Source: a bacterium (GTDB taxonomy: Bacteria > Bacteroidota > Bacteroidia > Bacteroidales > UBA1402). Taken from it: a stretch of 64,000 bases of DNA. The number at the start of each line of letters is the position of its first letter. Within the stretch, counting starts at the first letter, position 1. Positions 1 to 64,000 of the stretch are shown here, piece after piece. Both the position numbers and the translations under genes were made by a program. The notes under the pieces are model-generated. The model saw only the letters and a program-made list of their open reading frames with translations. It made no database searches and was not told the DNA's origin. The stretch spans positions 111,163 through 175,162 of the forward strand of contig CAVEPA010000002.1 in NCBI GenBank assembly GCA_963617485.1. Reading direction: 5' to 3'.

Positions 1-1152
1 CGTTTTCTTGATGCCGACCGAACCGAAATACAAGGCGATGATGTAGAAGGTGGTGTCGGCAGCTCCCTGGAAGAGGCACGACAGTCGGCCGGCAAAGGAG
101 TCGGGTCCGAATTCACGCATAGCTTCAACCATCATGGCACGGGCACCGCTACCGCTCAGCGGTTTCATAAAGGCTGTAGGCAAAGCATCGACAAAGCGGG
201 TGTCGATGTTCAAGGCGTTGAAGCACCAGGCGATGCCGTCGGTGAGCAGGTCCATAGCTCCCGAAGCGCGCAGTACACCGATACCCACCAACATCCCCAC
301 CAGATAGGGTACTATTTTGATACAGGTCTCGAAACCGCCTTTGGCACCATCAATAAAGGCTTCATAGACATTGATTCTCTTGTAAAGTCCGCCCACCATA
401 AAGGCCGTGATAATGCCCAGCAGCAGACTGTTGCTCAAGATGCCGGAAGCCCGGTTCATGCTTTCTTTGTCCATAGAGGCAAACCAGATGACCAAGGCTG
501 TTATCACCGCCAGAATACCGCCCATCCAGCCGATAACTGTCTTGTTCCACAAGTTGAGTTTCTGTTTGATTCCCACATAGATAATGGCCGTGAGCGTAGA
601 AACGAAGGTGGCGATAAGAATGGGGATGAAAACGTCGGTAGGGTTGGCGGCACCCAGAATGGAGCGTTGCGCAATAATGGACAAAGGAATGATGGTAATG
701 CTCGAGGTGTTGAGTGCCAGAAACATAATCTGAGCGTTAGAGGCAGTGTCTTTGTTGGGATTCAGCTCCTGCATGCTCTGCATGGCCTTCAGACCCATGG
801 GCGTTGCGGCATTGTCGAGCCCCAGCATGTTGGCCGAGAAATTCATCACCAGTTCCCCGTTGACGCGATGGTTTTTGGGCAGTTCGGGAAAAAGCTTTTC
901 GAAAAACGGACCGACGATGCGGGCCAGCAGGTTCACCGCACCGGCGCGTTCCCCGATTTTCATGAATCCCATCCACAGCGTCATGATACCTACAAGCGGC
1001 AGGCAGATATCCATCACGGCGTATTTGGCCATATCGAAGCTGCTAGAAATGACTCTTTCAAAAACACTGGCATCGCCAAAGAAGATGCATTGCACCAAAG
1101 CTACGATGAAAGCGACAATAAAGAAGCCTACCCAAATATAATTCAGTACCAT
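1..1152 (-). CDS. Nucleoside-recognition (Gate) domain inner-membrane protein, SpmA/SpmB-like. The C-terminus lies beyond the window edge.
   Basis: Absent from the ORF track because it has no in-window stop. Hand translation of the minus strand from the ATG at 1152-1150 gives an open 384-codon frame: MVLNYIWVGFFIVAFIVALV...NFSANMLGLDNAATPMGLKAM...FMKPLSGSGARAMM. The product is polytopic. Plus-strand ORFs 667-1185 and 746-1141 are its shadows. Confidence 0.7.
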   Translation of the reverse strand, partial: MVLNYIWVGFFIVAFIVALVQCIFFGDASVFERVISSSFDMAKYAVMDICLPLVGIMTLWMGFMKIGERAGAVNLLARIVGPFFEKLFPELPKNHRVNGELVMNFSANMLGLDNAATPMGLKAMQSMQELNPNKDTASNAQIMFLALNTSSITIIPLSIIAQRSILGAANPTDVFIPILIATFVSTLTAIIYVGIKQKLNLWNKTVIGWMGGILAVITALVIWFASMDKESMNRASGILSNSLLLGIITAFMVGGLYKRINVYEAFIDGAKGGFETCIKIVPYLVGMLVGIGVLRASGAMDLLTDGIAWCFNALNIDTRFVDALPTAFMKPLSGSGARAMMVEAMREFGPDSFAGRLSCLFQGAADTTFYIIALYFGSVGIKKT

Positions 1153-1158
1153 GGCGAA

Positions 1159-2625
1159 TCAGTTCTTGATTTTATAGGACGATAGATCTTTCTTGTAGAC
1201 CGTCAGCAGGAAGATGCCCAATAATACAGTCCGGGCCAGTAGGCGCAAGACCAGATTGTCGATGGGAAGCCACATGCCGATGACGAATAGAACTAGGCTG
1301 AGCAAGGTGTAAAAACCAGCCGATTTGATATCGTAGTGGATGGGGTAGTACTTCTGTCCCAGCAGCCAGCTAACGAGGGTCATGACAAAGAAACAGCCCA
1401 GCGATGTCCAAGCAGCGGCAACATAGCCGTAGCGTGGCACGAAAACGATGTTGCCCAAAACAGTCAACACACAGCCAATCAGCGAGATATAAGCACCCCA
1501 TTGCGTACGGTCACTCAGCTTGTACCACAGCGACAGATTAAAGTAGATGCCTTGTAGCAGGTAGCAGACCAGCACGATGGGCACCACCACCAGACCCTCG
1601 TGATAAGTGCTGGAAATGATGTACTTCAGAATATCAATGTAGAACATCACGCCCAGAAAGATAAACCAGGCGAAGATGATATAGTATTTCATGGCTTCCA
1701 CATACGAGGCCCTGCGGTCTTCCCCCTGATTGCGGGCAAAAATAAAGGGTTCGTATGCATAGCGAAAGGCCTGGGTGAACATCATCATAATGATGGCTAT
1801 CTTGTAGCAAGCTCCGTAAATGCCCAATTGACTTTGGGCCAGGGCTTGATCATCGAACAGATGTTTGAAGATGATTTTGTCGAAAGACTGGTTCATGATA
1901 CCTGCAATGCCCAGCACCAGCAGCGGCAGCGAGTAAGACAACATCTTGCGCCACAAGCTCTTGTTGAAACCTCCTTTCACTCTGCAAACCGGAAGCAGGG
2001 CAATAAAGGTGACGGCCGTCGAGAATACATTCGACAAAAAAACGTAACCTACGCCGAAATCTGGACGGTAAAACCAAGAAATAAGTTCGGGTCTGACAGC
2101 CTGAATTTTGGGGCATATCCACAGGAAAAACAGATTCATGACGATATTGACCCCAATGGAAAGCAACTTTAGGCCGGCAAACTTCATGGCCTTGTTCTGA
2201 TAGCGAAGGTAGGCGAAGGGAATGCAGCAGAAGGCGTCAACAGCAACAATTCCTATCATCATGCCTACGAATTCAGGGTGCTGGCTATAGCCCATGAATC
2301 CGGCAATTTGCGGCAAAAACAGCCAGCCCAGCACGATAAACAGCGACGAGGTTCCTGCTAGGCTGATAAGGCTGGTGGAGTAGACTTGTTTGGCGTTTTC
2401 ACCGGCTTTGTTCACAAAGCGGAAGAAGCCCGTTTCCATGCCGTAGGTCAAGATGACGATAACCAGTGCCGTCCAGCTGTACAGTTCGGTAACCATGCCG
2501 TACTCGCCCGATTCGCGGAGCGTGTAGGTGTAAAAAGGAACCAGACACCAGTTCAGAAAACGTCCGATGATGCTGCTCAGTCCGTAAATGGCTGTGTCTT
2601 TGAATAAAGATTTGATGCTTGCCAT
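1159..2625 (-). CDS. MOP-superfamily polysaccharide/oligosaccharide flippase (Wzx-like polysaccharide biosynthesis protein)
   Basis: 488 aa and highly hydrophobic, with multiple TM segments. The N-terminus is MASIKSLFKDTAIYGLSSIIGRFLNW. The stop lies 7 nt upstream of the next gene's start. Confidence 0.7.
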   Translation of the reverse strand: MASIKSLFKDTAIYGLSSIIGRFLNWCLVPFYTYTLRESGEYGMVTELYSWTALVIVILTYGMETGFFRFVNKAGENAKQVYSTSLISLAGTSSLFIVLGWLFLPQIAGFMGYSQHPEFVGMMIGIVAVDAFCCIPFAYLRYQNKAMKFAGLKLLSIGVNIVMNLFFLWICPKIQAVRPELISWFYRPDFGVGYVFLSNVFSTAVTFIALLPVCRVKGGFNKSLWRKMLSYSLPLLVLGIAGIMNQSFDKIIFKHLFDDQALAQSQLGIYGACYKIAIIMMMFTQAFRYAYEPFIFARNQGEDRRASYVEAMKYYIIFAWFIFLGVMFYIDILKYIISSTYHEGLVVVPIVLVCYLLQGIYFNLSLWYKLSDRTQWGAYISLIGCVLTVLGNIVFVPRYGYVAAAWTSLGCFFVMTLVSWLLGQKYYPIHYDIKSAGFYTLLSLVLFVIGMWLPIDNLVLRLLARTVLLGIFLLTVYKKDLSSYKIKN

Positions 2626-2649
2626 ATAATGTGATGATGCTATCGTCTG

Positions 2650-3672
2650 TTAAAACAGTTCCAGGTCTTTGCCCATCGGCGTGCGGCCAAGGTGCTTCCA
2701 GGCCAGTTCCGTCACTTCACGGCCACGCGGTGTGCGCTTGATGAAGCCTTCTTGAATAAGGAAAGGCTCATACACATCCTCCAAAGTACCCGGGTCTTCG
2801 CCCAAAGCCGTAGCAATGGTGGTAAGACCAACCGGTCCGCCCTTGAACTTGTCGATGATGGTCAGCAATATCTTGTTGTCGATTTCGTCCAAACCATAGG
2901 TGTCGATGTTGAGTGCCGACAAGGCGAAACGTGCGATTTCCAGCGTGATACGGCCGTTGCCTTTCACCTGTGCGAAATCCCTTACGCGGCGCAACAATGC
3001 GTTGGCGACACGTGGCGTACCCCTGCTGCGGCGGGCTATTTCGATGGCAGCTTCCAGGTCGCAGGGAAGCTGCAGCAACCGGGCCGAACGCAGGACAATG
3101 TCCTTCAAAATGTCGCTTTCGTAGTAATCCAGGTGGCAATTGATGCCGAAGCGGGCTCGGAGCGGTGCGGTAAGCATGCCGCTGCGGGTGGTGGCTCCAA
3201 TCAGGGTGAAGGGGTTCAAGTCCAAACGGATAGAACGTGCGGCCGGACCTTTGTCTATCATAATGTCGATGCGGAAATCTTCCATGGCCGAGTAGAGGTA
3301 CTCTTCCACTACAGGGTTTAGGCGGTGAATTTCATCGATGAAAAGCACATCGTGTGGCTCAAGCGAGGTCAGCAGACCGGCCAAGTCGCCAGGTTTATCC
3401 AGCACTGGTCCAGAAGTAATCTTGAAGCCTACGCCCAGTTCGTTGGCGATGATGTTGGAAAGTGTGGTTTTGCCCAATCCTGGAGGGCCGTGCAGCAGTA
3501 CGTGGTCCATAGGCTCTTCGCGCAGCTTGGCGGCAGAGACGAAAATCTCCAGGTTCTCCACTATCTTTTTCTGACCGCTGAAATCGGAAAAACGCAAGGG
3601 GCGCAGGGCCTTTTCGATTTCCCGTTCGCTTTCGTTAAGATACTGGTTCCTAATATCGAATTGATTGTCCAT
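2650..3672 (-). CDS. ruvB: Holliday junction branch migration DNA helicase RuvB
   Basis: 340 aa with Walker A ([14 protein letters not shown]) and Walker B ([10 protein letters not shown]), and full-length RuvB-like sequence. Confidence 0.97.
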
Positions 3673-3703
3673 AAGAGAGACTGCTTGTCAAATATTAAAC
3701 CTT

Positions 3704-3711
3704 CAAAGGTA
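3704..3711 (-). promoter_or_regulatory. Bacteroidetes-type -7 promoter element (TACCTTTG) for ruvB
   Basis: Plus-strand caaaggta reverse-complements to TACCTTTG, 32 nt upstream of the ruvB ATG. Confidence 0.5.
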
Positions 3712-3745
3712 ATATCCGAACAAGCTTTTTGCAATAGCGTTTTAT

Positions 3746-3778
3746 CAAAAAAACGGGCGGGGAACAGACCCCGCCCGT
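3746..3778 (-). terminator. Intrinsic terminator downstream of the pectate lyase gene
   Basis: A perfect 10-bp GC-rich stem (ACGGGCGGGG / CCCCGCCCGT) with a 6-nt loop. On the minus strand it is followed by a T7 run (plus-strand A-run 3747-3753). Confidence 0.8.
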
Positions 3779-3804
3779 CAGACGAAAAAGCGATGAAAAC
3801 TCAG

Positions 3805-5343
3805 TTAGAAGCTGATTTCATCGATATTATTGCCCAAATTCCGGTAGTCCTTGTATTCGTTAGGATCGGTACCGTTCAAATATTCTTCCAGATTGGTATA
3901 ACCATCCTTGTCGTTGTCGAGCTTGCCATCGGCAGGATTTTTGGGGTCGAGGCCGTGCTGCTTTTCCCAAACGTCGGGCATACCGTCCTTGTCGCTGTCT
4001 TTCAGTACCTCTTTGGCCTTGAAAGTCATTTCGGGATAACCACCCACCTCGGCAATATCCTTGATGATACCGGTTTCGGTGAGCGTTTTGCCGCTGCGTA
4101 CCATTTCAACCACGCGGGCATCGACGGCATCGCGCTTGGGCAGGGTGGCACCTGCATGAGCCAGCACCGATTCGAAAGCTTCGTAAGCCGTTTGGTGCGG
4201 GTCCACTGGCCAGCCTTCGAAGGGTGTGTTGACGCGAGCCAGTTTCTCGTTGCCGCGCATGCCTTTCCAGTTTTCGTTGGTCACTTCCTGATTGTCGTGC
4301 ATGACGTTGCCGGCCACATACCATTTGCCGGGGCGATTAGCGGGATTGGCCTGAGTATCGTACCAGTCGCCTGCAGCCCAGGCGCTGCCCGGAGAATACA
4401 TGTGGCGCTCCTCGATGCGTGCGAAAACGGCGCGCATATTGTCGTTGGTGGCAGGTCCGGGTTTGTAGTAGTTGTTGATGACGTTAATCAGCGAAGTTTC
4501 ATCGCCTCCGTCCATGGTGCGGTGACGCCAGTTGAAGATGACGTTGTTGCGAAAATCGAAGGCTCCGCCCATACCGATGGAAGGATTGCGTGCTGTGTTG
4601 CAGGCAAAGAGGTTGTGGTGCTGGGTGGAAGGATTACCGCCCCAAGTGCCGCCGAAAGCGTGGTTTCTGGCATTCAGCGCTTCGCTGGAGATAGTCCATT
4701 GTATGGTGATGAACTTGGCCGGATCCTTGATTTGGGTCTTGCCGTCAAGCGAAGGTCTCATATGACGGTAGAGCGAAATGTTTTCGTCCATACCCCAGCT
4801 GGTGGAACAATGGTCGATGATGATGTGATGGTCGGGATTACCGCCGATGTTGTCGTCGCCCTGGCCGCCTTGCGGAACACCACGGCGCACGCGGATATGG
4901 CGCACAATAACATCGTGCGTGTTGATGTTGAAAGTACCGGCAATGCAGATACCGTCGCCGGGAGCCGTTTGTCCGGCAACCGTGATGTAGGGCGAATTGA
5001 TGTTCAGGTCGGTGTCCAGTTTGATGATACCGGCTACTTGGAAAACAACAGTACGGGGACCGTCTGCCTCTAGCGCTTCGCGAAGGCTACCGGGACCTTT
5101 GTCGTTCAAGTTGGTGACAATATAGACATCGCCGCCGCGACCGCCTTGGGTAAACATACCGGCACCCCAAGCACCGGGAAATGCGGGGATAACGCCTTCA
5201 GGCAATCTAGGAGGATGAGGAGGAATCTGTCCGGGTTCCGGCACGACGCTTTCGCTTTCGGCCACCTGGGCATTTGTCATTGCCGACATTAAAATGGCGA
5301 TGGAAAGGGCAAAATACTTCAGTGTTGAATGGAAACTTTTCAT
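3805..5343 (-). CDS. Secreted pectate lyase, polysaccharide lyase family 1, with C-terminal thrombospondin-type-3-like Ca-binding repeats
   Basis: Signal peptide MKSFHSTLKYFALSIAILMSAMTNAQ. PL1-like blocks are YIVTNLNDKGPGSLREAL, ITVAGQTAPGDGI and IIIDHCSTSWGMDE. The tail is DSDKDGMPDVWE...DNDKDGYTNLEEY. Confidence 0.85.
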   Translation of the reverse strand: MKSFHSTLKYFALSIAILMSAMTNAQVAESESVVPEPGQIPPHPPRLPEGVIPAFPGAWGAGMFTQGGRGGDVYIVTNLNDKGPGSLREALEADGPRTVVFQVAGIIKLDTDLNINSPYITVAGQTAPGDGICIAGTFNINTHDVIVRHIRVRRGVPQGGQGDDNIGGNPDHHIIIDHCSTSWGMDENISLYRHMRPSLDGKTQIKDPAKFITIQWTISSEALNARNHAFGGTWGGNPSTQHHNLFACNTARNPSIGMGGAFDFRNNVIFNWRHRTMDGGDETSLINVINNYYKPGPATNDNMRAVFARIEERHMYSPGSAWAAGDWYDTQANPANRPGKWYVAGNVMHDNQEVTNENWKGMRGNEKLARVNTPFEGWPVDPHQTAYEAFESVLAHAGATLPKRDAVDARVVEMVRSGKTLTETGIIKDIAEVGGYPEMTFKAKEVLKDSDKDGMPDVWEKQHGLDPKNPADGKLDNDKDGYTNLEEYLNGTDPNEYKDYRNLGNNIDEISF

Positions 5344-5427
5344 AAAAGATATAGTTAAACAGTTAGTAGTTGTCTTCTGGCAAAGAAAAAGAAAATGCCT
5401 TGTACGGGAAAGGCAACAAAGACTAAA

Positions 5428-5892
5428 CTATGTTAAGGAGTCCAAGAGTTCGCGGCAGGTTTTGTGCAATTGCGGATGACGGAAGTCGGGGGCTATTTCT
5501 GCCAGCGGACGCAACACAAACTCACGTTGCTGCAACAGCGGGTGGGGAATGCAAAGGTCCGGCTCGGACAACACCAGTTGGTCGTAAAACAGAATGTCAA
5601 TGTCGATAAGGCGGTCTTGATACGCTCCGTTTTGGCTTTTGTGCGTCCTCCCCAACTGCCGTTCGATGGCTTGGGTCTTTTGCAGACATTCGTGTACATC
5701 CAGCGGGGTTTCCACGGCAATGCAGTCGTTCAGAAATTCGTTGTCGGAGGTATAACCCCAAGCCTTGGTCGTATAAAAAGCCGATTGGACCAGCACGTGT
5801 CCAACCGACTTTTCAATAAGTTGTATGGCCTGTTGAAGGTTGGCCTGCCTATTACCCAGGTTGCTGCCTAAGCCTAGAAAGAGCCGGGCCAT
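5428..5892 (-). CDS. folK: 2-amino-4-hydroxy-6-hydroxymethyldihydropteridine diphosphokinase (HPPK)
   Basis: 154 aa with LGLGSNLGNR...ERQLGR...RLIDIDIL...IPHP...REFVLRPLAEIAP. Confidence 0.9.
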   Translation of the reverse strand: MARLFLGLGSNLGNRQANLQQAIQLIEKSVGHVLVQSAFYTTKAWGYTSDNEFLNDCIAVETPLDVHECLQKTQAIERQLGRTHKSQNGAYQDRLIDIDILFYDQLVLSEPDLCIPHPLLQQREFVLRPLAEIAPDFRHPQLHKTCRELLDSLT

Positions 5893-5893
5893 A

Positions 5894-6946
5894 TCAGTCG
5901 ATAATCAGCAGCGCATCGCCGTAACAACCGAAATTATAGCCCTCCTGCAGTGCGACATCGTAGGCATGCATCACGTTCTCGTATCCGCCGAAAGCCGTGG
6001 TCATCATCAGTAGTGTGGAGTAGGGCATGTGGAAATTGGTTACCAGAGCATCGGGCACACTGAATTCGTAAGGCGGGAAAATGAACTTGTTGGTCCAGCC
6101 GTCGAAAGCCTTCACATGACCATATCCTCCCACCGACGATTCTACTGCGCGGGCAACGGAAGTGCCAATGGTACAAATCTTGCGTCCGGCATCTTTGGTG
6201 GCGTTGATTTTGGCGGCATTCTCCGCTGTGATGAACATTTGCTCGGAATCCATCTTGTGCTTGGTAAGGTCTTCTACGTCGATTTCGCGAAAGCCGCCCA
6301 AGCTGATATGCAAGGTAATATAGGCATCTTCAACCCCTTTGATTTCCATACGCTTCATCAGTTCACGGCTGAAGTGAAGGTTGGCTGAAGGAGCAACCAC
6401 GGCACCTTCGTTGCGGGCAAAGATGGTTTGAAAATTCTCGGCATCCTCTTCGCAGACCGGACGCTTGATATAACGTGGAATAGGCGTTTCGCCCAAAGCA
6501 AACAGCGCCTGCTTGAACGTTTCGTGGTCGCCATCGTAGAGGAAACGCAAGGTGCGGCCTCGTGAGGTGGTATTGTCGATGACTTCGGCCACCATGGAAT
6601 CGTCTTCTCCGAAATACAGCTTGTTTCCGATACGGATTTTGCGGGCAGGGTCAACCAGCACATCCCACAGGCGGAACTCCTCATTCAGCTCGCGCAGGAG
6701 GAACACTTCAATCTGAGCTCCGGTCTTTTCCTTGTTGCCGTACAGACGTGCCGGAAAAACTTTGGTGTCGTTGAAGACAAAAAGGTCGCCTTCATCGAAA
6801 TATTCCAGAATGTTCTTGAAAACTCTGTGCTCAATTTCACCGGTCTTTTTGTGGAGAACCATCATCTTGGCTTCGTCACGGTAAGTGGCGGGCTGCTGTG
6901 CAATGCGCTCTTCGGGCAAATTGAATTTGAATTTAGACAGTTTCAT
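5894..6946 (-). CDS. queA: S-adenosylmethionine:tRNA ribosyltransferase-isomerase
   Basis: 350 aa starting [19 protein letters not shown]. Contains [10 protein letters not shown], and the C-terminus is [10 protein letters not shown]. Confidence 0.95.
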
Positions 6947-7667
6947 AAGGGCGTTGTATAAGTTCGTTTTTGAATTTCACAATGTCGAGACACTGCTCCA
7001 CGCGGACATCTCCCACACGCGTACGTTGTAAGGACGTCAGGTAGGCGCCACAGTGCAGGTCTTCACCGATGTCGCGGGCCAGAGCCCGTATGTAAGTGCC
7101 CTTGCTGCATACCACGCGAATGGTAGCCAAAGGCCGTTGCTGCTCGTTTCCATCGACAAAATCGAGCAATTCTATCTCGTCTATCACCAGCGTCTTGGGC
7201 TTGAGGTTCACCTCCTCGCCGTCACGCGCCATATCATAGGCTCGTCTGCCTTGTATCTTGCAGGCCGAGAAAACCGGCGGCACTTGCTCGATGCAGCCCA
7301 CAAAATGCTTGAGCGCTTCTTCCACCTTGGCCTCCGTTATATGCGAATAGTCGTAGGTTTTGTCTATGGGCTTTTCCATATCGTAAGAAGGCGTGGTGGC
7401 ACCCAATTCCAGCGTGGCGATATATTCTTTGGTCTGGTATTGAAACTCCTCAATGCGCTTGGTGGCGCGTCCTGTGCAGATAATCATCACTCCCGTGGCC
7501 AAAGGGTCGAGCGTACCGGCATGCCCAACCTTGAGCTTCTTTATCTTAAGGCCTCGGCAAAGGGCGTAACGCACATCGTTCACCAACTTGAAGGAGGTGA
7601 AACCCAATGGTTTGTTGAAATACAGTATCTGACCTTCCTGATACTCTTCGGCCGAGAGGATATGCAT
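6933..7667 (-). CDS. truB: tRNA pseudouridine(55) synthase
   Basis: 244 aa with the [15 protein letters not shown] catalytic Asp motif. It overlaps the queA start by 14 nt. Confidence 0.93.
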
Positions 7668-7670
7668 GGT

Positions 7671-8468
7671 TTAAAACAAGGGTAAAACGATGGCCAAAAT
7701 GCCGGCGCAGGCGCAATAGATGGCAAACCAGATGAGCTTGCCTTTTTTCACGATATTCAGCATCCATTTGCAAGCCAGACAACCCGACACGAAAGCCGTG
7801 ATGAATCCGGCTGCCAAGGCACCGAAAGACAGTCCGTTCTGTGAAGCGGCAGCAAAGTCACCGCCGACGATATTGAGGAACATCTCTCCTAGAATGGGGA
7901 TGATGACCATGATGAACGAAAACTGGGCGATGTTTTCCTTTTTATTGCCCAAAAGCAGGCCCGTGGCGATGGTGGTGCCGGAACGAGACAAGCCGGGCAG
8001 CACGGCGCAAGCCTGGGACAATCCGATAATGAAGGCATCACGCCAGGAGATTTTTTCTTTGGTGCGAGGCTTGGCAATATAGGTGAATCCCAGCAGTACG
8101 GCCGTGAGCAAAAGCATACAACCGACCAGCAGCAGGCCGTTTCCGAAGAAACTCTCCACATAGTCCTTGAAGAACAATCCCACAATAAGGATGGGTATCA
8201 TCGAAACAAAAATCTTCATCAGATACTCCATTTCATCGTTCCATTTGAAACGGAAGAAATTCTTGATGAGGCCCCAAATCTCCTTCCACAGGATGACGAT
8301 GGTACTCAAGACCGTGGCGGCATGTACCGTAGTGGTGAAGAGCAGGTTTTCCTCGCCGGCTGTGCCGAGGATGTAGTTCCCGATTTCGAGATGTCCGCTG
8401 CTGCTGACGGGCAGATATTCAGTGAGTCCCTGTACCAGCCCAAGGATGATGGCTTCCCAAATAGACAT
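7671..8468 (-). CDS. uppP: Undecaprenyl-diphosphate phosphatase
   Basis: 265 aa, polytopic, with [14 protein letters not shown] and [10 protein letters not shown] motifs. Confidence 0.93.
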
Positions 8469-8483
8469 AGAAATTCGTTTTGA

Positions 8484-8711
8484 TTATTTGTTGCGGTTTT
8501 TCCGTAAAATGCCGTAGACAACTACTGCAAAGCCCACGAAGGCCACTGCGGGAGCTATCACGATACGGCGTACACTGAAAATATCGGGGTTGTATGCCTC
8601 TTTGGTGGAAGGCGCTCCCATCATCAGCAGAAAGCCGATAACGACTAGGGCAAAACCTATGCCAATCCACAGAAGATTCTTTCCGCCTAAGGCAAAATTC
8701 TTGTTTTCCAT
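8484..8711 (-). CDS. Small 2-TM membrane protein (DUF3098-like), in the usual Bacteroidetes position between ftsX and uppP
   Basis: 75 aa with two hydrophobic helices. It is tightly packed in the operon. Confidence 0.6.
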   Translation of the reverse strand: MENKNFALGGKNLLWIGIGFALVVIGFLLMMGAPSTKEAYNPDIFSVRRIVIAPAVAFVGFAVVVYGILRKNRNK

Positions 8712-8714
8712 ATT

Positions 8715-9593
8715 TTACACATAATAAAGTTCATCAACAGACATATTCAGAAAGCGGTTCACGGAGAAAACCGTGGCGATGGCACTGAGGAAAATGCCCA
8801 GCACCAGCAAAGCGCCCCCAATCAGTAGCATAACTTCCGTTCCCACCATGGCTTGCAGACCAGGGAATATCTTCTCGATACTTACGATGGAAAGGTAATA
8901 AAGCCCGAACGCCAGAATGGCGCTGACAATACCGCAACGGATGTTTTGCCACACAAAGGGACGGCGGATGAAACTCCGTTTGGCTCCCACCAGACACATG
9001 GTATGGATAAGGAAGCGCTTGGCATAAATCATAAGGCGTACCGTGTTGCGGATAAGCAGTACCGATATCAAGGTCAGCACCACAGCAACCACCAGCAGCA
9101 CTTTCCCGATGGAAAGGATATTTTTGTTGACAAGCTGGATGAGGTCCTCGCGATATACTACCTCCTGAACATATCTGGGAGCCGACAAGGTATTCACCGT
9201 CTTTTTTATCTGGTCGATACTGGTGTAGCCACTCTTGAGCTTGATTTCGATGGTAGCGGGTAGCGGATTGTAGCCCAGCAGGTCTTCGGGACTTTCGCCC
9301 AACTCCTGACTTAGCTCTTTAAGCGCCTGTTCCTTGCTGATGTAAGTGTGTTCTTTGGCCCATTCCGATTGGGAAATCCGTTTGCGGAAAGCTCTGAGTT
9401 CCTCGGCACTGATTTTGTCTTCGAGCACCACGGTAAGTGAAATGTTCTCCTTGGCCGAACGGGAAATGTCCTGTGCGAAAAAGGCCAAGGTCATCATGAC
9501 GGCAAAAAGCAACAGCACCAAACTGATGCTGATGGTGGCGGTCAGTCGGGAGCCGAAAACGCGGCTGCTGGTGCGTCGTAGTTTTTTACCCAT
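8715..9593 (-). CDS. ftsX: FtsX-like cell-division permease
   Basis: One N-terminal TM, a periplasmic domain, and three C-terminal TMs. The track start at 9629 is a TTG. The first ATG (MGKKLRR) is at 9593, so the start is uncertain by 12 codons. Confidence 0.8.
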   Translation of the reverse strand: MGKKLRRTSSRVFGSRLTATISISLVLLLFAVMMTLAFFAQDISRSAKENISLTVVLEDKISAEELRAFRKRISQSEWAKEHTYISKEQALKELSQELGESPEDLLGYNPLPATIEIKLKSGYTSIDQIKKTVNTLSAPRYVQEVVYREDLIQLVNKNILSIGKVLLVVAVVLTLISVLLIRNTVRLMIYAKRFLIHTMCLVGAKRSFIRRPFVWQNIRCGIVSAILAFGLYYLSIVSIEKIFPGLQAMVGTEVMLLIGGALLVLGIFLSAIATVFSVNRFLNMSVDELYYV

Positions 9594-9670
9594 GTTTTTC
9601 TGCGCAAGTTTTTCCCAAATTCGGCGCAAAAGTAGTTATAAAAACGCGAAATTGTTACGCAAAACCCTAA

Positions 9671-10999
9671 TTATTTGACGATTTCGCTTTTGACGATTTC
9701 GCCCAGAAGCGTGGCCGAAGAACAGTCCAAAATCTTAACATCGACAAAGTCACCCACCTTGGCCGATTCTTTAGGAAAGACAACCGTCTTGTTTTTCTCG
9801 TTTCTACCGCACATTTGCTCGCGCGAACGCTTGGAAAAACCCTCGACCAGCACCTTGTAAGTCTTGCCGATTTCCTGACGGTTGCTTGCTGCCGACAGCA
9901 GGTTTTGCGTTTCGATGATTTCTGCCAGACGGCGCAGCTTCACTTCTTCGGGAACATCATCGGGCAGATGCTTGGAAGCGTAGGTGCCGGGGCGTTCCGA
10001 ATACTTGAACATGAAGGCCGAGTCGAAGCCGACTTCGCGCATTAGGCTGAGGCTCTGTTGATGGTCTTCTTCCGTTTCGCTGTGGAAACCGCAGAAAATA
10101 TCGGTGGAAATGCCGCAATTGGGAATAATCTCCTTAATGGCCCGGATGCGCCCCAAGTACCATTCGCGGTCGTAGCGACGATTCATCAGTTTGAGAATGC
10201 GCGAACTTCCCGATTGCACCGGCAGATGGATATGGTTGCAGATATTGGGATATTTGGCGATGGTTTCAAGCAATTCGTTACTCATATCCTTGGGATGCGA
10301 AGTGGTGAAGCGTATCCACATGTCGGGAGCGGCTTCAGCCACCATGGCCAGCAGTTCGGGAAAGTCGGTTTCGCCGAAATGGTAAGAGTTGACGTTCTGT
10401 CCCAGCAGGATAACCTCCTTGAATCCTCTGTCCTTGAGGTCCTGCAGCTCTGCCAGTATGCTTTGTGTGTCGCGGCTTCGCTCCCGTCCGCGGGTATAAG
10501 GTACGATGCAATAGCTGCAGAAGTTGTTGCAGCCGCGCATAATGGAAATGTAGCCCGAAATCTGCTGGTGGCCCAGACGCATCGGCACGACATCACGATA
10601 GGTTTCGGTGGTGGATAGCTCGACATTTACCGCTTTTTCGCCCATTTCAACGCTAGAAATCAAATGGGGCAAGTCCATATAGGCATCGGGGCCGGCCACC
10701 AAATCTACTCCGTAGTCTTGGGTGAGTTTTTCCTTGAGACGTTCTGCCATGCACCCCAAAATGCCAATCATCGGGCGGCCTTTTTTCTTCATGGCTGCCA
10801 AGGCTTGCAGGCGGCTGAAGATTTTCTGCTCGGCATTGTCGCGGATGGAACAGGTGTTGAGCAAAATCAGGTCGGCCTGGCTGATGTCGTCGCAAATGTC
10901 GTAGTCGGCCATCTTGAGGATGGAGGCCACCACTTCGCTGTCGGCAACGTTCATCTGGCAACCGTAAGTTTCGATGAAAACGTTCTTGGAGTTGTCCAT
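9671..10999 (-). CDS. miaB: tRNA-i6A37 methylthiotransferase (radical SAM)
   Basis: Contains FIETYGCQMN and the radical-SAM motif CNNFCSYC, plus a TRAM-like C-terminus. The start is set at MDNSKNVF (ATG 10999) because a -7 promoter motif lies inside the 26-codon extension in the track. Confidence 0.93.
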   Translation of the reverse strand: MDNSKNVFIETYGCQMNVADSEVVASILKMADYDICDDISQADLILLNTCSIRDNAEQKIFSRLQALAAMKKKGRPMIGILGCMAERLKEKLTQDYGVDLVAGPDAYMDLPHLISSVEMGEKAVNVELSTTETYRDVVPMRLGHQQISGYISIMRGCNNFCSYCIVPYTRGRERSRDTQSILAELQDLKDRGFKEVILLGQNVNSYHFGETDFPELLAMVAEAAPDMWIRFTTSHPKDMSNELLETIAKYPNICNHIHLPVQSGSSRILKLMNRRYDREWYLGRIRAIKEIIPNCGISTDIFCGFHSETEEDHQQSLSLMREVGFDSAFMFKYSERPGTYASKHLPDDVPEEVKLRRLAEIIETQNLLSAASNRQEIGKTYKVLVEGFSKRSREQMCGRNEKNKTVVFPKESAKVGDFVDVKILDCSSATLLGEIVKSEIVK

Positions 11000-11046
11000 G
11001 GGATGCACTTTTGGAATGGAATGAAAATTTTTTCTGAAAAGTTGGG

Positions 11047-11054
11047 CAAAATTA
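11047..11054 (-). promoter_or_regulatory. -7 promoter element (TAATTTTG) for miaB
   Basis: Plus-strand caaaatta, 48 nt upstream of the ATG at 10999. Confidence 0.45.
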
Positions 11055-11086
11055 ATGGTTTCGATGTAGAAGAACAATAAAAATTA

Positions 11087-11094
11087 TATCTTTG
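11087..11094 (+). promoter_or_regulatory. -7 promoter element (TATCTTTG) for the CoA-transferase/aroK operon
   Basis: tatctttg lies 47 nt upstream of the ATG at 11141. Confidence 0.5.
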
Positions 11095-11140
11095 CCTGAC
11101 CTCGGAAAAAGACTGTATTTTTATTCAAAATATATAAGTT

Positions 11141-12622
11141 ATGTCATATCGGATCATTACACCACAAGATGCGGCGGAGTACATCCACCACAACGACAAC
11201 ATTGGGTTCAGCGGTTTTACTCCTTCAGGTGCTCCCAAAGTGATAGCGCGCGCCATCGCCGCCAAGGCAGAGGCCGAGCATGCTGCCGGACGGGAATTCA
11301 AGATAGGTGTCTATACGGGCGCTTCCACCGGTGACGATTTGGAAGGCGTACTGGCCAGAGCCAATGCCGTCAAGTACCGTGTTCCCTATCAGTCGAACAA
11401 GGACCTGCGCAACCGTATCAATGCCGGCGATGCCAACTATACAGACGTGCATCTTTCCAATCTGGCACAAGATCTGCGTTGCGGCTTCTACGAGAAAATC
11501 AAGTTGGCCGTTATCGAGGCTGCCGATATCAACGACAAAGGCGAAGTGCTGCTGACCACCGGTGTGGGCATCACACCTACTTTGGCGCGTCTGGCCGACC
11601 ACTTCATCATCGAGCTGAACGCAGCGCATCCCAAATTTATCAAGGGTCTGCACGATATCTATGTTTGCGCCGACCCGCCATACCGTCGCGAAATTCCTAT
11701 CTACAAGACATCCGACCATATTGGCGAACCTATCTTGAAACTCGATCCTGCCAAGATTATCGGTATCGTTGAGACTAACCAGAGAGAACATGTGGCTGGT
11801 TTCTCCGAACCCGATGCCGTTACCCAAGCCATCGGCGACAATGTGGCACGCTTCCTGGTGTCTGAGCTCAAGGCTGGCCGCATTCCTGCCAATTTCCTGC
11901 CCATACAGTCGGGTGTGGGCAATATTGCCAACGCTTTGTTGGGCTCGCTGGGTCAGAATCCCGATGTTCCTGCCTTCGAGATGTACACCGAAGTGATTCA
12001 GGATGCCGTTATCGGCCTGATGCAGGAGGGCAAGGTAAAATACGCTTCCGGTTGCTCGCTGTCCATCACCAACGATGTGCTCAACAATATCTACGACAAC
12101 TGGGATTTCTTCAAGGATAAACTGGTGCTCCGTCCTTCGGAACTCTCCAACAGCCCCGAAATTGCCCGCCGTCTGGGTCTGATTGCCATCAACACAGCAC
12201 TGGAAGCCGACATTTACGGCAACATCAACAGTACGCACGTGATGGGCAGCAAGATGATGAACGGTATCGGCGGTTCGGGTGACTTTACCCGCAATGCCTA
12301 TCTGTCTATCTTTACTTGTCCTTCGGTGGCCAAGGGCGGCAAGATCAGCGCTATTGTGCCTATGGTTTCGCACCTCGACCACAGCGAACATTCCGTTCGC
12401 GTGCTGGTAACCGAGCAGGGTGTTGCCGACCTTAGGGCCAAGACGCCTGTACAACGTGCCCAATGCATCATCGAGAACTGTGTGCATCCCGATTACAAGC
12501 AACTATTGTGGGACTACACCAAACTCTGCAAGACGGCCCATACGCCCCACGATTTGTCCAGAGTCTTCAAGATGCATCTCGAACTTGCCGATTCGGGCGA
12601 TATGCACAACACCCGCTGGTAA
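11141..12622 (+). CDS. Acetyl-CoA hydrolase/transferase family enzyme (succinyl-CoA:acetate CoA-transferase-like)
   Basis: 493 aa starting MSYRIITPQDAAEYIHHNDNIGFSGFTPSGAPK, with internal SGVGNIANA and MMNGIGGSGDF blocks typical of the family. Confidence 0.85.
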   Translation: MSYRIITPQDAAEYIHHNDNIGFSGFTPSGAPKVIARAIAAKAEAEHAAGREFKIGVYTGASTGDDLEGVLARANAVKYRVPYQSNKDLRNRINAGDANYTDVHLSNLAQDLRCGFYEKIKLAVIEAADINDKGEVLLTTGVGITPTLARLADHFIIELNAAHPKFIKGLHDIYVCADPPYRREIPIYKTSDHIGEPILKLDPAKIIGIVETNQREHVAGFSEPDAVTQAIGDNVARFLVSELKAGRIPANFLPIQSGVGNIANALLGSLGQNPDVPAFEMYTEVIQDAVIGLMQEGKVKYASGCSLSITNDVLNNIYDNWDFFKDKLVLRPSELSNSPEIARRLGLIAINTALEADIYGNINSTHVMGSKMMNGIGGSGDFTRNAYLSIFTCPSVAKGGKISAIVPMVSHLDHSEHSVRVLVTEQGVADLRAKTPVQRAQCIIENCVHPDYKQLLWDYTKLCKTAHTPHDLSRVFKMHLELADSGDMHNTRW

Positions 12623-13149
12623 TGAAAACCATATTCCTTGTCGGCTATATGGGCTGTGGCAAGTCGAGTCTTGGCCGGTCTTTGGCTCAGGCGCTTGGTT
12701 GCAGTTTCGTCGATTTGGACGACTATATAGAACAACAGGAACAGACAACGATAGCTTCTCTCTTCTCGCTTCGGGGAGAGGAAGCTTTTCGTTTGTTGGA
12801 AAGGACAACCCTTGAAAAATTGGCCAAAGCACAGGATATGGTGGTGGCCACTGGCGGTGGTGCGGCCTGCTATGCCGACAATATCGACCTGATGAACCGT
12901 CAGGGCATCAGCATCTACTTGCGGGTGTCCGCCCTTGAACTCCAGCGCCGCCTGAGCGTTCCCAAACATCAGGCCAAGCGCCCGCTCATCAGCCAGCTCC
13001 CGGCTGACGAATTGCTCTCCCATATCCAGACCATGCTGCAGCAGCGCGAACCCTATTACCTTAAAGCCCAATACATTGTAGATTGCACCGCTGCCCCCAA
13101 AGCCGAAAACCTGAAAAATATCCTAAACACTTTGCTTGTTGCCGAATAG
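12622..13149 (+). CDS. aroK: Shikimate kinase
   Basis: Starts MKTIFLVGYMGCGKSSLG (P-loop). The ATG overlaps the upstream stop (TAATG). The track's 53-codon N-terminal extension lies inside the upstream gene. Confidence 0.9.
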   Translation: MKTIFLVGYMGCGKSSLGRSLAQALGCSFVDLDDYIEQQEQTTIASLFSLRGEEAFRLLERTTLEKLAKAQDMVVATGGGAACYADNIDLMNRQGISIYLRVSALELQRRLSVPKHQAKRPLISQLPADELLSHIQTMLQQREPYYLKAQYIVDCTAAPKAENLKNILNTLLVAE

Positions 13150-13167
13150 CAATCTTCCCGTATGCAA

Positions 13168-14349
13168 TCAATTCCCGTCTGGCTTGGTTACATCCAGGTC
13201 GGTAGAAGGATACCAAACGAACTTCGTGAAGTCGTCTGGAGTAGCCGGGTTGTAATCAACCCAGGTTGAGCGAAGATACTGCACAAGCGGCAAATCGAAC
13301 TGCTTCATTCCCATCACCACCATTTTGGCCACCTCATACGCTCCATAAGGGTTGAAATGAGTATTGTCTTGTAACGCGGTTGGTTGATTGGGGTAGGTGT
13401 TGGCCGGATAGTGGACCAAAGCCTTCTTGCTGTCTTCGAAGCCCAAGGTCTCGAAGAATGTGCGTGTCATGTCGTGTAGTTCAATGACGGGAACACCCTC
13501 TCGCTTCGCCACGGCACGCATGGCATCGGGATAATCGCCATGTGTCTCTTGTATCTTGGAGTGCGTGTCATCGTCGAAGCGACGGCGCTGTGTAGGTGTG
13601 ACAAAGATGACGTTGCCGCCTTTGGCACGCACCTCGTCAATGAATTTCTTCAGATTGTAGGAGTAATTATACCAGGCTCCCGACCCTGCATTTTTCTCCT
13701 TTTGGTCGTTGTGCCCGAATTCGCAGATGACGTAGTCGCCGGGTTTCATCATAGACAAGACCTTAGCCAAACGCTTCTGAGAGATAAAACTTGTGGCTGT
13801 CAGACCGCTTTCGGCATTGTTGGAGATACATACTTCAGGGCCGAACCAACAAGGTATCATCTGTCCCCAGCTTGCATACGGTTCATGCGACTGATCCACG
13901 ACAGTCGAATTGCCGCAGAGGAACACCGTTGTGGCTGTCGTATCCGGTTCTATTTTGATGCTTTTGACGGCAGGAGCAGAACCGTAGAAGTCGAGTGTCA
14001 ACTGGTCATCCCATGAGCGGCCGCCAACCTCGCGCGATTTAAGGCGAACACTCTCTTTGTCGCTTATCTTGGGTGAGCGTTTGTTGACGACGAATTCATA
14101 GGTCTTGAATTCGCCGCGCTTGGTCGACACTTCGTTGAGCATCAGTCGTCGCGCCTCGGCTCTTACCACAGTTTTGGCCGCTTTCTTCTTCGAGCCGATG
14201 ACGACAGTCACTTTGTAGTTGCCGTCGGGCACATCAACGGAGTAGGTTGTGGGAATCTGTTTGCTCATGTCGACTTCGATGGTCTGGGCCTTTGCCGTCA
14301 TCGGTAATAATAGGGCCAAGATAGCCCAGCATAATTTCTTCGTTTTCAT
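13168..14349 (-). CDS. Secreted SGNH hydrolase, rhamnogalacturonan acetylesterase-like (CE12), with an N-terminal beta-sandwich-like extension
   Basis: Has a signal peptide. SGNH blocks are LCGNSTV, EFGHNDQ and QDNTHF. Confidence 0.8.
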   Translation of the reverse strand: MKTKKLCWAILALLLPMTAKAQTIEVDMSKQIPTTYSVDVPDGNYKVTVVIGSKKKAAKTVVRAEARRLMLNEVSTKRGEFKTYEFVVNKRSPKISDKESVRLKSREVGGRSWDDQLTLDFYGSAPAVKSIKIEPDTTATTVFLCGNSTVVDQSHEPYASWGQMIPCWFGPEVCISNNAESGLTATSFISQKRLAKVLSMMKPGDYVICEFGHNDQKEKNAGSGAWYNYSYNLKKFIDEVRAKGGNVIFVTPTQRRRFDDDTHSKIQETHGDYPDAMRAVAKREGVPVIELHDMTRTFFETLGFEDSKKALVHYPANTYPNQPTALQDNTHFNPYGAYEVAKMVVMGMKQFDLPLVQYLRSTWVDYNPATPDDFTKFVWYPSTDLDVTKPDGN

Positions 14350-14428
14350 ATTTCTTGTATTGTCATTGTCATCGCTAGCACAGCGCGTTTGAAAAGGTGT
14401 CTCTTTATATCATCTACAGTTATGGATG

Positions 14429-14436
14429 CAAAGTTA
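14429..14436 (-). promoter_or_regulatory. -7 promoter element (TAACTTTG) for the CE12 gene
   Basis: Plus-strand caaagtta, 80 nt upstream of the ATG at 14349. Confidence 0.4.
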
Positions 14437-14506
14437 ATTTATTGGAGGACATATGAAGCTAGGGTCTGCGCTTTCTTTGCGATAAGGTAAAAGGTCAACA
14501 TATCGG

Positions 14507-14514
14507 TATATTTG
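14507..14514 (+). promoter_or_regulatory. -7 promoter element (TATATTTG) for the GH2-uxuB-uxuA operon
   Basis: tatatttg lies 93 nt upstream of the ATG at 14607. Confidence 0.4.
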
Positions 14515-14606
14515 TCCGAAAGCGGATTTTTTGCGACATTTGCGTTTCTTTCGCAGGCATCCTCATCGACAACGGTATCGAGAAGCTTAATAATAACCTC
14601 TATCGT

Positions 14607-17000
14607 ATGAACAGACATTTGATATCAAGCTTGGCCCTCCTGCTTTTGCTGGCTGGTTTACCTGCGAATGCGGGCGTACGCGACACCATCAACATCAATC
14701 GGGGATGGTCGTTCCATCGAGGTAACGAAGCTGAGGCCGTAACCATCGATTTGCCGCACGATTTCCAGATTTCGCAGCCTTGGGTAGAACCAGATGCCAG
14801 TGAGCTCCCCGACAACAATGATGTTGCCGCCAATCGTCGCAGCCGCCTCAGTGCCCGCGCATTCAAGGAAATGGGCATTGGCTGGTATCGCTACAGCCTT
14901 ACCCCCGACCAACAATGGAAGGGCAAGCGCATCCTGCTCGATTTCCAGGGTATCATGCTGGTGGGCGACGTCTTTCTGAACGGCCAGCGCATCGGCGGTA
15001 CCGACTACGGCTACCTGGGCTTCGATATGGACATTTCCAATGACTTGAAATGGGACGAAACGAACGAGATTGTTGTCAAGGCAGATACGCGAGACCCCAA
15101 GAACTCGCGCTGGTACACCGGCGGCGGCCTTTACCGCGACGTGAACCTCATCGTGACGTGCAAGGACCTTTACTTCGCGCGCCATCCGCTCTATATCCGT
15201 ACCGAAGGCAACAACAAGGTCAAGATTAAGGCGGAAATTGTCAACCGTCAAAAACGGGCCGTTTCCGTTGAAGTGAAAATCTATAATGCTGAGGGACAGG
15301 TGGTGGCACAACAAAAGACGGACCTTCCCTACGTTGCCCAATGGCGCGACCACGAATTTGAACTGCCCGTGCTTGATATTCCCGCTGCCCAACTTTGGTC
15401 TTGCGAAACACCCTATTTGTATACAGCCCAGGTGAGTCTTTTCGGCAAAGACGGCAACATTGCCGACCAGGTAACCGACCAGTTCGGTATCCGCACCGTT
15501 GAGTTCGGCCCCGATTTCGGACTGAAACTTAACGGCGAGAAGGTGCTGCTCAAGGGCTATGCCAACCATCACACGCTGGGTGCCTTGGGTGCAGCGGCCT
15601 ATCCGCGCGCCATCGAGAAGCGTCTCCGTCTGATGAAGGAGTTCGGCCTGAACCACGTGCGCTGCTCGCACAACCCCTACAGCGAAGACTTTATGGATAT
15701 TTGCGACCGCTTGGGCATCCTCGTTGTGGATGAACTCTACGACAAATGGACCCGACAGGCTGCCGGCGGACGGGTAGAATGGATGGATTTGTGGCAGAAA
15801 GATATTCCCGAATGGGTAAAGCGCGACCGCAACCATCCTTGCGTAGTGCTTTGGAGTTTGGGCAACGAATTGCAGCAGGAGGCATCCATGCCCTTTAACG
15901 ACTGGGGCGTTACCGCCTATAAATTGCAAAAGGAGCTGTTGCATCGCTACGATGATACCCGCCTGACCACGGTGGCCATGCACCCGCGTTATCGCAATTG
16001 GCAAACCGATTCCTTGCCCTGCGACTTGGCGGTGGAAACCGAAGTGAACTCCTACAACTACCGCTATATGTATTTCCCCGGCGACAGCAAACGCTTCCCC
16101 GACAAGATATTCTACCAGAGCGAAGCCAACAAGACCGGCATGGGCCCGAACTTTTTCGAAATGAATCTTGACAAGGTGGTGGGTTTGGCTTATTGGGGAG
16201 CCATCGATTATTTCGGTGAGAGTTTGGGCTGGCCCGCAAAAGGATGGAGTCAAGGTGTTTTCGATATTGCCTTGCAACCCAAGCCCGATGCCTATTTCGT
16301 CAAGAGTATGTTTTCCGACCAACCCGTTGTGCATATCGGTATCGTTGAACATACTGGCAAGAACTCGCAGTGGAATGGTTTTGATATCGGTTCTTCAAGG
16401 CTTTCTGAAAACTGGAACCGTCAGGCCGGCGAAAAGCTGACGCTCTTTACCTACACCAACGGCGACGAAGTGGAACTCTTGCTCAATGGCAAGAGTCTGG
16501 GTGTGAAAAAGAACACGCTCGACCCCAAGCAGCGCAACCGTATCAGGTGGGACAATATCGTTTATGAACCCGGCAAGTTGGTGGCCATAGCCCGTCAGGA
16601 CGGCAAAGAAACGGCCCGTCATCAGATAGAGACAACGGGGCCGGCCGTGAAGCTGAAATTGGAGCCGGATGTCCAGACTTGGTTGGCGGACGGAATGGAC
16701 TTGATGCATGTGCGCGTGTATGCTGTCGATAAGAAGGGCCGTAGAGTTCCCTTGACCGATGACAAACTGCGATTCTCTGTCACGGGCCCGGCTGCTATTG
16801 TTGCGGTAGACAACGGCAATATCGTTTCAGACGAGCTCTCTACCGGCAATTGTCAGTTGGCTACCGAGGCGGAGCGCAGTCTCTATGATGGTTCGGCTTT
16901 GGTTATTCTCCGTTCCAAAGATGTGGCAGGCAAAGTGACGCTCAGCGTTGCCTCCGACCAATACAAGACAGCAAACAGTATTTTAAAGACGACAAAATAA
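14607..17000 (+). CDS. Secreted glycoside hydrolase family 2 (beta-galactosidase-like; specificity not determined)
   Basis: 797 aa with a signal peptide. Contains the RGWSFHRGN sugar-binding N-terminus, the acid/base block HPCVVLWSLGNE, and the nucleophile region IFYQSEA. Confidence 0.85.
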   Translation: MNRHLISSLALLLLLAGLPANAGVRDTININRGWSFHRGNEAEAVTIDLPHDFQISQPWVEPDASELPDNNDVAANRRSRLSARAFKEMGIGWYRYSLTPDQQWKGKRILLDFQGIMLVGDVFLNGQRIGGTDYGYLGFDMDISNDLKWDETNEIVVKADTRDPKNSRWYTGGGLYRDVNLIVTCKDLYFARHPLYIRTEGNNKVKIKAEIVNRQKRAVSVEVKIYNAEGQVVAQQKTDLPYVAQWRDHEFELPVLDIPAAQLWSCETPYLYTAQVSLFGKDGNIADQVTDQFGIRTVEFGPDFGLKLNGEKVLLKGYANHHTLGALGAAAYPRAIEKRLRLMKEFGLNHVRCSHNPYSEDFMDICDRLGILVVDELYDKWTRQAAGGRVEWMDLWQKDIPEWVKRDRNHPCVVLWSLGNELQQEASMPFNDWGVTAYKLQKELLHRYDDTRLTTVAMHPRYRNWQTDSLPCDLAVETEVNSYNYRYMYFPGDSKRFPDKIFYQSEANKTGMGPNFFEMNLDKVVGLAYWGAIDYFGESLGWPAKGWSQGVFDIALQPKPDAYFVKSMFSDQPVVHIGIVEHTGKNSQWNGFDIGSSRLSENWNRQAGEKLTLFTYTNGDEVELLLNGKSLGVKKNTLDPKQRNRIRWDNIVYEPGKLVAIARQDGKETARHQIETTGPAVKLKLEPDVQTWLADGMDLMHVRVYAVDKKGRRVPLTDDKLRFSVTGPAAIVAVDNGNIVSDELSTGNCQLATEAERSLYDGSALVILRSKDVAGKVTLSVASDQYKTANSILKTTK

Positions 17001-17011
17001 ATTCTAATAAA

Positions 17012-17824
17012 ATGTCAAGCTTATTCAACATCAAAGACTACGTGGTAGTCATCACCGGCGGCACGGGTGTGCTGGGCCGTGCCATTGCAAAGTATCTCGC
17101 GCTCGAAGGCGCAAAAGTTGTCATCTGCGGACGCAAGGAGGATGTCGGAGCAGCTATTGTGGCTGATATCACCGCTGCGGGCGGCGCTTGCGAATTTGTC
17201 AAGATGGATGTGATGGACCAGGCTCTGGTACAGCAGTGCTGCGACTATATTGTCAAGAAATATGGTCGGGTGGATACGCTGCTCAACGCTGCTGGCGGCA
17301 ATATGAAAGGTGCCACCATCGGCCCCGACCAAACCTTCTTCGACCTTAGTGCCGAGGCTTTCCAGACCGTACTCGGCCTTAACCTTACCGGGACGGTGAT
17401 TCCGACTCAAGTTTTCCTCAAACCTATGGTGGCTCAAGGCAAGGGTAGCATCATCAACTTTTCGTCGATGGCGGCTTTCCGCCCGATGACACGCGTGTGC
17501 GGTTACGCGGCTGCCAAGGCTGGCATTTCCAATTTTACGGCTTACATGGCCCATGAATGTGCTTGCAAGTTCGGCGAAGGTATCCGCGTCAACGCCATTG
17601 CCCCGGGCTTCTTTATCACCGAGCAGAACCGTGCGCTCTTGACCAACCCCGACGGCAGCTACACACAGCGCGGCCAAGACGTAATCCGTCAGACTCCTTT
17701 CGGCCGTATGGGTCGACCCGAAGAACTTTGCGGCACCATCCATTACCTGATGTCGGATGCGGCCAGCTTCGTTACCGGCACTGTGGCTGTGGTAGACGGC
17801 GGTTTCAATACTTTTACAATGTAA
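17012..17824 (+). CDS. uxuB: Short-chain dehydrogenase/reductase, D-mannonate oxidoreductase-like
   Basis: 270 aa with VITGGTGVLGRA (NAD-binding) and a YAAAKAG catalytic Y-x3-K. It lies directly upstream of uxuA, as in Bacteroides hexuronate operons. Confidence 0.7.
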   Translation: MSSLFNIKDYVVVITGGTGVLGRAIAKYLALEGAKVVICGRKEDVGAAIVADITAAGGACEFVKMDVMDQALVQQCCDYIVKKYGRVDTLLNAAGGNMKGATIGPDQTFFDLSAEAFQTVLGLNLTGTVIPTQVFLKPMVAQGKGSIINFSSMAAFRPMTRVCGYAAAKAGISNFTAYMAHECACKFGEGIRVNAIAPGFFITEQNRALLTNPDGSYTQRGQDVIRQTPFGRMGRPEELCGTIHYLMSDAASFVTGTVAVVDGGFNTFTM

Positions 17825-17842
17825 TTTTATTCCGATAGAATT

Positions 17843-19123
17843 ATGGAAAGAACTTGGAGATGGTTTGGTAAGAACGACAAGATTACGCTTGCCATGCTCA
17901 AACAAATAGGGGTTGAAGGCATCGTGACGGCTTTGCACGATGTTCCTCTCGGTCAGGTATGGACACGCGAGAAAATCCGCGACCTCAAGCAGTATATCGA
18001 ATCTTATGGTCTGCGCTGGTCGGTGGTGGAATCCTTGCCCGTAACGGAAACCATCAAGTATGGTGGCCCCGACCGTCAGCAACAGATTGAGGTCTACCAG
18101 GAGTCTTTGGCCAATCTGGGCAAGGAAGGCATCCATTGCGTTTGCTACAATTTTATGCCTGTGCTCGATTGGGCACGTACCGACCTTAACCACGCCAACC
18201 CGAACGGCACTACCAACCTTTATTTCAACTGGGCTGAGTTCGCCTATTTCGATATCTATATCTTGCAGCGTGCCGGGGCGAAAGAAGAGTGGGAGAACAT
18301 CGTGAAGGGTAATGGCTCAACGGTTTCCAAGGCGCTTTGCGGCCGCGACCTGCTGGCAGAGGTGGAAGCTATTCATGCCCAAGCCAACGCCAAATACGAC
18401 CACGATTTGGTGGAAACCATCGTCATCAAGACCCAGGGTTTTGTCAGCGGCAACTTCAAAGAGGGAGATGATAAACCTGTCGAGCTTTTCCGTCAGTTGT
18501 TGGCTCTTTATCAAGGCGTTACCAAAGAGCAGCTCCGCGACAACATGAAGACTTGGCTCGAAGCCATCATGCCCGTTTGCGACGAGTACGACATTGATAT
18601 GTGCGTACATCCCGACGACCCGCCCTTCCCCATTTTGGGCTTGCCGCGCATTGTCAATTCCCGCGAAGATATTCGCTGGTTCCTCAATGCCGTACCTAAT
18701 TTGCATAATGGCCTTACCTTCTGCGCCGGTAGCCTGTCGGCCGGCGGACACAACGACATCACGGCACTCGCCGAGGAGTTCCATTCCCGCACGCATTTTG
18801 TACACCTGCGTTCGTGTCATATCTTCCCCAACGGAGACTTTACCGAAGCCAGCCATCTTGGCGGGCGTGCCGACCTTGTCGCTTTGGCCCATATATTCGA
18901 GAAGGAAGAACAGGAACGAATCCGTACGCGTCAGGAAGCCACCCGAAAACTGCCTATGCGAGTCGACCATGGTATGACTATGCTCGGCGATGCCGACAAA
19001 GGATACAATGCGGGCTATTCCTTTATGGGACGTATGTTCGGACTGGCGCAAGTGCAGGGTATCCTCTGTGCTGTCGACAAAGAACTGGGCATCAAGTATA
19101 CCCAGCCCGGATTTTTCGAGTAA
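17843..19123 (+). CDS. uxuA: Mannonate dehydratase
   Basis: The N-terminus MERTWRWFGKNDKITL and the block VCYNFMPVLDWARTDL are typical of UxuA. Confidence 0.9.
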   Translation: MERTWRWFGKNDKITLAMLKQIGVEGIVTALHDVPLGQVWTREKIRDLKQYIESYGLRWSVVESLPVTETIKYGGPDRQQQIEVYQESLANLGKEGIHCVCYNFMPVLDWARTDLNHANPNGTTNLYFNWAEFAYFDIYILQRAGAKEEWENIVKGNGSTVSKALCGRDLLAEVEAIHAQANAKYDHDLVETIVIKTQGFVSGNFKEGDDKPVELFRQLLALYQGVTKEQLRDNMKTWLEAIMPVCDEYDIDMCVHPDDPPFPILGLPRIVNSREDIRWFLNAVPNLHNGLTFCAGSLSAGGHNDITALAEEFHSRTHFVHLRSCHIFPNGDFTEASHLGGRADLVALAHIFEKEEQERIRTRQEATRKLPMRVDHGMTMLGDADKGYNAGYSFMGRMFGLAQVQGILCAVDKELGIKYTQPGFFE

Positions 19124-19135
19124 GATGTTAGTTAG

Positions 19136-20680
19136 CTATAACCGCCTCTCGGCCCAGTCTTCGCGGTCGAGTTGGCGGTAAGAGATGGCTTCTGCCAAGT
19201 GTTGTGGGGCTATCTGTGCGCTGCCTTCCAAATCGGCGATGCTACGGGCCACTTTGAGGATGCGGCTGTAGGCGCGGGCTGAAAGGTTCAGTTTCTCCAT
19301 GGCATTGCGCAGCAGCGCCTGCCCTTGTCTGTCGATAGTGGCGTGGGTCTGCAGGAGCGAAGCGTCCATTTGTGCATTGCAGTAAACACCCGGCGTGTCG
19401 GCAAAGCGTTCTTGCTGAAGAGCACGGGCCTGCACCACACGTTGACGTACGCTCTCGCTTGACTCCTCTTTTTGCCGGCTACTCATGTCGTCGTACGACA
19501 AAGGTGCAATCTCTATCTGCAAGTCGAAGCGGTCGAGCAGGGGGCCGCTGATGCGATTCAGATATTTTCTTACTTGACCGGGCGAACATACACAAGGTTT
19601 GGTTGGATGATTGTAATAGCCGCACGGGCAGGGATTCATCGAGGCAATCAGTATAAAATCGGCCGGGAAATCCACGCTGTAGCGCGAGCGCGAGATGTGC
19701 ACACGGCGGTCTTCCAAGGGTTGGCGTAACACTTCCAGTACCGAACGTGGAAATTCTGGCAGCTCGTCAAGATAGAGAACGCCGTTATGCGCCAGCGAAA
19801 TCTCGCCCGGTTGCGGATGGTTGCCACCGCCAATCATGGCTACGGCACTGATGCTGTGATGCGGTGAACGGAAAGGTCTGATGCTGAGAATCTGGCCGTT
19901 TTCGCCCGTCTTGCCGGCCACGGAATGTATTTTGGTGGTTTCGATGGCCTCTTCTCTCGACATGGGTGGCAAGATACCCGGTATGCACTTGGCTATCATC
20001 GACTTGCCGGCTCCAGGCGGCCCTATCATGATAAGATTGTGCCCTCCGCAGCAGGCTATCTCGACGGCGCGTTTCACACTGGCTTGCCCTTTGACCATGC
20101 TCAGGTCTTCGGGGCAGAGGTGGCCCGCCGCGTCCGCGGCGGGCCCCTCATCGCAAAACGCAGCCATCGCTTTTTCACCGCACAAATGCGTCTTCAGTTC
20201 TTTGAGATGATGCACGGCAAAAACCTCCAAGCCTTCGATGGCCGAAGCTTCACGCGCGTTCTGGTAAGGCACGTAGAGTTTGTGTAACCCCAACTCTTTG
20301 CAAAGCACCGCTACCGGCAATACCCCGTTGACCGCTTGCAAACTGCCGTCCAGCGAAAGTTCGCCGATGAAAAGGCTGTCTTCTACCGCTTCTTTGGGAA
20401 AATGATCGCCGGCCAACATTAGCCCAACGGCCAAGGGAAGGTCGTAGCTGGTACCCTCTTTGCGGATATTGGCGGGCGACAGATTGACAATAACCTGTTT
20501 GCGAGGAATGTTCATTCCGTTCATCTGCAGGGCCGAAGCAATGCGCTCGTGGCTTTCTCTGACAGCGTTGTCGGGAAGTCCGACAATGGAGAATCGGATG
20601 CCGCGCGATACGTGAATTTCGATGGAAACGGGCAGGGCCTCTATGCCCTGAAGAGCCGCTGTGTGAATTCTTACAAGCAT
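19136..20680 (-). CDS. yifB: YifB/ComM-family Mg-chelatase-like AAA+ ATPase
   Basis: Starts MLVRIHTAALQGIEALPVSIE, with Walker A GPPGAGKSM and Walker B GVLYLDELPEF. The start is set at ATG 20680 because a promoter motif lies inside the track extension. Confidence 0.9.
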   Translation of the reverse strand: MLVRIHTAALQGIEALPVSIEIHVSRGIRFSIVGLPDNAVRESHERIASALQMNGMNIPRKQVIVNLSPANIRKEGTSYDLPLAVGLMLAGDHFPKEAVEDSLFIGELSLDGSLQAVNGVLPVAVLCKELGLHKLYVPYQNAREASAIEGLEVFAVHHLKELKTHLCGEKAMAAFCDEGPAADAAGHLCPEDLSMVKGQASVKRAVEIACCGGHNLIMIGPPGAGKSMIAKCIPGILPPMSREEAIETTKIHSVAGKTGENGQILSIRPFRSPHHSISAVAMIGGGNHPQPGEISLAHNGVLYLDELPEFPRSVLEVLRQPLEDRRVHISRSRYSVDFPADFILIASMNPCPCGYYNHPTKPCVCSPGQVRKYLNRISGPLLDRFDLQIEIAPLSYDDMSSRQKEESSESVRQRVVQARALQQERFADTPGVYCNAQMDASLLQTHATIDRQGQALLRNAMEKLNLSARAYSRILKVARSIADLEGSAQIAPQHLAEAISYRQLDREDWAERRL

Positions 20681-20713
20681 AAAATATGTTAATACGGTGT
20701 TAGAAAGGATATG

Positions 20714-20721
20714 CAAAGATA
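20714..20721 (-). promoter_or_regulatory. -7 promoter element (TATCTTTG) for yifB
   Basis: Plus-strand caaagata, 34 nt upstream of the ATG at 20680. Confidence 0.5.
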
Positions 20722-20765
20722 ACACACAATTTACATTAACAGCAAGCAGTTAGTCAAAAAATATG

Positions 20766-20773
20766 TACTTTTG
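20766..20773 (+). promoter_or_regulatory. -7 promoter element (TACTTTTG) for the DUF1846 gene
   Basis: tacttttg lies 35 nt upstream of the ATG at 20808. Confidence 0.5.
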
Positions 20774-20807
20774 CCGCTTGATTATTTGGCATAAAAATTT
20801 CACCGCT

Positions 20808-22292
20808 ATGCACAAAATTGGTTTCAACAACGATCTCTATCTGCAAACGCAGTCGGAGAAAATCATTGAAAGAATCTCGAAATTCGGAGGTAAACTTTAT
20901 CTCGAATTCGGAGGTAAACTTTTCGATGATTATCATGCTTCGAGAGTTTTGCCGGGTTTCGCTCCCGACAGTAAAATCAGGATGCTTGAAAAGCTGAAAG
21001 ACGAGGCGGAAGTGGTTATCACCATCAACGCCAACGACATTGAGAAGAACAAACTCCGTGGCGATTTGGGTATTACCTACGATATGGATGTCTTGCGTCT
21101 TATCGATGCTTTCCGTGGTTATGGGCTCTATGTCAGCAGCGTGGTGCTGAGCTGTTTCGAAGGACAGGCCAGTGCGGTAGCTTATCAGCACAAATTGGAA
21201 AAACTGGGCATCAAGGTGTACCGTCATTATCCTATTCCTGGATATCCCTCGAATGTACAGTACATTGTGAGCGATCAGGGTTATGGCAAGAACGATTACA
21301 TCGAAACGACGCGCCGTTTGGTGGTTGTTACGGCTCCTGGTCCGGGAAGCGGCAAGATGGCCACTTGTCTTTCGCAGATATATCACGACAGCAAAAGAGG
21401 CATCCGCGCAGGTTATGCAAAATTCGAAACTTTCCCCATTTGGAATCTTCCGCTCAAACATCCGGTTAATTTGGCTTACGAAGCCGCTACCGCAGATTTG
21501 AACGATGTAAATATGATAGACCCCTTCCATTTGGAAGCCTATGGTCAGACCACAATCAACTATAACCGTGATGTTGAGATTTTCCCGGTGCTGAACGCTA
21601 TGTTCGAGCATATTTTGGGAGCATCTCCTTACAAGTCGCCTACCGATATGGGTGTCAATATGGCCGGTAACTGCATCATCGATGATGAAGCTGTCTGTCA
21701 AGCTGCCCGCGATGAAATTGTGCGCCGATATTACCAAACACGTTGTGCCATTCGTAAGGGTATGGCCAGCGAAGAAGAAGTGTATAAACTGCAGTTGCTT
21801 ATGGAGCAAGCCAAGGTTGAACCTTCAAGCCGCAAGGTGGCCATCGCTGCCGTGAAAAAGGCCGAAGAAACTCAAGAGCCCGCCGCAGCCATTGAACTTC
21901 CCGACGGCACCATCGTTACGGGCAAGACCAGCAAGCTTTTGGGCGCTGCCGCTGCCATGTTGCTCAATGCACTGAAAGTTTTGGCCGGCATCAGCAAGGA
22001 CGTAGACATCATTTCGTCCGGAGTTATCGAACCCATCTGCCACTTGAAAGTGGAACATTTGGGCAACTCCAATCCCCGTCTGCATACCGATGAAGTGCTG
22101 ATTGCCCTTTCTATGTGTGCCATCCATGATGAATATGCCGAGAGAGCCATGGAGCAACTTTGCAATCTGCGTGGCTGTGAGGTACACACCAGTGTTATCC
22201 TTTCGCAGACCGATACCAATGTTTTCCGCAAGATTGGTGTCAATCTTACCAGCGAACCCGTCTACCAGACCAAGAAGCTTTATCACGGATAG
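20808..22292 (+). CDS. DUF1846 / UPF0371 family protein
   Basis: Starts MHKIGFNNDLYLQTQSEKIIERI...KLYLEFGGKLFDDYHASRVLPGF, which is the family-typical N-terminus. Length is 494 aa. Confidence 0.85.
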   Translation: MHKIGFNNDLYLQTQSEKIIERISKFGGKLYLEFGGKLFDDYHASRVLPGFAPDSKIRMLEKLKDEAEVVITINANDIEKNKLRGDLGITYDMDVLRLIDAFRGYGLYVSSVVLSCFEGQASAVAYQHKLEKLGIKVYRHYPIPGYPSNVQYIVSDQGYGKNDYIETTRRLVVVTAPGPGSGKMATCLSQIYHDSKRGIRAGYAKFETFPIWNLPLKHPVNLAYEAATADLNDVNMIDPFHLEAYGQTTINYNRDVEIFPVLNAMFEHILGASPYKSPTDMGVNMAGNCIIDDEAVCQAARDEIVRRYYQTRCAIRKGMASEEEVYKLQLLMEQAKVEPSSRKVAIAAVKKAEETQEPAAAIELPDGTIVTGKTSKLLGAAAAMLLNALKVLAGISKDVDIISSGVIEPICHLKVEHLGNSNPRLHTDEVLIALSMCAIHDEYAERAMEQLCNLRGCEVHTSVILSQTDTNVFRKIGVNLTSEPVYQTKKLYHG

Positions 22293-22312
22293 ACGCAAAG
22301 GACTGTCTATTG

Positions 22313-22362
22313 AAAGAAAAAGAGCGAGGCCGGGCAAATTTGCCCGGCCTCGCTTGTTGTTT
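22313..22362. terminator. Bidirectional intrinsic terminator between the convergent DUF1846 and xylA genes
   Basis: A perfect 30-nt palindrome, GCGAGGCCGGGCAAA/TTTGCCCGGCCTCGC (22324-22353), flanked by an A-rich run upstream and TTGTTGTTT downstream. Confidence 0.85.
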
Positions 22363-22375
22363 GAACCACTGCCGT

Positions 22376-23689
22376 TTAGCAGTACATGTTCACGATGGCT
22401 TCGTAGAGTTCCTGCTTGCCGCTGGTCTGTTTGGGTTCGCCATTCTTCTTGGCGTAAGCGTAAACATCTTCGAGCTTGAGCTTGCCGTCTTCGAAGTCCT
22501 TGCCCATACCCTTGTCGAAGGAAGCGTAACGTTCGGCAACCATTTGCTTGATAGGAGATTCTTCGAGCAACTTGGCTGCATTTTCGAGGGCACGTGCCAT
22601 GACATCCATACCGGCAATGTGGGCGATGAAGATGTCTTCCAAATCGGTGCTGTTACGACGGGTCTTGGCATCGAAGTTGGTACCGCCGTTACCGAAACCG
22701 CCGTTGCGGATAATCTGCATCATGGCTTGGATGAGTTCGTAGTTGTCGATGGGGAACTGGTCGGTGTCCCAACCGTTCTGGTAGTCGCCACGGTTGGCAT
22801 CGATAGAGCCGAGCATACCGGCATCAACAGCGCAAGCCAGTTCGTGTTCGAAGGTGTGGCCGGCGAGTGTGGCGTGGTTAACTTCGATATTTACTTTGAA
22901 GTCCTTGTCCAGGTTGTGGGCCTTGAGGAAGCCGATAACGGTCTCGGTATCAACATCGTACTGGTGTTTGGTGGGTTCCATAGGCTTGGGCTCGATGAGG
23001 AAGGTTCCCTTGAAACCCTTGGCGCGTGCATAGTCGCGAGCCATGGTGAGCATGGTGGCCATGTGCTCCTTCTCGCGCTTCTGGTCGGTGTTGAGCAGGC
23101 TCATATAGCCCTCGCGGCCGCCCCAGAATACATAGTTGGTACCGCCCAGTTCGATGGTAGCGTCGATGGCGTTCTTAATCTGCACCATAGCGCGGGCAAC
23201 AACATCAAAGTCGGGGTTGGTAGAAGCACCGTTCATATAACGCTTGTGGTTGAAAACGTTGGCGGTGCCCCACAGCAGCTTGATGCCGGTCTGTGCCTGC
23301 TTTTCCTTCAGATAAGCGACAATTTCCTTGAGGTTGTTTTCGTATTCATCGATAGAATTGCCTTCCGATACCAGGTCGACATCGTGGAAGCAATAGTATT
23401 CGATACCCAATTTCTGCATGATTTCGAAACCGGCGTCAGCCTTGTTTTTGGCAATTTGGATGGGGCAGCAACCTTCGTTCCAGGGGAAGGTCTTGGTGCC
23501 GCCGCCAAACTGGTCGCCACCTTCGGCGCAAAGTGTATGCCACCAGGCCATAGAAAATTTCAACCAATCCTTCATAGGCTTGCCTAGAATGATTTTTTCA
23601 GCGTCGTAATAACGGTAGGCGAAGGGGTTCGTAGACTTCACGCCTTCAAATTTGATTTTTCCAATTTCGGGAAAGAATTCTTTTGCCAT
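22376..23689 (-). CDS. xylA: Xylose isomerase
   Basis: Starts [16 protein letters not shown], with WWHT and FHDVD blocks. It is 438 aa from ATG 23689; the track adds 16 codons upstream. Confidence 0.95.
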
Positions 23690-23718
23690 AGTCGTAAAAT
23701 TATAAGTGTTGATGTAGA

Positions 23719-25191
23719 TTAGAGATATGATTTCCAACGCAGGTAAGCTTCGGTATAGGCATCCTTGTCACCTGCAACTGGCTGAATGGTGTCCACTTTG
23801 CGCAGCGAAGCGAAAGCTTCTTGCGTAGTTTTGTAGATGCCCGCTCCGATACCGGCACCGCGTGCAGCGCCGATAGACCCATCCGTGTCGTAAAGCTCGA
23901 TTTGCGCACCCGTGAGGCCTGCCAGTGTATGGCAGAAAATGGGACTGAGAAACATATTGGCCTTGCCAGCGCGAATAAGCTTCGTTTCGATACCCATGGC
24001 ATTCATTATTTCCATGCCGTAGGCAAAGGCAAAGACGATGCCTTCCTGGGTGGCGCGCAGTAGATGAGCCTGCCCGTGACGATTGAATTGCAGTCCGTGG
24101 ATGCTGCAGGCACCGGCCTTGTTCTCGAACATACGCTCGTTGCCGTTGCCGAACGGAAGCACAGAAACACCGTCGCTGCCGATGGGGGCTTGGGCGGCAA
24201 TATCGTTCAGGTCGGCATAAGAAATGGTGTTGGAGGCACTGTTGCGTTTCATCCAAGCGTTCATGATGCCCGTCCCGTTGATGCAGAGCAGTACGCCGAT
24301 ACGAGTCAGCGAGGCGCTGTGGTTGACGTGCGCAAAACTGTTGACGCGCGATTTGGCATCGTAGTTGATATGACCATTCACGCCGTACACCACACCGGAA
24401 GTCCCGGCCGTTGCAGCCACTTCGCCCGGGTTGAAAACATTGAGCGACAAGGCGTTGTTTGGCTGGTCGCCGCCACGGTAACAAACTGGGATACCAGCCC
24501 TAAGCCCCAGTTCGGCGGCGGCCTGCGCTGTCAGTTCGCCCTGGTTGGCAAAACTGGGCAGAACCTGTGGTATCCATTGACGGTCGATGCCGTAGTAGTC
24601 GAGCAGAAAGTCGGCCGGACGGTTGCTCTGGAAGTCCCACATAATGCCTTCGGACAAACCCGAGGCCGTGGTGCAGCACTCACCCGTCAGGCGCAGGGCA
24701 ATGTAGTCGCCAGGCAACATTAATTTGTCGATTTTATCGAAGATTTCCGGCTCATTTTCCTTGACCCAAGCCAACTTCGAGGCTGTGAAGTTGCCGGGCG
24801 AGTTCAGCAGGTGCGAGAGGCACTTTTCTTCGCCGATCTCCTTGAAGGCTTTTTCGCCGTAAGGGACGGCGCGTGAGTCGCACCAAATGATGGCGGGCCT
24901 CAGCAACTGTCGCTTTTTGTCAACCAGTACAAGTCCGTGCATCTGGTAAGAGATGCCTATGCCGGCAATGTCTTTGGCGTCGATTTTGGCCGTTGCCAGC
25001 ACTTCTTGGTTGGCGGCTTTCAAGTTTTCCCACCAAGCATTGGGGTCTTGTTCGGCCCAACCTGTTTGCTTGGCCAGGATGGTCATTTCTTTTTTTGGAT
25101 AGAAGGCCGAGGCCAGACAGTTCCCGTTTTGTGCATCGATAAGGCAAGCCTTTACCGACGAGCTTCCTACGTCGAATCCTAAGAGATACAT
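23719..25191 (-). CDS. xylB: FGGY-family carbohydrate kinase, xylulokinase
   Basis: 490 aa starting [20 protein letters not shown]- and C-terminal domain blocks are present. It sits directly upstream of xylA. Confidence 0.85.
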
Positions 25192-25193
25192 AA

Positions 25194-26336
25194 TTAGTTG
25201 ATTTTGTGAGATCCGACTCCGATTTTAACCTCATAAACCTTGGGAGCCTTGCGGAACTTCTGTTTATAGCTTTCAATGGCCTCGTGGATGAACCTTTCGT
25301 GGTCTTCCTCGCGAAGGAAGTTGATGGTGCAACCGCCGAAACCGCCTCCCATCATTCTGGCACCGAGTACGCCGTTCTTGCGGGCTACCTCCACCAGAAA
25401 ATCGGATTCTTCGCAGCTGACATTATACTCTTTGCTTAGACCTTCGTGCGATGCGTACATCAGTTCACCGAACTTGGCGTAGTCGCCGTGGTTCAAGGCA
25501 TCCATGGCCATTTCCACGCGCATATTCTCTTGAATGACGTATTGGCATCGGCGGAAAGTGCTTTCTTTCAACTGTTTCTTGTACTGCTGAAGCATATCCA
25601 GCGTGACATCGCGCAAAAGACTTACCAGCGGATAATCTTTCTTGATGCAGGCAACGCCCTCTTCACATTCGCTGCGGCGGATATTGTATTCCGATGCGGC
25701 CAGATTGTGTTTGACTTGCGTATCGACCAGCACCAGACGACAATTTTCGGGATGGAAAGGCACCAAGTCGTATTCCAGAGAACGGCAGTCGAGGCGTATC
25801 AGATGGCCTTCTTCACCGAAAACCGAAGCGAACTGGTCCATGATGCCGCAACGTACGCCAACGGCATTGTGTTCGGCAGCCTGGCCAATTTGAGCCATAT
25901 CCATTTTGCTGAGTTTCAAGTCGAAAAGGTCGTTCAAGGCAAAGCAGAAAGTCGATTCCAGCGCAGCCGAAGTGGACAGGCCCGAACCAATGGGAATATC
26001 GCCGCCGAAAACAGCGTTGAAACCGCCTATCTTGAGCCCCCTCTTCTGGATTTCCTGTACCACACCGTAAATGTAAAGCGCCCAGGAACAGTAGGGTCTT
26101 TCATCGAGCGCGAACTCTTCGGTCTCCTTCATGTCGTAGGAGTATACGTTGATGGTATTGGTTCCGTTGGGTTGGATGGCTGTCACGATAACCTTGTCGA
26201 TGGCACCCGGAAAAACGAAACCGCCGTTGTAGTCGGTGTGTTCGCCAATCAGGTTGACGCGGCCGGGCGAGGCGTAGAGGTGATATTCCTTACCGTAACG
26301 CTTCTCGAACTGATGGGAAATGAACGAAGTTTCCAT
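25194..26336 (-). CDS. galK: Galactokinase
   Basis: Contains the galactokinase signature GRVNLIGEHTDYNGG and the GHMP motif PIGSGLSTSAAL. Confidence 0.95.
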   Translation of the reverse strand: METSFISHQFEKRYGKEYHLYASPGRVNLIGEHTDYNGGFVFPGAIDKVIVTAIQPNGTNTINVYSYDMKETEEFALDERPYCSWALYIYGVVQEIQKRGLKIGGFNAVFGGDIPIGSGLSTSAALESTFCFALNDLFDLKLSKMDMAQIGQAAEHNAVGVRCGIMDQFASVFGEEGHLIRLDCRSLEYDLVPFHPENCRLVLVDTQVKHNLAASEYNIRRSECEEGVACIKKDYPLVSLLRDVTLDMLQQYKKQLKESTFRRCQYVIQENMRVEMAMDALNHGDYAKFGELMYASHEGLSKEYNVSCEESDFLVEVARKNGVLGARMMGGGFGGCTINFLREEDHERFIHEAIESYKQKFRKAPKVYEVKIGVGSHKIN

Positions 26337-26339
26337 AGT

Positions 26340-27245
26340 TTACCAGAGTTTGGAAGGATAAACACCGGCCTTTATAAGCGAAGCAATCTTGTCAACGACA
26401 TACTGACGGTCGGCAGCATAAGTGACACCGAACCATTTTGAGGGCGTGTCAAGAACTTCGCAGCAGACCTTGCCTTCGCAGATAAGGTTGTTTACTACCC
26501 AAGGAATATAGAATTCGGCTTTCTCGGCTTGCAGATTGGCATCGAGGAACTTGCGGAAATTCTCTTCGGAATAGGCGAAATAGTCGGGAGAGAAGCCCCA
26601 CATGTTCATGGAAACGGGCGTGTTTTCCGCTACAGCCACCATCTCGCCGTTTTCATCTTTGTATTTGACCAGACCGTCGGTATCACGAATGATGTAAGTG
26701 CGCTCAACTACGCCCGTAAGCATATTTTTGTCGTCCTTTTGGCAGATGCCGCGGGCTACGGAACCGCTCTCGGAAAGCGTGTTGCCGACGCGGTAGCCCA
26801 CCATGCAGTAGTGGTTTTGCTTGTTTTCGATAGTCTTGAGAAAATCGGCCAAGACCTGAAAGCTTTCCTTGCCGTAGAAGTCGTCGGCATTGATGACGGC
26901 AAAGGGTTCCTTGATGACATCCTTGCCCATCAGCACGGCGTGGTTGGTACCCCAAGGCTTGGTCCTTTCGGCCGGACAAGTATAGCCTTCGGGCAGATAA
27001 GACGTTTCCTGGAAAACGATTTCCACGGGAAGGACGCCTTGATATTTGCTGGCAATCTTGCTGCGGAAGTCTTCTTCGAAAGAATGACGGATAACGAATA
27101 CAATCTTGCCGAAGCCGGCGCGAGCAGCATCAAACACCGAATAGTCCATAATGGTTTCGCCGTTGGGACCAAGTCCGTCCAGCTGCTTAAGTCCTCCGTA
27201 GCGGCTACCCATGCCTGCTGCCAGAATAAACAAAGTGGGTTTCAT
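26340..27245 (-). CDS. Sugar-phosphate nucleotidyltransferase family protein (substrate unknown)
   Basis: 301 aa with LAAGMGSRYGGLKQLD, a G-x-G-S/T-R NTP-transferase loop. It is the first gene of a 4-gene operon with 3-30 nt gaps. Confidence 0.65.
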   Translation of the reverse strand: MKPTLFILAAGMGSRYGGLKQLDGLGPNGETIMDYSVFDAARAGFGKIVFVIRHSFEEDFRSKIASKYQGVLPVEIVFQETSYLPEGYTCPAERTKPWGTNHAVLMGKDVIKEPFAVINADDFYGKESFQVLADFLKTIENKQNHYCMVGYRVGNTLSESGSVARGICQKDDKNMLTGVVERTYIIRDTDGLVKYKDENGEMVAVAENTPVSMNMWGFSPDYFAYSEENFRKFLDANLQAEKAEFYIPWVVNNLICEGKVCCEVLDTPSKWFGVTYAADRQYVVDKIASLIKAGVYPSKLW

Positions 27246-27280
27246 ATCGATATGTTTTTAGTAAGATTCATTTAGACCTA

Positions 27281-27288
27281 CAAAATTA
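27281..27288 (-). promoter_or_regulatory. -7 promoter element (TAATTTTG) for the nucleotidyltransferase-galK-xylB-xylA operon
   Basis: Plus-strand caaaatta, 36 nt upstream of the ATG at 27245. Confidence 0.5.
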
Positions 27289-27301
27289 AGGCATAATTGC
27301 T

Positions 27302-27309
27302 TACCTTTG
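27302..27309 (+). promoter_or_regulatory. -7 promoter element (TACCTTTG) for the PPIase/M16 operon
   Basis: tacctttg lies 44 nt upstream of the ATG at 27353. Confidence 0.5.
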
Positions 27310-27352
27310 TCGCGCCTAGGGCGGAATCTTTGACGCTTTAGGGGGATTTTTT

Positions 27353-28159
27353 ATGAAAAAAGCGACAATTTTATTTTTTACTCTCTTAATATCGCTCAGT
27401 ATGACGGCAGAAACCAAGATTCTCATCGAGACTTCGATGGGAAATATCGTAATTCGTCTTTACGACGACACTCCACAACATCGTGACAACTTCATCAAGC
27501 TGGTAGAAAGCGGCTACTACAACGACCTCCTCTTCCACAGGGTCATCAAAGACTTTATGATACAGGGCGGCGATCCCGATTCCAAGGGCGCTCCGGCTTC
27601 CAAGCAACTGGGCGCAGGCGGCCCGGGCTATACCATTCCGGCAGAATTTGTCTATCCCAAGCATTTCCACAAACGCGGTGCTTTGTCTGCCGCCCGTCAG
27701 GCCGATCAGGTGAATCCCAAGAAAGAATCATCGGGTTCGCAGTTCTACATCGTTTGGGGTCAGGTTTTCAACGAAGAACAGTTCCAGCAGATGGAAGCCC
27801 AGAAACAGGAACAGGCCAAGGCGGCTTATTTTCAGAAACTGGCAGCTGAACGTCAAGTCGAAATTCGTCGTATGTATATGAACGGCGACCAAGCCGGTCT
27901 CAACAAACTGCAGAACGAACTTATTGCCCAAATGGAGGCTTATTTTGCCCAGCATCCTATGGGAGAAATGTTTACCAAAGAACAAAAGGAAGCTTATACG
28001 ACGATAGGAGGCACACCCCATCTCGACAACGAATACACCGTTTTCGGCGAGGTGGTGGAAGGTCTCGATGTGGTAGACAAGATACAACAATGCGCCACCG
28101 GCCAGGCCGATCGTCCCAAGCAGGATATCAAAATGAAGATGAGTCTGCTCAAAGACTGA
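27353..28159 (+). CDS. Secreted cyclophilin-type peptidyl-prolyl cis-trans isomerase with a helical insertion
   Basis: Has a signal peptide. Contains FHRVIKDFMIQGGDP and GSQFYIV cyclophilin blocks. Confidence 0.9.
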   Translation: MKKATILFFTLLISLSMTAETKILIETSMGNIVIRLYDDTPQHRDNFIKLVESGYYNDLLFHRVIKDFMIQGGDPDSKGAPASKQLGAGGPGYTIPAEFVYPKHFHKRGALSAARQADQVNPKKESSGSQFYIVWGQVFNEEQFQQMEAQKQEQAKAAYFQKLAAERQVEIRRMYMNGDQAGLNKLQNELIAQMEAYFAQHPMGEMFTKEQKEAYTTIGGTPHLDNEYTVFGEVVEGLDVVDKIQQCATGQADRPKQDIKMKMSLLKD

Positions 28160-28160
28160 G

Positions 28161-29414
28161 ATGAGAATAGACAGGCACACCTTCCCCAACGGTCTTCGTT
28201 TGCTGCATTATCTCGATGAAAACACGCAAATGGTCACCGTCAACCTGATGTACAACGTCGGTTCCAAAGACGAGCATCCCGACCATACGGGTTTCGCGCA
28301 TCTTTTCGAGCATCTGATGTTTGCCGGGTCGGCCCATGTGCCCGATTTCGATACTTTGGTGCAGCGGGCTTCGGGCGAGAACAATGCCTGGACCAGCACC
28401 GATGTGACCAATTATTACATTACGTTGCCCGCCCACAACCTCGAAACGGCTCTCTATCTGGAAAGCGACCGTATGCAGGCGCTCAACATCAATCAAGATA
28501 GTCTGGATGTTCAAAAACAGGTGGTCTGCGAAGAATTCAAACAGCGCTTGCTGAACCAGCCCTATGGCGATGTGTCGCTGTTGATGCGGCCTATGGTGTA
28601 CGGCAATCATCCTTACGCTTGGCCTACCATTGGCAAAAGTCTCGAGCATATCCGGCAATTCAACCTGAAAGATGTGCGTGAGTTCTATCAGCGTTTTTAT
28701 GCTCCCGACAATGCGATGCTGTCCATTTGTGGCAATGTGTCTTTTGAACGTGCCGTGGAACTGGTTGGCAAATACTTCGGAGACATCCCTCCCAAAAGAC
28801 TGCCCAAGCGCCAGATTTCTCCGATGAAAAGGCAAAATTCTATGCAGAGAATGGAGGTGACGCGCCCTGTCCCCATGGATGCCATCTACAAATATTGGCA
28901 TGCGCCCGCTTTCGGGGAAAAAGGCTATGAGGCCTGCGACCTGTTGACCGATATTCTGGCTGGTGGACGTTCTGCCCGTCTGTTCCAGCGTTTGGTAAAA
29001 GACCGCCGCCGTTTCAGCGCTTTGGATATCTATGTCGGCGGCGAATGTGAACCGGGCGGTGGCAGCATCCAGTTTTGTGGCAAGCCTTTTCTGAATGTAA
29101 GTATGGAAGAGGCTGAAGCCGCCTTGCTGGAGGAACTGCAATTGCTGGCAGTGGAGGCTGTAAGTTCCGATGAATTGGTAAAAGTGAAGAACAAATACGA
29201 ATCGGCATTTCTGTTCCGCAACACTAATTGCCAGCATGTGGCCACGCAGTTGTGCTGGTACGAACTGGTCTCCAAGGCTGAAGATTACCAGGACGCTTTC
29301 CATCGCACCATGGAGCTATCGGCAAGCGCCTTGAAAGAAATGGCAGCAGCCGTTTTCCGCGAAGAAAACTGCTCTACACTCTATTATCGTGCCGACTCCA
29401 CCGAAAAATCATGA
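28161..29414 (+). CDS. M16 (pitrilysin/insulinase) family zinc peptidase
   Basis: Has the inverted zincin motif HLFEHLMF (HxxEH). Length is 417 aa. Confidence 0.85.
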   Translation: MRIDRHTFPNGLRLLHYLDENTQMVTVNLMYNVGSKDEHPDHTGFAHLFEHLMFAGSAHVPDFDTLVQRASGENNAWTSTDVTNYYITLPAHNLETALYLESDRMQALNINQDSLDVQKQVVCEEFKQRLLNQPYGDVSLLMRPMVYGNHPYAWPTIGKSLEHIRQFNLKDVREFYQRFYAPDNAMLSICGNVSFERAVELVGKYFGDIPPKRLPKRQISPMKRQNSMQRMEVTRPVPMDAIYKYWHAPAFGEKGYEACDLLTDILAGGRSARLFQRLVKDRRRFSALDIYVGGECEPGGGSIQFCGKPFLNVSMEEAEAALLEELQLLAVEAVSSDELVKVKNKYESAFLFRNTNCQHVATQLCWYELVSKAEDYQDAFHRTMELSASALKEMAAAVFREENCSTLYYRADSTEKS

Positions 29415-29929
29415 ATGGCAAAAAGACGGTTTTTGCCCGCAACTGCTGTGTCCGAAAAATAGACAAGGCGCTTGCCGACAGCTTCCTGTCGGAAAATCAC
29501 CTATTCGGCACTGCCGCAAGCCGTTACCGTTACGGGCTGTTCATTGCCCGCAATGGCAAGCATTCATCGCAATTTCCCATAGGAACGCTGGTGGCGGTGG
29601 CCCTGTTTTCGGCTCCCCGCAACTGGACCAAGGACGGGCATAGGGTGCGTTCGTACGAATGGGTGCGCTATGCATCCTTGAACGATTGGCGAATTTGCGG
29701 TGGAATGGGGAAAATGCTGCAGCACTTCATCGAGGAAAAGCATCCCGATGATATCATGACCTATGCTCCTGCTCCCTTTGATGGAGCGGTGTACCTTAAA
29801 TTAGGATTTGTAGAGGAAGGCGTAAAGGATTTCGGCAACGGCAACTATAGCCGCAAGTTCCGTCTGACCTTGTTTCCGCCGCTCGGTGAAGTAGCCCCGC
29901 CGGGAATCGAACCCGGATCAACGGTTTAG
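29411..29929 (+). CDS. Hypothetical protein, possibly with a GNAT-like acetyltransferase fold
   Basis: 172 aa. The ATG overlaps the M16 stop (ATGA). The region GGMGKMLQHFIEE...GAVYLKLGFVEEG resembles a GNAT core. The last ~13 codons are encoded antisense to tRNA-Arg. Confidence 0.4.
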   Translation: MNGKKTVFARNCCVRKIDKALADSFLSENHLFGTAASRYRYGLFIARNGKHSSQFPIGTLVAVALFSAPRNWTKDGHRVRSYEWVRYASLNDWRICGGMGKMLQHFIEEKHPDDIMTYAPAPFDGAVYLKLGFVEEGVKDFGNGNYSRKFRLTLFPPLGEVAPPGIEPGSTV

Positions 29930-29963
29930 GAAACCGCGATTCTATCCATTGAACTACAGGGCC
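29892..29963 (-). tRNA. tRNA-Arg (anticodon CCT)
   Basis: Hand-folded 72-nt cloverleaf: acceptor GGCCCTG/CGGGGCT, anticodon loop TTCCTAA, T-arm CCGGG-TTCGATT-CCCGG. No CCA is encoded. Confidence 0.9.
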
Positions 29964-29996
29964 GGGCGGTGCGTGCCGCGAAGCGCAAAGCGACAG

Positions 29997-30004
29997 CAAA
30001 AGTA
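29997..30004 (-). promoter_or_regulatory. -7 promoter element (TACTTTTG) for tRNA-Arg(CCT)
   Basis: Plus-strand caaaagta, 34 nt upstream of the tRNA 5' end. Confidence 0.45.
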
Positions 30005-30055
30005 CGATTAATATTTTAGCTGGCAAAGCGATTTCTTCGAAGCTGGCAGATCCTT

Positions 30056-30781
30056 CTAGCCTTCGAAGAGTTCTTGCATGATGTCGAGCGACCTGATGAC
30101 CGGGAAATCATTCAGGTGTAAGCGGTAATAATCGAGCAGGGTATCGAGCAGTTTTCTGCGTTGAAATCGGGAAAAACGACAGCTTGCCGCTTGCTCGAAG
30201 CGTAGTTGTTGTAACAGGACAAAATCGGCCGATTCTTGCTGGTTCATCCAATAAGGATGATTGGGCGGGAAGGGTACAAAGCATCCGGCCATCAAGTCGA
30301 AATACCAGTCGGGCTTGTCGTCTTCCAGATTGGGCATAATACCCAGATGCCGACTCAGTTGCGAGAGAAAAATAAGATGAAAATTGGCTTTGCCATCGTC
30401 CATGGCATCGAGCAGCTGTATACTCTCGCAGAGAAAGCCAAATAGCGCTTCATTGGGTTCTGCTTCTTGCAGCACACGGTACAACACTTCCGATAAAAAC
30501 AGGGCTATGCTGTTCTTCACAGGGTCGAAGGGGATACTGCGAAATGCGTAGTAACTATGACTTTCCCGCAGACGCTGCAACTCTCGGCTTTCTTTGTGTT
30601 CGGCCTGGTAATTGATAAGGCTCAGCGGCTCGAAAAAAGCGTTGCCCAAACTGCCACGTTTCTTGTGACAGGCGGCTATATAGGACATCCGGCCGAAATC
30701 GCGGCTATACAAGTGGACAATCAGATTTTTGTCGTCGTACTTGATTTTGTGCAGCACGATGGCATCGCTCTCGACCAGCAT
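30056..30781 (-). CDS. recO: DNA repair protein RecO
   Basis: 241 aa. The N-terminal OB-fold region is MLVESDAIVLHKIKYDDKNLIVHLYSRDFGRMSY. Length and layout are typical of Bacteroidetes RecO. Confidence 0.8.
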   Translation of the reverse strand: MLVESDAIVLHKIKYDDKNLIVHLYSRDFGRMSYIAACHKKRGSLGNAFFEPLSLINYQAEHKESRELQRLRESHSYYAFRSIPFDPVKNSIALFLSEVLYRVLQEAEPNEALFGFLCESIQLLDAMDDGKANFHLIFLSQLSRHLGIMPNLEDDKPDWYFDLMAGCFVPFPPNHPYWMNQQESADFVLLQQLRFEQAASCRFSRFQRRKLLDTLLDYYRLHLNDFPVIRSLDIMQELFEG

Positions 30782-30784
30782 CTG

Positions 30785-32452
30785 TCAGAAAGTAAAGGAA
30801 GCTCCCACCAAGGGGAAGCAGGCGGGGAAAAATCCCGAATAACTGCTGTTCCACATGGCAAAATTGGTATCGCTGAAGGGATGGTACTGAGCAAAAATGT
30901 CCCATTGGCGTGTAAGCTGATAACTCAAGCAAGCCTGCCAGTAATGAAAATCGTTCATCTTCAGACGCGAACCCTCGGCGGTGGAGGGCATGTAGCGTTG
31001 TAGTGCTGCGAAATAATTGGCGCTTAACGACAGTTTTGACGTGGGCCGGAGTTCCAAAGCCACATTCAAAGTCCAAGCGGGCAGATAGCAGAGCTGCTTG
31101 TCGAAATGCTGGAAACGGATGTCGCCGCTCAAGCGCAGCAGTTGGCCGTAGCTAAAGTCGGCACCACTCCCAATGTACATGATGTGGCTATCGAGGTACG
31201 ACAGGCCAAAAGTCGGGCCTATGGCGGTACCGGCACTCGTTTCGCGGACGGGACTGAATTGGGCCAGATGTTGTAGATACTGATAGCCCGCTTCGGCGCG
31301 AACTTGCAGCATATCGATGGGATTCCACTGCAAGTCGGCATTCAGATGCACGGGCGAATAGGATGGGGCTATTCTTTCGCCAAAATCCAAGTAGGGGTTG
31401 ACCTTGAAACTCTCGCGATAGGAATAGAGTCTTTCTCCGCCATCGAGGCTCAAGCGGAAGGCCGCCTTTTCGCCCAGACCGCGTTTGGCCGCTGCCATGG
31501 CGGCGATTTTGAAAGAGTTGGTCTCAGCCAAGGTGCTGCTCAGATGAGCTCCCAAGCTGAAATCCCAAAGTCTCCAGCTATAGGTGGCCTGTGGCTTGAT
31601 ATCGAACCAGAACAGCGAGGTCAAGGGTGTGCCGGCCGAGTAGGAAAGGTAACGGGCGTCCACATCGAGTTGTGCAAGCCAGTTGTCACCGATGCGGTAA
31701 GATGCACCGCCCCTCATGTCCAAACTGCGTTCGCTCTGGCCTGAAACCTGCTCGTCGGGACGGTCGAGGTAGAAGATATGCCCGTCGGCATGGAAGTGAT
31801 AGTTGAAGTCCTTGTCCCAGGGTTTGGAGGCAATGCCGAGACTCAAGCGGGTGTCCGAAGAGCGGCTGTTGCCGGGAACGCCATCGTCTCCACGGCTCAG
31901 GCCGTTGATAGCATAGTTCCAGCTGCGGTAAGATTCCTCCAGCAAGGCGGTTAAGGCACAACTGTTGAAGTGGTACTGGTAGTTAACCAGTAGCTGGCTA
32001 TGGTTGTTGAAAGCACGCTGGGGTTCGGTAAAGAAAGGCCGTTCTTGAACGCGGCTGTGCATGAGTAGTTCGAGACGTTGGCGTTCCTGATGCAGGATAT
32101 TCCACTGCCCGTCGGCCAGAAAATGCAGGCCGGAGGTTGCCAGACGTGCATAGCCGCTGTAGTTTTGATGCGGAAAGTCCACAACGGCTTCGGCCGGCTG
32201 CATGGGAACGTAGTCGTTGTCGAGGGTCAGCATATTGCTGCCGGTAGCGAACTTGAGACTTTGTCTGTTGGTCTTGAGACTTTCCGTCTCGGGCATCTGG
32301 AAAACCTTGCCGCTGTGCTCCACTTGAGGAGTGAAGTCTTTTTCGAGCAAAAGGTCGCGGGTAAGGAGCGAGTCGCTGCGGTTTTGCGACCAGACCTGTG
32401 TGCCTCCCAACATTAGGGCACAGCCGAGTATCAGTAAGTTCTTCCTATTCAT
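30785..32452 (-). CDS. Predicted outer-membrane beta-barrel protein of unknown function
   Basis: Signal peptide MNRKNLLILGCALMLGGTQVWSQ. Shows alternating beta-strand-like patterning, is rich in aromatics, and ends in ...GASFTF (terminal Phe). The ATG at 32452 overlaps the upstream TPR stop by 8 nt (ATGAATAG). Confidence 0.6.
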   Translation of the reverse strand: MNRKNLLILGCALMLGGTQVWSQNRSDSLLTRDLLLEKDFTPQVEHSGKVFQMPETESLKTNRQSLKFATGSNMLTLDNDYVPMQPAEAVVDFPHQNYSGYARLATSGLHFLADGQWNILHQERQRLELLMHSRVQERPFFTEPQRAFNNHSQLLVNYQYHFNSCALTALLEESYRSWNYAINGLSRGDDGVPGNSRSSDTRLSLGIASKPWDKDFNYHFHADGHIFYLDRPDEQVSGQSERSLDMRGGASYRIGDNWLAQLDVDARYLSYSAGTPLTSLFWFDIKPQATYSWRLWDFSLGAHLSSTLAETNSFKIAAMAAAKRGLGEKAAFRLSLDGGERLYSYRESFKVNPYLDFGERIAPSYSPVHLNADLQWNPIDMLQVRAEAGYQYLQHLAQFSPVRETSAGTAIGPTFGLSYLDSHIMYIGSGADFSYGQLLRLSGDIRFQHFDKQLCYLPAWTLNVALELRPTSKLSLSANYFAALQRYMPSTAEGSRLKMNDFHYWQACLSYQLTRQWDIFAQYHPFSDTNFAMWNSSYSGFFPACFPLVGASFTF

Positions 32453-35400
32453 TGTTGCGTTCTTCGATTGTTTGTAAACGGGCGCTGATAAGCGTCTGGA
32501 TATCGTCTTGATCGTGATAGTTTTCCTTGAGGCTGAGCAAATATTGCTTGGCTTGGAAATCATCACCCTTCTGCATATAGATGTCGGCCATCAGGATAAA
32601 GCAGCGTGCCATCCAATAGGTATGTGGCGTACCCTCTTTGAGAAAAGCTTGAGCCAGCTCGAGGGCCTTGTCGGGATTGCCTTTCTCGAACCAATAGTTG
32701 GCCAGCAGGTAACGGGCTTCGGCACCATAGGCCGTTTGAGATTCTTTGGCCAGCAGTTCCCAATCGGCTACCGCATCGTCTTGACGTTGCAGCATCAACA
32801 GCGCCGTACATTTGCAGTAGCGGCATTCGCGTTGAAGCTCGGGTGTCAAGTTCTTCTCTTGCAGCATTTCTCGGGCGATGTCCAAAAGCTCAGGATAATT
32901 CTCCAAATTGGCCTGGCAGCGCATCAGCCCGGTTTTGGCCTGCAGGCGCACTTTCTTGCTGTCGGTTTGGAGTACCAGTTGTTGATAGTAGTCGAGAGCA
33001 TCCTGATAGTTCTCCTTGGCAAAGCTCCAGTCGGCCAGCATACTCAAGGCATCTGCCATATAAGGATTACCTTTCTGTTTGAGGACATTCTTGAAATGGG
33101 CGGCTGCCTGGTCTATACGCTGCTTTTCGTAGAGCAAGTTGGCGCAATGGTAGTTGGCGGACGTGTAGAAAGCGCCTTGCGGGAACTGTTCAAGGTATTC
33201 TTTGAAGGCAGCGATGGCCTCGTCTTGCTTGTTGACCATCATCAGGCGTTCTGCAGCTTGATACGACAGAGAATCCTGCTCGTCGGCCTGTATGGCAAAG
33301 CCTTCGCCCAAACTCTTGACATATTGGACGTACTGGTTCACTTGGTTGATGGCAACATAAATGCTCTTGAGGTCGTTTACGGCGGTTTGGGCCTCGCGGC
33401 TGGCGGGATAATCGCTGACCACCTTCTTGTAAGCACTGATGGCCTCGGTGGACTGCCCGTTTTTGTAGTAAAGCAGGCCGATTTGAACGCCGGCCTTGCG
33501 GGCAAGTTCGCTGTTGGGACAAGCTGTCATCAAGCGTTGGAAAGCCGCGATGGCATTGTCGGTTTGCTGAAGATTGATGTAGGCGCGTCCTTCTTCGAAA
33601 AGGGCTTTGCCCAGATAATCCGATGAGGGGAAACGTTGTTCGAAGGTTTTCAGCAAGGCAGCTTTTTCTTTGTATTGTTTGCGCAGACCTAGACAGAAAG
33701 ATTGCTGGTATACCGCATAATCATTGCCTTCTTTCGAAAGACGGTCGGTCTTGGCGTAGTAGCCTTCGGCCGGCTGGTATTGTCTGGCAAAATAGTAGCA
33801 GTCGCCTATACGGTTAAGCGCATCGATATAAGTGTCTTGCGAAGAAATGCCCCGAAAACCGATATATTTCTCGAACCATCTTAGTGCCTGTTCGTAATTG
33901 TTGGTATTGAAATAACAGTAGGCCAAATCGTAATGGGCAATTTGCCAAGCCTTGAATCCGGAAGCATCCTTGGCATTCAAAAAACGCTGGAAATCGCCGA
34001 TGGCCGTTGTCAGATTATTCAGTTGATAGGCGGTTTCACCTTTCCAAAAGTAGGCCTCGGGATTGGACAGCCCGATTTTGGCACTGAGGTCTACGCAAGC
34101 CTTGAATTGTTGGTAGGCGGCCTCGTAGTCGGCGTTGTTGAAGCGTTCTACGCCCAAAAGGAAAAGCAGTTTGCTCTTGGTTTCCAGCATGTTTTGCGAG
34201 GGGTGGTCAATCTTCCCGATAAAATCGATGGCAGCCCGATAGTTGGAGTTGCTCAGAAAGGCATCGGCCAAATGGCTGTAAATTTCATCGGAATAGCGAC
34301 TGTTGGGGTAGTCCTGCAAAATCTGTTCGAAGGCTTTTACCTGCTCGTTGAAAGGTGAGAACGAAGTCTTATAGCAAAGCAGCGCGTAATTGTAGAGTGC
34401 ATCTTCGCGAGTGCTCATGTCGTGGTAGCTGAGGCTGGCTCGCTCAAAACTCATGCGGGCCATATCGGTCTGTTGCATCTGCAGATAGCAAACGCCGATG
34501 TGAAAAGTGGCGTTTTGGGCCAGGGCATCGTCTTCGGCCGTCACTTTCGAAAAGAATTTCAAAGCCTTGTCGTAATGTTGGTCCATGAAATGTATCATGC
34601 CAATGCGGTAGGCATCGCTGCGCAAAAGTTCGGGCTGCGCCTTAAGATAACGGTTGTACAGGCTGAGCGCTTCGTCGTAGTTGTGCAGTTCATAGTAGGA
34701 ACCGGCCGACAGGCGGAGCAGTTCTGTCATTTCGGTCTCGGTGGTTTGACCTTGCATCATGTCTTCGGCATTCTGCAGCACGGAACTGAACTGTCCCTCC
34801 TTGAAGAGCAACTGTAGTATAAACAGTTTGGTGGCATTTTGGAAATCGGGATGATCCACTACTTTCTGGAACCCTTCCAGCGCTTCTTGGGTAGAGCCTT
34901 CGCAATAATCAATGTAAGCCATGTAATAAGTGGCCTGCGGGACGTAGCGCCCGTTTTCGGCCAGAAGCCCGGCAAAGAGGCTGTCCGCCTTGTTGAAGTC
35001 TTCCAGCTGCGTGTAAGTATAGGCGAGGCGAAAACGGTAGTCTTCCCAATCTTTCTTGCCGAGCGAATTCTTGTTGCACAGACGGAAAGAGGCCAGAGCA
35101 TCGCTATACTGACCGGCATTCATGGCGCAAGTACCCAAATAGTAGAAAGCCTTGGGCGCGTAAGTCGACAGGGAATAGTCGTTCAGAAAATTCCGCAGCA
35201 GCAGGCTGGCGTCCATACGGTTGAGTTGGTAAGCCGAAGCGGCCTGCATAAAACGCAGATGTTCGGTCTGTCCCTGGTTGGGATCGGGCTGTTCGGCCAA
35301 CAGCTCTTCGGTCTGGCTCAGGCAGATATCGTAGTTTCCTCGAATGAAATATTCTTGACAAGCTTGGTAGCGGTTGCCCATCTGGTTCCCGGTTTTTTGC

Positions 35401-35459
35401 TCTTGTGCGCAGATGTAAGGCGCGAGCAGCAGACAGACAGACAGCAGGAGTTTCTTCAT
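32445..35459 (-). CDS. Large secreted tetratricopeptide-repeat (TPR) protein
   Basis: 1004 aa with signal peptide MKKLLLSVCLLLAPYICAQ. TPR-like A/Y/L periodicity recurs throughout (e.g. AFYYLGTCAMNAGQYSDALASF, ATFHIGVCYLQMQQTDMARMSF). Confidence 0.85.
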   Translation of the reverse strand: MKKLLLSVCLLLAPYICAQEQKTGNQMGNRYQACQEYFIRGNYDICLSQTEELLAEQPDPNQGQTEHLRFMQAASAYQLNRMDASLLLRNFLNDYSLSTYAPKAFYYLGTCAMNAGQYSDALASFRLCNKNSLGKKDWEDYRFRLAYTYTQLEDFNKADSLFAGLLAENGRYVPQATYYMAYIDYCEGSTQEALEGFQKVVDHPDFQNATKLFILQLLFKEGQFSSVLQNAEDMMQGQTTETEMTELLRLSAGSYYELHNYDEALSLYNRYLKAQPELLRSDAYRIGMIHFMDQHYDKALKFFSKVTAEDDALAQNATFHIGVCYLQMQQTDMARMSFERASLSYHDMSTREDALYNYALLCYKTSFSPFNEQVKAFEQILQDYPNSRYSDEIYSHLADAFLSNSNYRAAIDFIGKIDHPSQNMLETKSKLLFLLGVERFNNADYEAAYQQFKACVDLSAKIGLSNPEAYFWKGETAYQLNNLTTAIGDFQRFLNAKDASGFKAWQIAHYDLAYCYFNTNNYEQALRWFEKYIGFRGISSQDTYIDALNRIGDCYYFARQYQPAEGYYAKTDRLSKEGNDYAVYQQSFCLGLRKQYKEKAALLKTFEQRFPSSDYLGKALFEEGRAYINLQQTDNAIAAFQRLMTACPNSELARKAGVQIGLLYYKNGQSTEAISAYKKVVSDYPASREAQTAVNDLKSIYVAINQVNQYVQYVKSLGEGFAIQADEQDSLSYQAAERLMMVNKQDEAIAAFKEYLEQFPQGAFYTSANYHCANLLYEKQRIDQAAAHFKNVLKQKGNPYMADALSMLADWSFAKENYQDALDYYQQLVLQTDSKKVRLQAKTGLMRCQANLENYPELLDIAREMLQEKNLTPELQRECRYCKCTALLMLQRQDDAVADWELLAKESQTAYGAEARYLLANYWFEKGNPDKALELAQAFLKEGTPHTYWMARCFILMADIYMQKGDDFQAKQYLLSLKENYHDQDDIQTLISARLQTIEERNNE

Positions 35460-35507
35460 AGTGCGTGGCGGTTTGTTTCGAAGCGCAAGTATACGATAAT
35501 TGAACGG

Positions 35508-35544
35508 ATAAAAAAAGAAAACCCGAAAGCTTGTGACCTTCGGG
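35508..35544 (-). terminator. Intrinsic terminator downstream of tRNA-Asn
   Basis: Minus-strand stem CCCGAAGG/CTTTCGGG (8 bp including one G-U) with a 7-nt loop, followed by TTTTCTTTTTTT. Confidence 0.75.
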
Positions 35545-35565
35545 CTTCTGTGATTTCGATTTCGG

Positions 35566-35639
35566 CTCTTCAGGTAGGACTTGAACCTACGACCCCCTGA
35601 TTAACAGTCAGGTGCTCTAACCGACTGAGCTACTGAAGA
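35566..35639 (-). tRNA. tRNA-Asn (anticodon GTT)
   Basis: Hand-folded 74-nt cloverleaf: acceptor TCTTCAG/CTGAAGA, anticodon loop CTGTTAA, T-arm GTAGG-TTCAAGT-CCTAC. Confidence 0.92.
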
Positions 35640-35669
35640 AAGTTGCTGATAGATTTTCTAAAAGCGCGA

Positions 35670-35677
35670 CAAAAGTA
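35670..35677 (-). promoter_or_regulatory. -7 promoter element (TACTTTTG) for tRNA-Asn
   Basis: Plus-strand caaaagta, 31 nt upstream of the tRNA 5' end. Confidence 0.5.
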
Positions 35678-35700
35678 CGGGGATATTTCGAAATATGCAA

Positions 35701-35708
35701 TATATTTG
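35701..35708 (+). promoter_or_regulatory. -7 promoter element (TATATTTG) for the S41 peptidase gene
   Basis: tatatttg lies 44 nt upstream of the ATG at 35752, inside the track's N-terminal extension. Confidence 0.5.
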
Positions 35709-35751
35709 CGACAATTTTTTGAATTTTTATTTCGACAAGTCAAGCCTTCCA

Positions 35752-37416
35752 ATGATGAAAAAGAAACTATCAAGACCTATTCTGCTGCTATGCGCCTTAA
35801 TATCAGTTATATCCGTCAAGGCCGACAATCATGCAAACCGTCACTTTCAAATTGCCCAATATTTTGAAATTCTACACAGTTTGGTGCGCGATTTGGATGC
35901 CTATTACGTTGATACCCTTGATATGGAAAAAGTTTTCAACGCAGGCATAGAGGGCGTGTTGTCCGAAACCGACCCATATACCAATTATATCCCCGAAAAA
36001 GAAGTCGAAGACTTTAAATATATGACCACGGGCGAATATGCCGGTGTCGGTGCCCTTATCTCCATGCACGACGGCAAGCCCATCATCAGTGAGCCTTACG
36101 AGAATATGCCCGCTCACAAGGCTGGTCTGCGCTTTGGCGATGAAATTGTTGCTATTGACGGCGAATCGATGGAGGCTAAAGAAATCTCGTACGTGAGCGA
36201 GCGACTGCGCGGCTTGCCCAATTCGGAAGTGCTGGTGACTGTTCGTCGCGAGGGAGAAAAAAAACCACTGAAAATCAAGATTCAGCGTCAGAAAATAGTG
36301 ATGCCCCAAGTGGTATTTCACGGCATGCTCAACGATGAAGTGGGTTATATCTACCTTGAAGGTTTTACCGACAAGGCAACGCAGGAAGTGCGTCAGGCTT
36401 TGCTGGACCTTAAGGCTCGAGGAGTCCGCAAACTGATACTCGATCTTCGTGACAATGGTGGTGGTCTGATGGCTGAGGCCGTGTCCATTTGCAATCTGTT
36501 CGTGCCGCAAGATCAGGAAATCGTGTCAATTCGAGGCAAGGACAGTAGCAACAACCGCTGCTACAAGACACAGAACCAGCCCATAGACACGCAAATTCCC
36601 TTGGTTATTTTGGTAAACCAATCCACCGCCTCCTCTTCTGAAATTGTGGCAGGAGCCATGCAGGACCTCGACCGGGCCGTCATCATCGGTGAGCGCAGCT
36701 ATGGCAAAGGGCTGGTGCAAGCCACGCGCGAACTCCCCTACGATGGTTTGCTGAAATTGACCACGTCCAAGTATTACATACCGAGCGGACGCTGCATTCA
36801 GGCTATCGATTATAAAATGTCGCACGAGAACGGCCAGCTGACCCGTGTGCCGGATAGCCTGACGCAAGTGTTCCATACGCGCAGTGGCCGCGAGGTGCGC
36901 GATGGTGGCGGTATCCGTCCCGATGTGGAAGTGAAGGAACCAAATGTTTCGACGCTGGCCGTGCAGCTGTCTTTGCACCATTTTTACTTTGATTTCGCCA
37001 ATGCTTATCTGCGTTCGCATCCGACTATTGCCGAGCCTTCGAAATTCCGCATGAGCGATCAGGAGTATCTCGATTTCAAGCAGCAGGTGCTGGCCAAGGG
37101 TGTCAGCTACGATTTGCAGAGCCGCAAGCTGATGGATTCCTTCAAGAAAATATTGAAGGAGGAAGGCCTGTACGGCGAAGTGGCTGCTGAGTTTGAGGCG
37201 CTGGATGCCAAACTCAACCAGGGTCTCGACCGTCATCTTGATTTTTTCCGTCCTGAGATTCAACGTTTTGTCGAGATTGAAATTATCAAACGCTACTATT
37301 ATCAGAAGGGGGCGCACGAATATATGCTTCGCGAGGATAATGTTGTTGCCAAAGCGCTGGAAATCTTGCGCGATGATGAAAAATACAACGGCATCTTGTG
37401 CGCTGAAAATCAATAA
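35752..37416 (+). CDS. S41-family carboxy-terminal processing peptidase (PDZ domain)
   Basis: Signal peptide MMKKKLSRPILLLCALISVISVKA. Contains a PDZ region (GLRFGDEIVAIDG), DLRDNGGGL and the catalytic region STASSSEI...SYGKG. Confidence 0.9.
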   Translation: MMKKKLSRPILLLCALISVISVKADNHANRHFQIAQYFEILHSLVRDLDAYYVDTLDMEKVFNAGIEGVLSETDPYTNYIPEKEVEDFKYMTTGEYAGVGALISMHDGKPIISEPYENMPAHKAGLRFGDEIVAIDGESMEAKEISYVSERLRGLPNSEVLVTVRREGEKKPLKIKIQRQKIVMPQVVFHGMLNDEVGYIYLEGFTDKATQEVRQALLDLKARGVRKLILDLRDNGGGLMAEAVSICNLFVPQDQEIVSIRGKDSSNNRCYKTQNQPIDTQIPLVILVNQSTASSSEIVAGAMQDLDRAVIIGERSYGKGLVQATRELPYDGLLKLTTSKYYIPSGRCIQAIDYKMSHENGQLTRVPDSLTQVFHTRSGREVRDGGGIRPDVEVKEPNVSTLAVQLSLHHFYFDFANAYLRSHPTIAEPSKFRMSDQEYLDFKQQVLAKGVSYDLQSRKLMDSFKKILKEEGLYGEVAAEFEALDAKLNQGLDRHLDFFRPEIQRFVEIEIIKRYYYQKGAHEYMLREDNVVAKALEILRDDEKYNGILCAENQ

Positions 37417-37464
37417 GTTGAAGCACTAATAAATAAATATGTACAAAAAAATGAGCGAAAAACT

Positions 37465-37494
37465 TTTGTAGTATAAAGTTTTGGCCTATCTTTG
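37465..37494 (+). promoter_or_regulatory. Bipartite Bacteroidetes promoter (TTTG-N18-TATCTTTG) upstream of tRNA-Glu and rpsT
   Basis: TTTG at 37465-37468 and TATCTTTG at 37487-37494. The tRNA begins at 37543. Confidence 0.55.
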
Positions 37495-37542
37495 CACCCG
37501 CAAAATTACCCGCGTAAGGTGGGCTAATGATGCGAGTAGGAA

Positions 37543-37614
37543 GGCCCATTCGTCTATCGGTTAGGACGCAAGATTTTCATTCTTGAAAGAACGGTTCGAT
37601 TCCGCTATGGGCTA
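37543..37614 (+). tRNA. tRNA-Glu (anticodon TTC)
   Basis: Hand-folded 72-nt cloverleaf: acceptor GGCCCAT/ATGGGCT (G1-U72), anticodon loop TTTTCAT, T-loop TTCGATT. There is one A-C mismatch in the T-stem. Confidence 0.85.
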
Positions 37615-37639
37615 CTTAATTATTTAAAGCATTTTTGAA

Positions 37640-37894
37640 ATGGCTAACCACAAATCATCTTTGAAGAGAATCCGTCAGACACAGGCCAGACGTTTGAACA
37701 ACCGCTATTATGCCAAGACTGCCCGTAATGCCGTCCGTAAATTGCGTGCTCTTACCGATAAGGCAGAAGCCGAAGCTTTGCTGCCTCAGGTTAGTTCAAT
37801 GTTGGATCGCTTGGCAAAGAAGGGTATTATCCATAAGAACAAAGCTGCCAACCTTAAGTCAGGCTTGAGCAAGGCTGTCAACAAATTGGCTTAA
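37640..37894 (+). CDS. rpsT: 30S ribosomal protein S20
   Basis: 84 aa starting [27 protein letters not shown]. Confidence 0.95.
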
Positions 37895-37919
37895 TTCCCT
37901 AAAGCGAATCATAAGTGTC

Positions 37920-37948
37920 AGACCGTATTTATTACGGTCTTTTTTTTT
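37920..37948 (+). terminator. Intrinsic terminator after rpsT
   Basis: Stem AGACCGTA/TACGGTCT with a 5-nt loop, followed by a T8 run. Confidence 0.85.
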
Positions 37949-37963
37949 GTCAAACCGCGTGCA

Positions 37964-38638
37964 ATGACCATTCTTTACGAAGACAACCACATTATCATAG
38001 TCAACAAGACCAACAACGAGATTGTGCAAGTTGACAAGACCGGTGACCTTTCTTTGGAAGAGGCTCTCAAGAGCTATATCAAGGAAAAGTATGCCAAGCC
38101 TGGTAATGTCTTTCTGGGTGTTCCGCATCGTTTGGACCGCCCCGTGAGCGGCATTGTGGTTTTTGCCAAGACCAGCAAAGCCTTGACACGCCTTAACGAG
38201 ATGTTCCGCAACGGAGAAGTTCACAAGACTTACTGGGCTATTGTCAAGGACCGGCCAACGCAGGACGCGGCTGTGCTTGAACAGTATATCGTGCGCAACG
38301 AGAAGCAGAACAAGTCTTATGTCTATAACGAGCCGCGGCCCGGAACCAAGAAAGCGGTGCTGTCGTATCGGCTGCTTTCCACCAGCGACCGCTATGCTTT
38401 GCTCGAAGTTGATTTGAAGACCGGACGGCATCATCAGATTCGTTGCCAATTGGCCGCTATGGGTTGCCCCATCAAGGGTGACCTCAAGTACGGCTTCCCG
38501 CGTTCCAACCCCAATGGCGGCATTTCACTCCATGCCCGCCGTATACAATTTGTACATCCTGTCAGTAAAGAGCCGATAGATGTTACGGCCCCTTGTCCAA
38601 AGGATGATACGCTATGGCAAATACTCGGTAATCAGTAG
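37964..38638 (+). CDS. RluA-family RNA pseudouridine synthase
   Basis: 224 aa with the catalytic motif HRLDRPVSGIVVFAKT and the GRHHQIR block. Confidence 0.88.
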   Translation: MTILYEDNHIIIVNKTNNEIVQVDKTGDLSLEEALKSYIKEKYAKPGNVFLGVPHRLDRPVSGIVVFAKTSKALTRLNEMFRNGEVHKTYWAIVKDRPTQDAAVLEQYIVRNEKQNKSYVYNEPRPGTKKAVLSYRLLSTSDRYALLEVDLKTGRHHQIRCQLAAMGCPIKGDLKYGFPRSNPNGGISLHARRIQFVHPVSKEPIDVTAPCPKDDTLWQILGNQ

Positions 38639-38763
38639 AAATCAGCCTCAATCCGGCAGGATATTTTTTGACATCTTTCGGACTTGATAAGCCGTTATTT
38701 GTCTTAAAATATGTTAATTTAATGAATTATTACTCTCTTTATATGATTTTTTTTTGGCCGATA

Positions 38764-38795
38764 TTTGGCAGAGAAGAAATTAGAACTTACATTTG
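38764..38795 (+). promoter_or_regulatory. Near-consensus bipartite promoter (TTTG-N20-TACATTTG) in the rluA-rsmE spacer
   Basis: TTTG at 38764-38767 and TACATTTG at 38788-38795. The spacing of 20 nt falls in the canonical range. Confidence 0.55.
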
Positions 38796-38799
38796 CGCC

Positions 38800-38896
38800 G
38801 TGTTTTTCATGGTATTAGATTTAAGGTTAATGAAGAGAGGTTGTCGGGAGATAATCTTCTTTTAAAGAGGAAGCATCACATGCTTCCTCTTTTTTT
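38800..38896 (+). ncRNA. Candidate ~95-nt short transcript (leader RNA / attenuator or sRNA) containing an 18-codon micro-ORF (38809-38865, MVLDLRLMKRGCREIIFF)
   Basis: Bounded by the promoter above and a strong terminator. The micro-ORF stop (38863-38865) abuts the 5' arm of the terminator stem. The TSS position is inferred, not observed. Confidence 0.35.
38864..38896 (+). terminator. Strong intrinsic terminator 64 nt upstream of rsmE
   Basis: A perfect 11-bp stem AGAGGAAGCAT/ATGCTTCCTCT with loop CAC, followed by a T6 run. Confidence 0.8.
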
Positions 38897-38959
38897 GTGC
38901 CCGTATCCAACGTATGAACGAGTGGTTTTAAGAGTCTTAATCAACAGCAGTTTTCCGAC

Positions 38960-39700
38960 ATGAATATTTTCTATACCCCCGACATTGAGCATTCCTCTTT
39001 TCTATCGCCCGAAGAATCGGGACATTGTGTGCGTGTACTCCGCCTCCAACTAGGCGATGAAATCCGTTTGTGCGACGGCCGTGGCAACTTCTATCGCGCC
39101 ATCATAGCCGATGCCAATGCCAAACGTTGCGCTTTCGAAGTAAAGGAGGTCCTGCCGCAGGCATCGCTGCTTCCACAAATAAGTGTGGCGGTGGCTCCCA
39201 CCAAAAACATGGACCGTATGGAATGGTTGGTAGAAAAACTTACCGAGGCCGGTGTGGATGCCATTTATTTTTTGCAGACGCGCTATAGCGAACGTAAGGC
39301 CCTGAATACCGAACGTTTGCAGAAGATTGCCGTTTCGGCCATGAAACAGTCGCAGCGCGCCACTTTGCCATTGATAGGGGAACTTGCCCCATTTAAAGAG
39401 TTCGTGAAAGCACAGCGGCAGACGCATCGTTTTATTTGTCATTGCTACGGACAGGAAGAGGCTGGGACGCGCGAATTCATCGGTAGGGTAGATTTGCAAG
39501 GGCAGGATGCGCTGGTGATGATTGGCCCCGAAGGGGATTTTTCGCTGGAAGAGGTTCGGCTCGCCCAAACGTTGGGATTCAAGACGCTAAGCCTTGGTCC
39601 CATGCGGTTGCGTACCGAAACAGCCGCTATGTTGGCCGGCATGATGTTGCGTATGCAGACTATTCAAACTGAAACGACAGCACCAGCAGACGCGAAGTGA
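38960..39700 (+). CDS. rsmE: 16S rRNA (uracil1498-N3)-methyltransferase
   Basis: 246 aa starting MNIFYTPDI...GHCVRVLRLQLGDEI. The C-terminal block is IGPEGDFSLEEV (SPOUT). Confidence 0.9.
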   Translation: MNIFYTPDIEHSSFLSPEESGHCVRVLRLQLGDEIRLCDGRGNFYRAIIADANAKRCAFEVKEVLPQASLLPQISVAVAPTKNMDRMEWLVEKLTEAGVDAIYFLQTRYSERKALNTERLQKIAVSAMKQSQRATLPLIGELAPFKEFVKAQRQTHRFICHCYGQEEAGTREFIGRVDLQGQDALVMIGPEGDFSLEEVRLAQTLGFKTLSLGPMRLRTETAAMLAGMMLRMQTIQTETTAPADAK

Positions 39701-40376
39701 TTTTTTCGAAAGCCCGTGTATAGTTGACAAATGCTTGACTGGCTTCGTCCTGACGGTCGTGCTGAAAAACATCATCTAGGCCGATGCAAAGTTTGAGCTC
39801 CGGTACGAGTCGAAAATAGGGCATATACAAATCGCAGCCGAAGGCCAGTTCCCAATAGGTGTTGAGCGTCTGCAATTCTACAGCCTCGTTCTTGCGTTTG
39901 CCGGCATCGATGCCGATACTGAAACCCGTGGCCAAATAGGGCCGGTAATTGTCGCTCCGTGCGCCCCGGTAGCGTATCAGCAAGGGTAACATAATGTAGT
40001 TGGAGCGGATATTGACACTCTCTGTTTGACTAAGGTCGGCATCGGAAAAGAGACTGATGCTTTTGGATCCGAAATGAATGCTGGGTGTCAGGCGTAGGCT
40101 GAAAGACTCGCTGATGCGGTAATCTCCCAAAACGCCCACGCTGAATCCGGGAGAATATGACGGTACATTGCCGTACCAGCGGTTGCCGTCGGCATCGGTA
40201 GCGCCCGTATGAACTATTTGGAAATCTTGGGTGTGCAGCCCCACCAAGAACCCGAAATGATAAGGGCGCAGGTCTTCATATTGCAGATATTGTCGTCTCT
40301 GTTGTGCCTGGAGGCCGAAAAGACCCAACCCGAAGACCAACAGCAGCGATATCGTAAAACGGCGTAGATATTTCAT
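39660..40376 (-). CDS. Small outer-membrane beta-barrel protein (PorT / OMP_b-brl_2-like)
   Basis: 238 aa from ATG 40376 (the track start at 40391 is TTG). Has a signal peptide, alternating beta-strand pattern, and a C-terminal ...LVLSFQFE. Its 3' end overlaps the rsmE 3' end by 41 nt. Confidence 0.5.
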   Translation of the reverse strand: MKYLRRFTISLLLVFGLGLFGLQAQQRRQYLQYEDLRPYHFGFLVGLHTQDFQIVHTGATDADGNRWYGNVPSYSPGFSVGVLGDYRISESFSLRLTPSIHFGSKSISLFSDADLSQTESVNIRSNYIMLPLLIRYRGARSDNYRPYLATGFSIGIDAGKRKNEAVELQTLNTYWELAFGCDLYMPYFRLVPELKLCIGLDDVFQHDRQDEASQAFVNYTRAFEKITSRLLVLSFQFE

Positions 40377-40464
40377 ATTGCGACAGCTCAAAAATAGCTT
40401 CTAGGGGATAACGGAAAAAGTTCAGAATTATTGTAAAAAAAACTTGGAAGCGAAAAAATAAGAC

Positions 40465-40472
40465 TATTTTTG
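40465..40472 (+). promoter_or_regulatory. -7 promoter element (TATTTTTG) for the ferredoxin gene
   Basis: tatttttg lies 46 nt upstream of the ATG at 40518. Confidence 0.5.
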
Positions 40473-40517
40473 CAGCACCATTACTAACCGGAGGTTTCCT
40501 CCACAAACACTTGAATT

Positions 40518-40685
40518 ATGGCTTACGTTATTAGCGAAGATTGCGTTGCATGCGGAACTTGTATCGATGAATGCCCCGTTAGCGCCATTTCAGAAGGCGA
40601 TATCTACAAAATCGATCCGGACGCTTGCACCGAATGCGGAACTTGTGCATCAGTTTGTCCTTCAGAAGCAATTCATCTGGGATAA
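40518..40685 (+). CDS. 2x[4Fe-4S] ferredoxin (55 aa)
   Basis: Not in the ORF track (under 60 aa). Hand translation gives MAYVISEDCVACGTCIDECPVSAISEGDIYKIDPDACTECGTCASVCPSEAIHLG, with two CxxCxxCxxxCP clusters. It has its own promoter and terminator. Confidence 0.9.
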   Translation: MAYVISEDCVACGTCIDECPVSAISEGDIYKIDPDACTECGTCASVCPSEAIHLG

Positions 40686-40711
40686 GCGTTTTCACACATA
40701 GTCCAACGATA

Positions 40712-40739
40712 AAGCAACTCTCAAAAAGTTGCTTTTTTT
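40712..40739 (+). terminator. Intrinsic terminator after the ferredoxin gene
   Basis: Stem AAGCAAC/GTTGCTT with a 9-nt loop, followed by a T7 run. Confidence 0.75.
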
Positions 40740-40749
40740 GTCTGTATAC

Positions 40750-41643
40750 ATGCATAGATATATCAGTTCGGCCCTTGTGGGCGTGCTGGCCGTCCTGGCC
40801 TTGCTGGCCTGCGAACGGAACAATACTCCAGTTCCCGATGAAAAGGAAGAAGGCAGTGCGTTTATTGCCAAGGTGTTTGCGTACTGCCCGGCGCCGGGCC
40901 AGTTTGTGAATGTTATCCCTTCGTGCACGCAAGGTGAGGGTCAAGAGGCCGTGCTCGAACGCGCCGGGCAGATGCTGGTGGGCTCTACCAACAGCGGTAT
41001 GGTATCGTTGGGTGCTTGGGGCGGCTATGTGGTGGTGGGCTTCGACCATGCCGTCCGTAATCTGCCCGACACAGCCGATTTCAAGATTTACGGCAATGCC
41101 TATCGCAACAACTCCGAAGCGGGCATTGTTATGGTGGCCCACGATGACAATGGCAACGGCCTGCCCGATGATACTTGGTACGAACTGAAGGGCAGCGCCT
41201 ACGATGCCGCAACCACGCTGCACCATTACCGTTGCGTGTATTACCGTCCCGACTCCCTGACGGCCGATGTCCTTTGGCGTGACAATCAGGGCGACAGCGG
41301 CTATGTTTACCGCAATCAGTATCATTTGCAGCCCTATTATCCCTTATGGGCAACGACCGATTCTCTTGTTTTTGAAGGCTGTCGGCTGGAAAGCAATGCC
41401 TACAACGATGGCGGAATCTACTACAATCCCGGTTTCGCCTGGGGCTATGCCGACAATGCTCCTAACGACAGTGACGGAAGCCTTTTCGATATCGCTTGGG
41501 CTGTCGATGCCGAAGGCAGGCCACATTCTTTGGAAGCCATACATTTTGTCAAGGTGTATACGGCCCAGCAACAATATTTGGGATGGATAGGAGAGACTTC
41601 TACCGAGATTTGCGGAATGGAAGACCTGCACTTCGAGAAATAA
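40750..41643 (+). CDS. Lipoprotein of unknown function
   Basis: Lipobox in MHRYISSALVGVLAVLALLAC. Contains a YCPAPGQFVN block and an acidic loop HDDNGNGLPDD resembling a Ca-binding site. The start is set at ATG 40750 because the track extension overlaps the upstream terminator. Confidence 0.6.
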   Translation: MHRYISSALVGVLAVLALLACERNNTPVPDEKEEGSAFIAKVFAYCPAPGQFVNVIPSCTQGEGQEAVLERAGQMLVGSTNSGMVSLGAWGGYVVVGFDHAVRNLPDTADFKIYGNAYRNNSEAGIVMVAHDDNGNGLPDDTWYELKGSAYDAATTLHHYRCVYYRPDSLTADVLWRDNQGDSGYVYRNQYHLQPYYPLWATTDSLVFEGCRLESNAYNDGGIYYNPGFAWGYADNAPNDSDGSLFDIAWAVDAEGRPHSLEAIHFVKVYTAQQQYLGWIGETSTEICGMEDLHFEK

Positions 41644-43047
41644 CTATCCCAGTCCGATTTCCTCGTGATGACGGGGAATCACTACATCGCTGAAGCCTTT
41701 CTTAATCAGTCTGTCGCGGAAGGCAATCTGCGCGTCATCTTCGCCGTGAACGATAAACACTTTCTTTACCTCGCACGGATTTTGGCAGGCCAGGTACTGG
41801 CAAAGGTCGTTGTAGTCTGCGTGAGCCGACATCGAATTAATCTGCTCCACTTCAGCCTTGACTTGAAACTCCTGTCCGAAAATGCGTACTGTCTCGGGAT
41901 GCCGTTTCAAGCGAGCGCCCAATGATTCCTTTTCACAGTAACCCACCATCAGTATAGTGGTGCGCGGGTCTTCTATGTTGTTGGCAATGTGGTGCTTGAC
42001 GCGACCGGCTTCGGCCATGCCCGAAGCGGAGATGATGACGCAAGGCTCCTTACTGGTGTTCAGTGCTTGCGACTCGCGCTTATCCTCAATATAATGCAAC
42101 CCCTTGAAATCGAAGGGATCGCTGTCGTATTTCATGATGCGCTGCACGTGGCGGTTAAAGCATTCGGGATGCTGCTTGACCACCGCCGTGGCCGAGGTCG
42201 AGAGCGGACTGTCCACATAATATTTGACGTGAGGAAGACAGGTGTCGAGCTCCATACCGTTGAGCGCATACAGCAATTCCTGGGTGCGGCCCACACTGAA
42301 GGCCGGAATGATAAGTTTCCCTTTCTTGTCCAAGCATGTATGCACAATCATCTCGCGCAGGAACTCGCTGTTCGTGTCCGCACGGTCGTGCAGGCGGTCG
42401 CCGTAGGTGGATTCTATGATGATGTAGTCAGCCTGCGGGAAAGTGGCGGGCGATTTCAGCACATAGTCGCCGTAACGGCCCACATCGCCACTGAACGCAA
42501 TGGTGGTAACATTGCCGTTCTCCTTGATGCTCAGGTAACTGGTGACGGCTCCGAGGATATGTCCGGCCTCGAAAATCTGCAGGGTGATGTCTTCGTCGAT
42601 GGCGTAAGGCGTCTCGTAAGGTACGGCCACGAAGCGGGTCAGGGCTTCCATCACATGGTCGATGGTATACATGGGCTCAATAGGTTGCTTGCCCTCCAGG
42701 AACCGCTTCTTGTTGATGAACTTGACATCGTTCGCCTGAATGTAGGCCGAATCCTTCAGCAGTATCTCGGTGAGGTCTATCGTGGCAGCCGAACAGAAAA
42801 TCTTGCCCTTGAAGCCCTCCTTGACCAGTTTGGGGATAAGACCGCTATGATCGACATGGGCATGCGAGAGTATCATGTAGTCCACATCGGCAGGATTGAA
42901 GCCGAAATCGTTGTTCATCGGCATTGTGTCGGCACCCAAGCCCTGATACATGCCGCAGTCGAGCAGGATGTTCTTGCCGTTGGCCAGGCTTATCAGATGT
43001 TTGGATCCGGTTACCGTCTGGGTTGCCCCATGGAAGGAAATCTTCAT
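41644..43047 (-). CDS. MBL-fold metallo-hydrolase of the beta-CASP (RNA-metabolising) type
   Basis: Contains HAHVDHSG (HxHxDH) plus beta-CASP-like C-terminal blocks. The track start at 43056 is TTG; the first ATG (MKISFHG) is at 43047. Confidence 0.85.
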   Translation of the reverse strand: MKISFHGATQTVTGSKHLISLANGKNILLDCGMYQGLGADTMPMNNDFGFNPADVDYMILSHAHVDHSGLIPKLVKEGFKGKIFCSAATIDLTEILLKDSAYIQANDVKFINKKRFLEGKQPIEPMYTIDHVMEALTRFVAVPYETPYAIDEDITLQIFEAGHILGAVTSYLSIKENGNVTTIAFSGDVGRYGDYVLKSPATFPQADYIIIESTYGDRLHDRADTNSEFLREMIVHTCLDKKGKLIIPAFSVGRTQELLYALNGMELDTCLPHVKYYVDSPLSTSATAVVKQHPECFNRHVQRIMKYDSDPFDFKGLHYIEDKRESQALNTSKEPCVIISASGMAEAGRVKHHIANNIEDPRTTILMVGYCEKESLGARLKRHPETVRIFGQEFQVKAEVEQINSMSAHADYNDLCQYLACQNPCEVKKVFIVHGEDDAQIAFRDRLIKKGFSDVVIPRHHEEIGLG

Positions 43048-43069
43048 ATGCGTCAAGGATTAAGGATGA

Positions 43070-44893
43070 TTACATTCTCGAGGGCACGTCAATACCTAGC
43101 AGGAACATACCGCGTTTGATGATATTTCCGATTTCGCGTGAAAGGAACAGGCGGAAAGCCTTCAAGGATGCGTTCTCTTCGCGCAGGATGGAATAATCGT
43201 GGTAGAACTGGTTGTATTCCTTTACCAAATCGTAGATATAATTGGCGATGACAGCGGGACTGTACGTGTCGCCGGCTTGTTTGACGATGTCGGGGAAATC
43301 GTTGGCATGTAGAATCAGCGAAAGTTCCTTCTCTGACAATTCGCTGTGGTTGTTGCTCAGACTGCTGTAGTCTATGTCTTGTTCATCAGCCTTGCGCAAC
43401 ACAGACTGGATACGTGCGTAGGCATATTGGATAAACGGGCCGGTATTGCCGTTGAAATCGATGGATTCCTTGGGGTTGAAGGTCATATTCTTGCGGGGAT
43501 CCACCTTTAGAATGAAATATTTTAGGGCACCCAAGCCAACCATTCTTACGATGGAATCGGCCTCTTCCGGGCTGCAGGCATCCAACTTGCCCAATTCTTG
43601 CGAGGTCTCGCGCGAGGTGTTCACCATTTCTTCCACCAAGTCGTCGGCATCCACCACGGTGCCTTCGCGCGATTTCATCTTGCCTTCGGGCAATTCTACC
43701 ATACCGTAAGAGAAGTGTACCAAGCTCTTGCCCCATTTGAAGCCGAGGCGGTCGAGCAGAATGGAGAGCACTTTGAAGTGATAGTTCTGTTCGTTGCCCA
43801 CCACATAAATCATCTCGTCTATGGGATATTCCTTGAAGCGAAGGTTGGCTGTGCCGATGTCTTGGGTCATGTACACCGAAGTGCCGTCGCTGCGGAGCAA
43901 AACTTTCTGGTCGAGGCCTTCGTCGCTGAGGTCGGCCCAGACCGAACCATCCTCTTTGCGGAAAAACAGCCCTTTCTCCAACCCTTCCATTACTTTTTCT
44001 TTGCCCAAAAGGTAAGTGTCTGATTCGTAATAAATCTTGTCGAAGCTGACGCCCAGTGTGCGGTAGGTTTCATCGAAACCGGCATAAACCCAAGAATTCA
44101 TCATCTTCCAAAGTTTGCGCACCTCTGGCTTGCCGGCTTCCCAGTCGCGCAGCATAGCGTGAGCTTCTGCCATCAGTGGAGAAGCGGCTTCGGCTTTGGC
44201 CTTGGCTTCTTCCTTGCCCTTTTCATCGAGACTGTCGTAGTTGGCGGGCAGCAAATTCTTCACTTCTTCCTTGTAGTGTTTGTCGAAAGCCACGTAGCAG
44301 TCTCCCACCAGGTGATCGCCCTTTTTACCGGAACTTTCGGGCGTGGCTCCATCGAACCATTTCTGCCAGGCCAGCATCGATTTGCAGATGTGTATGCCGC
44401 GGTCGTTGACGATGTTGGTCTTGACCACTTTGTTGCCGTTGGCTTCCAGAATGCGGCTCAGACTGAAACCCAGCAGGTTGTTGCGCACATGTCCGAGGTG
44501 CAGGGGCTTGTTGGTGTTGGGCGAAGAATATTCTATCATCACCAAACGGGCGTTTTCATCGGGTTTTTTGAAACCGAAATTTTCGGTGGAAGCGATGTTG
44601 TTCAAGCAATTCATCCAGTATTCGGCTGCGATACTCAAGTTAAGGAAGCCTTGGATAACGTTGAATCCGCTGATTTCGGCAGTGTGGCTTTGCAACCATT
44701 CACCCATTTCTTGGGCAACTTCTGCGGGCTTTTTACGGGCAGCCTTGACAAAGGGAAAAACGACAAGGGTGAAGTCTCCTTCGAATTCTTTCTTGGTCTT
44801 TTGCAGTTGCAGGGCGCTCTCGGGTGCTTCGAATTGATAGAGTTCAGACAGACAGGCTTTTACTTTCTCGGATAAAAGGCTTGAAATATTCAT
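43070..44893 (-). CDS. argS: Arginine--tRNA ligase
   Basis: Contains SSPNTNKPLHLGHVRN (class I HIGH region) and a C-terminal anticodon-binding domain. The start is set at MNISSLL (ATG 44893) because a promoter and the hup terminator lie in the track extension. Confidence 0.95.
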   Translation of the reverse strand: MNISSLLSEKVKACLSELYQFEAPESALQLQKTKKEFEGDFTLVVFPFVKAARKKPAEVAQEMGEWLQSHTAEISGFNVIQGFLNLSIAAEYWMNCLNNIASTENFGFKKPDENARLVMIEYSSPNTNKPLHLGHVRNNLLGFSLSRILEANGNKVVKTNIVNDRGIHICKSMLAWQKWFDGATPESSGKKGDHLVGDCYVAFDKHYKEEVKNLLPANYDSLDEKGKEEAKAKAEAASPLMAEAHAMLRDWEAGKPEVRKLWKMMNSWVYAGFDETYRTLGVSFDKIYYESDTYLLGKEKVMEGLEKGLFFRKEDGSVWADLSDEGLDQKVLLRSDGTSVYMTQDIGTANLRFKEYPIDEMIYVVGNEQNYHFKVLSILLDRLGFKWGKSLVHFSYGMVELPEGKMKSREGTVVDADDLVEEMVNTSRETSQELGKLDACSPEEADSIVRMVGLGALKYFILKVDPRKNMTFNPKESIDFNGNTGPFIQYAYARIQSVLRKADEQDIDYSSLSNNHSELSEKELSLILHANDFPDIVKQAGDTYSPAVIANYIYDLVKEYNQFYHDYSILREENASLKAFRLFLSREIGNIIKRGMFLLGIDVPSRM

Positions 44894-44916
44894 GTGTGCG
44901 TTGTTTTTAATTATCG

Positions 44917-44924
44917 CAAAAGTA
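44917..44924 (-). promoter_or_regulatory. -7 promoter element (TACTTTTG) for argS
   Basis: Plus-strand caaaagta, 24 nt upstream of the ATG at 44893. Confidence 0.5.
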
Positions 44925-44946
44925 GTGGAAAATGCGTGTACAGACA

Positions 44947-44985
44947 ACAAAAAAACAAAGAGACCGAATCAATGTCCGGTCTCTT
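44947..44985 (-). terminator. Intrinsic terminator after hup
   Basis: Minus-strand stem AGAGACCG/CGGTCTCT with a 10-nt loop, followed by TTGTTTTTTT. Confidence 0.75.
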
Positions 44986-45007
44986 GTTTCTCAAATAAGG
45001 GCGTCGC

Positions 45008-45280
45008 TTATTTAACCTTGGCAGCCAATTCGGCACCAGCCTTGAATTTAACGACCTTCTTTGCAGGAATATTGATGGCAGCCTTGGTGGCGGGGTTGAT
45101 ACCCGTGCGGGCAGCCTTCTCAGCTACGGCGAAAGTACCGAAGCCAACGAGGGTCAGCTTGTCACCCTTGGCGAGAGTTCCTTCTACACTGCAAATGAAT
45201 GCGTCCAAAGCCTTCTTGGCATCGGCCTTGCTCAAGCCTGCTTTTTCAGCAATAGCATTGATAAGTTCAGTTTTGTTCAT
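45008..45280 (-). CDS. hup: HU-family DNA-binding protein
   Basis: 90 aa: MNKTELINAIAEKAGLSKADAKKALDAF...GFGTF...RTGINPATK. Confidence 0.93.
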   Translation of the reverse strand: MNKTELINAIAEKAGLSKADAKKALDAFICSVEGTLAKGDKLTLVGFGTFAVAEKAARTGINPATKAAINIPAKKVVKFKAGAELAAKVK

Positions 45281-45320
45281 AATGATTGTAATTAAGTGTT
45301 GATAAATAAAATCCTTGGCG

Positions 45321-45328
45321 CAAAAATA
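45321..45328 (-). promoter_or_regulatory. -7 promoter element (TATTTTTG) for hup
   Basis: Plus-strand caaaaata, 41 nt upstream of the ATG at 45280. Confidence 0.5.
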
Positions 45329-45500
45329 AATGCAAGGTTTCTATTTATCAAAGCTTTTACAGAAAAAACGACGAAAATCCTACAAATTGTTAAAAAATGA
45401 ATATAAAGATATCTTGTTATGATAGAATAACTTATGGTATTCCTGGGGTGAGGAATCGAAAATCGCCGGTCTTTTTGTCAGAAATCTTCTTGTCGATTGC

Positions 45501-45508
45501 TATCTTTG
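45501..45508 (+). promoter_or_regulatory. -7 promoter element (TATCTTTG) for the rhomboid-led operon
   Basis: tatctttg lies 20 nt upstream of the ATG at 45528. Confidence 0.5.
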
Positions 45509-45527
45509 CGACATAAATTTTGAACCG

Positions 45528-46298
45528 ATGTCGCTAAATCTGAGTGGAAACCGCTTCCTGGCTTCTATACCGCCGGTAACCAAAAACCTTGTCATCATCA
45601 ATCTGATACTGTGGTTGGCCTCCGTGTGGTATCCTTCCCTACAACAGTTCCTCGGCCTGCATTTCATCTTGTCGGACGACTTTAAGATACATCAGCTGCT
45701 CACTTATATGTTCATGCACGATCGCGGCAGTTTTTCGCATGTGTTTTTCAATATGTTTGCCGTGTATATGTTCGGTCGCGTGCTAGAACAAGTCTGGGGC
45801 CCCAAGCGTTTCCTGGTATTCTATATGGTGACGGGTATCGGTGCGGCTTTGGTGCAACAACTTACCTGGTATATTGATATGCAGCCCTTCCTGAGAGATG
45901 TTGACAATTATCTGCTCACGGGCGAGACAGGTTGTTTGGGCAATTATTGGCAACTACGACCGGGTGTGCAGTATCCCGCCCAGGAAGTGCTACGTGCAAA
46001 AGCCGAACTGCTCAATGGCATGCTGACGGTAGGCGCTTCGGGTGCTGTTTTCGGTATTTTGCTCGGATTTGGTATGTTGTTCCCCAACGCACCTTTATAT
46101 ATTATGTTCATACCGGTGCCCATCAAGGCGAAATGGATGGTTATCGGTTATGGCTTGATAGAGCTTTTTGCCGGCGTTTCGAACTTCACGGGCGACAATG
46201 TGGCCCATTTCGCGCATTTGGGTGGCATGATTTTTGGATGGTTCCTTATCAGATATTGGAAGAAAAAAGGTATAGGAAATGGATTCTTTTTGGGATAA
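45528..46298 (+). CDS. Rhomboid-family intramembrane serine protease
   Basis: Polytopic. Contains GASGAVFG (catalytic Ser) and HFAHLGGMIFG (catalytic His). Confidence 0.85.
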   Translation: MSLNLSGNRFLASIPPVTKNLVIINLILWLASVWYPSLQQFLGLHFILSDDFKIHQLLTYMFMHDRGSFSHVFFNMFAVYMFGRVLEQVWGPKRFLVFYMVTGIGAALVQQLTWYIDMQPFLRDVDNYLLTGETGCLGNYWQLRPGVQYPAQEVLRAKAELLNGMLTVGASGAVFGILLGFGMLFPNAPLYIMFIPVPIKAKWMVIGYGLIELFAGVSNFTGDNVAHFAHLGGMIFGWFLIRYWKKKGIGNGFFLG

Positions 46299-47166
46299 CT
46301 TGAAAACAAGATACAGGCAGGGTACTGTTGTCGACAAGATAATATACATCAATGTGGCCGTGTTTGTAGTGCAGGCCTTGGTTATCGTGCTGTGCCGCCT
46401 GCTGGGGGTCAGTACGGGATTCTTTGCCCGTCTGCTGGAATTGCCGGCTTCGCTGCCGATGCTGCTCCGTCGCCCTTGGACGTTGCTAAGCTATATGTTC
46501 GTGCATAATGGACTGATGCACTTGTTCTTCAATATGCTGTGGCTGTATTTTTTCGGCCGGCTGTTTTTGCGCTATTTCGGCACGAGGCAGTTCTTGGCGG
46601 CCTATTTCGGCGGTGGCATTGCGGGTGCTGTAGTCTATCTCTTGGGCTATAACCTGCTGGCTTATTATCAACCGATGGCCGATTTCAGCCTTTTGGCTGG
46701 TTCTTCAGCTGCCATTCTGTCGCTTACGCTGGCGCAGGCCTTCTACCAACCCGACGAAGAAATAAATCTGTTTATGTTCGGCCGCCTCAAGATGAAGTGG
46801 CTGGTAGTGGCCATGGTGGTGATTGATTTGCTCAGCTTGACGGGCGACAATGGCGGCGGCAGTCTGTCTCATTTGGGAGGCGCGCTCTTCGGCCTCTGCG
46901 CCGGTCTGTATTGGACCAAGGGCCAGTACCGTCTGAATGGGCGGCCATCCTTTTTCGACAAGATTTTCAAACAACGTCAAAGTGCTCAGAGTAAGACCTA
47001 TCATCGTCCTAGCCGCGAACAATCGAACAGTGACCAGGCTTATCGCGACCGCCGCAAGGCCGACAGCGATAGGGTGGATGCTATTTTGGACAAGGTGAAG
47101 GCCTCCGGTTACGACAGCCTGACTGACGAAGAAAAACGCTTCCTTTTCGAGTCTGGCAGAAAATAA
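46279..47166 (+). CDS. Second rhomboid-family intramembrane protease with a charged cytoplasmic tail
   Basis: Polytopic. Contains GSSAAILS and LSHLGGALFG. It overlaps the upstream gene by 20 nt. Confidence 0.8.
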   Translation: MDSFWDNLKTRYRQGTVVDKIIYINVAVFVVQALVIVLCRLLGVSTGFFARLLELPASLPMLLRRPWTLLSYMFVHNGLMHLFFNMLWLYFFGRLFLRYFGTRQFLAAYFGGGIAGAVVYLLGYNLLAYYQPMADFSLLAGSSAAILSLTLAQAFYQPDEEINLFMFGRLKMKWLVVAMVVIDLLSLTGDNGGGSLSHLGGALFGLCAGLYWTKGQYRLNGRPSFFDKIFKQRQSAQSKTYHRPSREQSNSDQAYRDRRKADSDRVDAILDKVKASGYDSLTDEEKRFLFESGRK

Positions 47167-47175
47167 TAAGGCGAG

Positions 47176-48279
47176 ATGGCCAAGCAGAACAAGCAGAAGA
47201 AACCCGGTTTTTTTGGTACCCTGCGCGATATGGTACTGGTTGCCGTCAGTGCGGTGCTGGCTCTCTTGCTGCTTGTGTCGGCCAAGTTCACGCTCGTCAG
47301 CCCCGTGGAGCATAGTGTATGCATCTATCCAAACTATGCGCTGCCTTTTTTGTTTCTGCTCAACACAGTAAGCCTGGGCTATTGGATATGGCGTAAGAAA
47401 GGCTGGGCTTTGCTTTCGGTGCTGGCACTGCTTCTCTGCTGGGGCGAACTGAAGGTTTGGTTCCCTGTCCATCTGGGCGACGAAGCGGCTCCGCTGACAG
47501 AAAAAGAGTACAAAATCCTTACATACAATACGATGCAGTTCTCGAACGGAAACCCGCATCAGAAGAATAAACCCAATAAGGTGCTGGAATATCTCCGTTC
47601 ATCGCAGGCCGATATCATCTGTCTGCAGGAAACCATGTGCTACGGCGGGAAAAGACTGTCCAAGGCCGATGTGAGGAAATCTCTGTCTGCCTATCCCTAC
47701 CAATGCAGTCTGCCCGACGACAACAGCAACCGTATGTGGCTCTTCTCGAAGTATCCCATCCTCAAGAGCCGCCGCATAAAGTACCGGAGCGACTATAATG
47801 CAAGTTTCTATTGCGATGTCCAGCTGGACGGCAAGGTAATACGGGTCATCAACAATCATTTGGAATCGAACAAGCTAACCTCGCGCGACAAAGATCTCTA
47901 CAAGGATATTAAGCTGGATACGGAAAGCATCAGTCAGGGCGCTTTTACCTTGAACCGGAAACTGGGTCCAGCCGCCAGCCTGCGTGCCAAACAGGCAGAT
48001 GCAGTGGCGCGCGAAATAGCGGAGTCTCCTTATCCGGTGATAGTCTGCGGCGATTTCAATGATATTCCCAATTCCTACACTTACCGGCGCATATCCAAAG
48101 GATTGCAAGATGCCTGGGCTTCCCATGCCACCGGTTTCGGTATCACTTTTCACGAATCTCTGTACCGCTTCCGCATCGATTACATCTTGCACTCTCCCTC
48201 TATCAAGAGCCGCCAGCCTCAAGTTGACAGGCTCGGCTATTCCGACCATTATCCGCTTTGGACATATTTTCAGCTGTAA
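47176..48279 (+). CDS. Membrane-anchored endonuclease/exonuclease/phosphatase (EEP) family protein
   Basis: Has N-terminal TM segments. EEP blocks are ILTYNTMQF, ADIICLQE, CGDFND and SDHYPL. Confidence 0.8.
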   Translation: MAKQNKQKKPGFFGTLRDMVLVAVSAVLALLLLVSAKFTLVSPVEHSVCIYPNYALPFLFLLNTVSLGYWIWRKKGWALLSVLALLLCWGELKVWFPVHLGDEAAPLTEKEYKILTYNTMQFSNGNPHQKNKPNKVLEYLRSSQADIICLQETMCYGGKRLSKADVRKSLSAYPYQCSLPDDNSNRMWLFSKYPILKSRRIKYRSDYNASFYCDVQLDGKVIRVINNHLESNKLTSRDKDLYKDIKLDTESISQGAFTLNRKLGPAASLRAKQADAVAREIAESPYPVIVCGDFNDIPNSYTYRRISKGLQDAWASHATGFGITFHESLYRFRIDYILHSPSIKSRQPQVDRLGYSDHYPLWTYFQL

Positions 48280-48281
48280 AG

Positions 48282-50522
48282 ATGTCGACGATAGCGGAAG
48301 TGATATTGCCTGTCCCTTTTTGTGACACTTTGAGTTACGCTGTTCCCGACAGCCTGAAGGGAAACGTGCTGCCCGGCTGTCGCATAACGGTGCCGCTTAA
48401 AGGAAAGACCGCCATGACGGGTATTGTGTTGAGAATCAAGGAGGAAAAGGTTGATTACCCCCTCAAGGACATAACAGCGCTGCTCGATGTATGCCCGGTG
48501 ATGAGCCCAATACAGCTCGATTTTTGGAAATGGCTGGCCTCGTACTATGCTTGTAAGCTAGGAGAGGTGATGGCGGCCGCGCTGCCCACCGGCTTGAAGT
48601 CGGAAGAAGGGTATAAACCCAAAACGGAAATTTGTCTGTCGCTGACTCCCGTTTATCGTCAAGAAGAGAATCTGGATGCACTGATGCAAGCGCTCAAGAC
48701 CAAAGCCAAGAAACAATGGCAGTTGTTGCAGCTGTTTTTATCGATGAAATCGGATGATTTCTCTCTGTCCAGGACCCGATTGTTGCAACATGCCGGCACT
48801 TCTCCGGCGGCTTTGAAGTCTTTGATAGACAAAGGTGTGCTTGAACAGCACCAACAGGAAGTGTCGCGTCTTAGATTCTGGCAAAGTGAGGAGGAACAGA
48901 CTATCCGTTTTTCGCCTGCGCAAGAACGGGCTTATCATCAGATACGCACTGCTTGGGAAAAACAGGACATCTGTCTGTTGCATGGTGTTACTTCGAGCGG
49001 TAAGACCGAAATCTATACCCAACTGATAAAGGAAACCTTGGCGCAGGGCAAACAAGCACTCTATCTTTTGCCCGAAATCGCTCTGACGGCCCAAATGACG
49101 CGCCGCTTGAGAAAAAGGTTCGGTGAAATCATGCTGGTTTACCACTCGAAATGCTCTATGAACGAACGGGTGGAAATCTGGCGGCGTGTGCTGGCCGGCG
49201 AGGGTCCTCTCTTGGTGGTTGGCGTGCGTTCATCGGTGTTTTTGCCCTTCCAGCGTTTGGGTCTAATCGTTATTGACGAAGAACACGAGCCTTCGTACAA
49301 ACAAAGCGAGCCTGCCCCGCGCTACCATGCGCGCAATGCAGCCCTGATGTTGGCCAAGATGCATCATGCCAAGGCTTTGCTCGGTTCGGCAACGCCCTCG
49401 CTGGAGTCGTATACCAAGGCACGGGAAGGACGCTATGCCTTGGTGAAACTCGAGGAGCGTTACCGCGATATGCAAATGCCCGAAATTTTGTTGGCAAATA
49501 TTTCAGAAGCCCGCCGCAAGAAAGAGATGCAAGCCATGTTCACGCCTTTGCTTATCGAAAAAATGAAGGCGGCACTCGAGCAAGGCGAGCAGGTGATACT
49601 CTTCCACAACCGACGCGGCTATGCCACGGTGATGAGTTGTCGGGCATGCGACTGGACCCCGCGATGCCGACGTTGTGATGTGGCGCTCACTTACCATAAG
49701 CAAAGCAACAGTCTGCGTTGTCACTATTGCGGCCGACAATATGCCATTCCATCGAGATGTCCGGCTTGCGGCAAGCCCATGCTGGCCAGTTTCGGCTATG
49801 GTACCGAACAGATACAGGAAGCGGTGCAACAGCTCTTCCCTCAAGCCCGGGTGGCCCGTATGGACACCGATGTGACGACAGGGCGCGGCGTGGTGGAGCA
49901 GACCATAAAAGACTTTGAGCAACAACATATTGATGTGCTTATCGGTACGCAGATGATAGGCAAGGGTCTCGACTTCGACCATGTGAGTGTGGTAGGCGTG
50001 CTCAATGCCGATATGATGCTCAATCAGAACGATTTCAGAGCGCATGAACGCGCTTTTCAGCTATTGGTGCAGGTGAGCGGCCGCGCCGGCCGCAAGGGCC
50101 GGCGCGGTACGGTCGTCATCCAAACCAACGACCCTTCCCAGCCGCTCATTCAGCGCGTTCTGCACTACGACTACGCCAGCTTCTATGTGGATGCCATGAA
50201 GGAACGCTACGATTTTCATTACCCGCCCTATTACTACATCATCGATGTGTGGTTCAAGCATCCCCAGCAAAGCAAGGTGCAGACGGCGGCGCAGTATTTT
50301 GCCAATATCTTGGAACCCTTGTTCCCGGGTATGGTTTACGGACCTTTCGACCCGGCCGTGGCCAAAGTGCGTGAAGTGTTTATCCAGAAACTCAGTCTCA
50401 AAATAGCCCCCACCCAGTCTCTTTTGAAAATAAAAGACTACCTTTGCGGCCTGCAAGCGCATCTGCAGAAAGATCCGCTTACCAGACAAGTGCAAATCTA
50501 TTTTGACGTCGATCCTTTATAA
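48282..50522 (+). CDS. priA: Primosomal protein N' (replication restart helicase)
   Basis: Contains Walker A GVTSSGKTE, DEEH, and the Cys-rich zinc region CRACDWTPRCRRCDVALTYH...CHYCG...CPACG. The track start at 48258 is TTG; the ATG at 48282 follows the upstream stop by 2 nt. Confidence 0.92.
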   Translation: MSTIAEVILPVPFCDTLSYAVPDSLKGNVLPGCRITVPLKGKTAMTGIVLRIKEEKVDYPLKDITALLDVCPVMSPIQLDFWKWLASYYACKLGEVMAAALPTGLKSEEGYKPKTEICLSLTPVYRQEENLDALMQALKTKAKKQWQLLQLFLSMKSDDFSLSRTRLLQHAGTSPAALKSLIDKGVLEQHQQEVSRLRFWQSEEEQTIRFSPAQERAYHQIRTAWEKQDICLLHGVTSSGKTEIYTQLIKETLAQGKQALYLLPEIALTAQMTRRLRKRFGEIMLVYHSKCSMNERVEIWRRVLAGEGPLLVVGVRSSVFLPFQRLGLIVIDEEHEPSYKQSEPAPRYHARNAALMLAKMHHAKALLGSATPSLESYTKAREGRYALVKLEERYRDMQMPEILLANISEARRKKEMQAMFTPLLIEKMKAALEQGEQVILFHNRRGYATVMSCRACDWTPRCRRCDVALTYHKQSNSLRCHYCGRQYAIPSRCPACGKPMLASFGYGTEQIQEAVQQLFPQARVARMDTDVTTGRGVVEQTIKDFEQQHIDVLIGTQMIGKGLDFDHVSVVGVLNADMMLNQNDFRAHERAFQLLVQVSGRAGRKGRRGTVVIQTNDPSQPLIQRVLHYDYASFYVDAMKERYDFHYPPYYYIIDVWFKHPQQSKVQTAAQYFANILEPLFPGMVYGPFDPAVAKVREVFIQKLSLKIAPTQSLLKIKDYLCGLQAHLQKDPLTRQVQIYFDVDPL

Positions 50523-51616
50523 TGAAGATGCAGCGTTTCATCATCCCATTTCTGCTTTTAGCCCTTGTGGCTATGGCTAAGCCCGTCTGTGCCCAAACTC
50601 GGGACAACGGACCGCAGTGGGTATACAAGCTTGAGGCGCTCAATTATTTCGACAACCGCGAGTATAAAGCCGATATCCAGCACTCGCAAACCATTTTCGC
50701 CACCCGCCTGTCACCCGAGGTAGGCTTGGCTGTCAATGATGAGCTACGAGGCTTGCAACATCGCCTGATGTTGGGTTTGCATTTTACCAAGGAAATGGGC
50801 AAAACCATCGATGAAAAGAGCTTTATCCCCACCGTTTACTACCACCTGCATCATCAGCCTTCGGGTTTTAGCATGAGCTTGGGTTCGTTGCCGTATACTC
50901 TTCTCAGCGAGGACCTTCCCGCCTATATTTTATACGATTCCATCGCGTATGCCAGACCGAATATACAGGGCGCGTTGTTGCAATACCGCAGCAACCGTGC
51001 TTTTGCCGATTTTATCTGCGATTGGCGTTCCATGCAGACCCTGGAGCAGCGCGAGGCCTTTCGGCTGATTCTCAACGGTCAATATCGTTGGAATATCTTG
51101 GCAGCAGGGGCCTTGATGCAGATGAACCATCTGGCCAGCTATAAATTTCAAAAGAACGGCGTTTGCGATGATATGTTGCTGCAACCCTACCTTAGTTTGA
51201 ATCTGCCTTTGCTGGACAGCCTTCAGCTCAAGGCCGGTTACCTGCTTTCTTACCAGTGCGACCGGACATCGCCCATGACCCCCAGTTGGACGCAAGCCTT
51301 GGTGTTGGATGTGTGTGCCCGCTGGAAACATCTGGGCATCAAAAACAGCCTTTATGTAGGAAGCAATTTGCAATCCTTGTACGATGCTTATGGCAGCCTG
51401 CTTTATCAAGGAGATTCCTTCTATCGCTCTTCCCTGTACAACCGTTGCGACTTGTATGTTTATCTGTTCCGCAACAATTTTGTCAATTGCCTTTTTTCCT
51501 GGAATCTACATTATACTAAAGAATATGGTCTGGATTATCAACAACAGCTCATCTGCCGCTTTTCGACCGACGGCTTGAGACAGAACCGGGCCATTCGTAA
51601 CCTTTTTGGAAAATGA
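50522..51616 (+). CDS. Secreted protein of unknown function (possible beta-barrel)
   Basis: 364 aa with signal peptide MKMQRFIIPFLLLALVAMAKPVCAQ, and rich in Y/L/N/Q. The ATG overlaps the priA stop (TAATG) and its stop overlaps the next ATG (ATGA). Confidence 0.5.
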   Translation: MKMQRFIIPFLLLALVAMAKPVCAQTRDNGPQWVYKLEALNYFDNREYKADIQHSQTIFATRLSPEVGLAVNDELRGLQHRLMLGLHFTKEMGKTIDEKSFIPTVYYHLHHQPSGFSMSLGSLPYTLLSEDLPAYILYDSIAYARPNIQGALLQYRSNRAFADFICDWRSMQTLEQREAFRLILNGQYRWNILAAGALMQMNHLASYKFQKNGVCDDMLLQPYLSLNLPLLDSLQLKAGYLLSYQCDRTSPMTPSWTQALVLDVCARWKHLGIKNSLYVGSNLQSLYDAYGSLLYQGDSFYRSSLYNRCDLYVYLFRNNFVNCLFSWNLHYTKEYGLDYQQQLICRFSTDGLRQNRAIRNLFGK

Positions 51617-52563
51617 TACAGTATTTGCTTATTGTAGTCGGCTTTGTCTTGCTGACATTCGGTGCCGACTTTTTGGTTGACGGTTCGAGCAGTGTGGCAA
51701 AACGTCTGAAAATATCCGATTTGCTTATCGGTCTTACCGTGGTGGCTTTCGGAACTTCGGCACCCGAACTGGTAGTGAACATCGTGGCCTCGGTGGAAGG
51801 TAACAACGAATTGGCCATGACCAATATCCTGGGAAGCAACACTATCAATGTCTTTATCATTCTGGGCTTGTCGGCAGCCATTTATCCCATCTATTGCCAA
51901 CGCAGCCTGCGGCATTTCGAGATACCTCTGGCCACTTTGGGCGGTCTGCTGGTGTTACTGTTGGGCACCGACTTCTTTGTAACTTCCGCACCGAGAGAGC
52001 TCTCGCGTTGGGATGCCGCCGTCATGCTGATGTTTTTCGCTTTCTTTATGTATCAGACCATTAAGACCGGCATTAAGGCGGGTGACGATGAAGCCGAAGA
52101 AGTGAAAGTGAAATCTTGGGGATTGTCTGTGCTGATGATAGTGGGCGGTTTGGTCATGCTGGTGGTAGGCGGCGATATCATCGTGAAATCGGCCACGGCC
52201 ATCGCCCGCAGCTGGGGCGTAAGCGATGCTATTATCGGTGTAACGGTGGTGGCTTTGGGAACATCCCTGCCCGAACTGGCCACCTCGGTGATGGCCGTTA
52301 TCAAGAAGAACGGCGACATGGCCATCGGCAACATCATCGGCAGCAATATCTTCAATATCTTCTTTATCCTGTCGGTGAGCGCCATGATACATCCGCTGCA
52401 GTACTATCCCAACATGATATTGGATGCTGTCATGGCATTTTTGGGATGCTTCCTGGTGATGCTCTTCGTAGCAAAAGGAAAACATCGCATAGGACATTGG
52501 CAAGGTGTGTTCATGCTCGTTGTCTATGCGATGTATCTTTACCTGCTTATCCGCAGTCTCTGA
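51613..52563 (+). CDS. CaCA-family cation/Ca2+ antiporter (YrbG-like), paralogue 1
   Basis: 316 aa. Both alpha-repeats are present: GTSAPELVV...GSNTINV and GTSLPELATS...GSNIFNI. Confidence 0.9.
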   Translation: MIQYLLIVVGFVLLTFGADFLVDGSSSVAKRLKISDLLIGLTVVAFGTSAPELVVNIVASVEGNNELAMTNILGSNTINVFIILGLSAAIYPIYCQRSLRHFEIPLATLGGLLVLLLGTDFFVTSAPRELSRWDAAVMLMFFAFFMYQTIKTGIKAGDDEAEEVKVKSWGLSVLMIVGGLVMLVVGGDIIVKSATAIARSWGVSDAIIGVTVVALGTSLPELATSVMAVIKKNGDMAIGNIIGSNIFNIFFILSVSAMIHPLQYYPNMILDAVMAFLGCFLVMLFVAKGKHRIGHWQGVFMLVVYAMYLYLLIRSL

Positions 52564-52577
52564 CGGCAGTCCATCCT

Positions 52578-53966
52578 TTACTTTTGGATAAGCGCCTCTA
52601 CCTCTTCGATGGTCTTGGGCTTGGTCTTGTGTCCGAGACACTTGGGACCTTGCGCGGTAATGGCGTAGTTCTCTTCGTTGCGGATACCGCCAAAGTCGCG
52701 CCATTTTTCAACTTCGCTCCAAACGATGAAATCGTCGTGGATATGACGTTCGCGCCATAGGTCGATAAGTTCGGGAATGAAATAGATGCCCGGTTCCACT
52801 GTAAATACATGACCCGGTTTTAAGGCCTTGGCAAAGCGTAGCGATTTAAGACCGAACTGCGTACTCTTGGGTTGCCCGTCGTAACCGACATATACCTCTC
52901 CCAAGTTTTCCATGTCGTGCACATCCAAACCCATTTGATGACCCAGTCCGTGAGGCAAGAACAGCGCGTGTACACCTTGAGCCAGAATGTCATCCACTGA
53001 ACCTTTGAGCAGACCGAGCGCTTTCATGTTTTCGGCCAACTTGCGGCAGACAGCGAAATGAACCTCTTTATAAGTGATGCCTTCGCGCAGGTTTTCGATG
53101 GCGGTCATATGCGATTCCAACGACATTTCATAAATGATGCGTTGTCTTGTGCTGAATGGCTGTCCGACGGGGAAGGTACTCGACAGGTCGCCGCAATAAT
53201 GGCTTTCGATTTCTGCACCGGCATCCAAAAGGAAAAGGTCACCTTTCTTCAGCACATTGCCATGGTAGTGGTTGTGCAGCGTCTGGCCGTTGCGGGTTGC
53301 GATGACTGGGAACGAGATGTAGCCGTTGGCAGCCAGCGCAATCTCTTCCACGCGAGCCGATACCTGAGCTTCCAAGATGCCCGGACGTGCCGTCTGCATA
53401 GCGGCAACGTGCATATCCACCGAGATGTCCACTGCCTTTTCAATTTCGGCCAGTTCTTCGTCGCTCTTGATTTCGCGTTGGGCTACAATGGCCTTGATAA
53501 GGTTGACGGATTCTTTTTCGGCCAATTGGGCGACGGGGCAACCCAGCAGTTCGGACATCCGTATTTTGACGGCGTGATGATAGGGGAGGGTGAAGTGAAT
53601 CTGACGCTTCTGCGCCAAGGCTTTGGTGATGTAGGAAGCCAGCTCTTTCGAGGCGGCCACTTCTTCTACACCTACGCCAGCAGCGCGTTCGGCAAGTTTG
53701 GGCTGCGGACCCATCCATACGATGTCGTCTATGCTGTAATCGTCGCCGAAAAGCAGGCAGCGGTTGGCCTCAATGTCCATCAAGGCGGCCAGGCCGGGAA
53801 AGTCTATGCCGAAGAAATACAGAAAATTACTGTCCTGACGGAAGGGAAAACAGTTGTCGGGATAGTTCATGGGGCTGTCTTCGTTGCCCAGGAAAAGAAC
53901 CAGGCCTGAGCCTAGCTGCTGCGCCAGACGTTGGCGTCTTTGGCGATAAGTGTCGGCGGTAAACAT
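52578..53966 (-). CDS. M24B Xaa-Pro aminopeptidase
   Basis: 462 aa with an N-terminal AMP_N-like domain. Contains HGLGHQMGLDVHD and VFTVEPGIY metal-ligand blocks. Confidence 0.88.
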   Translation of the reverse strand: MFTADTYRQRRQRLAQQLGSGLVLFLGNEDSPMNYPDNCFPFRQDSNFLYFFGIDFPGLAALMDIEANRCLLFGDDYSIDDIVWMGPQPKLAERAAGVGVEEVAASKELASYITKALAQKRQIHFTLPYHHAVKIRMSELLGCPVAQLAEKESVNLIKAIVAQREIKSDEELAEIEKAVDISVDMHVAAMQTARPGILEAQVSARVEEIALAANGYISFPVIATRNGQTLHNHYHGNVLKKGDLFLLDAGAEIESHYCGDLSSTFPVGQPFSTRQRIIYEMSLESHMTAIENLREGITYKEVHFAVCRKLAENMKALGLLKGSVDDILAQGVHALFLPHGLGHQMGLDVHDMENLGEVYVGYDGQPKSTQFGLKSLRFAKALKPGHVFTVEPGIYFIPELIDLWRERHIHDDFIVWSEVEKWRDFGGIRNEENYAITAQGPKCLGHKTKPKTIEEVEALIQK

Positions 53967-54001
53967 AAGTCTTGAGAGGTAATAAGTTGTATAAAACTTG
54001 A

Positions 54002-54009
54002 CAAATATA
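54002..54009 (-). promoter_or_regulatory. -7 promoter element (TATATTTG) for the aminopeptidase gene
   Basis: Plus-strand caaatata, 36 nt upstream of the ATG at 53966. Confidence 0.5.
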
Positions 54010-54012
54010 CTT

Positions 54013-54020
54013 TATTTTTG
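54013..54020 (+). promoter_or_regulatory. -7 promoter element (TATTTTTG) for the HD-domain gene
   Basis: tatttttg lies 33 nt upstream of the ATG at 54053. Confidence 0.5.
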
Positions 54021-54052
54021 TGTTTGCGATTTTGTTCGAGCAAAAAAAGATA

Positions 54053-54694
54053 ATGATGAAAAGCGATATCGTCCAATATATCGAGCAAGAAATCTTGCCC
54101 CAGTACGAGAACTTCGATATGGCGCACCGTGGCGGACACGTGCGTGCAGTGATACAGCGGGCGCTGGAACTCGTTCCCTATTATCCGGTGGATGAAAACA
54201 TGGTGTATGTGGCGGCGGCCTATCACGACCTGGGTCTGGCGTATGGCCGGGAGCTACACCACCTCTATTCTGGCCGCCGCCTGCGCGGGGACACCCGTCT
54301 GGCGCGGTGGTTTACCACCGGCCAGATCGAGGTGATGGCGCAGGCGGCGGAAGACCATCGTGCCAGCGCACAAACCGAGCCGCGCAACATTTATGGCAAG
54401 ATAGTGGCCGAGGCCGACCGCCTTATCGATGCCGATATGGTGATACGGCGCACGCTTCAGTACGGCTTGGACCATTGTCCTCAATTCACCGAGGACGGAC
54501 ACTGCGAGCGGGCCTTGCACCATTTGCGCGAAAAGTACGGCCGCGGCGGCTATCTGAAGGTATTCTTGCCCGAATCGCCCAATGCGGCGGCTCTGGAAAA
54601 TCTTCAAGCACTTATTGCCGACGAAGCGAAAATTCGCCCGCTGCTGCACGAAATCTTCCGCTCTCTAACGCAAAATGGAGGCGCAGTCTCTTAA
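54053..54694 (+). CDS. HD-domain phosphohydrolase
   Basis: Contains HRGGHVRAV...AAAYHDLG (H...HD) and EADRL. It is 213 aa from ATG 54053. Confidence 0.8.
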   Translation: MMKSDIVQYIEQEILPQYENFDMAHRGGHVRAVIQRALELVPYYPVDENMVYVAAAYHDLGLAYGRELHHLYSGRRLRGDTRLARWFTTGQIEVMAQAAEDHRASAQTEPRNIYGKIVAEADRLIDADMVIRRTLQYGLDHCPQFTEDGHCERALHHLREKYGRGGYLKVFLPESPNAAALENLQALIADEAKIRPLLHEIFRSLTQNGGAVS

Positions 54695-55083
54695 ATCACT
54701 TTTTCTACCATCAATTCCCATGTTACACAATGTAATGCTCCACCTCTTTTTACAAGTGGCATTGCATATATCGGCATAATTTCCTTATTCGGAAACAATC
54801 TTGTCATCAAGTGGATTGCCTCTATATCATTGGGATAGTCATTCAAATAGCACCATGAGTCTGGCTCCAACTGACAATCATAGTTCAATTCCACAACATC
54901 AAAATGAGCATCAAGTATTTTCCGCAACCTTCTGTAAAACGCCTTCACTTGACATCTTGCATGTAATTCTAGGGAAGGCTACACATACAAAATCTTCTTG
55001 GCTAGTTCTGTAAACTCATTGGTAATTGATTCTTCAGAGGATGTGCCGCCATGGAAAGTCTTAAGCAAATCGTTAAGTGTCAT
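54691..55083 (-). pseudogene. Small gene interrupted by one in-frame TAG (54979-54981). The C-terminal part carries a GG-x-x-HC-x-T motif reminiscent of guanidino-modifying enzymes.
   Basis: Hand translation from ATG 55083 gives MTLNDLLKTFHGGTSSEESITNEFTELAKKILYV-TAG-PSLELHARCQ. It then continues in the same frame into the track ORF (VKAFYRRLRK...LFPNKEIMPIYAMPLVKRGGALHCVTWELMVEKVI). It has its own -7 promoter. Its stop overlaps the HD gene stop (TTAA). Confidence 0.4.
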
Positions 55084-55107
55084 GATGAAGTCTTTTGTTT
55101 CTTGAAG

Positions 55108-55115
55108 CAAAGGTA
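55108..55115 (-). promoter_or_regulatory. -7 promoter element (TACCTTTG) for the interrupted gene
   Basis: Plus-strand caaaggta, 25 nt upstream of the ATG at 55083. Confidence 0.5.
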
Positions 55116-55161
55116 ACCCTTTTTCCAAGATTGACAACCGGTAGGTCGGGCGTTCCAAGGT

Positions 55162-55180
55162 TTTGTAAGATGGTTACAAA
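55162..55180. promoter_or_regulatory. Palindrome TTTGTAA-N5-TTACAAA between the divergent islet promoters (candidate operator)
   Basis: A perfect 7-bp inverted repeat with a 5-nt spacer, roughly centred between the -7 elements at 55108 and 55226. Confidence 0.3.
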
Positions 55181-55225
55181 GACGTTTTATTTGTGTGAAG
55201 GTCTTGTTTTTCCAAGAAAGCGTTG

Positions 55226-55233
55226 TACATTTG
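55226..55233 (+). promoter_or_regulatory. -7 promoter element (TACATTTG) for the islet operon
   Basis: tacatttg lies 29 nt upstream of the ATG at 55262. A partial -33 (cTTG) lies 19 nt upstream. Confidence 0.5.
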
Positions 55234-55261
55234 TACGATTTCGAAAAAATGTTAGAGAGTG

Positions 55262-55666
55262 ATGAAACTGGTAATCAGTATATTGTTCGGTCTGCTGCTC
55301 GAGTGGTTTTCTCCAGCCTCGGGTGTCCCTTCCGCTGCTTCGGCAGAGAAAGACGCTCGATGTGCTTCTGGCAAACTGTCCGAGTGGTTGAATATCGACT
55401 TTGGAGATGCCACCCTGCAACCCACGGCCCAAAACACCTATTCGGTGACGGTGAAACAGTGGCAGCAGATTCTCAACTTTAGGATTCGTGCCGAAAAACG
55501 TAGCTATTATCGTCTTTTCAGAAGCGACAATACTCATCTTAACTTGCATCAGAAGTACCATGAAATCAATCATCTACTCGATTCTGTAGATTTTAGTGTA
55601 TTGCTTTCATCGTTTCGCCACGAGCCGAACGCTCTGCAAACTTTTTATTGTGTTTATCGGATTTGA
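55262..55666 (+). CDS. Small secreted protein of unknown function
   Basis: 134 aa from ATG 55262 (the track start at 55259 is GTG). The N-terminus MKLVISILFGLLLEWFSPASG is signal-peptide-like. I recognise no family. Confidence 0.45.
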   Translation: MKLVISILFGLLLEWFSPASGVPSAASAEKDARCASGKLSEWLNIDFGDATLQPTAQNTYSVTVKQWQQILNFRIRAEKRSYYRLFRSDNTHLNLHQKYHEINHLLDSVDFSVLLSSFRHEPNALQTFYCVYRI

Positions 55667-55708
55667 TATTGATGGAGAATTATTCATAACGGATACCAAC
55701 TTGTAGAC

Positions 55709-56149
55709 ATGGAAACAACCTTTATAAAAGCCAGAAATTTTTCCGATTACGCCTTCTCTGTATCAGTGTTCTTATTCGGCCTTACGCTGGTTCTAGTTCC
55801 TACCAGTTTTGGCATGAATGTTGTCGGAGGTGTGATTATCGTCACCGGTATGATTATGTTCTTTGCGCTCAGAAGCGTTTGGAAAGATGTGAGAACCGGC
55901 GATTTATATCGAGGCAGGGTATTGTATTTCAATAATTCCAAGAAGCAAGCCGTTATGGAAGCGCTAGCCGACGAGCTCTCCAAACTCTCCGAAATTCCTC
56001 AGGAAAACAAAGCGTACAATAGCCTGCGTCTGTACATGTATTATAATAAGCGCAAAGGTAAGTGCTATTGCGAGCTATACGAATATGTTCCATGCGAGTA
56101 TGTTCCTCTGACTGAACTTCTTCTCTTCAAAATAGGGGGGGGGATTTAG
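55709..56149 (+). CDS. 2-TM membrane protein of unknown function, tandem paralogue 1
   Basis: 146 aa. Predicted TMs lie at about residues 14-31 and 36-54, followed by a ~90-aa soluble domain ending in YCELYEYVPCEYVPLTELLLFKIGGGI. A G9 tract encodes GGG two codons before the stop. Confidence 0.55.
   Translation: METTFIKARNFSDYAFSVSVFLFGLTLVLVPTSFGMNVVGGVIIVTGMIMFFALRSVWKDVRTGDLYRGRVLYFNNSKKQAVMEALADELSKLSEIPQENKAYNSLRLYMYYNKRKGKCYCELYEYVPCEYVPLTELLLFKIGGGI
56135..56143 (+). repeat. G9 homopolymer near the 3' end of paralogue 1
   Basis: Counted directly: 9 consecutive G at 56135-56143. Confidence 0.95.
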
Positions 56150-56230
56150 AAGGACTTCTCTGAATTGTCGGAGATTTGGTGAATCGTCTTAGAAAAACTT
56201 TTCACCAATCAACTACAATTAAGAATCATT

Positions 56231-56695
56231 ATGGAAAATACTTTTGTCAAATATAGAACGCTAACCGATTATATTATCTCTTTGTCAGTATTCCTTCTCG
56301 GCCTAGTACTGATTATGCTTTCCTCTACGGCCGCTATGAACATCGCCGGTGCCATGATTGTCATCCTTGGCGTGGTATTGTTCTTTTCTCTTAGAAGCGC
56401 CTGGAAAGAAGTTGTTACCGGCGATACTTATCATGGCAAGGTGCTGTATTACAACCGCTCTAAAAAACAGGCCATTCTTGATGCGCTCACCAGTGATTTC
56501 TCCAAGATCTCCGAAATAGACCAAGAAGAAAACGCCCAAAAGAGTCTGCGACTGGATGTCTATTACAATGAGGCCAAGGGCAAGTACTACTGCCGTCTGT
56601 ACGAATATATCCCTTACGAGTATGTGCCTCAAACTGAGTTACTTGTCCTCCAAATGGGGGGGGGAGAAAAACCTCTCCGCTATCGTCTCAGGTAA
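56231..56695 (+). CDS. 2-TM membrane protein of unknown function, tandem paralogue 2
   Basis: 154 aa, collinear with paralogue 1. Shared strings include TF.K.R...DY, LRS.WK.V.TGD.Y.G.VLY.N.SKKQA, SLRL..YYN..KGK.YC.LYEY.P.EYVP.TELL and GGG. Its G9 tract is at the equivalent position. Confidence 0.55.
   Translation: MENTFVKYRTLTDYIISLSVFLLGLVLIMLSSTAAMNIAGAMIVILGVVLFFSLRSAWKEVVTGDTYHGKVLYYNRSKKQAILDALTSDFSKISEIDQEENAQKSLRLDVYYNEAKGKYYCRLYEYIPYEYVPQTELLVLQMGGGEKPLRYRLR
56656..56664 (+). repeat. G9 homopolymer near the 3' end of paralogue 2
   Basis: Counted directly: 9 consecutive G at 56656-56664. The first G is the third base of an ATG codon. Confidence 0.95.
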
Positions 56696-56735
56696 ATAGA
56701 ACAATTCGTTAAAAAGGTTCTTAATAACTTCAATA

Positions 56736-57689
56736 ATGATGACATGGATTTATCTTCTGCTCTCGCTGGCGGCTGTTGTCGTAGGAGCGGAAGTCTTGGT
56801 CGATGGCTCTGTGGCCATAGCCAGAAAATTCAAGATTGCAGACTTTATCATTGGTGCCACCATCGTCGGGATAGGAACCTCCTGTCCCGAGTTGGTGGTG
56901 AGCCTTGTAGGAGCAATCGATAACAACGCCGACATCGCCATCGGCAACGTAGTGGGGTCGAATATCTGCAACATCCTGCTCATTTTGGGTATATCGGCAC
57001 TCATCACCCCGCTGCCCATCCTCAAAGAGAATGTTAAGTTCGAATTGCCGTACTGCATAGGTGTTTCGCTTCTGCTTTGTCTGTTGGTCTACGATTTCTT
57101 CACGGCTACTTGCCCCATGCTGGGTCGGCTGGATGGTCTGATACTGTTGGCCGTCTTTGCCGTTTACATGTATCTGTCGCTGCGTAATGGCAAGAAGGGA
57201 ACCACGTCCGGAACTGAACAGCCCGACAAGGCTCCTGTGAAGGAAGTGCATCGGAAGACAATATGGATAGTGCTGGAGATTCTTTTCGGTTTGGCCATCC
57301 TTATCACTGGAAGTCATTTCTTTGTAGATGAAGCGGTAGTCGTAGCCCGTCAGTTGGGTGTGAGCGATGCCTTTATCTCCATTACGGTGCTGGCTGTGGG
57401 AACTTCCCTGCCCGAGCTCGCGGCTTCGGTGGCTTCTGCCGTCAAGAAGAATGCACAATTGGCCCTTGGCAATATTATCGGTTCGAACATCTTCAACATC
57501 AGTTTTATTTTGGGTGTCTGCTCGCAGGTAACGCCTCTAACTGCCGGTGGAATCGGTATTTTCGATTACGGAATGATGATGGTAGCCGCTTTGATGCCTC
57601 TCCTTTTTGCGCTTAAGGGAAGAATCAGCCGTTTCGGCGGAATATTCATGTTGGCTATGTACGTGGCCTACCTGATTTATCTTAAATGA
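56736..57689 (+). CDS. CaCA-family cation/Ca2+ antiporter (YrbG-like), paralogue 2
   Basis: 317 aa with alpha-repeats GTSCPELVVS...GSNICNI and GTSLPELAAS...GSNIFNI. I estimate roughly 40% identity to paralogue 1 by eye. Confidence 0.9.
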   Translation: MMTWIYLLLSLAAVVVGAEVLVDGSVAIARKFKIADFIIGATIVGIGTSCPELVVSLVGAIDNNADIAIGNVVGSNICNILLILGISALITPLPILKENVKFELPYCIGVSLLLCLLVYDFFTATCPMLGRLDGLILLAVFAVYMYLSLRNGKKGTTSGTEQPDKAPVKEVHRKTIWIVLEILFGLAILITGSHFFVDEAVVVARQLGVSDAFISITVLAVGTSLPELAASVASAVKKNAQLALGNIIGSNIFNISFILGVCSQVTPLTAGGIGIFDYGMMMVAALMPLLFALKGRISRFGGIFMLAMYVAYLIYLK

Positions 57690-60600
57690 GAAACTACGCT
57701 TACGCTTGGACGCTTGTGAGTTTGCTGTTTTTAACGGCATGCCGCCCGCAGGTGTCTGAGTTGTACGCGTCTTTTCGTCAGATTCCCGACCCAACGCGCA
57801 CCAAGGTCTGGTGGTTTCACGGCGAGGGCCCGACCACCCGTTATGGTATTACGGCCGACCTTGAAGCTTTCAAGCGCGCTGGTGTGGGCGGTGTTGTCTA
57901 TTACGATCAGGTGCACGGCAAGGCTGTAGGTGCGGATAGTGTTTTTTCACGCTCTTGGTGGGAGAACTTGATTTTTGCTGCCTCAGAGGCCAAGCGCCTT
58001 GGTTTGAGTTTTGAGATTAACCTATCTAACGGCTATGTGGCCGGCGGCCCTTGGATAAGCAAAGCCATGAGTATGAAAAGGCTCTGCTATAGCCAGCTGA
58101 GAATTGCTCCCGGCCAAAGTGTAGATGGGGTGTTGCCTCGTCCTTGTTCCGATGAGTTCTGGGATGTCGCAACGCTTGCCTTTCCTGTGCCGGCCAAGGT
58201 GTCGTGGCAGGAGAAAACGCTCATTGCCAAGCGCACGCTCTTGGAGCGCCCCACTTGTCTCTCTTTCGATTTTGGGCAGCCTTTTACGGCGCGTTCCATT
58301 ACCTATAACGAATACAATAGCGCTAAACATCCCACGCTGTGCATGAATGTGCCAGGGCCGCCCTCGGACGGTTTTTATGGTGATGGCTATGAGGAGTATC
58401 CTCCCATTGGCGCGCTCGAGGCTAGCGATGATGGTATTCATTATAGGCGTATTTGTTCTTTGCCTACACTTTACCGTATTCATTACCGCGAGAAAACTAT
58501 TGCCTTCCCGGCGGTGACTGCGCGATATTTCCGCTTGAACCTGCAGGGTTGGAACCCACCCGGCAAGCAACGTCGTTTGGATTTGCGCAAGGTGGTGCTT
58601 GCCGACCAAGCCAAGACTGAATCTTGGCAGAGCCGCTCCGGTTTGATGAGCGAATATCTTACCGACAACGCTACGCCCTGCTATACTTCCGATGAAATCG
58701 TCCATTCTGAAGAGATTGTCAATTTGAGTCATTGTCTGTCGGCCGATGGACATCTGGCTTGGACGGCTCCCGATGACGGACGGGAATGGGTTGTTCTCCG
58801 AGTGGCTCAAACCTCTACCAATGCGCGTACTAAGCATGGCCGTCCCGGACAGATGGGTCTGGAATGTGACAAACTTTCGGCCGAAGCGGCTGTTTTGCAA
58901 TGGAATAGTTTTGCGCAGGTGATTATTGATACTTTGGCACGGCACGGGCTGAAGCCTTGTGGTGTGGTTATGGATAGTCACGAAACGGGTAGTCAGAATT
59001 GGACGCAACATTACGCAGAAGAGTTTTCCGCTCTGCAGGGCTATCGCATCGAACCTTGGTTGCCTGCTCTTCTGGGTTTTGTGGTTGATTCCAAAGAAAA
59101 GACCGAGGAACTGCTTTTCCGCCATCGACAAACGCTGTCATATTTGGTAACCCATCGCTATTTTGCCGTCCTCGACAGCATGGCTCATCGCTCCGGTGTC
59201 CGCCTGACAGCCCAAGCGATGGGAAATGCGCAGCACATGATTTGCGACAATATTGCAGCCAAAGGAGCCGTGACCTGTCCGCAAGGTGAGTTTTGGGCCA
59301 AACACAAGGATGCTTGTTACGATATCAAGGAGGCATCATCGGCTGCGCATCTGTATGGTAAACCGATTGCTTCGTCCGAGGCTTTTACCGATGCCAAGTA
59401 TAGCCAGAAACTCTCCTATCTGAAAACCTTGGCTGATTATGCTTTCTCTTTTCAGCTGAACGAACTGGTGGTGTGCGCCAGTGCTTATCAGGCCGATGCC
59501 CAGGCTCCCGGTAATACAGCAAACGGACGCGAATATTGCTTGAACCGACACAACACGATGTGGCCGCTCAGTGCGGGCTTTTGGGATTATCTGGCGCGTT
59601 GTTCCTATATGCTGCGTCAAGGCGAGGCGGTGGTGGACTTGTGCGTTTATATGGGCAGTGATGTTCCAGTCAAGTTGTTGTCGCACCGCCTGCCCGTCAT
59701 ACCGGAGGGCTATGCCTGGGATGTGTGCACCGATGATGCACTGTTGAATGTTCTTCGCCTAGAACCTCTTGCGTCTGGGCAGGGCCTGCCTCGCTTGCGC
59801 TCGGCAGGCCGCAACTCTTACGCAGCCCTGGTGGTGGAACGGCTGGCCCGATTAAGCCCTGAGGCAGAAGAAAGAATTGCTGCATGGAAGGAGGCCGGCC
59901 TGCCAGTGTACGACGCCCGCTTCGCGGGCGACTTTTCGCTCCAGCATTTTCTCGATTCCATCGCTCTGCCACCCGACCTTGACTTTGTTTCGGCAGGCCG
60001 GCCTGATGACTGCCTGATGTTTGCTCATCGCCGTGTGGCTGCTGCCACGTCCGCTCAGAACGTTGATATATATTTTCTCAACAACCATAGTCCTAAAAGC
60101 TTCTGCCAGAATGTTCTTTTCCGCGGCTCGGATGGCAAGTTGGCCGAATATTGGAATCCGGACAATGGCCAGCGCTATAGGCTGTCACAAACTTACGATG
60201 AAAACGGACTTTTGAGTGTTCGCATTGCCCTAGCTCCCGATGAGGCTGGTTTTGTGGTGTTGCGCTCGTCCAAGGCTATGCCCCAAGCAAGGTTGCTGCG
60301 CACTGCGGGTCAGACAGAAAATATTTGCACGCTGGATACAGCCTGGCAGCTTGCTTTTCTGCTGGGAAACAACGATACGGTCTCCGTCTTTATGCCGCAG
60401 CTTTGTGATTGGACCAGTCTCGAATCTGAAGCCTTGAAATATCATTCCGGTCGCGCCTTGTACCGACGCTCTTTCGACCTTGCATCGCTAAACGATACTG
60501 TCCGTCCGGACGGGGGTCGCCGCTGTTATCTGCGCATTGAAGGTCTTGAAGCGGTTTCGCGACTGAGCCTGAACGGGCAGGATGCCGGCTATCTTTGGTG

Positions 60601-60814
60601 TGCCCCCTGGGAAGTGGAGATAACAGACCTATTACGTCCTGGTGTCAATGACTTGGAAATAGAAGTGGCCAATCAGCTGAACAATAGAATGATAGGAGAC
60701 CTGTTGCTGCCCGAGGAGCTGCGCAGCACCTCGGCATCCACTCCGATTGTCCACACGGACGATGCCTTGCTGCCGGCGGGTATTACGGGTTCGGTGAGCC
60801 TGGTGTGGCGATAA
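57686..60814 (+). CDS. Large lipoprotein glycoside hydrolase, GH106-like (candidate alpha-L-rhamnosidase)
   Basis: 1042 aa with a lipobox (LLFLTAC). The N-terminal block is TKVWWFHGEGPTTRYGITADLEAFKRAGVGGV. The C-terminal jelly-roll block is LSLNGQDAGYLWCAPWEVEITDLLRPGVNDLEIEVANQLNNRMIGD. Both match my recollection of GH106 family proteins. The ATG overlaps the antiporter stop (ATGA). Confidence 0.6.
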   Translation: MRNYAYAWTLVSLLFLTACRPQVSELYASFRQIPDPTRTKVWWFHGEGPTTRYGITADLEAFKRAGVGGVVYYDQVHGKAVGADSVFSRSWWENLIFAASEAKRLGLSFEINLSNGYVAGGPWISKAMSMKRLCYSQLRIAPGQSVDGVLPRPCSDEFWDVATLAFPVPAKVSWQEKTLIAKRTLLERPTCLSFDFGQPFTARSITYNEYNSAKHPTLCMNVPGPPSDGFYGDGYEEYPPIGALEASDDGIHYRRICSLPTLYRIHYREKTIAFPAVTARYFRLNLQGWNPPGKQRRLDLRKVVLADQAKTESWQSRSGLMSEYLTDNATPCYTSDEIVHSEEIVNLSHCLSADGHLAWTAPDDGREWVVLRVAQTSTNARTKHGRPGQMGLECDKLSAEAAVLQWNSFAQVIIDTLARHGLKPCGVVMDSHETGSQNWTQHYAEEFSALQGYRIEPWLPALLGFVVDSKEKTEELLFRHRQTLSYLVTHRYFAVLDSMAHRSGVRLTAQAMGNAQHMICDNIAAKGAVTCPQGEFWAKHKDACYDIKEASSAAHLYGKPIASSEAFTDAKYSQKLSYLKTLADYAFSFQLNELVVCASAYQADAQAPGNTANGREYCLNRHNTMWPLSAGFWDYLARCSYMLRQGEAVVDLCVYMGSDVPVKLLSHRLPVIPEGYAWDVCTDDALLNVLRLEPLASGQGLPRLRSAGRNSYAALVVERLARLSPEAEERIAAWKEAGLPVYDARFAGDFSLQHFLDSIALPPDLDFVSAGRPDDCLMFAHRRVAAATSAQNVDIYFLNNHSPKSFCQNVLFRGSDGKLAEYWNPDNGQRYRLSQTYDENGLLSVRIALAPDEAGFVVLRSSKAMPQARLLRTAGQTENICTLDTAWQLAFLLGNNDTVSVFMPQLCDWTSLESEALKYHSGRALYRRSFDLASLNDTVRPDGGRRCYLRIEGLEAVSRLSLNGQDAGYLWCAPWEVEITDLLRPGVNDLEIEVANQLNNRMIGDLLLPEELRSTSASTPIVHTDDALLPAGITGSVSLVWR

Positions 60815-60859
60815 GACGTTCGGCCCAGCCGCAGCAAGAATTGCAATGAAAACCGAGTG

Positions 60860-60896
60860 CAAAAAAAGCAAGAGAACACTTGCGTGTTCACTTGCT
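60860..60896 (-). terminator. Intrinsic terminator immediately downstream of tRNA-Arg(TCT)
   Basis: A 13-bp stem with one mismatch (AGCAAGTGAACAC/GTGTTCTCTTGCT on the minus strand), a 4-nt loop, then a T7 run. Confidence 0.75.
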
Positions 60897-60899
60897 TCG

Positions 60900-60973
60900 T
60901 GATCCGGTTGGGATTCGAACCCAAGACCTACAGCTTAGAAGGCTGTTGCTCTATCCAGCTGAGCTACCGGACC
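60900..60973 (-). tRNA. tRNA-Arg (anticodon TCT)
   Basis: Hand-folded 74-nt cloverleaf: acceptor GGTCCGG/CCGGATC, anticodon loop CTTCTAA, T-arm TTGGG-TTCGAAT-CCCAA. Confidence 0.92.
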
Positions 60974-60997
60974 GAACCTTCATTACTTTTGCGGGCG

Positions 60998-61005
60998 CAA
61001 AGGTA
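60998..61005 (-). promoter_or_regulatory. -7 promoter element (TACCTTTG) for tRNA-Arg(TCT)
   Basis: Plus-strand caaaggta, 25 nt upstream of the tRNA 5' end. Confidence 0.45.
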
Positions 61006-61028
61006 AGCGATTTTTGTAAAATATCAAA

Positions 61029-62357
61029 CTATTTCTCAGACACTTGTTTCTGAAGCAGTTCCCATTCGCAGGCGGCCAAAGAAAAAGATCCGATGGCTTT
61101 GCCCTCGTTTTGGGTAATGCCGGTGTCCTTACCGCAGAGATAGTAATTGATGGTGCCGGTACGGCTCAAATCTTTGGCTGGACCCAGACCAGCCGAGGCG
61201 CAGGTTTGGATAATATTGACGCTTCCATCGGGGTTTTCGGTGATGAAATTGAACAACAGACCGGCCCAGGCCTTTTCCGCAACAGGCAGGTAGGTGTCCC
61301 GGTCGAGCAGGCCAAGTCGTATACCTTTAAGGAAAGCGTAGGTGAACATGCCCGAGGCTGAGGCCTCCAGATAGTTGGGCTTGGTGCCTACATTGTAGCG
61401 CTTGCCGTTGCTGGCCAAATCGCCGATGCCATCGGCCATGGTGTTCTCATCGTACTGCAGCAGCTGGAACCAACTTCCGCTTTCGTGCTGCCAACGGGCC
61501 AAACCGGCGGCCACTTCACGGTAGTTCTTGAGCAGTTTTTTATAATCCTTATGGTGCTTGGGCATTACTTCCAAAACATCGGTCAAGGCGGCAAAATACC
61601 AACCTTCTCCGCGAGCCCAAAACTCTTTGGAACAACCCGGGAAAGGCTTGTTGTCGTTGGCCCAGAAAGAATTTTCGTCAGCGGGATTGGCCGACCATGC
61701 ATGATAGTTCAGCTGTTTGTCCTTGTCCCAAGTATAGCGGTGTATGGTCTTGAATTGCAGTGCAATATCGCTCCAATCGGCAGCCTTGCCGCCATGGTTG
61801 AAGGTGGCTTCGTACCCGGCTAGAAACGCGGCGCCCATGTACAGGCCGTCCAGCCACATCTGATACGGGTATTTTCCTTTGTGGATAAAGCAGCCGGCCC
61901 CTTTCATCTTCTTGGGAATGCGCGTATGCACCGTCTTCAACTTATGATACATATAGGTGGCGGCTTGACGGTATTTCTCGGCCGAGGCCACATCGCCCTT
62001 CTGCATACTTACCGTATAAAGGTCGAAAAAAATCTTGCCGGCATTGATGGCGTCGATGTCGTTGTCGGGAACCTTGATGGGAGTTTGGGCATCGCCTGTC
62101 AGCTGGCGGTCTGCGTAGGCCTTGACGGCTTCCCAATAGGCCTCTTTTTCGGGATACTGCCGATAAGTGACCAGCACGCTCTTGGCGACCAATCCTGGCA
62201 CGTAACTGAAATCGGCCTCGTTGAGCGAAGAAGTTTTCTTGTTGTTGGTAAAGCTCTGAAGACTAAGAGATTCTGTCATTCGTTGTGAATAGGGGGCTTG
62301 GGCAAAAAGCGTGCAGAAGACACCCGTAAACAGCGCAAGTACTAAGGTTCGTTTCAT
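61029..62357 (-). CDS. Secreted Glyco_hydro_88-fold enzyme (GH105/GH88 unsaturated rhamnogalacturonyl/glucuronyl hydrolase)
   Basis: 442 aa with a signal peptide. Contains MWLDGLYMG, FWARGEGW and EASASGMFTYAFLKG blocks. Confidence 0.8.
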   Translation of the reverse strand: MKRTLVLALFTGVFCTLFAQAPYSQRMTESLSLQSFTNNKKTSSLNEADFSYVPGLVAKSVLVTYRQYPEKEAYWEAVKAYADRQLTGDAQTPIKVPDNDIDAINAGKIFFDLYTVSMQKGDVASAEKYRQAATYMYHKLKTVHTRIPKKMKGAGCFIHKGKYPYQMWLDGLYMGAAFLAGYEATFNHGGKAADWSDIALQFKTIHRYTWDKDKQLNYHAWSANPADENSFWANDNKPFPGCSKEFWARGEGWYFAALTDVLEVMPKHHKDYKKLLKNYREVAAGLARWQHESGSWFQLLQYDENTMADGIGDLASNGKRYNVGTKPNYLEASASGMFTYAFLKGIRLGLLDRDTYLPVAEKAWAGLLFNFITENPDGSVNIIQTCASAGLGPAKDLSRTGTINYYLCGKDTGITQNEGKAIGSFSLAACEWELLQKQVSEK

Positions 62358-62408
62358 GAGAAAGGCAGCTAAGAATCACAATGAGCCGTAAAAATAGGAA
62401 TTAATTTG

Positions 62409-62416
62409 TACTTTTG
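62409..62416 (+). promoter_or_regulatory. -7 promoter element (TACTTTTG) for fabD
   Basis: tacttttg lies 48 nt upstream of the ATG at 62464. Confidence 0.5.
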
Positions 62417-62463
62417 CGCCGAATTATCCACAAACGAGGAAATTATTTAATCATCAAAAAACT

Positions 62464-63321
62464 ATGAAAGCATTTGTTTTTCCCGGACAGGGAGCCCAGT
62501 TTGTAGGCATGGGCAAGGATCTTTACGAGAATTCTCCTTTGGCCAAGGAACTTTTTCTGAAGGCCAACGATATTTTGGGTTTTGACATTACCGCACTGAT
62601 GTTTGAGGGTACTCCCGAGGACCTCAAGCAGACCAAGGTAACGCAGCCTGCAGTTTTTCTTCATTCAGTGATTTCGGCCAAGGCCCTGGGCGCAGATTTC
62701 CAGCCTGATATGGTAGCCGGTCACTCCTTGGGCGAGTTTTCTGCCCTGACGGCTGCCGGGGCGCTGAGCTTCGAAGATGGTCTGACCTTGGTGTCGAAAC
62801 GAGCCAAAGCCATGCAGAAAGCTTGTGAAATGCAGCCCTCTACCATGGCGGCTGTACTTGGCCTTGCCGATGAAGTTGTAGAGAATGTTTGTGCCGGCAT
62901 TACCGAAGAAGTGGTGGTGGCCGCCAATTACAATTGCCCTGGGCAAATAGTTATTTCGGGTACGCATGCGGGCATAGCGCTGGCTAGTGAGCAGCTGAAG
63001 GCCGCCGGTGCCAAGCGCGTTCTTCCTTTGGCCGTAGGTGGAGCCTTCCATTCACCCATTATGGAACCTGCTCGTCAGGAATTGGCTCAGGCTATCGAGG
63101 CTACACCCATTGTCGCACCTATTTGCCCCGTTTATCAGAACGTTGATGCCAAGCCTTATCGCGACCCCGCCCTTATCAAGGCCAACCTGGTTGCCCAGCT
63201 GACATCTCCCGTGCGTTGGACACAATCGGTGAAGAACATGATTGCCGATGGGGCCGAAGAGTTTGTCGAACTGGGTCCGGGTCAAGTGCTGACCGGCCTG
63301 ATTGCCAAAATCAGAAAATGA
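62464..63321 (+). CDS. fabD: [Acyl-carrier-protein] S-malonyltransferase
   Basis: Starts MKAFVFPGQGAQFVGMG, with the active site GHSLGEFSAL and GAFHSP. Confidence 0.93.
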   Translation: MKAFVFPGQGAQFVGMGKDLYENSPLAKELFLKANDILGFDITALMFEGTPEDLKQTKVTQPAVFLHSVISAKALGADFQPDMVAGHSLGEFSALTAAGALSFEDGLTLVSKRAKAMQKACEMQPSTMAAVLGLADEVVENVCAGITEEVVVAANYNCPGQIVISGTHAGIALASEQLKAAGAKRVLPLAVGGAFHSPIMEPARQELAQAIEATPIVAPICPVYQNVDAKPYRDPALIKANLVAQLTSPVRWTQSVKNMIADGAEEFVELGPGQVLTGLIAKIRK

Positions 63322-64000
63322 ACGACAGTCGTAAAATCCTAATCTATCAAGTCTTGCCGCGCTATTTTGGGAATACCAGGCGCAGCAATGTCAAGAATGG
63401 AAGTGTTGGAGACAATGGGGTGGGCAAGTTCGCCCATTTTACCAAAAAGGCGCTCGAGGCTATAAAGTCCTTGGGCGTCACCCATATTTGGTACACTGGC
63501 GTGTTGGAGCATGCTACTTGTAGCGACTACAGCCAGTATGGCATCCTGCCCGATCATCCCGCCGTAGTGAAGGGCAAGGCGGGCTCTCCATACGCTGTCA
63601 AGGATTATTACGATGTCGACCCAGATTTGGCCCGCTCGGTGCCCGACCGGCTCAAAGAATTCCAGCAGCTGATAGCGCGTACGCACCAGCAAGGACTGAA
63701 AGTGGTGATAGATTTCATCCCCAACCATTTGGCTCGCCAATATCATTCCGATGTGGCCCCCGAGGGCGTGGAAGATTTCGGGGCTAAAGACAAGACCGAT
63801 TGGTATTTCTCGCCGCAGAACAATTTCTATTATCTGCCCGGGCAGCCCTTCTGCGGGCAGTTCGATTTGAAAGCCGGTGCGGACAAGCCTTACGAAGAAT
63901 ATCCCGCCAAAGTTACCGGCAACGACTGCTTCAAAGCTTGCCCTACGGTGAACGACTGGTACGAAACCGTCAAGCTGAATTATGGTATAGATTATCAGGG
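63318..64000 (+). CDS. Alpha-amylase family (GH13) protein, N-terminal part only; continues beyond the window
   Basis: Not in the ORF track because it has no in-window stop. Hand translation from ATG 63318, which overlaps the fabD stop as ATGA, gives MNDSRKILIYQVLPRYFGN...LGVTHIWYTGVLEH...GLKVVIDFIPNH. Confidence 0.8.
   Translation, partial: MNDSRKILIYQVLPRYFGNTRRSNVKNGSVGDNGVGKFAHFTKKALEAIKSLGVTHIWYTGVLEHATCSDYSQYGILPDHPAVVKGKAGSPYAVKDYYDVDPDLARSVPDRLKEFQQLIARTHQQGLKVVIDFIPNHLARQYHSDVAPEGVEDFGAKDKTDWYFSPQNNFYYLPGQPFCGQFDLKAGADKPYEEYPAKVTGNDCFKACPTVNDWYETVKLNYGIDYQ

Follow-up and report, generated by a model that had tools for sequence, protein, structure and literature searches.

Length-variable poly-G tracts at the 3′ ends of two tandem membrane protein genes beside a cation exchanger gene in gut Bacteroidales

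Two adjacent genes in a Bacteroidales genome encode related small membrane proteins, and each gene carries a run of nine G residues within its last codons. What are these proteins, and why should both genes end in such a run? The window (the whole stretch of DNA that was analysed, 64 kb in length) contains the pair on its forward (+) strand, as it does every other feature for which coordinates are given here. Gene A occupies positions 55709-56149 and gene B positions 56231-56695; in the G9 state found in the window they encode proteins of 146 and 154 aa, respectively. Both belong to a family of proteins with two transmembrane (TM) helices, of which A is the faster-evolving and B the conserved, ancestral-like copy. 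The first-pass annotation of the locus drew attention to the pair but was silent on the two G9 tracts, which are the only G/C homopolymers longer than 5 within the 64 kb and the oddest feature of the locus.

Much of what that annotation claimed for the pair holds. The reading frames lie on the + strand where it had placed them, the N-termini and motifs that it quoted are exact, and the two proteins align from end to end without a gap (BLASTP: 81 of 145 residues identical, that is 56%, with 77% positives and E 2e-65). Nucleotide identity is 66%, and over the 141 codons preceding the Gly run the Nei-Gojobori estimates are dN 0.31 and dS 1.42, giving an omega of ~0.22. A dS of ~1.4 combined with an omega of ~0.22 means that the duplication is old and that both copies are constrained, as had been supposed from the many differences between two intact genes. 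Purifying selection is also apparent between the two species that carry the pair, with omega well under 1 for B (0.05) and for A (0.36), and, tail-frame changes aside, A and B are uninterrupted in 20 of 20 assemblies examined. One description requires amendment: the soluble part, said to be rich in Cys and Tyr, is indeed rich in Tyr (10-11 of 87 residues) but not in Cys, of which B has one and A three. The only Cys common to both is C121, and this column is not conserved across the wider family.

The tandem pair is found only in the window lineage (loci L001-3, L021-29 and L033-35) and in one sister lineage (L004 and L030-32); the remaining species with the family gene have a single copy. The nearest single-copy orthologues are 56-61% identical to B and 43-48% identical to A. 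Between the sister lineages B is 98% and A 88% identical, and the omega values of 0.05 and 0.36 were obtained at a like dS of ~0.17. The duplication is asymmetric: A is relaxed or diversifying, and B keeps the ancestral role.

Tract A lies at 56135-56143 and tract B at 56656-56664. Both are G9 in the window; elsewhere tract A ranges from G7 to G11 and tract B from G7 to G12. Of the Gly codons here GGG is the least used (6%), and outside the tracts those of A and B are GGC, GGT and GGA, with no GGG among them. The comparison of lengths is one between assemblies (metagenome assemblies or MAGs) from several projects. Among 19 of these, tract A was G7 in two, G8 in one, G9 in six, G10 in six and G11 in four; among 20, tract B was G7 in two, G8 in two (a G10 interrupted by a point change), G9 in seven, G10 in eight and G12 in one. 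Across 20 assemblies, drawn from at least three data sets, there were 13 different complete (A,B) length combinations.

Aligned over 3,063 columns, 13 assemblies from the window lineage differ at ~20 SNP columns and so represent distinct strains. Indels in the 3-kb alignments were confined to the two tracts, except in the outlier L034 (a lower-quality assembly), and the A6 and T6 runs of this region, which lie at 55244, 56462 and 57942 and served as controls, were invariant. Within a single SNP-defined clade (L022, L023 and L025) tract A was G11, G7 and G8. Tract length varies among near-identical strains, independently of SNP background.

The sister lineage also has the tracts and the single-copy orthologues do not; a Gly-run insertion was present in 0 of 149 other family representatives. 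Occurring in two sister lineages only, and varying among strains, the tracts are a lineage-specific, hypermutable feature. In both paralogues the G-run is uninterrupted, despite a divergence that has scrambled the synonymous sites flanking it. Retention of the tracts by both members of so old a pair is an argument that mutability itself has been selected. No convincing promoter elements of the Bacteroidetes type, with the tracts as spacers, were seen by eye.

What changes with tract length is the end of the protein. The database proteins in both clusters are identical until the Gly run, after which they continue in all three frames, with total lengths of 144-161 aa. Depending on the frame, A terminates in I, DLEGLL or FRRTSLNCRRFGESS, each followed directly by a stop. 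The tracts are positioned just past the last β-strand, in a lineage-specific loop insertion ahead of the C-terminal helix; in the family at large, the 20 residues that follow a conserved Tyr end in an amphipathic motif, for example VNKFIK or IKTLIK. A helix of this type (LSSQVNRTIR and a stop) is encoded out of frame in B of the window, at 56680-56712, and is read only when tract B is G7 or G10. Since both window tracts are G9, B has, in place of the family-type helix, the tail EKPLRYRLR, which is not of the family type, and the stop of A comes one codon past the Gly run. Both genes of the window are probably in non-ancestral tail frames.

A full-length HMM built without the window lineage did not discriminate among the three tail frames because its alignments end before the tract, and a C-terminal PSSM, covering the last nine residues of the family, was therefore needed. 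Anchored at the end, the G7/G10 tail of B (...SSQVNRTIR) scored p = 0.004 and the other two frames p > 0.6; since six gene-frame combinations were scored, the corrected p for this tail is ~0.02, and the best window anywhere in the tail gave p = 0.06. MAFFT aligned the same tail with the C-terminus of the family, leaving a nine-residue insertion (GGRKTSPLS) that holds the tract. AlphaFold predicted a helix at residues 149-158 of the G7 allele (P0001), at a pLDDT of ~66; in the AF2 model of the window's G9 allele of B the tail has no secondary structure (pLDDT ~49). The G7/G10 frame of B has in some strains been fixed, by a G-to-A interruption of G10 (G8-A-G) in L034 and L035 and by an 8-nt deletion in L004. 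The PSSM score, together with a helix modelled at modest confidence, indicates that the G7/G10 frame of B retains the C-terminal helix of the family and that the other frames do not.

For A, the C-terminal PSSM matched the family motif in no frame. The DLEGLL tail had been likened by eye to the family's h-x-x-h-h pattern, a match that was discarded on scoring (p 0.5-0.75). The G8/G11 tail of A aligns with the G7/G10 tail of B at p 0.01 as DNA and p 0.18 as peptide, which weakly suggests that these frames are counterparts and that the G8/G11 frame is the ancestral one in A.

The proteins themselves are unlike anything in the curated libraries, in keeping with the earlier failure to recognise a family. 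Scans of Pfam, NCBIfam, PADLOC and PHROGs gave no match for A, B or the product of the upstream gene U (described below); the best curated-profile match to A and B was no better than E 0.02. Seventy-two aligned family members likewise produced no consistent Pfam match, only scattered noise of the TM type, and a profile search of PDB sequences yielded TM-helix noise at E ≥ 0.27. When 1.84 billion representatives were searched exhaustively with an HMM, 257 clusters (50% identity) had E ≤ 1e-3, and 82 of these reached E ≤ 1e-10; a word-indexed search of 5.8 billion proteins, which found 3 clusters only, badly under-reports the family. Nearly all members are 145-150 aa long, and the sole NCBI name found for them is 'hypothetical protein'. 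Relatives in GTDB species genomes come from gut Bacteroidales MAGs, namely unclassified Bacteroidales, Alistipes, Tidjanibacter and Cryptobacteroides. Two contigs with family members belong to bins that bear the labels of other phyla. The family is unnamed and mostly of Bacteroidales, and its fold is unmatched in the libraries searched, with no match to the predicted structure in the PDB or among the viral folds of BFVD.

That fold was predicted with confidence. From a 72-sequence alignment, AlphaFold2 gave a model of B with a mean pLDDT of 92 and a pTM of 0.79. Its N-terminal half comprises a strand (residues 5-8), two helices (11-30 and 34-53) that form the TM hairpin, and two strands (57-60 and 66-74); there follow helices 76-87 and 90-95, strands 106-113, 118-127, 130-133 and 138-141, and a low-confidence tail. 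The two TM helices with a soluble domain of ~90 aa that had been read from the sequence are thus borne out by the model, the hairpin helices being predicted at pLDDT 97-98. The hairpin of B (residues 11-53) corresponds to 56261-56389 and, by gapless homology to these helices, that of A (residues ~11-53) to 55739-55867. The inter-helix loop of B is short and uncharged, with Lys/Arg on both flanks; A has two K/R before the hairpin, none in its loop and four after it. By the positive-inside rule, an uncharged loop between basic flanks would place the N-terminus and the soluble domain in the cytoplasm, and the soluble domain of A and B is on this charge distribution probably cytoplasmic. The same distribution points away from a role in periplasmic sensing, which we considered and set aside. 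A class II phage holin, which would also have two TM helices, was discarded as well: there was no PHROG match, no match to a BFVD fold and no phage gene nearby.

The pointer to function comes from gene order. In the window the pair is set among housekeeping genes, in the order PriA, a lipid-A-deacylase-like gene, CaCA (the first of two), Xaa-Pro aminopeptidase, HD hydrolase, U-A-B, the second CaCA gene, GH106 and GH88. U (55259-55666), known as an open reading frame, encodes a small protein of 134-135 aa with an N-terminal signal-like hydrophobic segment; its omega is 0.21 between the two sister species, and among 5.8 billion proteins its own cluster alone was found. The CaCA gene directly downstream of B (56736-57689; Na_Ca_ex, PF01699, Pfam E 3e-67) encodes a cation/Ca2+ exchanger and is a conserved partner of the family gene. 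Across species loci a block recurs in which a gene for a small signal-like protein (~130 aa) is followed by the 2-TM gene and then by CaCA and/or a Na/Pi-cotransporter-PhoU gene. Homologues in the position of U (129-137 aa) precede the 2-TM gene in L004-L008 and L010-L013, and CaCA or Na/Pi-PhoU stands directly 3′ of it in 12 of 16 species loci. At L005 and at five loci of Alistipes, 1-2 nt separate the stop of the 2-TM gene from the start of the transporter gene; P0039, a distant member with ~32% identity to B, shows a 4-nt overlap between the two. Other neighbours were found at the Cryptobacteroides loci, at L009, L014 and L017-20 (a subgroup of 159 aa) and in the remote P0082 and P0135. The conserved order and the frequent coupling favour a transporter-partner role, and the family protein is most likely an accessory or regulatory partner of an ion-transport module, to judge from gene order alone. 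We know of no accessory subunit for prokaryotic CaCA/YrbG-type exchangers or Na/Pi-PhoU transporters.

The spacer between A and B is 81 nt long (56150-56230) and holds the 8-bp inverted repeat that the first-pass annotation had reported, TTGGTGAA/TTCACCAA, with arms at 56176-56183 and 56201-56208 (hairpin 56176-56208). The repeat is present exactly where it was described, but as a structure it is weak: the spacer folds at −18 kcal/mol with z = −1.9, and 10 of 200 shuffles fold equally well. In the sister species the stems are unchanged and the loop has two substitutions. The stop of A's G8/G11 frame (56190-56192) falls inside this loop. As an intrinsic terminator the hairpin was rejected, for it has no T-run, was missed by the terminator scan and has the z of −1.9 just given.

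We propose that A and B are duplicated partner proteins of a transporter module whose C-termini are phase-varied by poly-G slippage, a reading to which we give a probability of roughly 0.55. The family gene would belong to an operon, with the gene for a small secreted protein 5′ of it and the transporter gene directly 3′, often translationally coupled. Each protein would be built of an N-terminal strand, a TM hairpin and an α/β domain that is probably cytoplasmic, with a short amphipathic helix at the C-terminus in the family at large. Before this species and its sister diverged, an insertion of nine codons with a poly-G run would have entered between the last β-strand and the C-terminal helix; duplication of the gene would have followed, both copies keeping the run. 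Slipped-strand mispairing would then alter the length of the run and switch the last 1-18 codons among three frames, such that each protein would end either in the native helix or in one of two tails unrelated to it, with the core domain never interrupted. Three marks of phase variation are present at the locus: an exceptional tract of at least 7 units, length polymorphism, and a defined change of product for each frame. Switching is presumably frequent and reversible within populations, and we infer that it matters for function.

The main rival to phase variation is that the tracts are tolerated mutational hot spots beyond the folded domain, where frameshifts are near-neutral and lengths simply drift. 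We regard this as unlikely, while taking it more seriously than any other alternative. It accommodates the fact that the core ends at residue ~141, ahead of the tract, as well as the disorder of the G9 tail, the indifference of the HMM score to frame and the lack of a motif in any frame of A; moreover, all frames occur at appreciable frequency among strains (6/8/5 for A), as drift at a dispensable tail would give. Neutral tracts, however, are expected to decay by interruptions, and here an unbroken G-run survives in two paralogues separated by a dS of ~1.4 and in two species, in a region otherwise without G/C runs >5 and where GGG accounts for only 6% of Gly codons. Nor would drift be expected to leave a family-like helix in the G7/G10 frame of B, which indicates that the reading frame has been maintained. 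It is also conceivable, though the probability seems to us low, that the tracts act downstream, the moved stop altering coupling to B and CaCA or the melting of the spacer hairpin by ribosomes. Depending on frame, 81, 67 or 38 nt lie between the stop of A and the start of B, and 40, 36 or 23 nt between the stop of B and the start of CaCA. These gaps are shortest (38 and 23 nt) in what are putatively the ancestral frames, the stop of single-copy relatives lies 1-2 nt from the transporter start or overlaps it, and a stop within the hairpin loop, as in A's G8/G11 frame, could bear on melting; yet no frame restores an adjacent or overlapping stop and start, and the hairpin is weak (z −1.9).

Might the true tract be fixed, and the length differences be homopolymer errors of sequencing or assembly? 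All of the sequences are from metagenome assemblies or MAGs, runs of G9-G12 are error-prone on several platforms, and L034 has in addition an A5-to-A4 change and an N-run. Even so, error is very improbable, given that 20 assemblies, produced by several projects and assemblers, show five lengths at each tract, beside A6 and T6 runs within these 3 kb that never vary. Certain (A,B) states also recur between assemblies, (11,9) and (10,10) three times each and (9,G8AG) twice, and the interrupted and deleted alleles are not of a kind that homopolymer error produces. To the remaining alternative we give scarcely any credence. This is the analogy drawn in the first-pass annotation, in which A and B would both be immunity or sensor proteins anchored in the membrane, the secreted protein encoded upstream perhaps acting as toxin or signal. 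The small 2-TM architecture, the diverged tandem copies and a neighbouring secreted protein without known function all suit it. We reject it because there are no toxin-immunity, signalling, phage or defence genes nearby; kinase, secretion-system and mobile-element genes are likewise absent from around the U-A-B locus, where the neighbours are PriA, the aminopeptidase, the HD hydrolase, transporters and glycoside hydrolases. A, B and U have no PADLOC, PHROG or Pfam match, other genera have one copy of the family gene, in synteny with transporters, its conserved neighbours being the CaCA exchanger, the Na/Pi-PhoU transporter and the small secreted protein, and the soluble domain is probably cytoplasmic, with a periplasmic loop of a few residues.

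The locus bears on three matters. An unnamed and fairly large family of gut-Bacteroidales proteins (257 clusters), whose confidently predicted fold is unmatched in the PDB and whose genes are consistently linked to those of CaCA and Na/Pi transporters, leads to a testable hypothesis of a possible accessory subunit for prokaryotic transporters of the Na+/Ca2+-exchanger type. The locus is evidence for hypermutable homopolymer tracts in Bacteroidales. It also carries a warning for annotation, since the 'protein' at this locus varies in length and tail among assemblies (144-161 aa).

How does the pair compare with systems already known? With bPH_2/YdbS-YdbT (PF03703) and YcxB-like proteins it shares an N-terminal TM hairpin, a β-rich domain of ~90 residues and termini on the same side; unlike them, it has no Pfam sequence match and no PDB fold match. 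A strand at the N-terminus precedes the TM hairpin in A and B, and the elements that follow run β-β-α-α-β-β-β-β(-α), an order that we take not to be PH-like. KdpF, the small accessory subunit encoded next to its transporter KdpABC, offers a parallel of another sort: here too the gene for a small membrane protein is directly upstream of a transporter gene and adjacent to or overlapping it.

Hypervariability of the SSR type is familiar from Campylobacter, Helicobacter, Neisseria and Haemophilus. The pair has in common with the classical contingency loci of Campylobacter, Neisseria and Haemophilus a G-run that is hypermutable and of a kind otherwise avoided in the genome, and tract alleles that are incongruent with SNP haplotypes. 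It departs from those on/off loci in that the tract is at the 3′ end, so that the protein is not prematurely truncated. The target differs too, being an inner-membrane protein, probably facing the cytoplasm, in a transporter operon, rather than a surface antigen, a glycosyltransferase or an R-M enzyme. In the literature searched there was essentially nothing relevant on SSR phase variation in Bacteroidales, and no description of homopolymer-driven switching. For Bacteroides, a 2025 review treats phase variation by invertases, through DNA inversion, and cites no SSR case (PMC11868660). One might go further and see in the locus a Bacteroidales SSR contingency switch, acting combinatorially on two exchanger-accessory paralogues, in which gain and loss of a helix would stochastically tune ion transport across the population; so full a version we think rather improbable.

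The closest precedent is in Helicobacter canadensis, where C-terminal phase variation by 3′ poly-G tracts has been proposed for eight genes (Snyder et al. 2010, PMC2823697); C-terminal phase variation by 3′ homopolymeric tracts has been noted in Neisseria as well (PMC5320596). As in H. canadensis, the poly-G lies in the last codons of an intact gene and varies in length by several units, and all three frames give a full-length core with differing short C-termini, the terminal helix sometimes being lost. Unlike in H. canadensis, the host is an uncultured gut member of the Bacteroidales, and two tandem paralogues each carry a tract, allowing 3 × 3 tail states.

The interval between the HD-domain gene and U, the small putatively secreted protein gene directly upstream of the tandem paralogues A and B, contains two gene remnants, both on the minus strand (54691-55158). 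One is a 59-aa ORF (54979-55158) corresponding to the 5′ end (∼34 codons) of a gene for a 216-aa product; the sister lineage (L004 and L030-32) has that gene intact. The other (54691-54948) preserves 85 aa from the C-terminal part of a PAD_porph/agmatine-deiminase-like product; it matches the Pfam profile with an E-value of 7e-9 and covers positions 277-319 of its 321. Together the remnants mark a rearrangement or deletion scar immediately 5′ of the operon. U, A and B themselves (55259-56695) have a low G+C content of 0.43-0.46, as against 0.50-0.57 in the genes on either side and 0.51 for the window as a whole.

Two paralogues encoding CaCA (Na_Ca_ex) cation/Ca2+ exchangers are found 4 kb apart, at 51613-52563 and 56736-57689; their best local alignment shows ∼40% identity over 141 residues. 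Linkage to the 2-TM family is a property of the second paralogue only, and it is this copy whose orthologue (about 70%) occurs as the CaCA gene of the single-copy loci L005 and L006. Gene order at these two loci is family gene, Na/Pi-PhoU, CaCA; no counterpart of the intervening Na/Pi-PhoU gene is present in the window.

Tract B, the poly-G run near the 3′-end of gene B, also occurs in ‘locked’ form, of which there are two kinds. In the window lineage (L034 and L035) the tract reads G8-A-G, that is, a G10 run with a point interruption; in L004 (5326-5340) it is a G7 run with an adjoining 8-nt deletion: GGAGAAAA. Both alleles keep B in frame for the family-type C-terminal helix.

A subgroup of 159-aa family members is represented on two contigs (L017 and L018, from the GTDB genome contigs) whose bins are labelled Eggerthellaceae and Acutalibacteraceae. 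The gene is flanked there by CysS and NifU-like/GGGtGRT genes, an order common to the Bacteroidales contigs L019 and L020. The labels probably reflect mis-binning rather than inter-phylum transfer.

Similarity between U of Alistipes (ending ...LGKLII) and U of the window lineage (ending ...YRI) is not detectable. In the subgroup of the distant member P0039 (L036 and L037) the upstream slot holds no recognisable U homologue; the small gene 5′ of the family gene encodes a 136-aa Lipocalin_4 protein (PF13648). Different families may thus occupy the position of the upstream small secreted protein.

Follow-up and report, generated by a model that had tools for sequence, protein, structure and literature searches.

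The locus described here raises the question of whether two matching runs of G's, one near the 3' end of each of two tandem paralogous genes, act as a slipped-strand switch that exchanges the C termini of the encoded proteins. We addressed this question in a stretch of 64,000 nucleotides of Bacteroidales DNA (referred to as the window), for which a first-pass annotation had reported runs of nine G's at 56135-56143 and 56656-56664; both were found at exactly those positions on the + strand. The features concerned are as follows.

55259..55666, + strand: upstream open reading frame (ORF) of 135 amino acids with an N-terminal hydrophobic segment that resembles a signal peptide by eye; syntenic partner of the two-transmembrane-helix (2-TM) family in relatives
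55709..56149, + strand: paralogue 1, 146 amino acids in the G9 state, with two N-terminal TM helices and a probably cytoplasmic domain of ~90 amino acids
56135-56143, + strand: poly-G tract 1 (G9), at the 3' end of the paralogue 1 ORF
56231..56695, + strand: paralogue 2, 154 amino acids in the G9 state
56656-56664, + strand: poly-G tract 2 (G9), at the 3' end of the paralogue 2 ORF
56736..57689, + strand: downstream gene of the Na+/Ca2+ exchanger family (PF01699), syntenic in relatives

The two paralogues share 56% amino acid identity over 145 residues without gaps (~68% nucleotide identity), and neither has a match above threshold in Pfam, NCBIfam, or PADLOC. A profile search retrieved homologues in 72 clusters, nearly all of ~148 amino acids, and assigned both paralogues to this family with E values of 1e-72 to 1e-75. 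Both display its hallmarks, namely, a pair of N-terminal TM helices, a beta-rich domain carrying the motifs RLDVYY and EYVPYxY, and, only at certain tract lengths (3n+1, as described below), a C-terminal helix (V..LIK). The few named homologues come from Bacteroidales metagenome-assembled genomes (MAGs) or from metagenomes, and the genomic loci of relatives come from Bacteroidales MAGs, Alistipes, Tidjanibacter, and Cryptobacteroides. The paralogues belong to an uncharacterized 2-TM Bacteroidales family of ~148 amino acids without a Pfam entry.

AlphaFold2 models of a typical family member (P0045, mean pLDDT of 93.2) and of the G7 allele of copy 2 (P0003, mean pLDDT of 84.6) both feature a short N-terminal strand, two TM helices, and a beta-rich domain with two inserted helices. 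In P0045, a confident C-terminal helix (residues 140 to 147; pLDDT of 92 over the last eight residues) follows straight after the last strand, and in P0003 the confident core extends to approximately residue 143 and is followed by a tail with a pLDDT below 50. Foldseek searches of both models against the PDB returned no match with an E value below 0.26. Lysines and arginines at the N terminus and after TM2, read by eye, suggest that both termini are cytoplasmic, and since the domain is predicted to face the cytoplasm, surface antigenic variation seems unlikely. In the closest tract-free relatives (L015 and L016, 43 to 48% identity), the 2-TM gene is present as a single copy, preceded by a small ORF and followed by a gene that we take, from its sequence, to be Na/Pi cotransporter-like and then by a Na/Ca exchanger homologous to the PF01699 gene of the window. 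The small ORF of these relatives likewise reads, by eye, as having a signal-peptide-like N terminus. The window lineage has retained the upstream ORF and the exchanger as in these relatives, but holds the 2-TM gene in two tandem copies.

Both tracts are mononucleotide runs of at least 7 nt inside ORFs, as in homopolymer contingency loci, and they are the only long G runs of the window, as the annotation had claimed: across the 64 kb, no other G or C run exceeds 5 nt. In the G/C run-length spectrum, the 20 runs of 5 nt are followed directly by the two of 9 nt, with nothing in between, whereas ~22 runs of 6 to 8 nt would be expected under a first-order Markov model (analytic). By composition alone the pair is not extreme (mean of 0.34 in dinucleotide shuffles, with two or more matches in 9 of 100); it is the genome's own spectrum, devoid of G/C runs of 6 to 8 nt, that makes the G9 tracts outliers. 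The genome avoids G/C runs, and the two tracts are the exceptions. They occupy codons 143 to 145 of a gene of ~150 codons, 1 to 15 codons before the stop. The same codon position had been claimed for both; the equivalence of the 3'-end site stands, and that of the codon phase does not, with tract 1 reading ATA GGG GGG GGG ATT TAG and tract 2 reading ATG GGG GGG GGA GAA, such that the latter starts one base earlier and takes up the G of the Met codon.

If the tracts slip, their length should differ between close relatives. We read tract lengths from the DNA of contigs encoding the clustered proteins, covering about 20 public assemblies of the window species and of a sister species with 90 to 94% nucleotide identity to the window. 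The alleles were as follows.

Window species, window: tract 1 G9, tract 2 G9
Window species, SRR13434655: tract 1 G9, tract 2 G10
Window species, GCA_963656495: tract 1 G10, tract 2 G7
Window species, GCA_963643115: tract 1 G10, tract 2 G10
Window species, SRR13434666: tract 1 G10, tract 2 G10
Window species, SRR13434646: tract 1 G10, tract 2 G12
Window species, GCA_963614915: tract 1 G11, tract 2 G10
Window species, SRR13434649: tract 1 G11, tract 2 G9
Window species, GCA_963620385: tract 1 G11, tract 2 G9
Window species, SRR13434654: tract 1 G11, tract 2 G9
Window species, GCA_963604475: tract 1 G8, tract 2 G10
Window species, GCA_963614925: tract 1 G7, tract 2 G10
Window species, GCA_963645155: tract 1 G9, tract 2 G8-A-G (G10 interrupted by a G-to-A change)
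Window species, SRR13434665: tract 1 G9, tract 2 G8-A-G (G10 interrupted by a G-to-A change)
Window species, SRR13434680: tract 1 G9, contig ends in tract 2
Window species, SRR13434647: tract 1 G10, contig covers tract 1 only
Window species, SRR13434633: contig starts in tract 1, tract 2 G10
Sister species, ERZ27279226: tract 1 G10, tract 2 G9
Sister species, ERZ27279220: tract 1 G7, tract 2 G9
Sister species, ERZ27279234: tract 1 G9, tract 2 G9
Sister species, ERZ27279225: tract 1 G11, contig ends before tract 2
Sister species, GTDB representative (L014): tract 1 G9, tract 2 G7 plus an 8-nt deletion

Tract 1 occurs as G7, G8, G9, G10, and G11, and tract 2 occurs as G7, G9, G10, and G12 in DNA, as G8 according to the called protein P0020, and as two non-simple alleles; the two tracts vary independently of each other. 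Far from being invariant across strains, the lengths span G7 to G11 and G7 to G12 in near-identical strains, which supports the slipped-strand idea of the first-pass annotation. No SNP separates the window from L007 across 3.6 kb, yet one has G9 where the other has G10; L002 and L012, which match at every compared site of 3.9 kb outside the tract, carry G9 and G8. Likewise, tract length differs between L037 and L039, which are 0 to 1 single nucleotide polymorphisms (SNPs) apart, and G7 and G10 sit on haplotypes separated by one SNP. Four sister-species samples from a single ENA study carry four different tract 1 alleles (G7, G9, G10, and G11) at 1 to 5 SNPs per 2.6 to 6.5 kb. Indels were confined to the two tracts: comparison of ~6.4 kb from 13 loci with the window gave 0 to 21 mismatches and at most two gaps each, with flanks 99.6 to 100% identical, and an A7 run and several 6-nt A/T runs within the same 6.4 kb never varied. 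With an allele diversity of ~0.7 per tract and an SNP diversity of ~0.0016 per site, our own rough estimate under a stepwise mutation model is that the tracts mutate at least ~3,000 times as fast as a single site is substituted.

Homopolymers are error-prone and the lengths were read in MAGs and metagenome assemblies built from short reads, so the true length might be fixed and the apparent alleles might reflect sequencing or assembly errors, a possibility that the annotation had wanted excluded. Contigs do break at the tracts: the ninth G of tract 2 is the last base of L002, L036 opens on GGGGGGG of tract 1, and the called protein P0023 is truncated at tract 2. Such breaks are also what an assembly graph is expected to yield when a sample holds several lengths, which they suggest here only indirectly. 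Against an artifact, MEGAHIT contigs from ENA and Logan contigs agree, tract lengths included, in two pairs that we assume to come from the same samples (L037 with L038 and L039 with L040; 99.98 to 100% identical). The lengths span 7 to 12, beyond plus or minus 1, and majority calls differ by about 3 to 5 nt, well beyond usual homopolymer miscalls; the G8-A-G allele recurs identically in one NCBI MAG and one Logan run; and neither the A/T runs mentioned above nor any other site in the ~6.4 kb of the 13 loci shows an indel. An artifactual origin of the alleles is therefore very improbable in our judgment, and we are close to certain that the length polymorphism is real.

What a change in length does to the proteins can be read directly by translation, given that the region downstream of each tract is open in three frames.

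56144..56192, + strand: copy 1 tail region, open in three frames
56147-56149, + strand: stop TAG of copy 1 at G9/G12, tail I-stop, protein P0008
56161-56163, + strand: stop TGA of copy 1 at G7/G10, tail DLEGLL-stop, family-like, proteins P0006/P0009
56190-56192, + strand: stop TAG of copy 1 at G8/G11, tail FRRTSLNCRRFGESS-stop, proteins P0001/P0007
56665..56712, + strand: copy 2 tail region, open in three frames
56693-56695, + strand: stop TAA of copy 2 at G9/G12, tail EKPLRYRLR-stop
56697-56699, + strand: stop TAG of copy 2 at G8, tail EKNLSAIVSGK-stop
56710-56712, + strand: stop TAA of copy 2 at G7/G10, tail RKTSPLSSQVNRTIR-stop, family-like SQVNRTIR

All six tails given in the first-pass annotation are correct by translation, and they correspond to proteins called in public assemblies. 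For both paralogues, protein clusters at 90% identity contain members with identical bodies and differing lengths: 146, 150, 151, 160, and 161 amino acids for copy 1, and 154, 155, 157, 159, and 160 amino acids for full-length copy 2 (the truncated P0023 has 144). Apart from single substitutions in sister-species members, the C termini in these clusters are the predicted tails, and called proteins with all three tails exist for each paralogue, meaning that the length changes alter the product. Five of the six tails were found exactly in the window species; the sixth (copy 2 with one G fewer) was found in the sister species only, with one substitution (EKNISAIVSGK).

Alternatively, the tracts could act at the level of RNA or expression, either through transcriptional slippage or ribosomal frameshifting or by tuning the expression of copy 2 or of the Na/Ca exchanger through tract length. 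A run of at least nine G's is a potential site of slippage, and the tracts lie 87 nt (tract 1) and 71 nt (tract 2) upstream of the next start codons; transcriptional slippage itself has been surveyed, mainly for A/T runs (PMC1088944). Programmed recoding sites, however, are normally fixed in length, whereas these tracts vary from 7 to 12 nt, and no shifted frame extends into the next gene, so that the tracts do not behave as programmed slippage or frameshift sites. Moreover, the differences in DNA length are heritable and RNA-level slippage cannot account for them, though it could add heterogeneity. Promoter and terminator scans found no promoter-like or terminator-like site overlapping either tract, no Rfam family matched around the tracts, and RNA folding around them was not significant (z of -1.5 and -1.4). 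Taken together, we regard an RNA- or expression-level role as the actual explanation to be rather improbable. As a separate observation, each tract is followed, ~45 nt downstream, by one sigma-70-like match. Inverton-type phase variation was also considered, and the locus holds a single weak inverted repeat (21 nt, 76% complementary) that lies within coding sequence. A metagenome search with tract 1 and its flank had L043 as its sole match, which is unrelated and arose by chance.

If slippage of the DNA exchanges the tails, is one of the three frames the native one? We scored the tails without gaps against the final columns of a family HMM from which the window lineage had been left out (consensus ...leleevkklik), which is an ad hoc test. 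The copy 2 tail SQVNRTIR, encoded at lengths of 3n+1 and ending exactly at the end of the profile, reached 7.3 bits, and none of 500 shuffles scored as well; the copy 1 tail DLEGLL, also 3n+1, reached 2.9 bits (p=0.016). Three other tails (3n and 3n+2) had p values of 0.09 to 0.77, and the GGGI tail of copy 1 (G9, 3n) is too short for scoring. HMMER local alignments of three tail variants each stopped at approximately profile position 140 of 148, with scores differing by less than 1.5 bits. Between the window and sister species, all four substitutions inside the 3n+1 tails fall on codon position 3 of the 3n+1 frame (by our own calculation, (1/3)^4=0.012 by chance); three are synonymous, and each is nonsynonymous in whichever other tail frame still covers the site. 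In addition, the two locked alleles, G8-A-G and G7 with the 8-nt deletion, both hold copy 2 in the 3n+1 frame.

From the profile match, the four position-3 substitutions, the locked alleles, and the AlphaFold2 helix of P0045, we infer that 3n+1 is the native frame, such that only G7 and G10 would encode the family-like helix; this evidence is consistent but thin, given four substitutions and an ad hoc profile. Each tract would then sit exactly at the junction of the last beta-strand and the family-conserved C-terminal helix and decide whether the native helix is made, and the window, with its two G9 tracts, would have both genes in an alternative, non-native state. This modifies part of the first-pass annotation. 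Its claim that a change in length swaps the tail and keeps the protein stands, and its treatment of G9 as the reference among three equivalent tails does not, since a family-like C terminus appears only at 3n+1 and the alternatives are better described as a native helix that is either on or replaced.

The non-native states are common in the sampled populations. The three frame classes of copy 1 account for 6, 5, and 5 of the 16 window-species contigs that include tract 1, and the native class of copy 2 accounts for 10 of 15, counts that are not all independent because some NCBI MAGs and Logan contigs may share samples. Among the 18 samples in which both tracts could be read, 5 have both genes in non-native frames (4 of 14 from the window species and 1 of 4 from the sister species). 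Given these doubly non-native samples and the roughly equal frequency of the copy 1 frames, the bacterium can persist in the gut without the helix, and the tails may be close to neutral.

It is therefore tempting to ask whether the G runs really slip but persist merely because frameshifts at the 3' end do little harm, with no selected switch. Such neutrality would fit the occurrence of all frames as majority alleles, the common doubly non-native genotypes, the placement of the tails beyond the part of the window-lineage model (P0003) that is folded with confidence, and the lack of homology in any tail as seen by HMMER. Retention of the tracts speaks against it. In a genome otherwise without G/C runs of 6 nt or more, uninterrupted runs of at least 7 G's have been kept in both paralogues despite their ~44% amino acid divergence, and both tracts have been kept in the sister species. 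The annotation had reasoned that orthologues encoding the glycines with mixed codons would mark the homopolymer as incidental; pure G runs were found in both species. Nor does protein constraint explain the G run, since the glycine residues at the tract are not conserved in the family. The substitutions in one tail frame bear a signature of purifying selection (n=4), and the P0045 model predicts the native helix with confidence. On balance, we consider purely neutral persistence unlikely, albeit worth serious attention, and we are nearly evenly divided, with a slight lean toward doubt, on whether selection maintains the tracts as a switch.

As to where the tracts arose, homologues that are no more than 57% identical served as a negative control: they have no G run and no glycine at the tract position, and their length is constant, as in the P0004 cluster (34 members), where all 15 listed members have 148 amino acids. 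Tract-free homologues of constant length place the origin of the tracts, as judged by this comparison, within the lineage holding the window species and its sister, of which they are an innovation. Recent gene conversion was considered as the cause of the matching tracts and rejected, as the identity between the paralogues is no higher near the tracts than elsewhere.

The reading that we prefer is a slipped-strand poly-G locus of the contingency type, which we hold to be probable; with marginally less confidence, we extend this to the full switch model, including the identification of the native frame. Under this model, the G:C homopolymer in each tandem paralogue would gain and lose G's by slipped-strand mispairing at replication, far faster than ordinary substitution occurs, and tract length modulo 3 would set the C terminus and may thereby alter protein function. 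Lengths of 3n+1 (G7 and G10) would yield the family-like helix, DLEGLL in copy 1 and ...SQVNRTIR in copy 2, and any other length would yield one of two unrelated tails. As the two genes would switch independently, up to nine protein combinations could coexist per population.

Homopolymer phase variation of a similar kind occurs in Neisseria, Haemophilus, Helicobacter, Bordetella, and M. tuberculosis. Campylobacter jejuni NCTC11168 harbors 29 poly-G/C loci with tracts of at least 7 nt (PMC4965091), and the locus described here shares with them an intragenic G:C homopolymer of 7 to 12 nt whose length differs among near-identical strains and sets the downstream frame modulo 3, with several loci varying independently. 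In contrast to C. jejuni, the host is an uncultured gut Bacteroidales; the tract is not found early in the gene but 1 to 15 codons before the stop, and only the C-terminal helix is changed; and the target is a probably cytoplasmic domain of an uncharacterized inner-membrane protein rather than a surface structure. A closer parallel in this respect is found in NMB1998 and NMB0039 of Neisseria meningitidis, where repeats in the 3' part are predicted to give alternative C termini (PMC5084427): there, too, the repeat shifts only the C-terminal peptide and the remainder of the protein is still made. Unlike these genes, the present locus comprises two tandem paralogues with the tract at an equivalent structural junction, and natural alleles of all three frames are observed.

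Within Bacteroides, a recent review describes phase variation only as invertase mediated, through invertible promoters and shufflons (PMC11868660), and an older paper on B. fragilis offers no more than speculation on a run of four C's (PMC3090145). Among the papers that we searched, none described homopolymer phase variation in Bacteroidales, which agrees with the annotation's remark that such a locus would be unusual for this order. The locus resembles the invertase systems of the same order in producing heritable and, as we propose, reversible population heterogeneity, but it relies on a change in homopolymer length, with neither inverton-type flanking repeats nor a recombinase. As a mechanism, it would be a classical simple-sequence-repeat contingency locus; its distinguishing features are the host clade, the tandem paralogues, and the structural junction near the stop.

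Phase variation in Bacteroidales has been studied almost entirely via invertible DNA, and tools that search for invertons are blind to homopolymer switches. We tentatively suggest, while thinking it somewhat doubtful, that gut Bacteroidales have a second, overlooked mode of phase variation in homopolymer slippage. In the present lineage, selection would have preserved a poly-G switch at the equivalent structural junction of both paralogues through gene divergence and speciation, and a population could then combine independently the presence or absence of the C-terminal helix in the two membrane proteins, which synteny links to ion transporters. Already at the level of annotation, gene callers assign these genes six different lengths, which inflates protein-cluster diversity. 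If the variation is confirmed at the read level, metagenomic surveys should scan G/C tracts in gut commensals as well, and functional studies of the 2-TM family, whose genes lie beside those for Na/Ca and Na/Pi transporters, could draw on a naturally occurring series of on/off alleles.

Homopolymers of G or C are strongly depleted across the whole 64-kb window: under a first-order Markov model, about 69 runs of 5 nt and about 22 runs of 6 to 8 nt would be expected, whereas only 20 and none, respectively, were observed. The longest A/T runs in the window reach 8 to 9 nt, among them two T9 runs:

37919-37948, T9 run forming the T-tail of a hairpin (GACCGTA...TACGGTC, then T9)
38747-38755, T9 run in AT-rich sequence, lying in no ORF of at least 90 aa

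The first resembles a terminator, and both T9 runs look ordinary.

An assembly problem lies close to tract 1, the poly-G run of copy 1 of the tandem 2-TM genes. In the metagenome-assembled locus L041 (GCA_963645155.1), a run of Ns marking a scaffold gap falls inside copy 1, approximately 55 nt upstream of tract 1 and corresponding to window positions 56071-56081; because of this N run inside the gene, copy 1 is called there as a protein of only 133 aa.

Upstream of the 2-TM genes, the sister species (locus L014) carries a 216-aa ORF on the minus strand (2722-3372), flanked by the HD-domain gene on one side and the signal-peptide-like ORF on the other. Only about its first 33 codons are left in the window, within a 59-aa ORF (54979-55158, minus strand), and in place of the remainder stand 289 nt of unrelated sequence (54695-54983) holding an 85-aa ORF. 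This stretch has the appearance of a small islet, formed by replacement or indel, adjoining the 2-TM locus.

Downstream, the stop codon of the Na/Ca exchanger gene overlaps the start of a 1,042-aa GH106-family gene in an ATGA (57686-57689), an arrangement suggesting that one operon extends from the 2-TM genes through to the glycoside hydrolase. In the closest relatives with a single 2-TM gene, a further gene separates it from the exchanger, in the position taken by the second paralogue in the window lineage:

L015 4470-6185 and L016 4449-6161, the intervening 570-aa gene

To us, the sequence of this gene looks like that of a Na/Pi cotransporter. With this cotransporter-like gene and the Na/Ca exchanger beside the 2-TM gene, the 2-TM family therefore consistently adjoins ion transporters.
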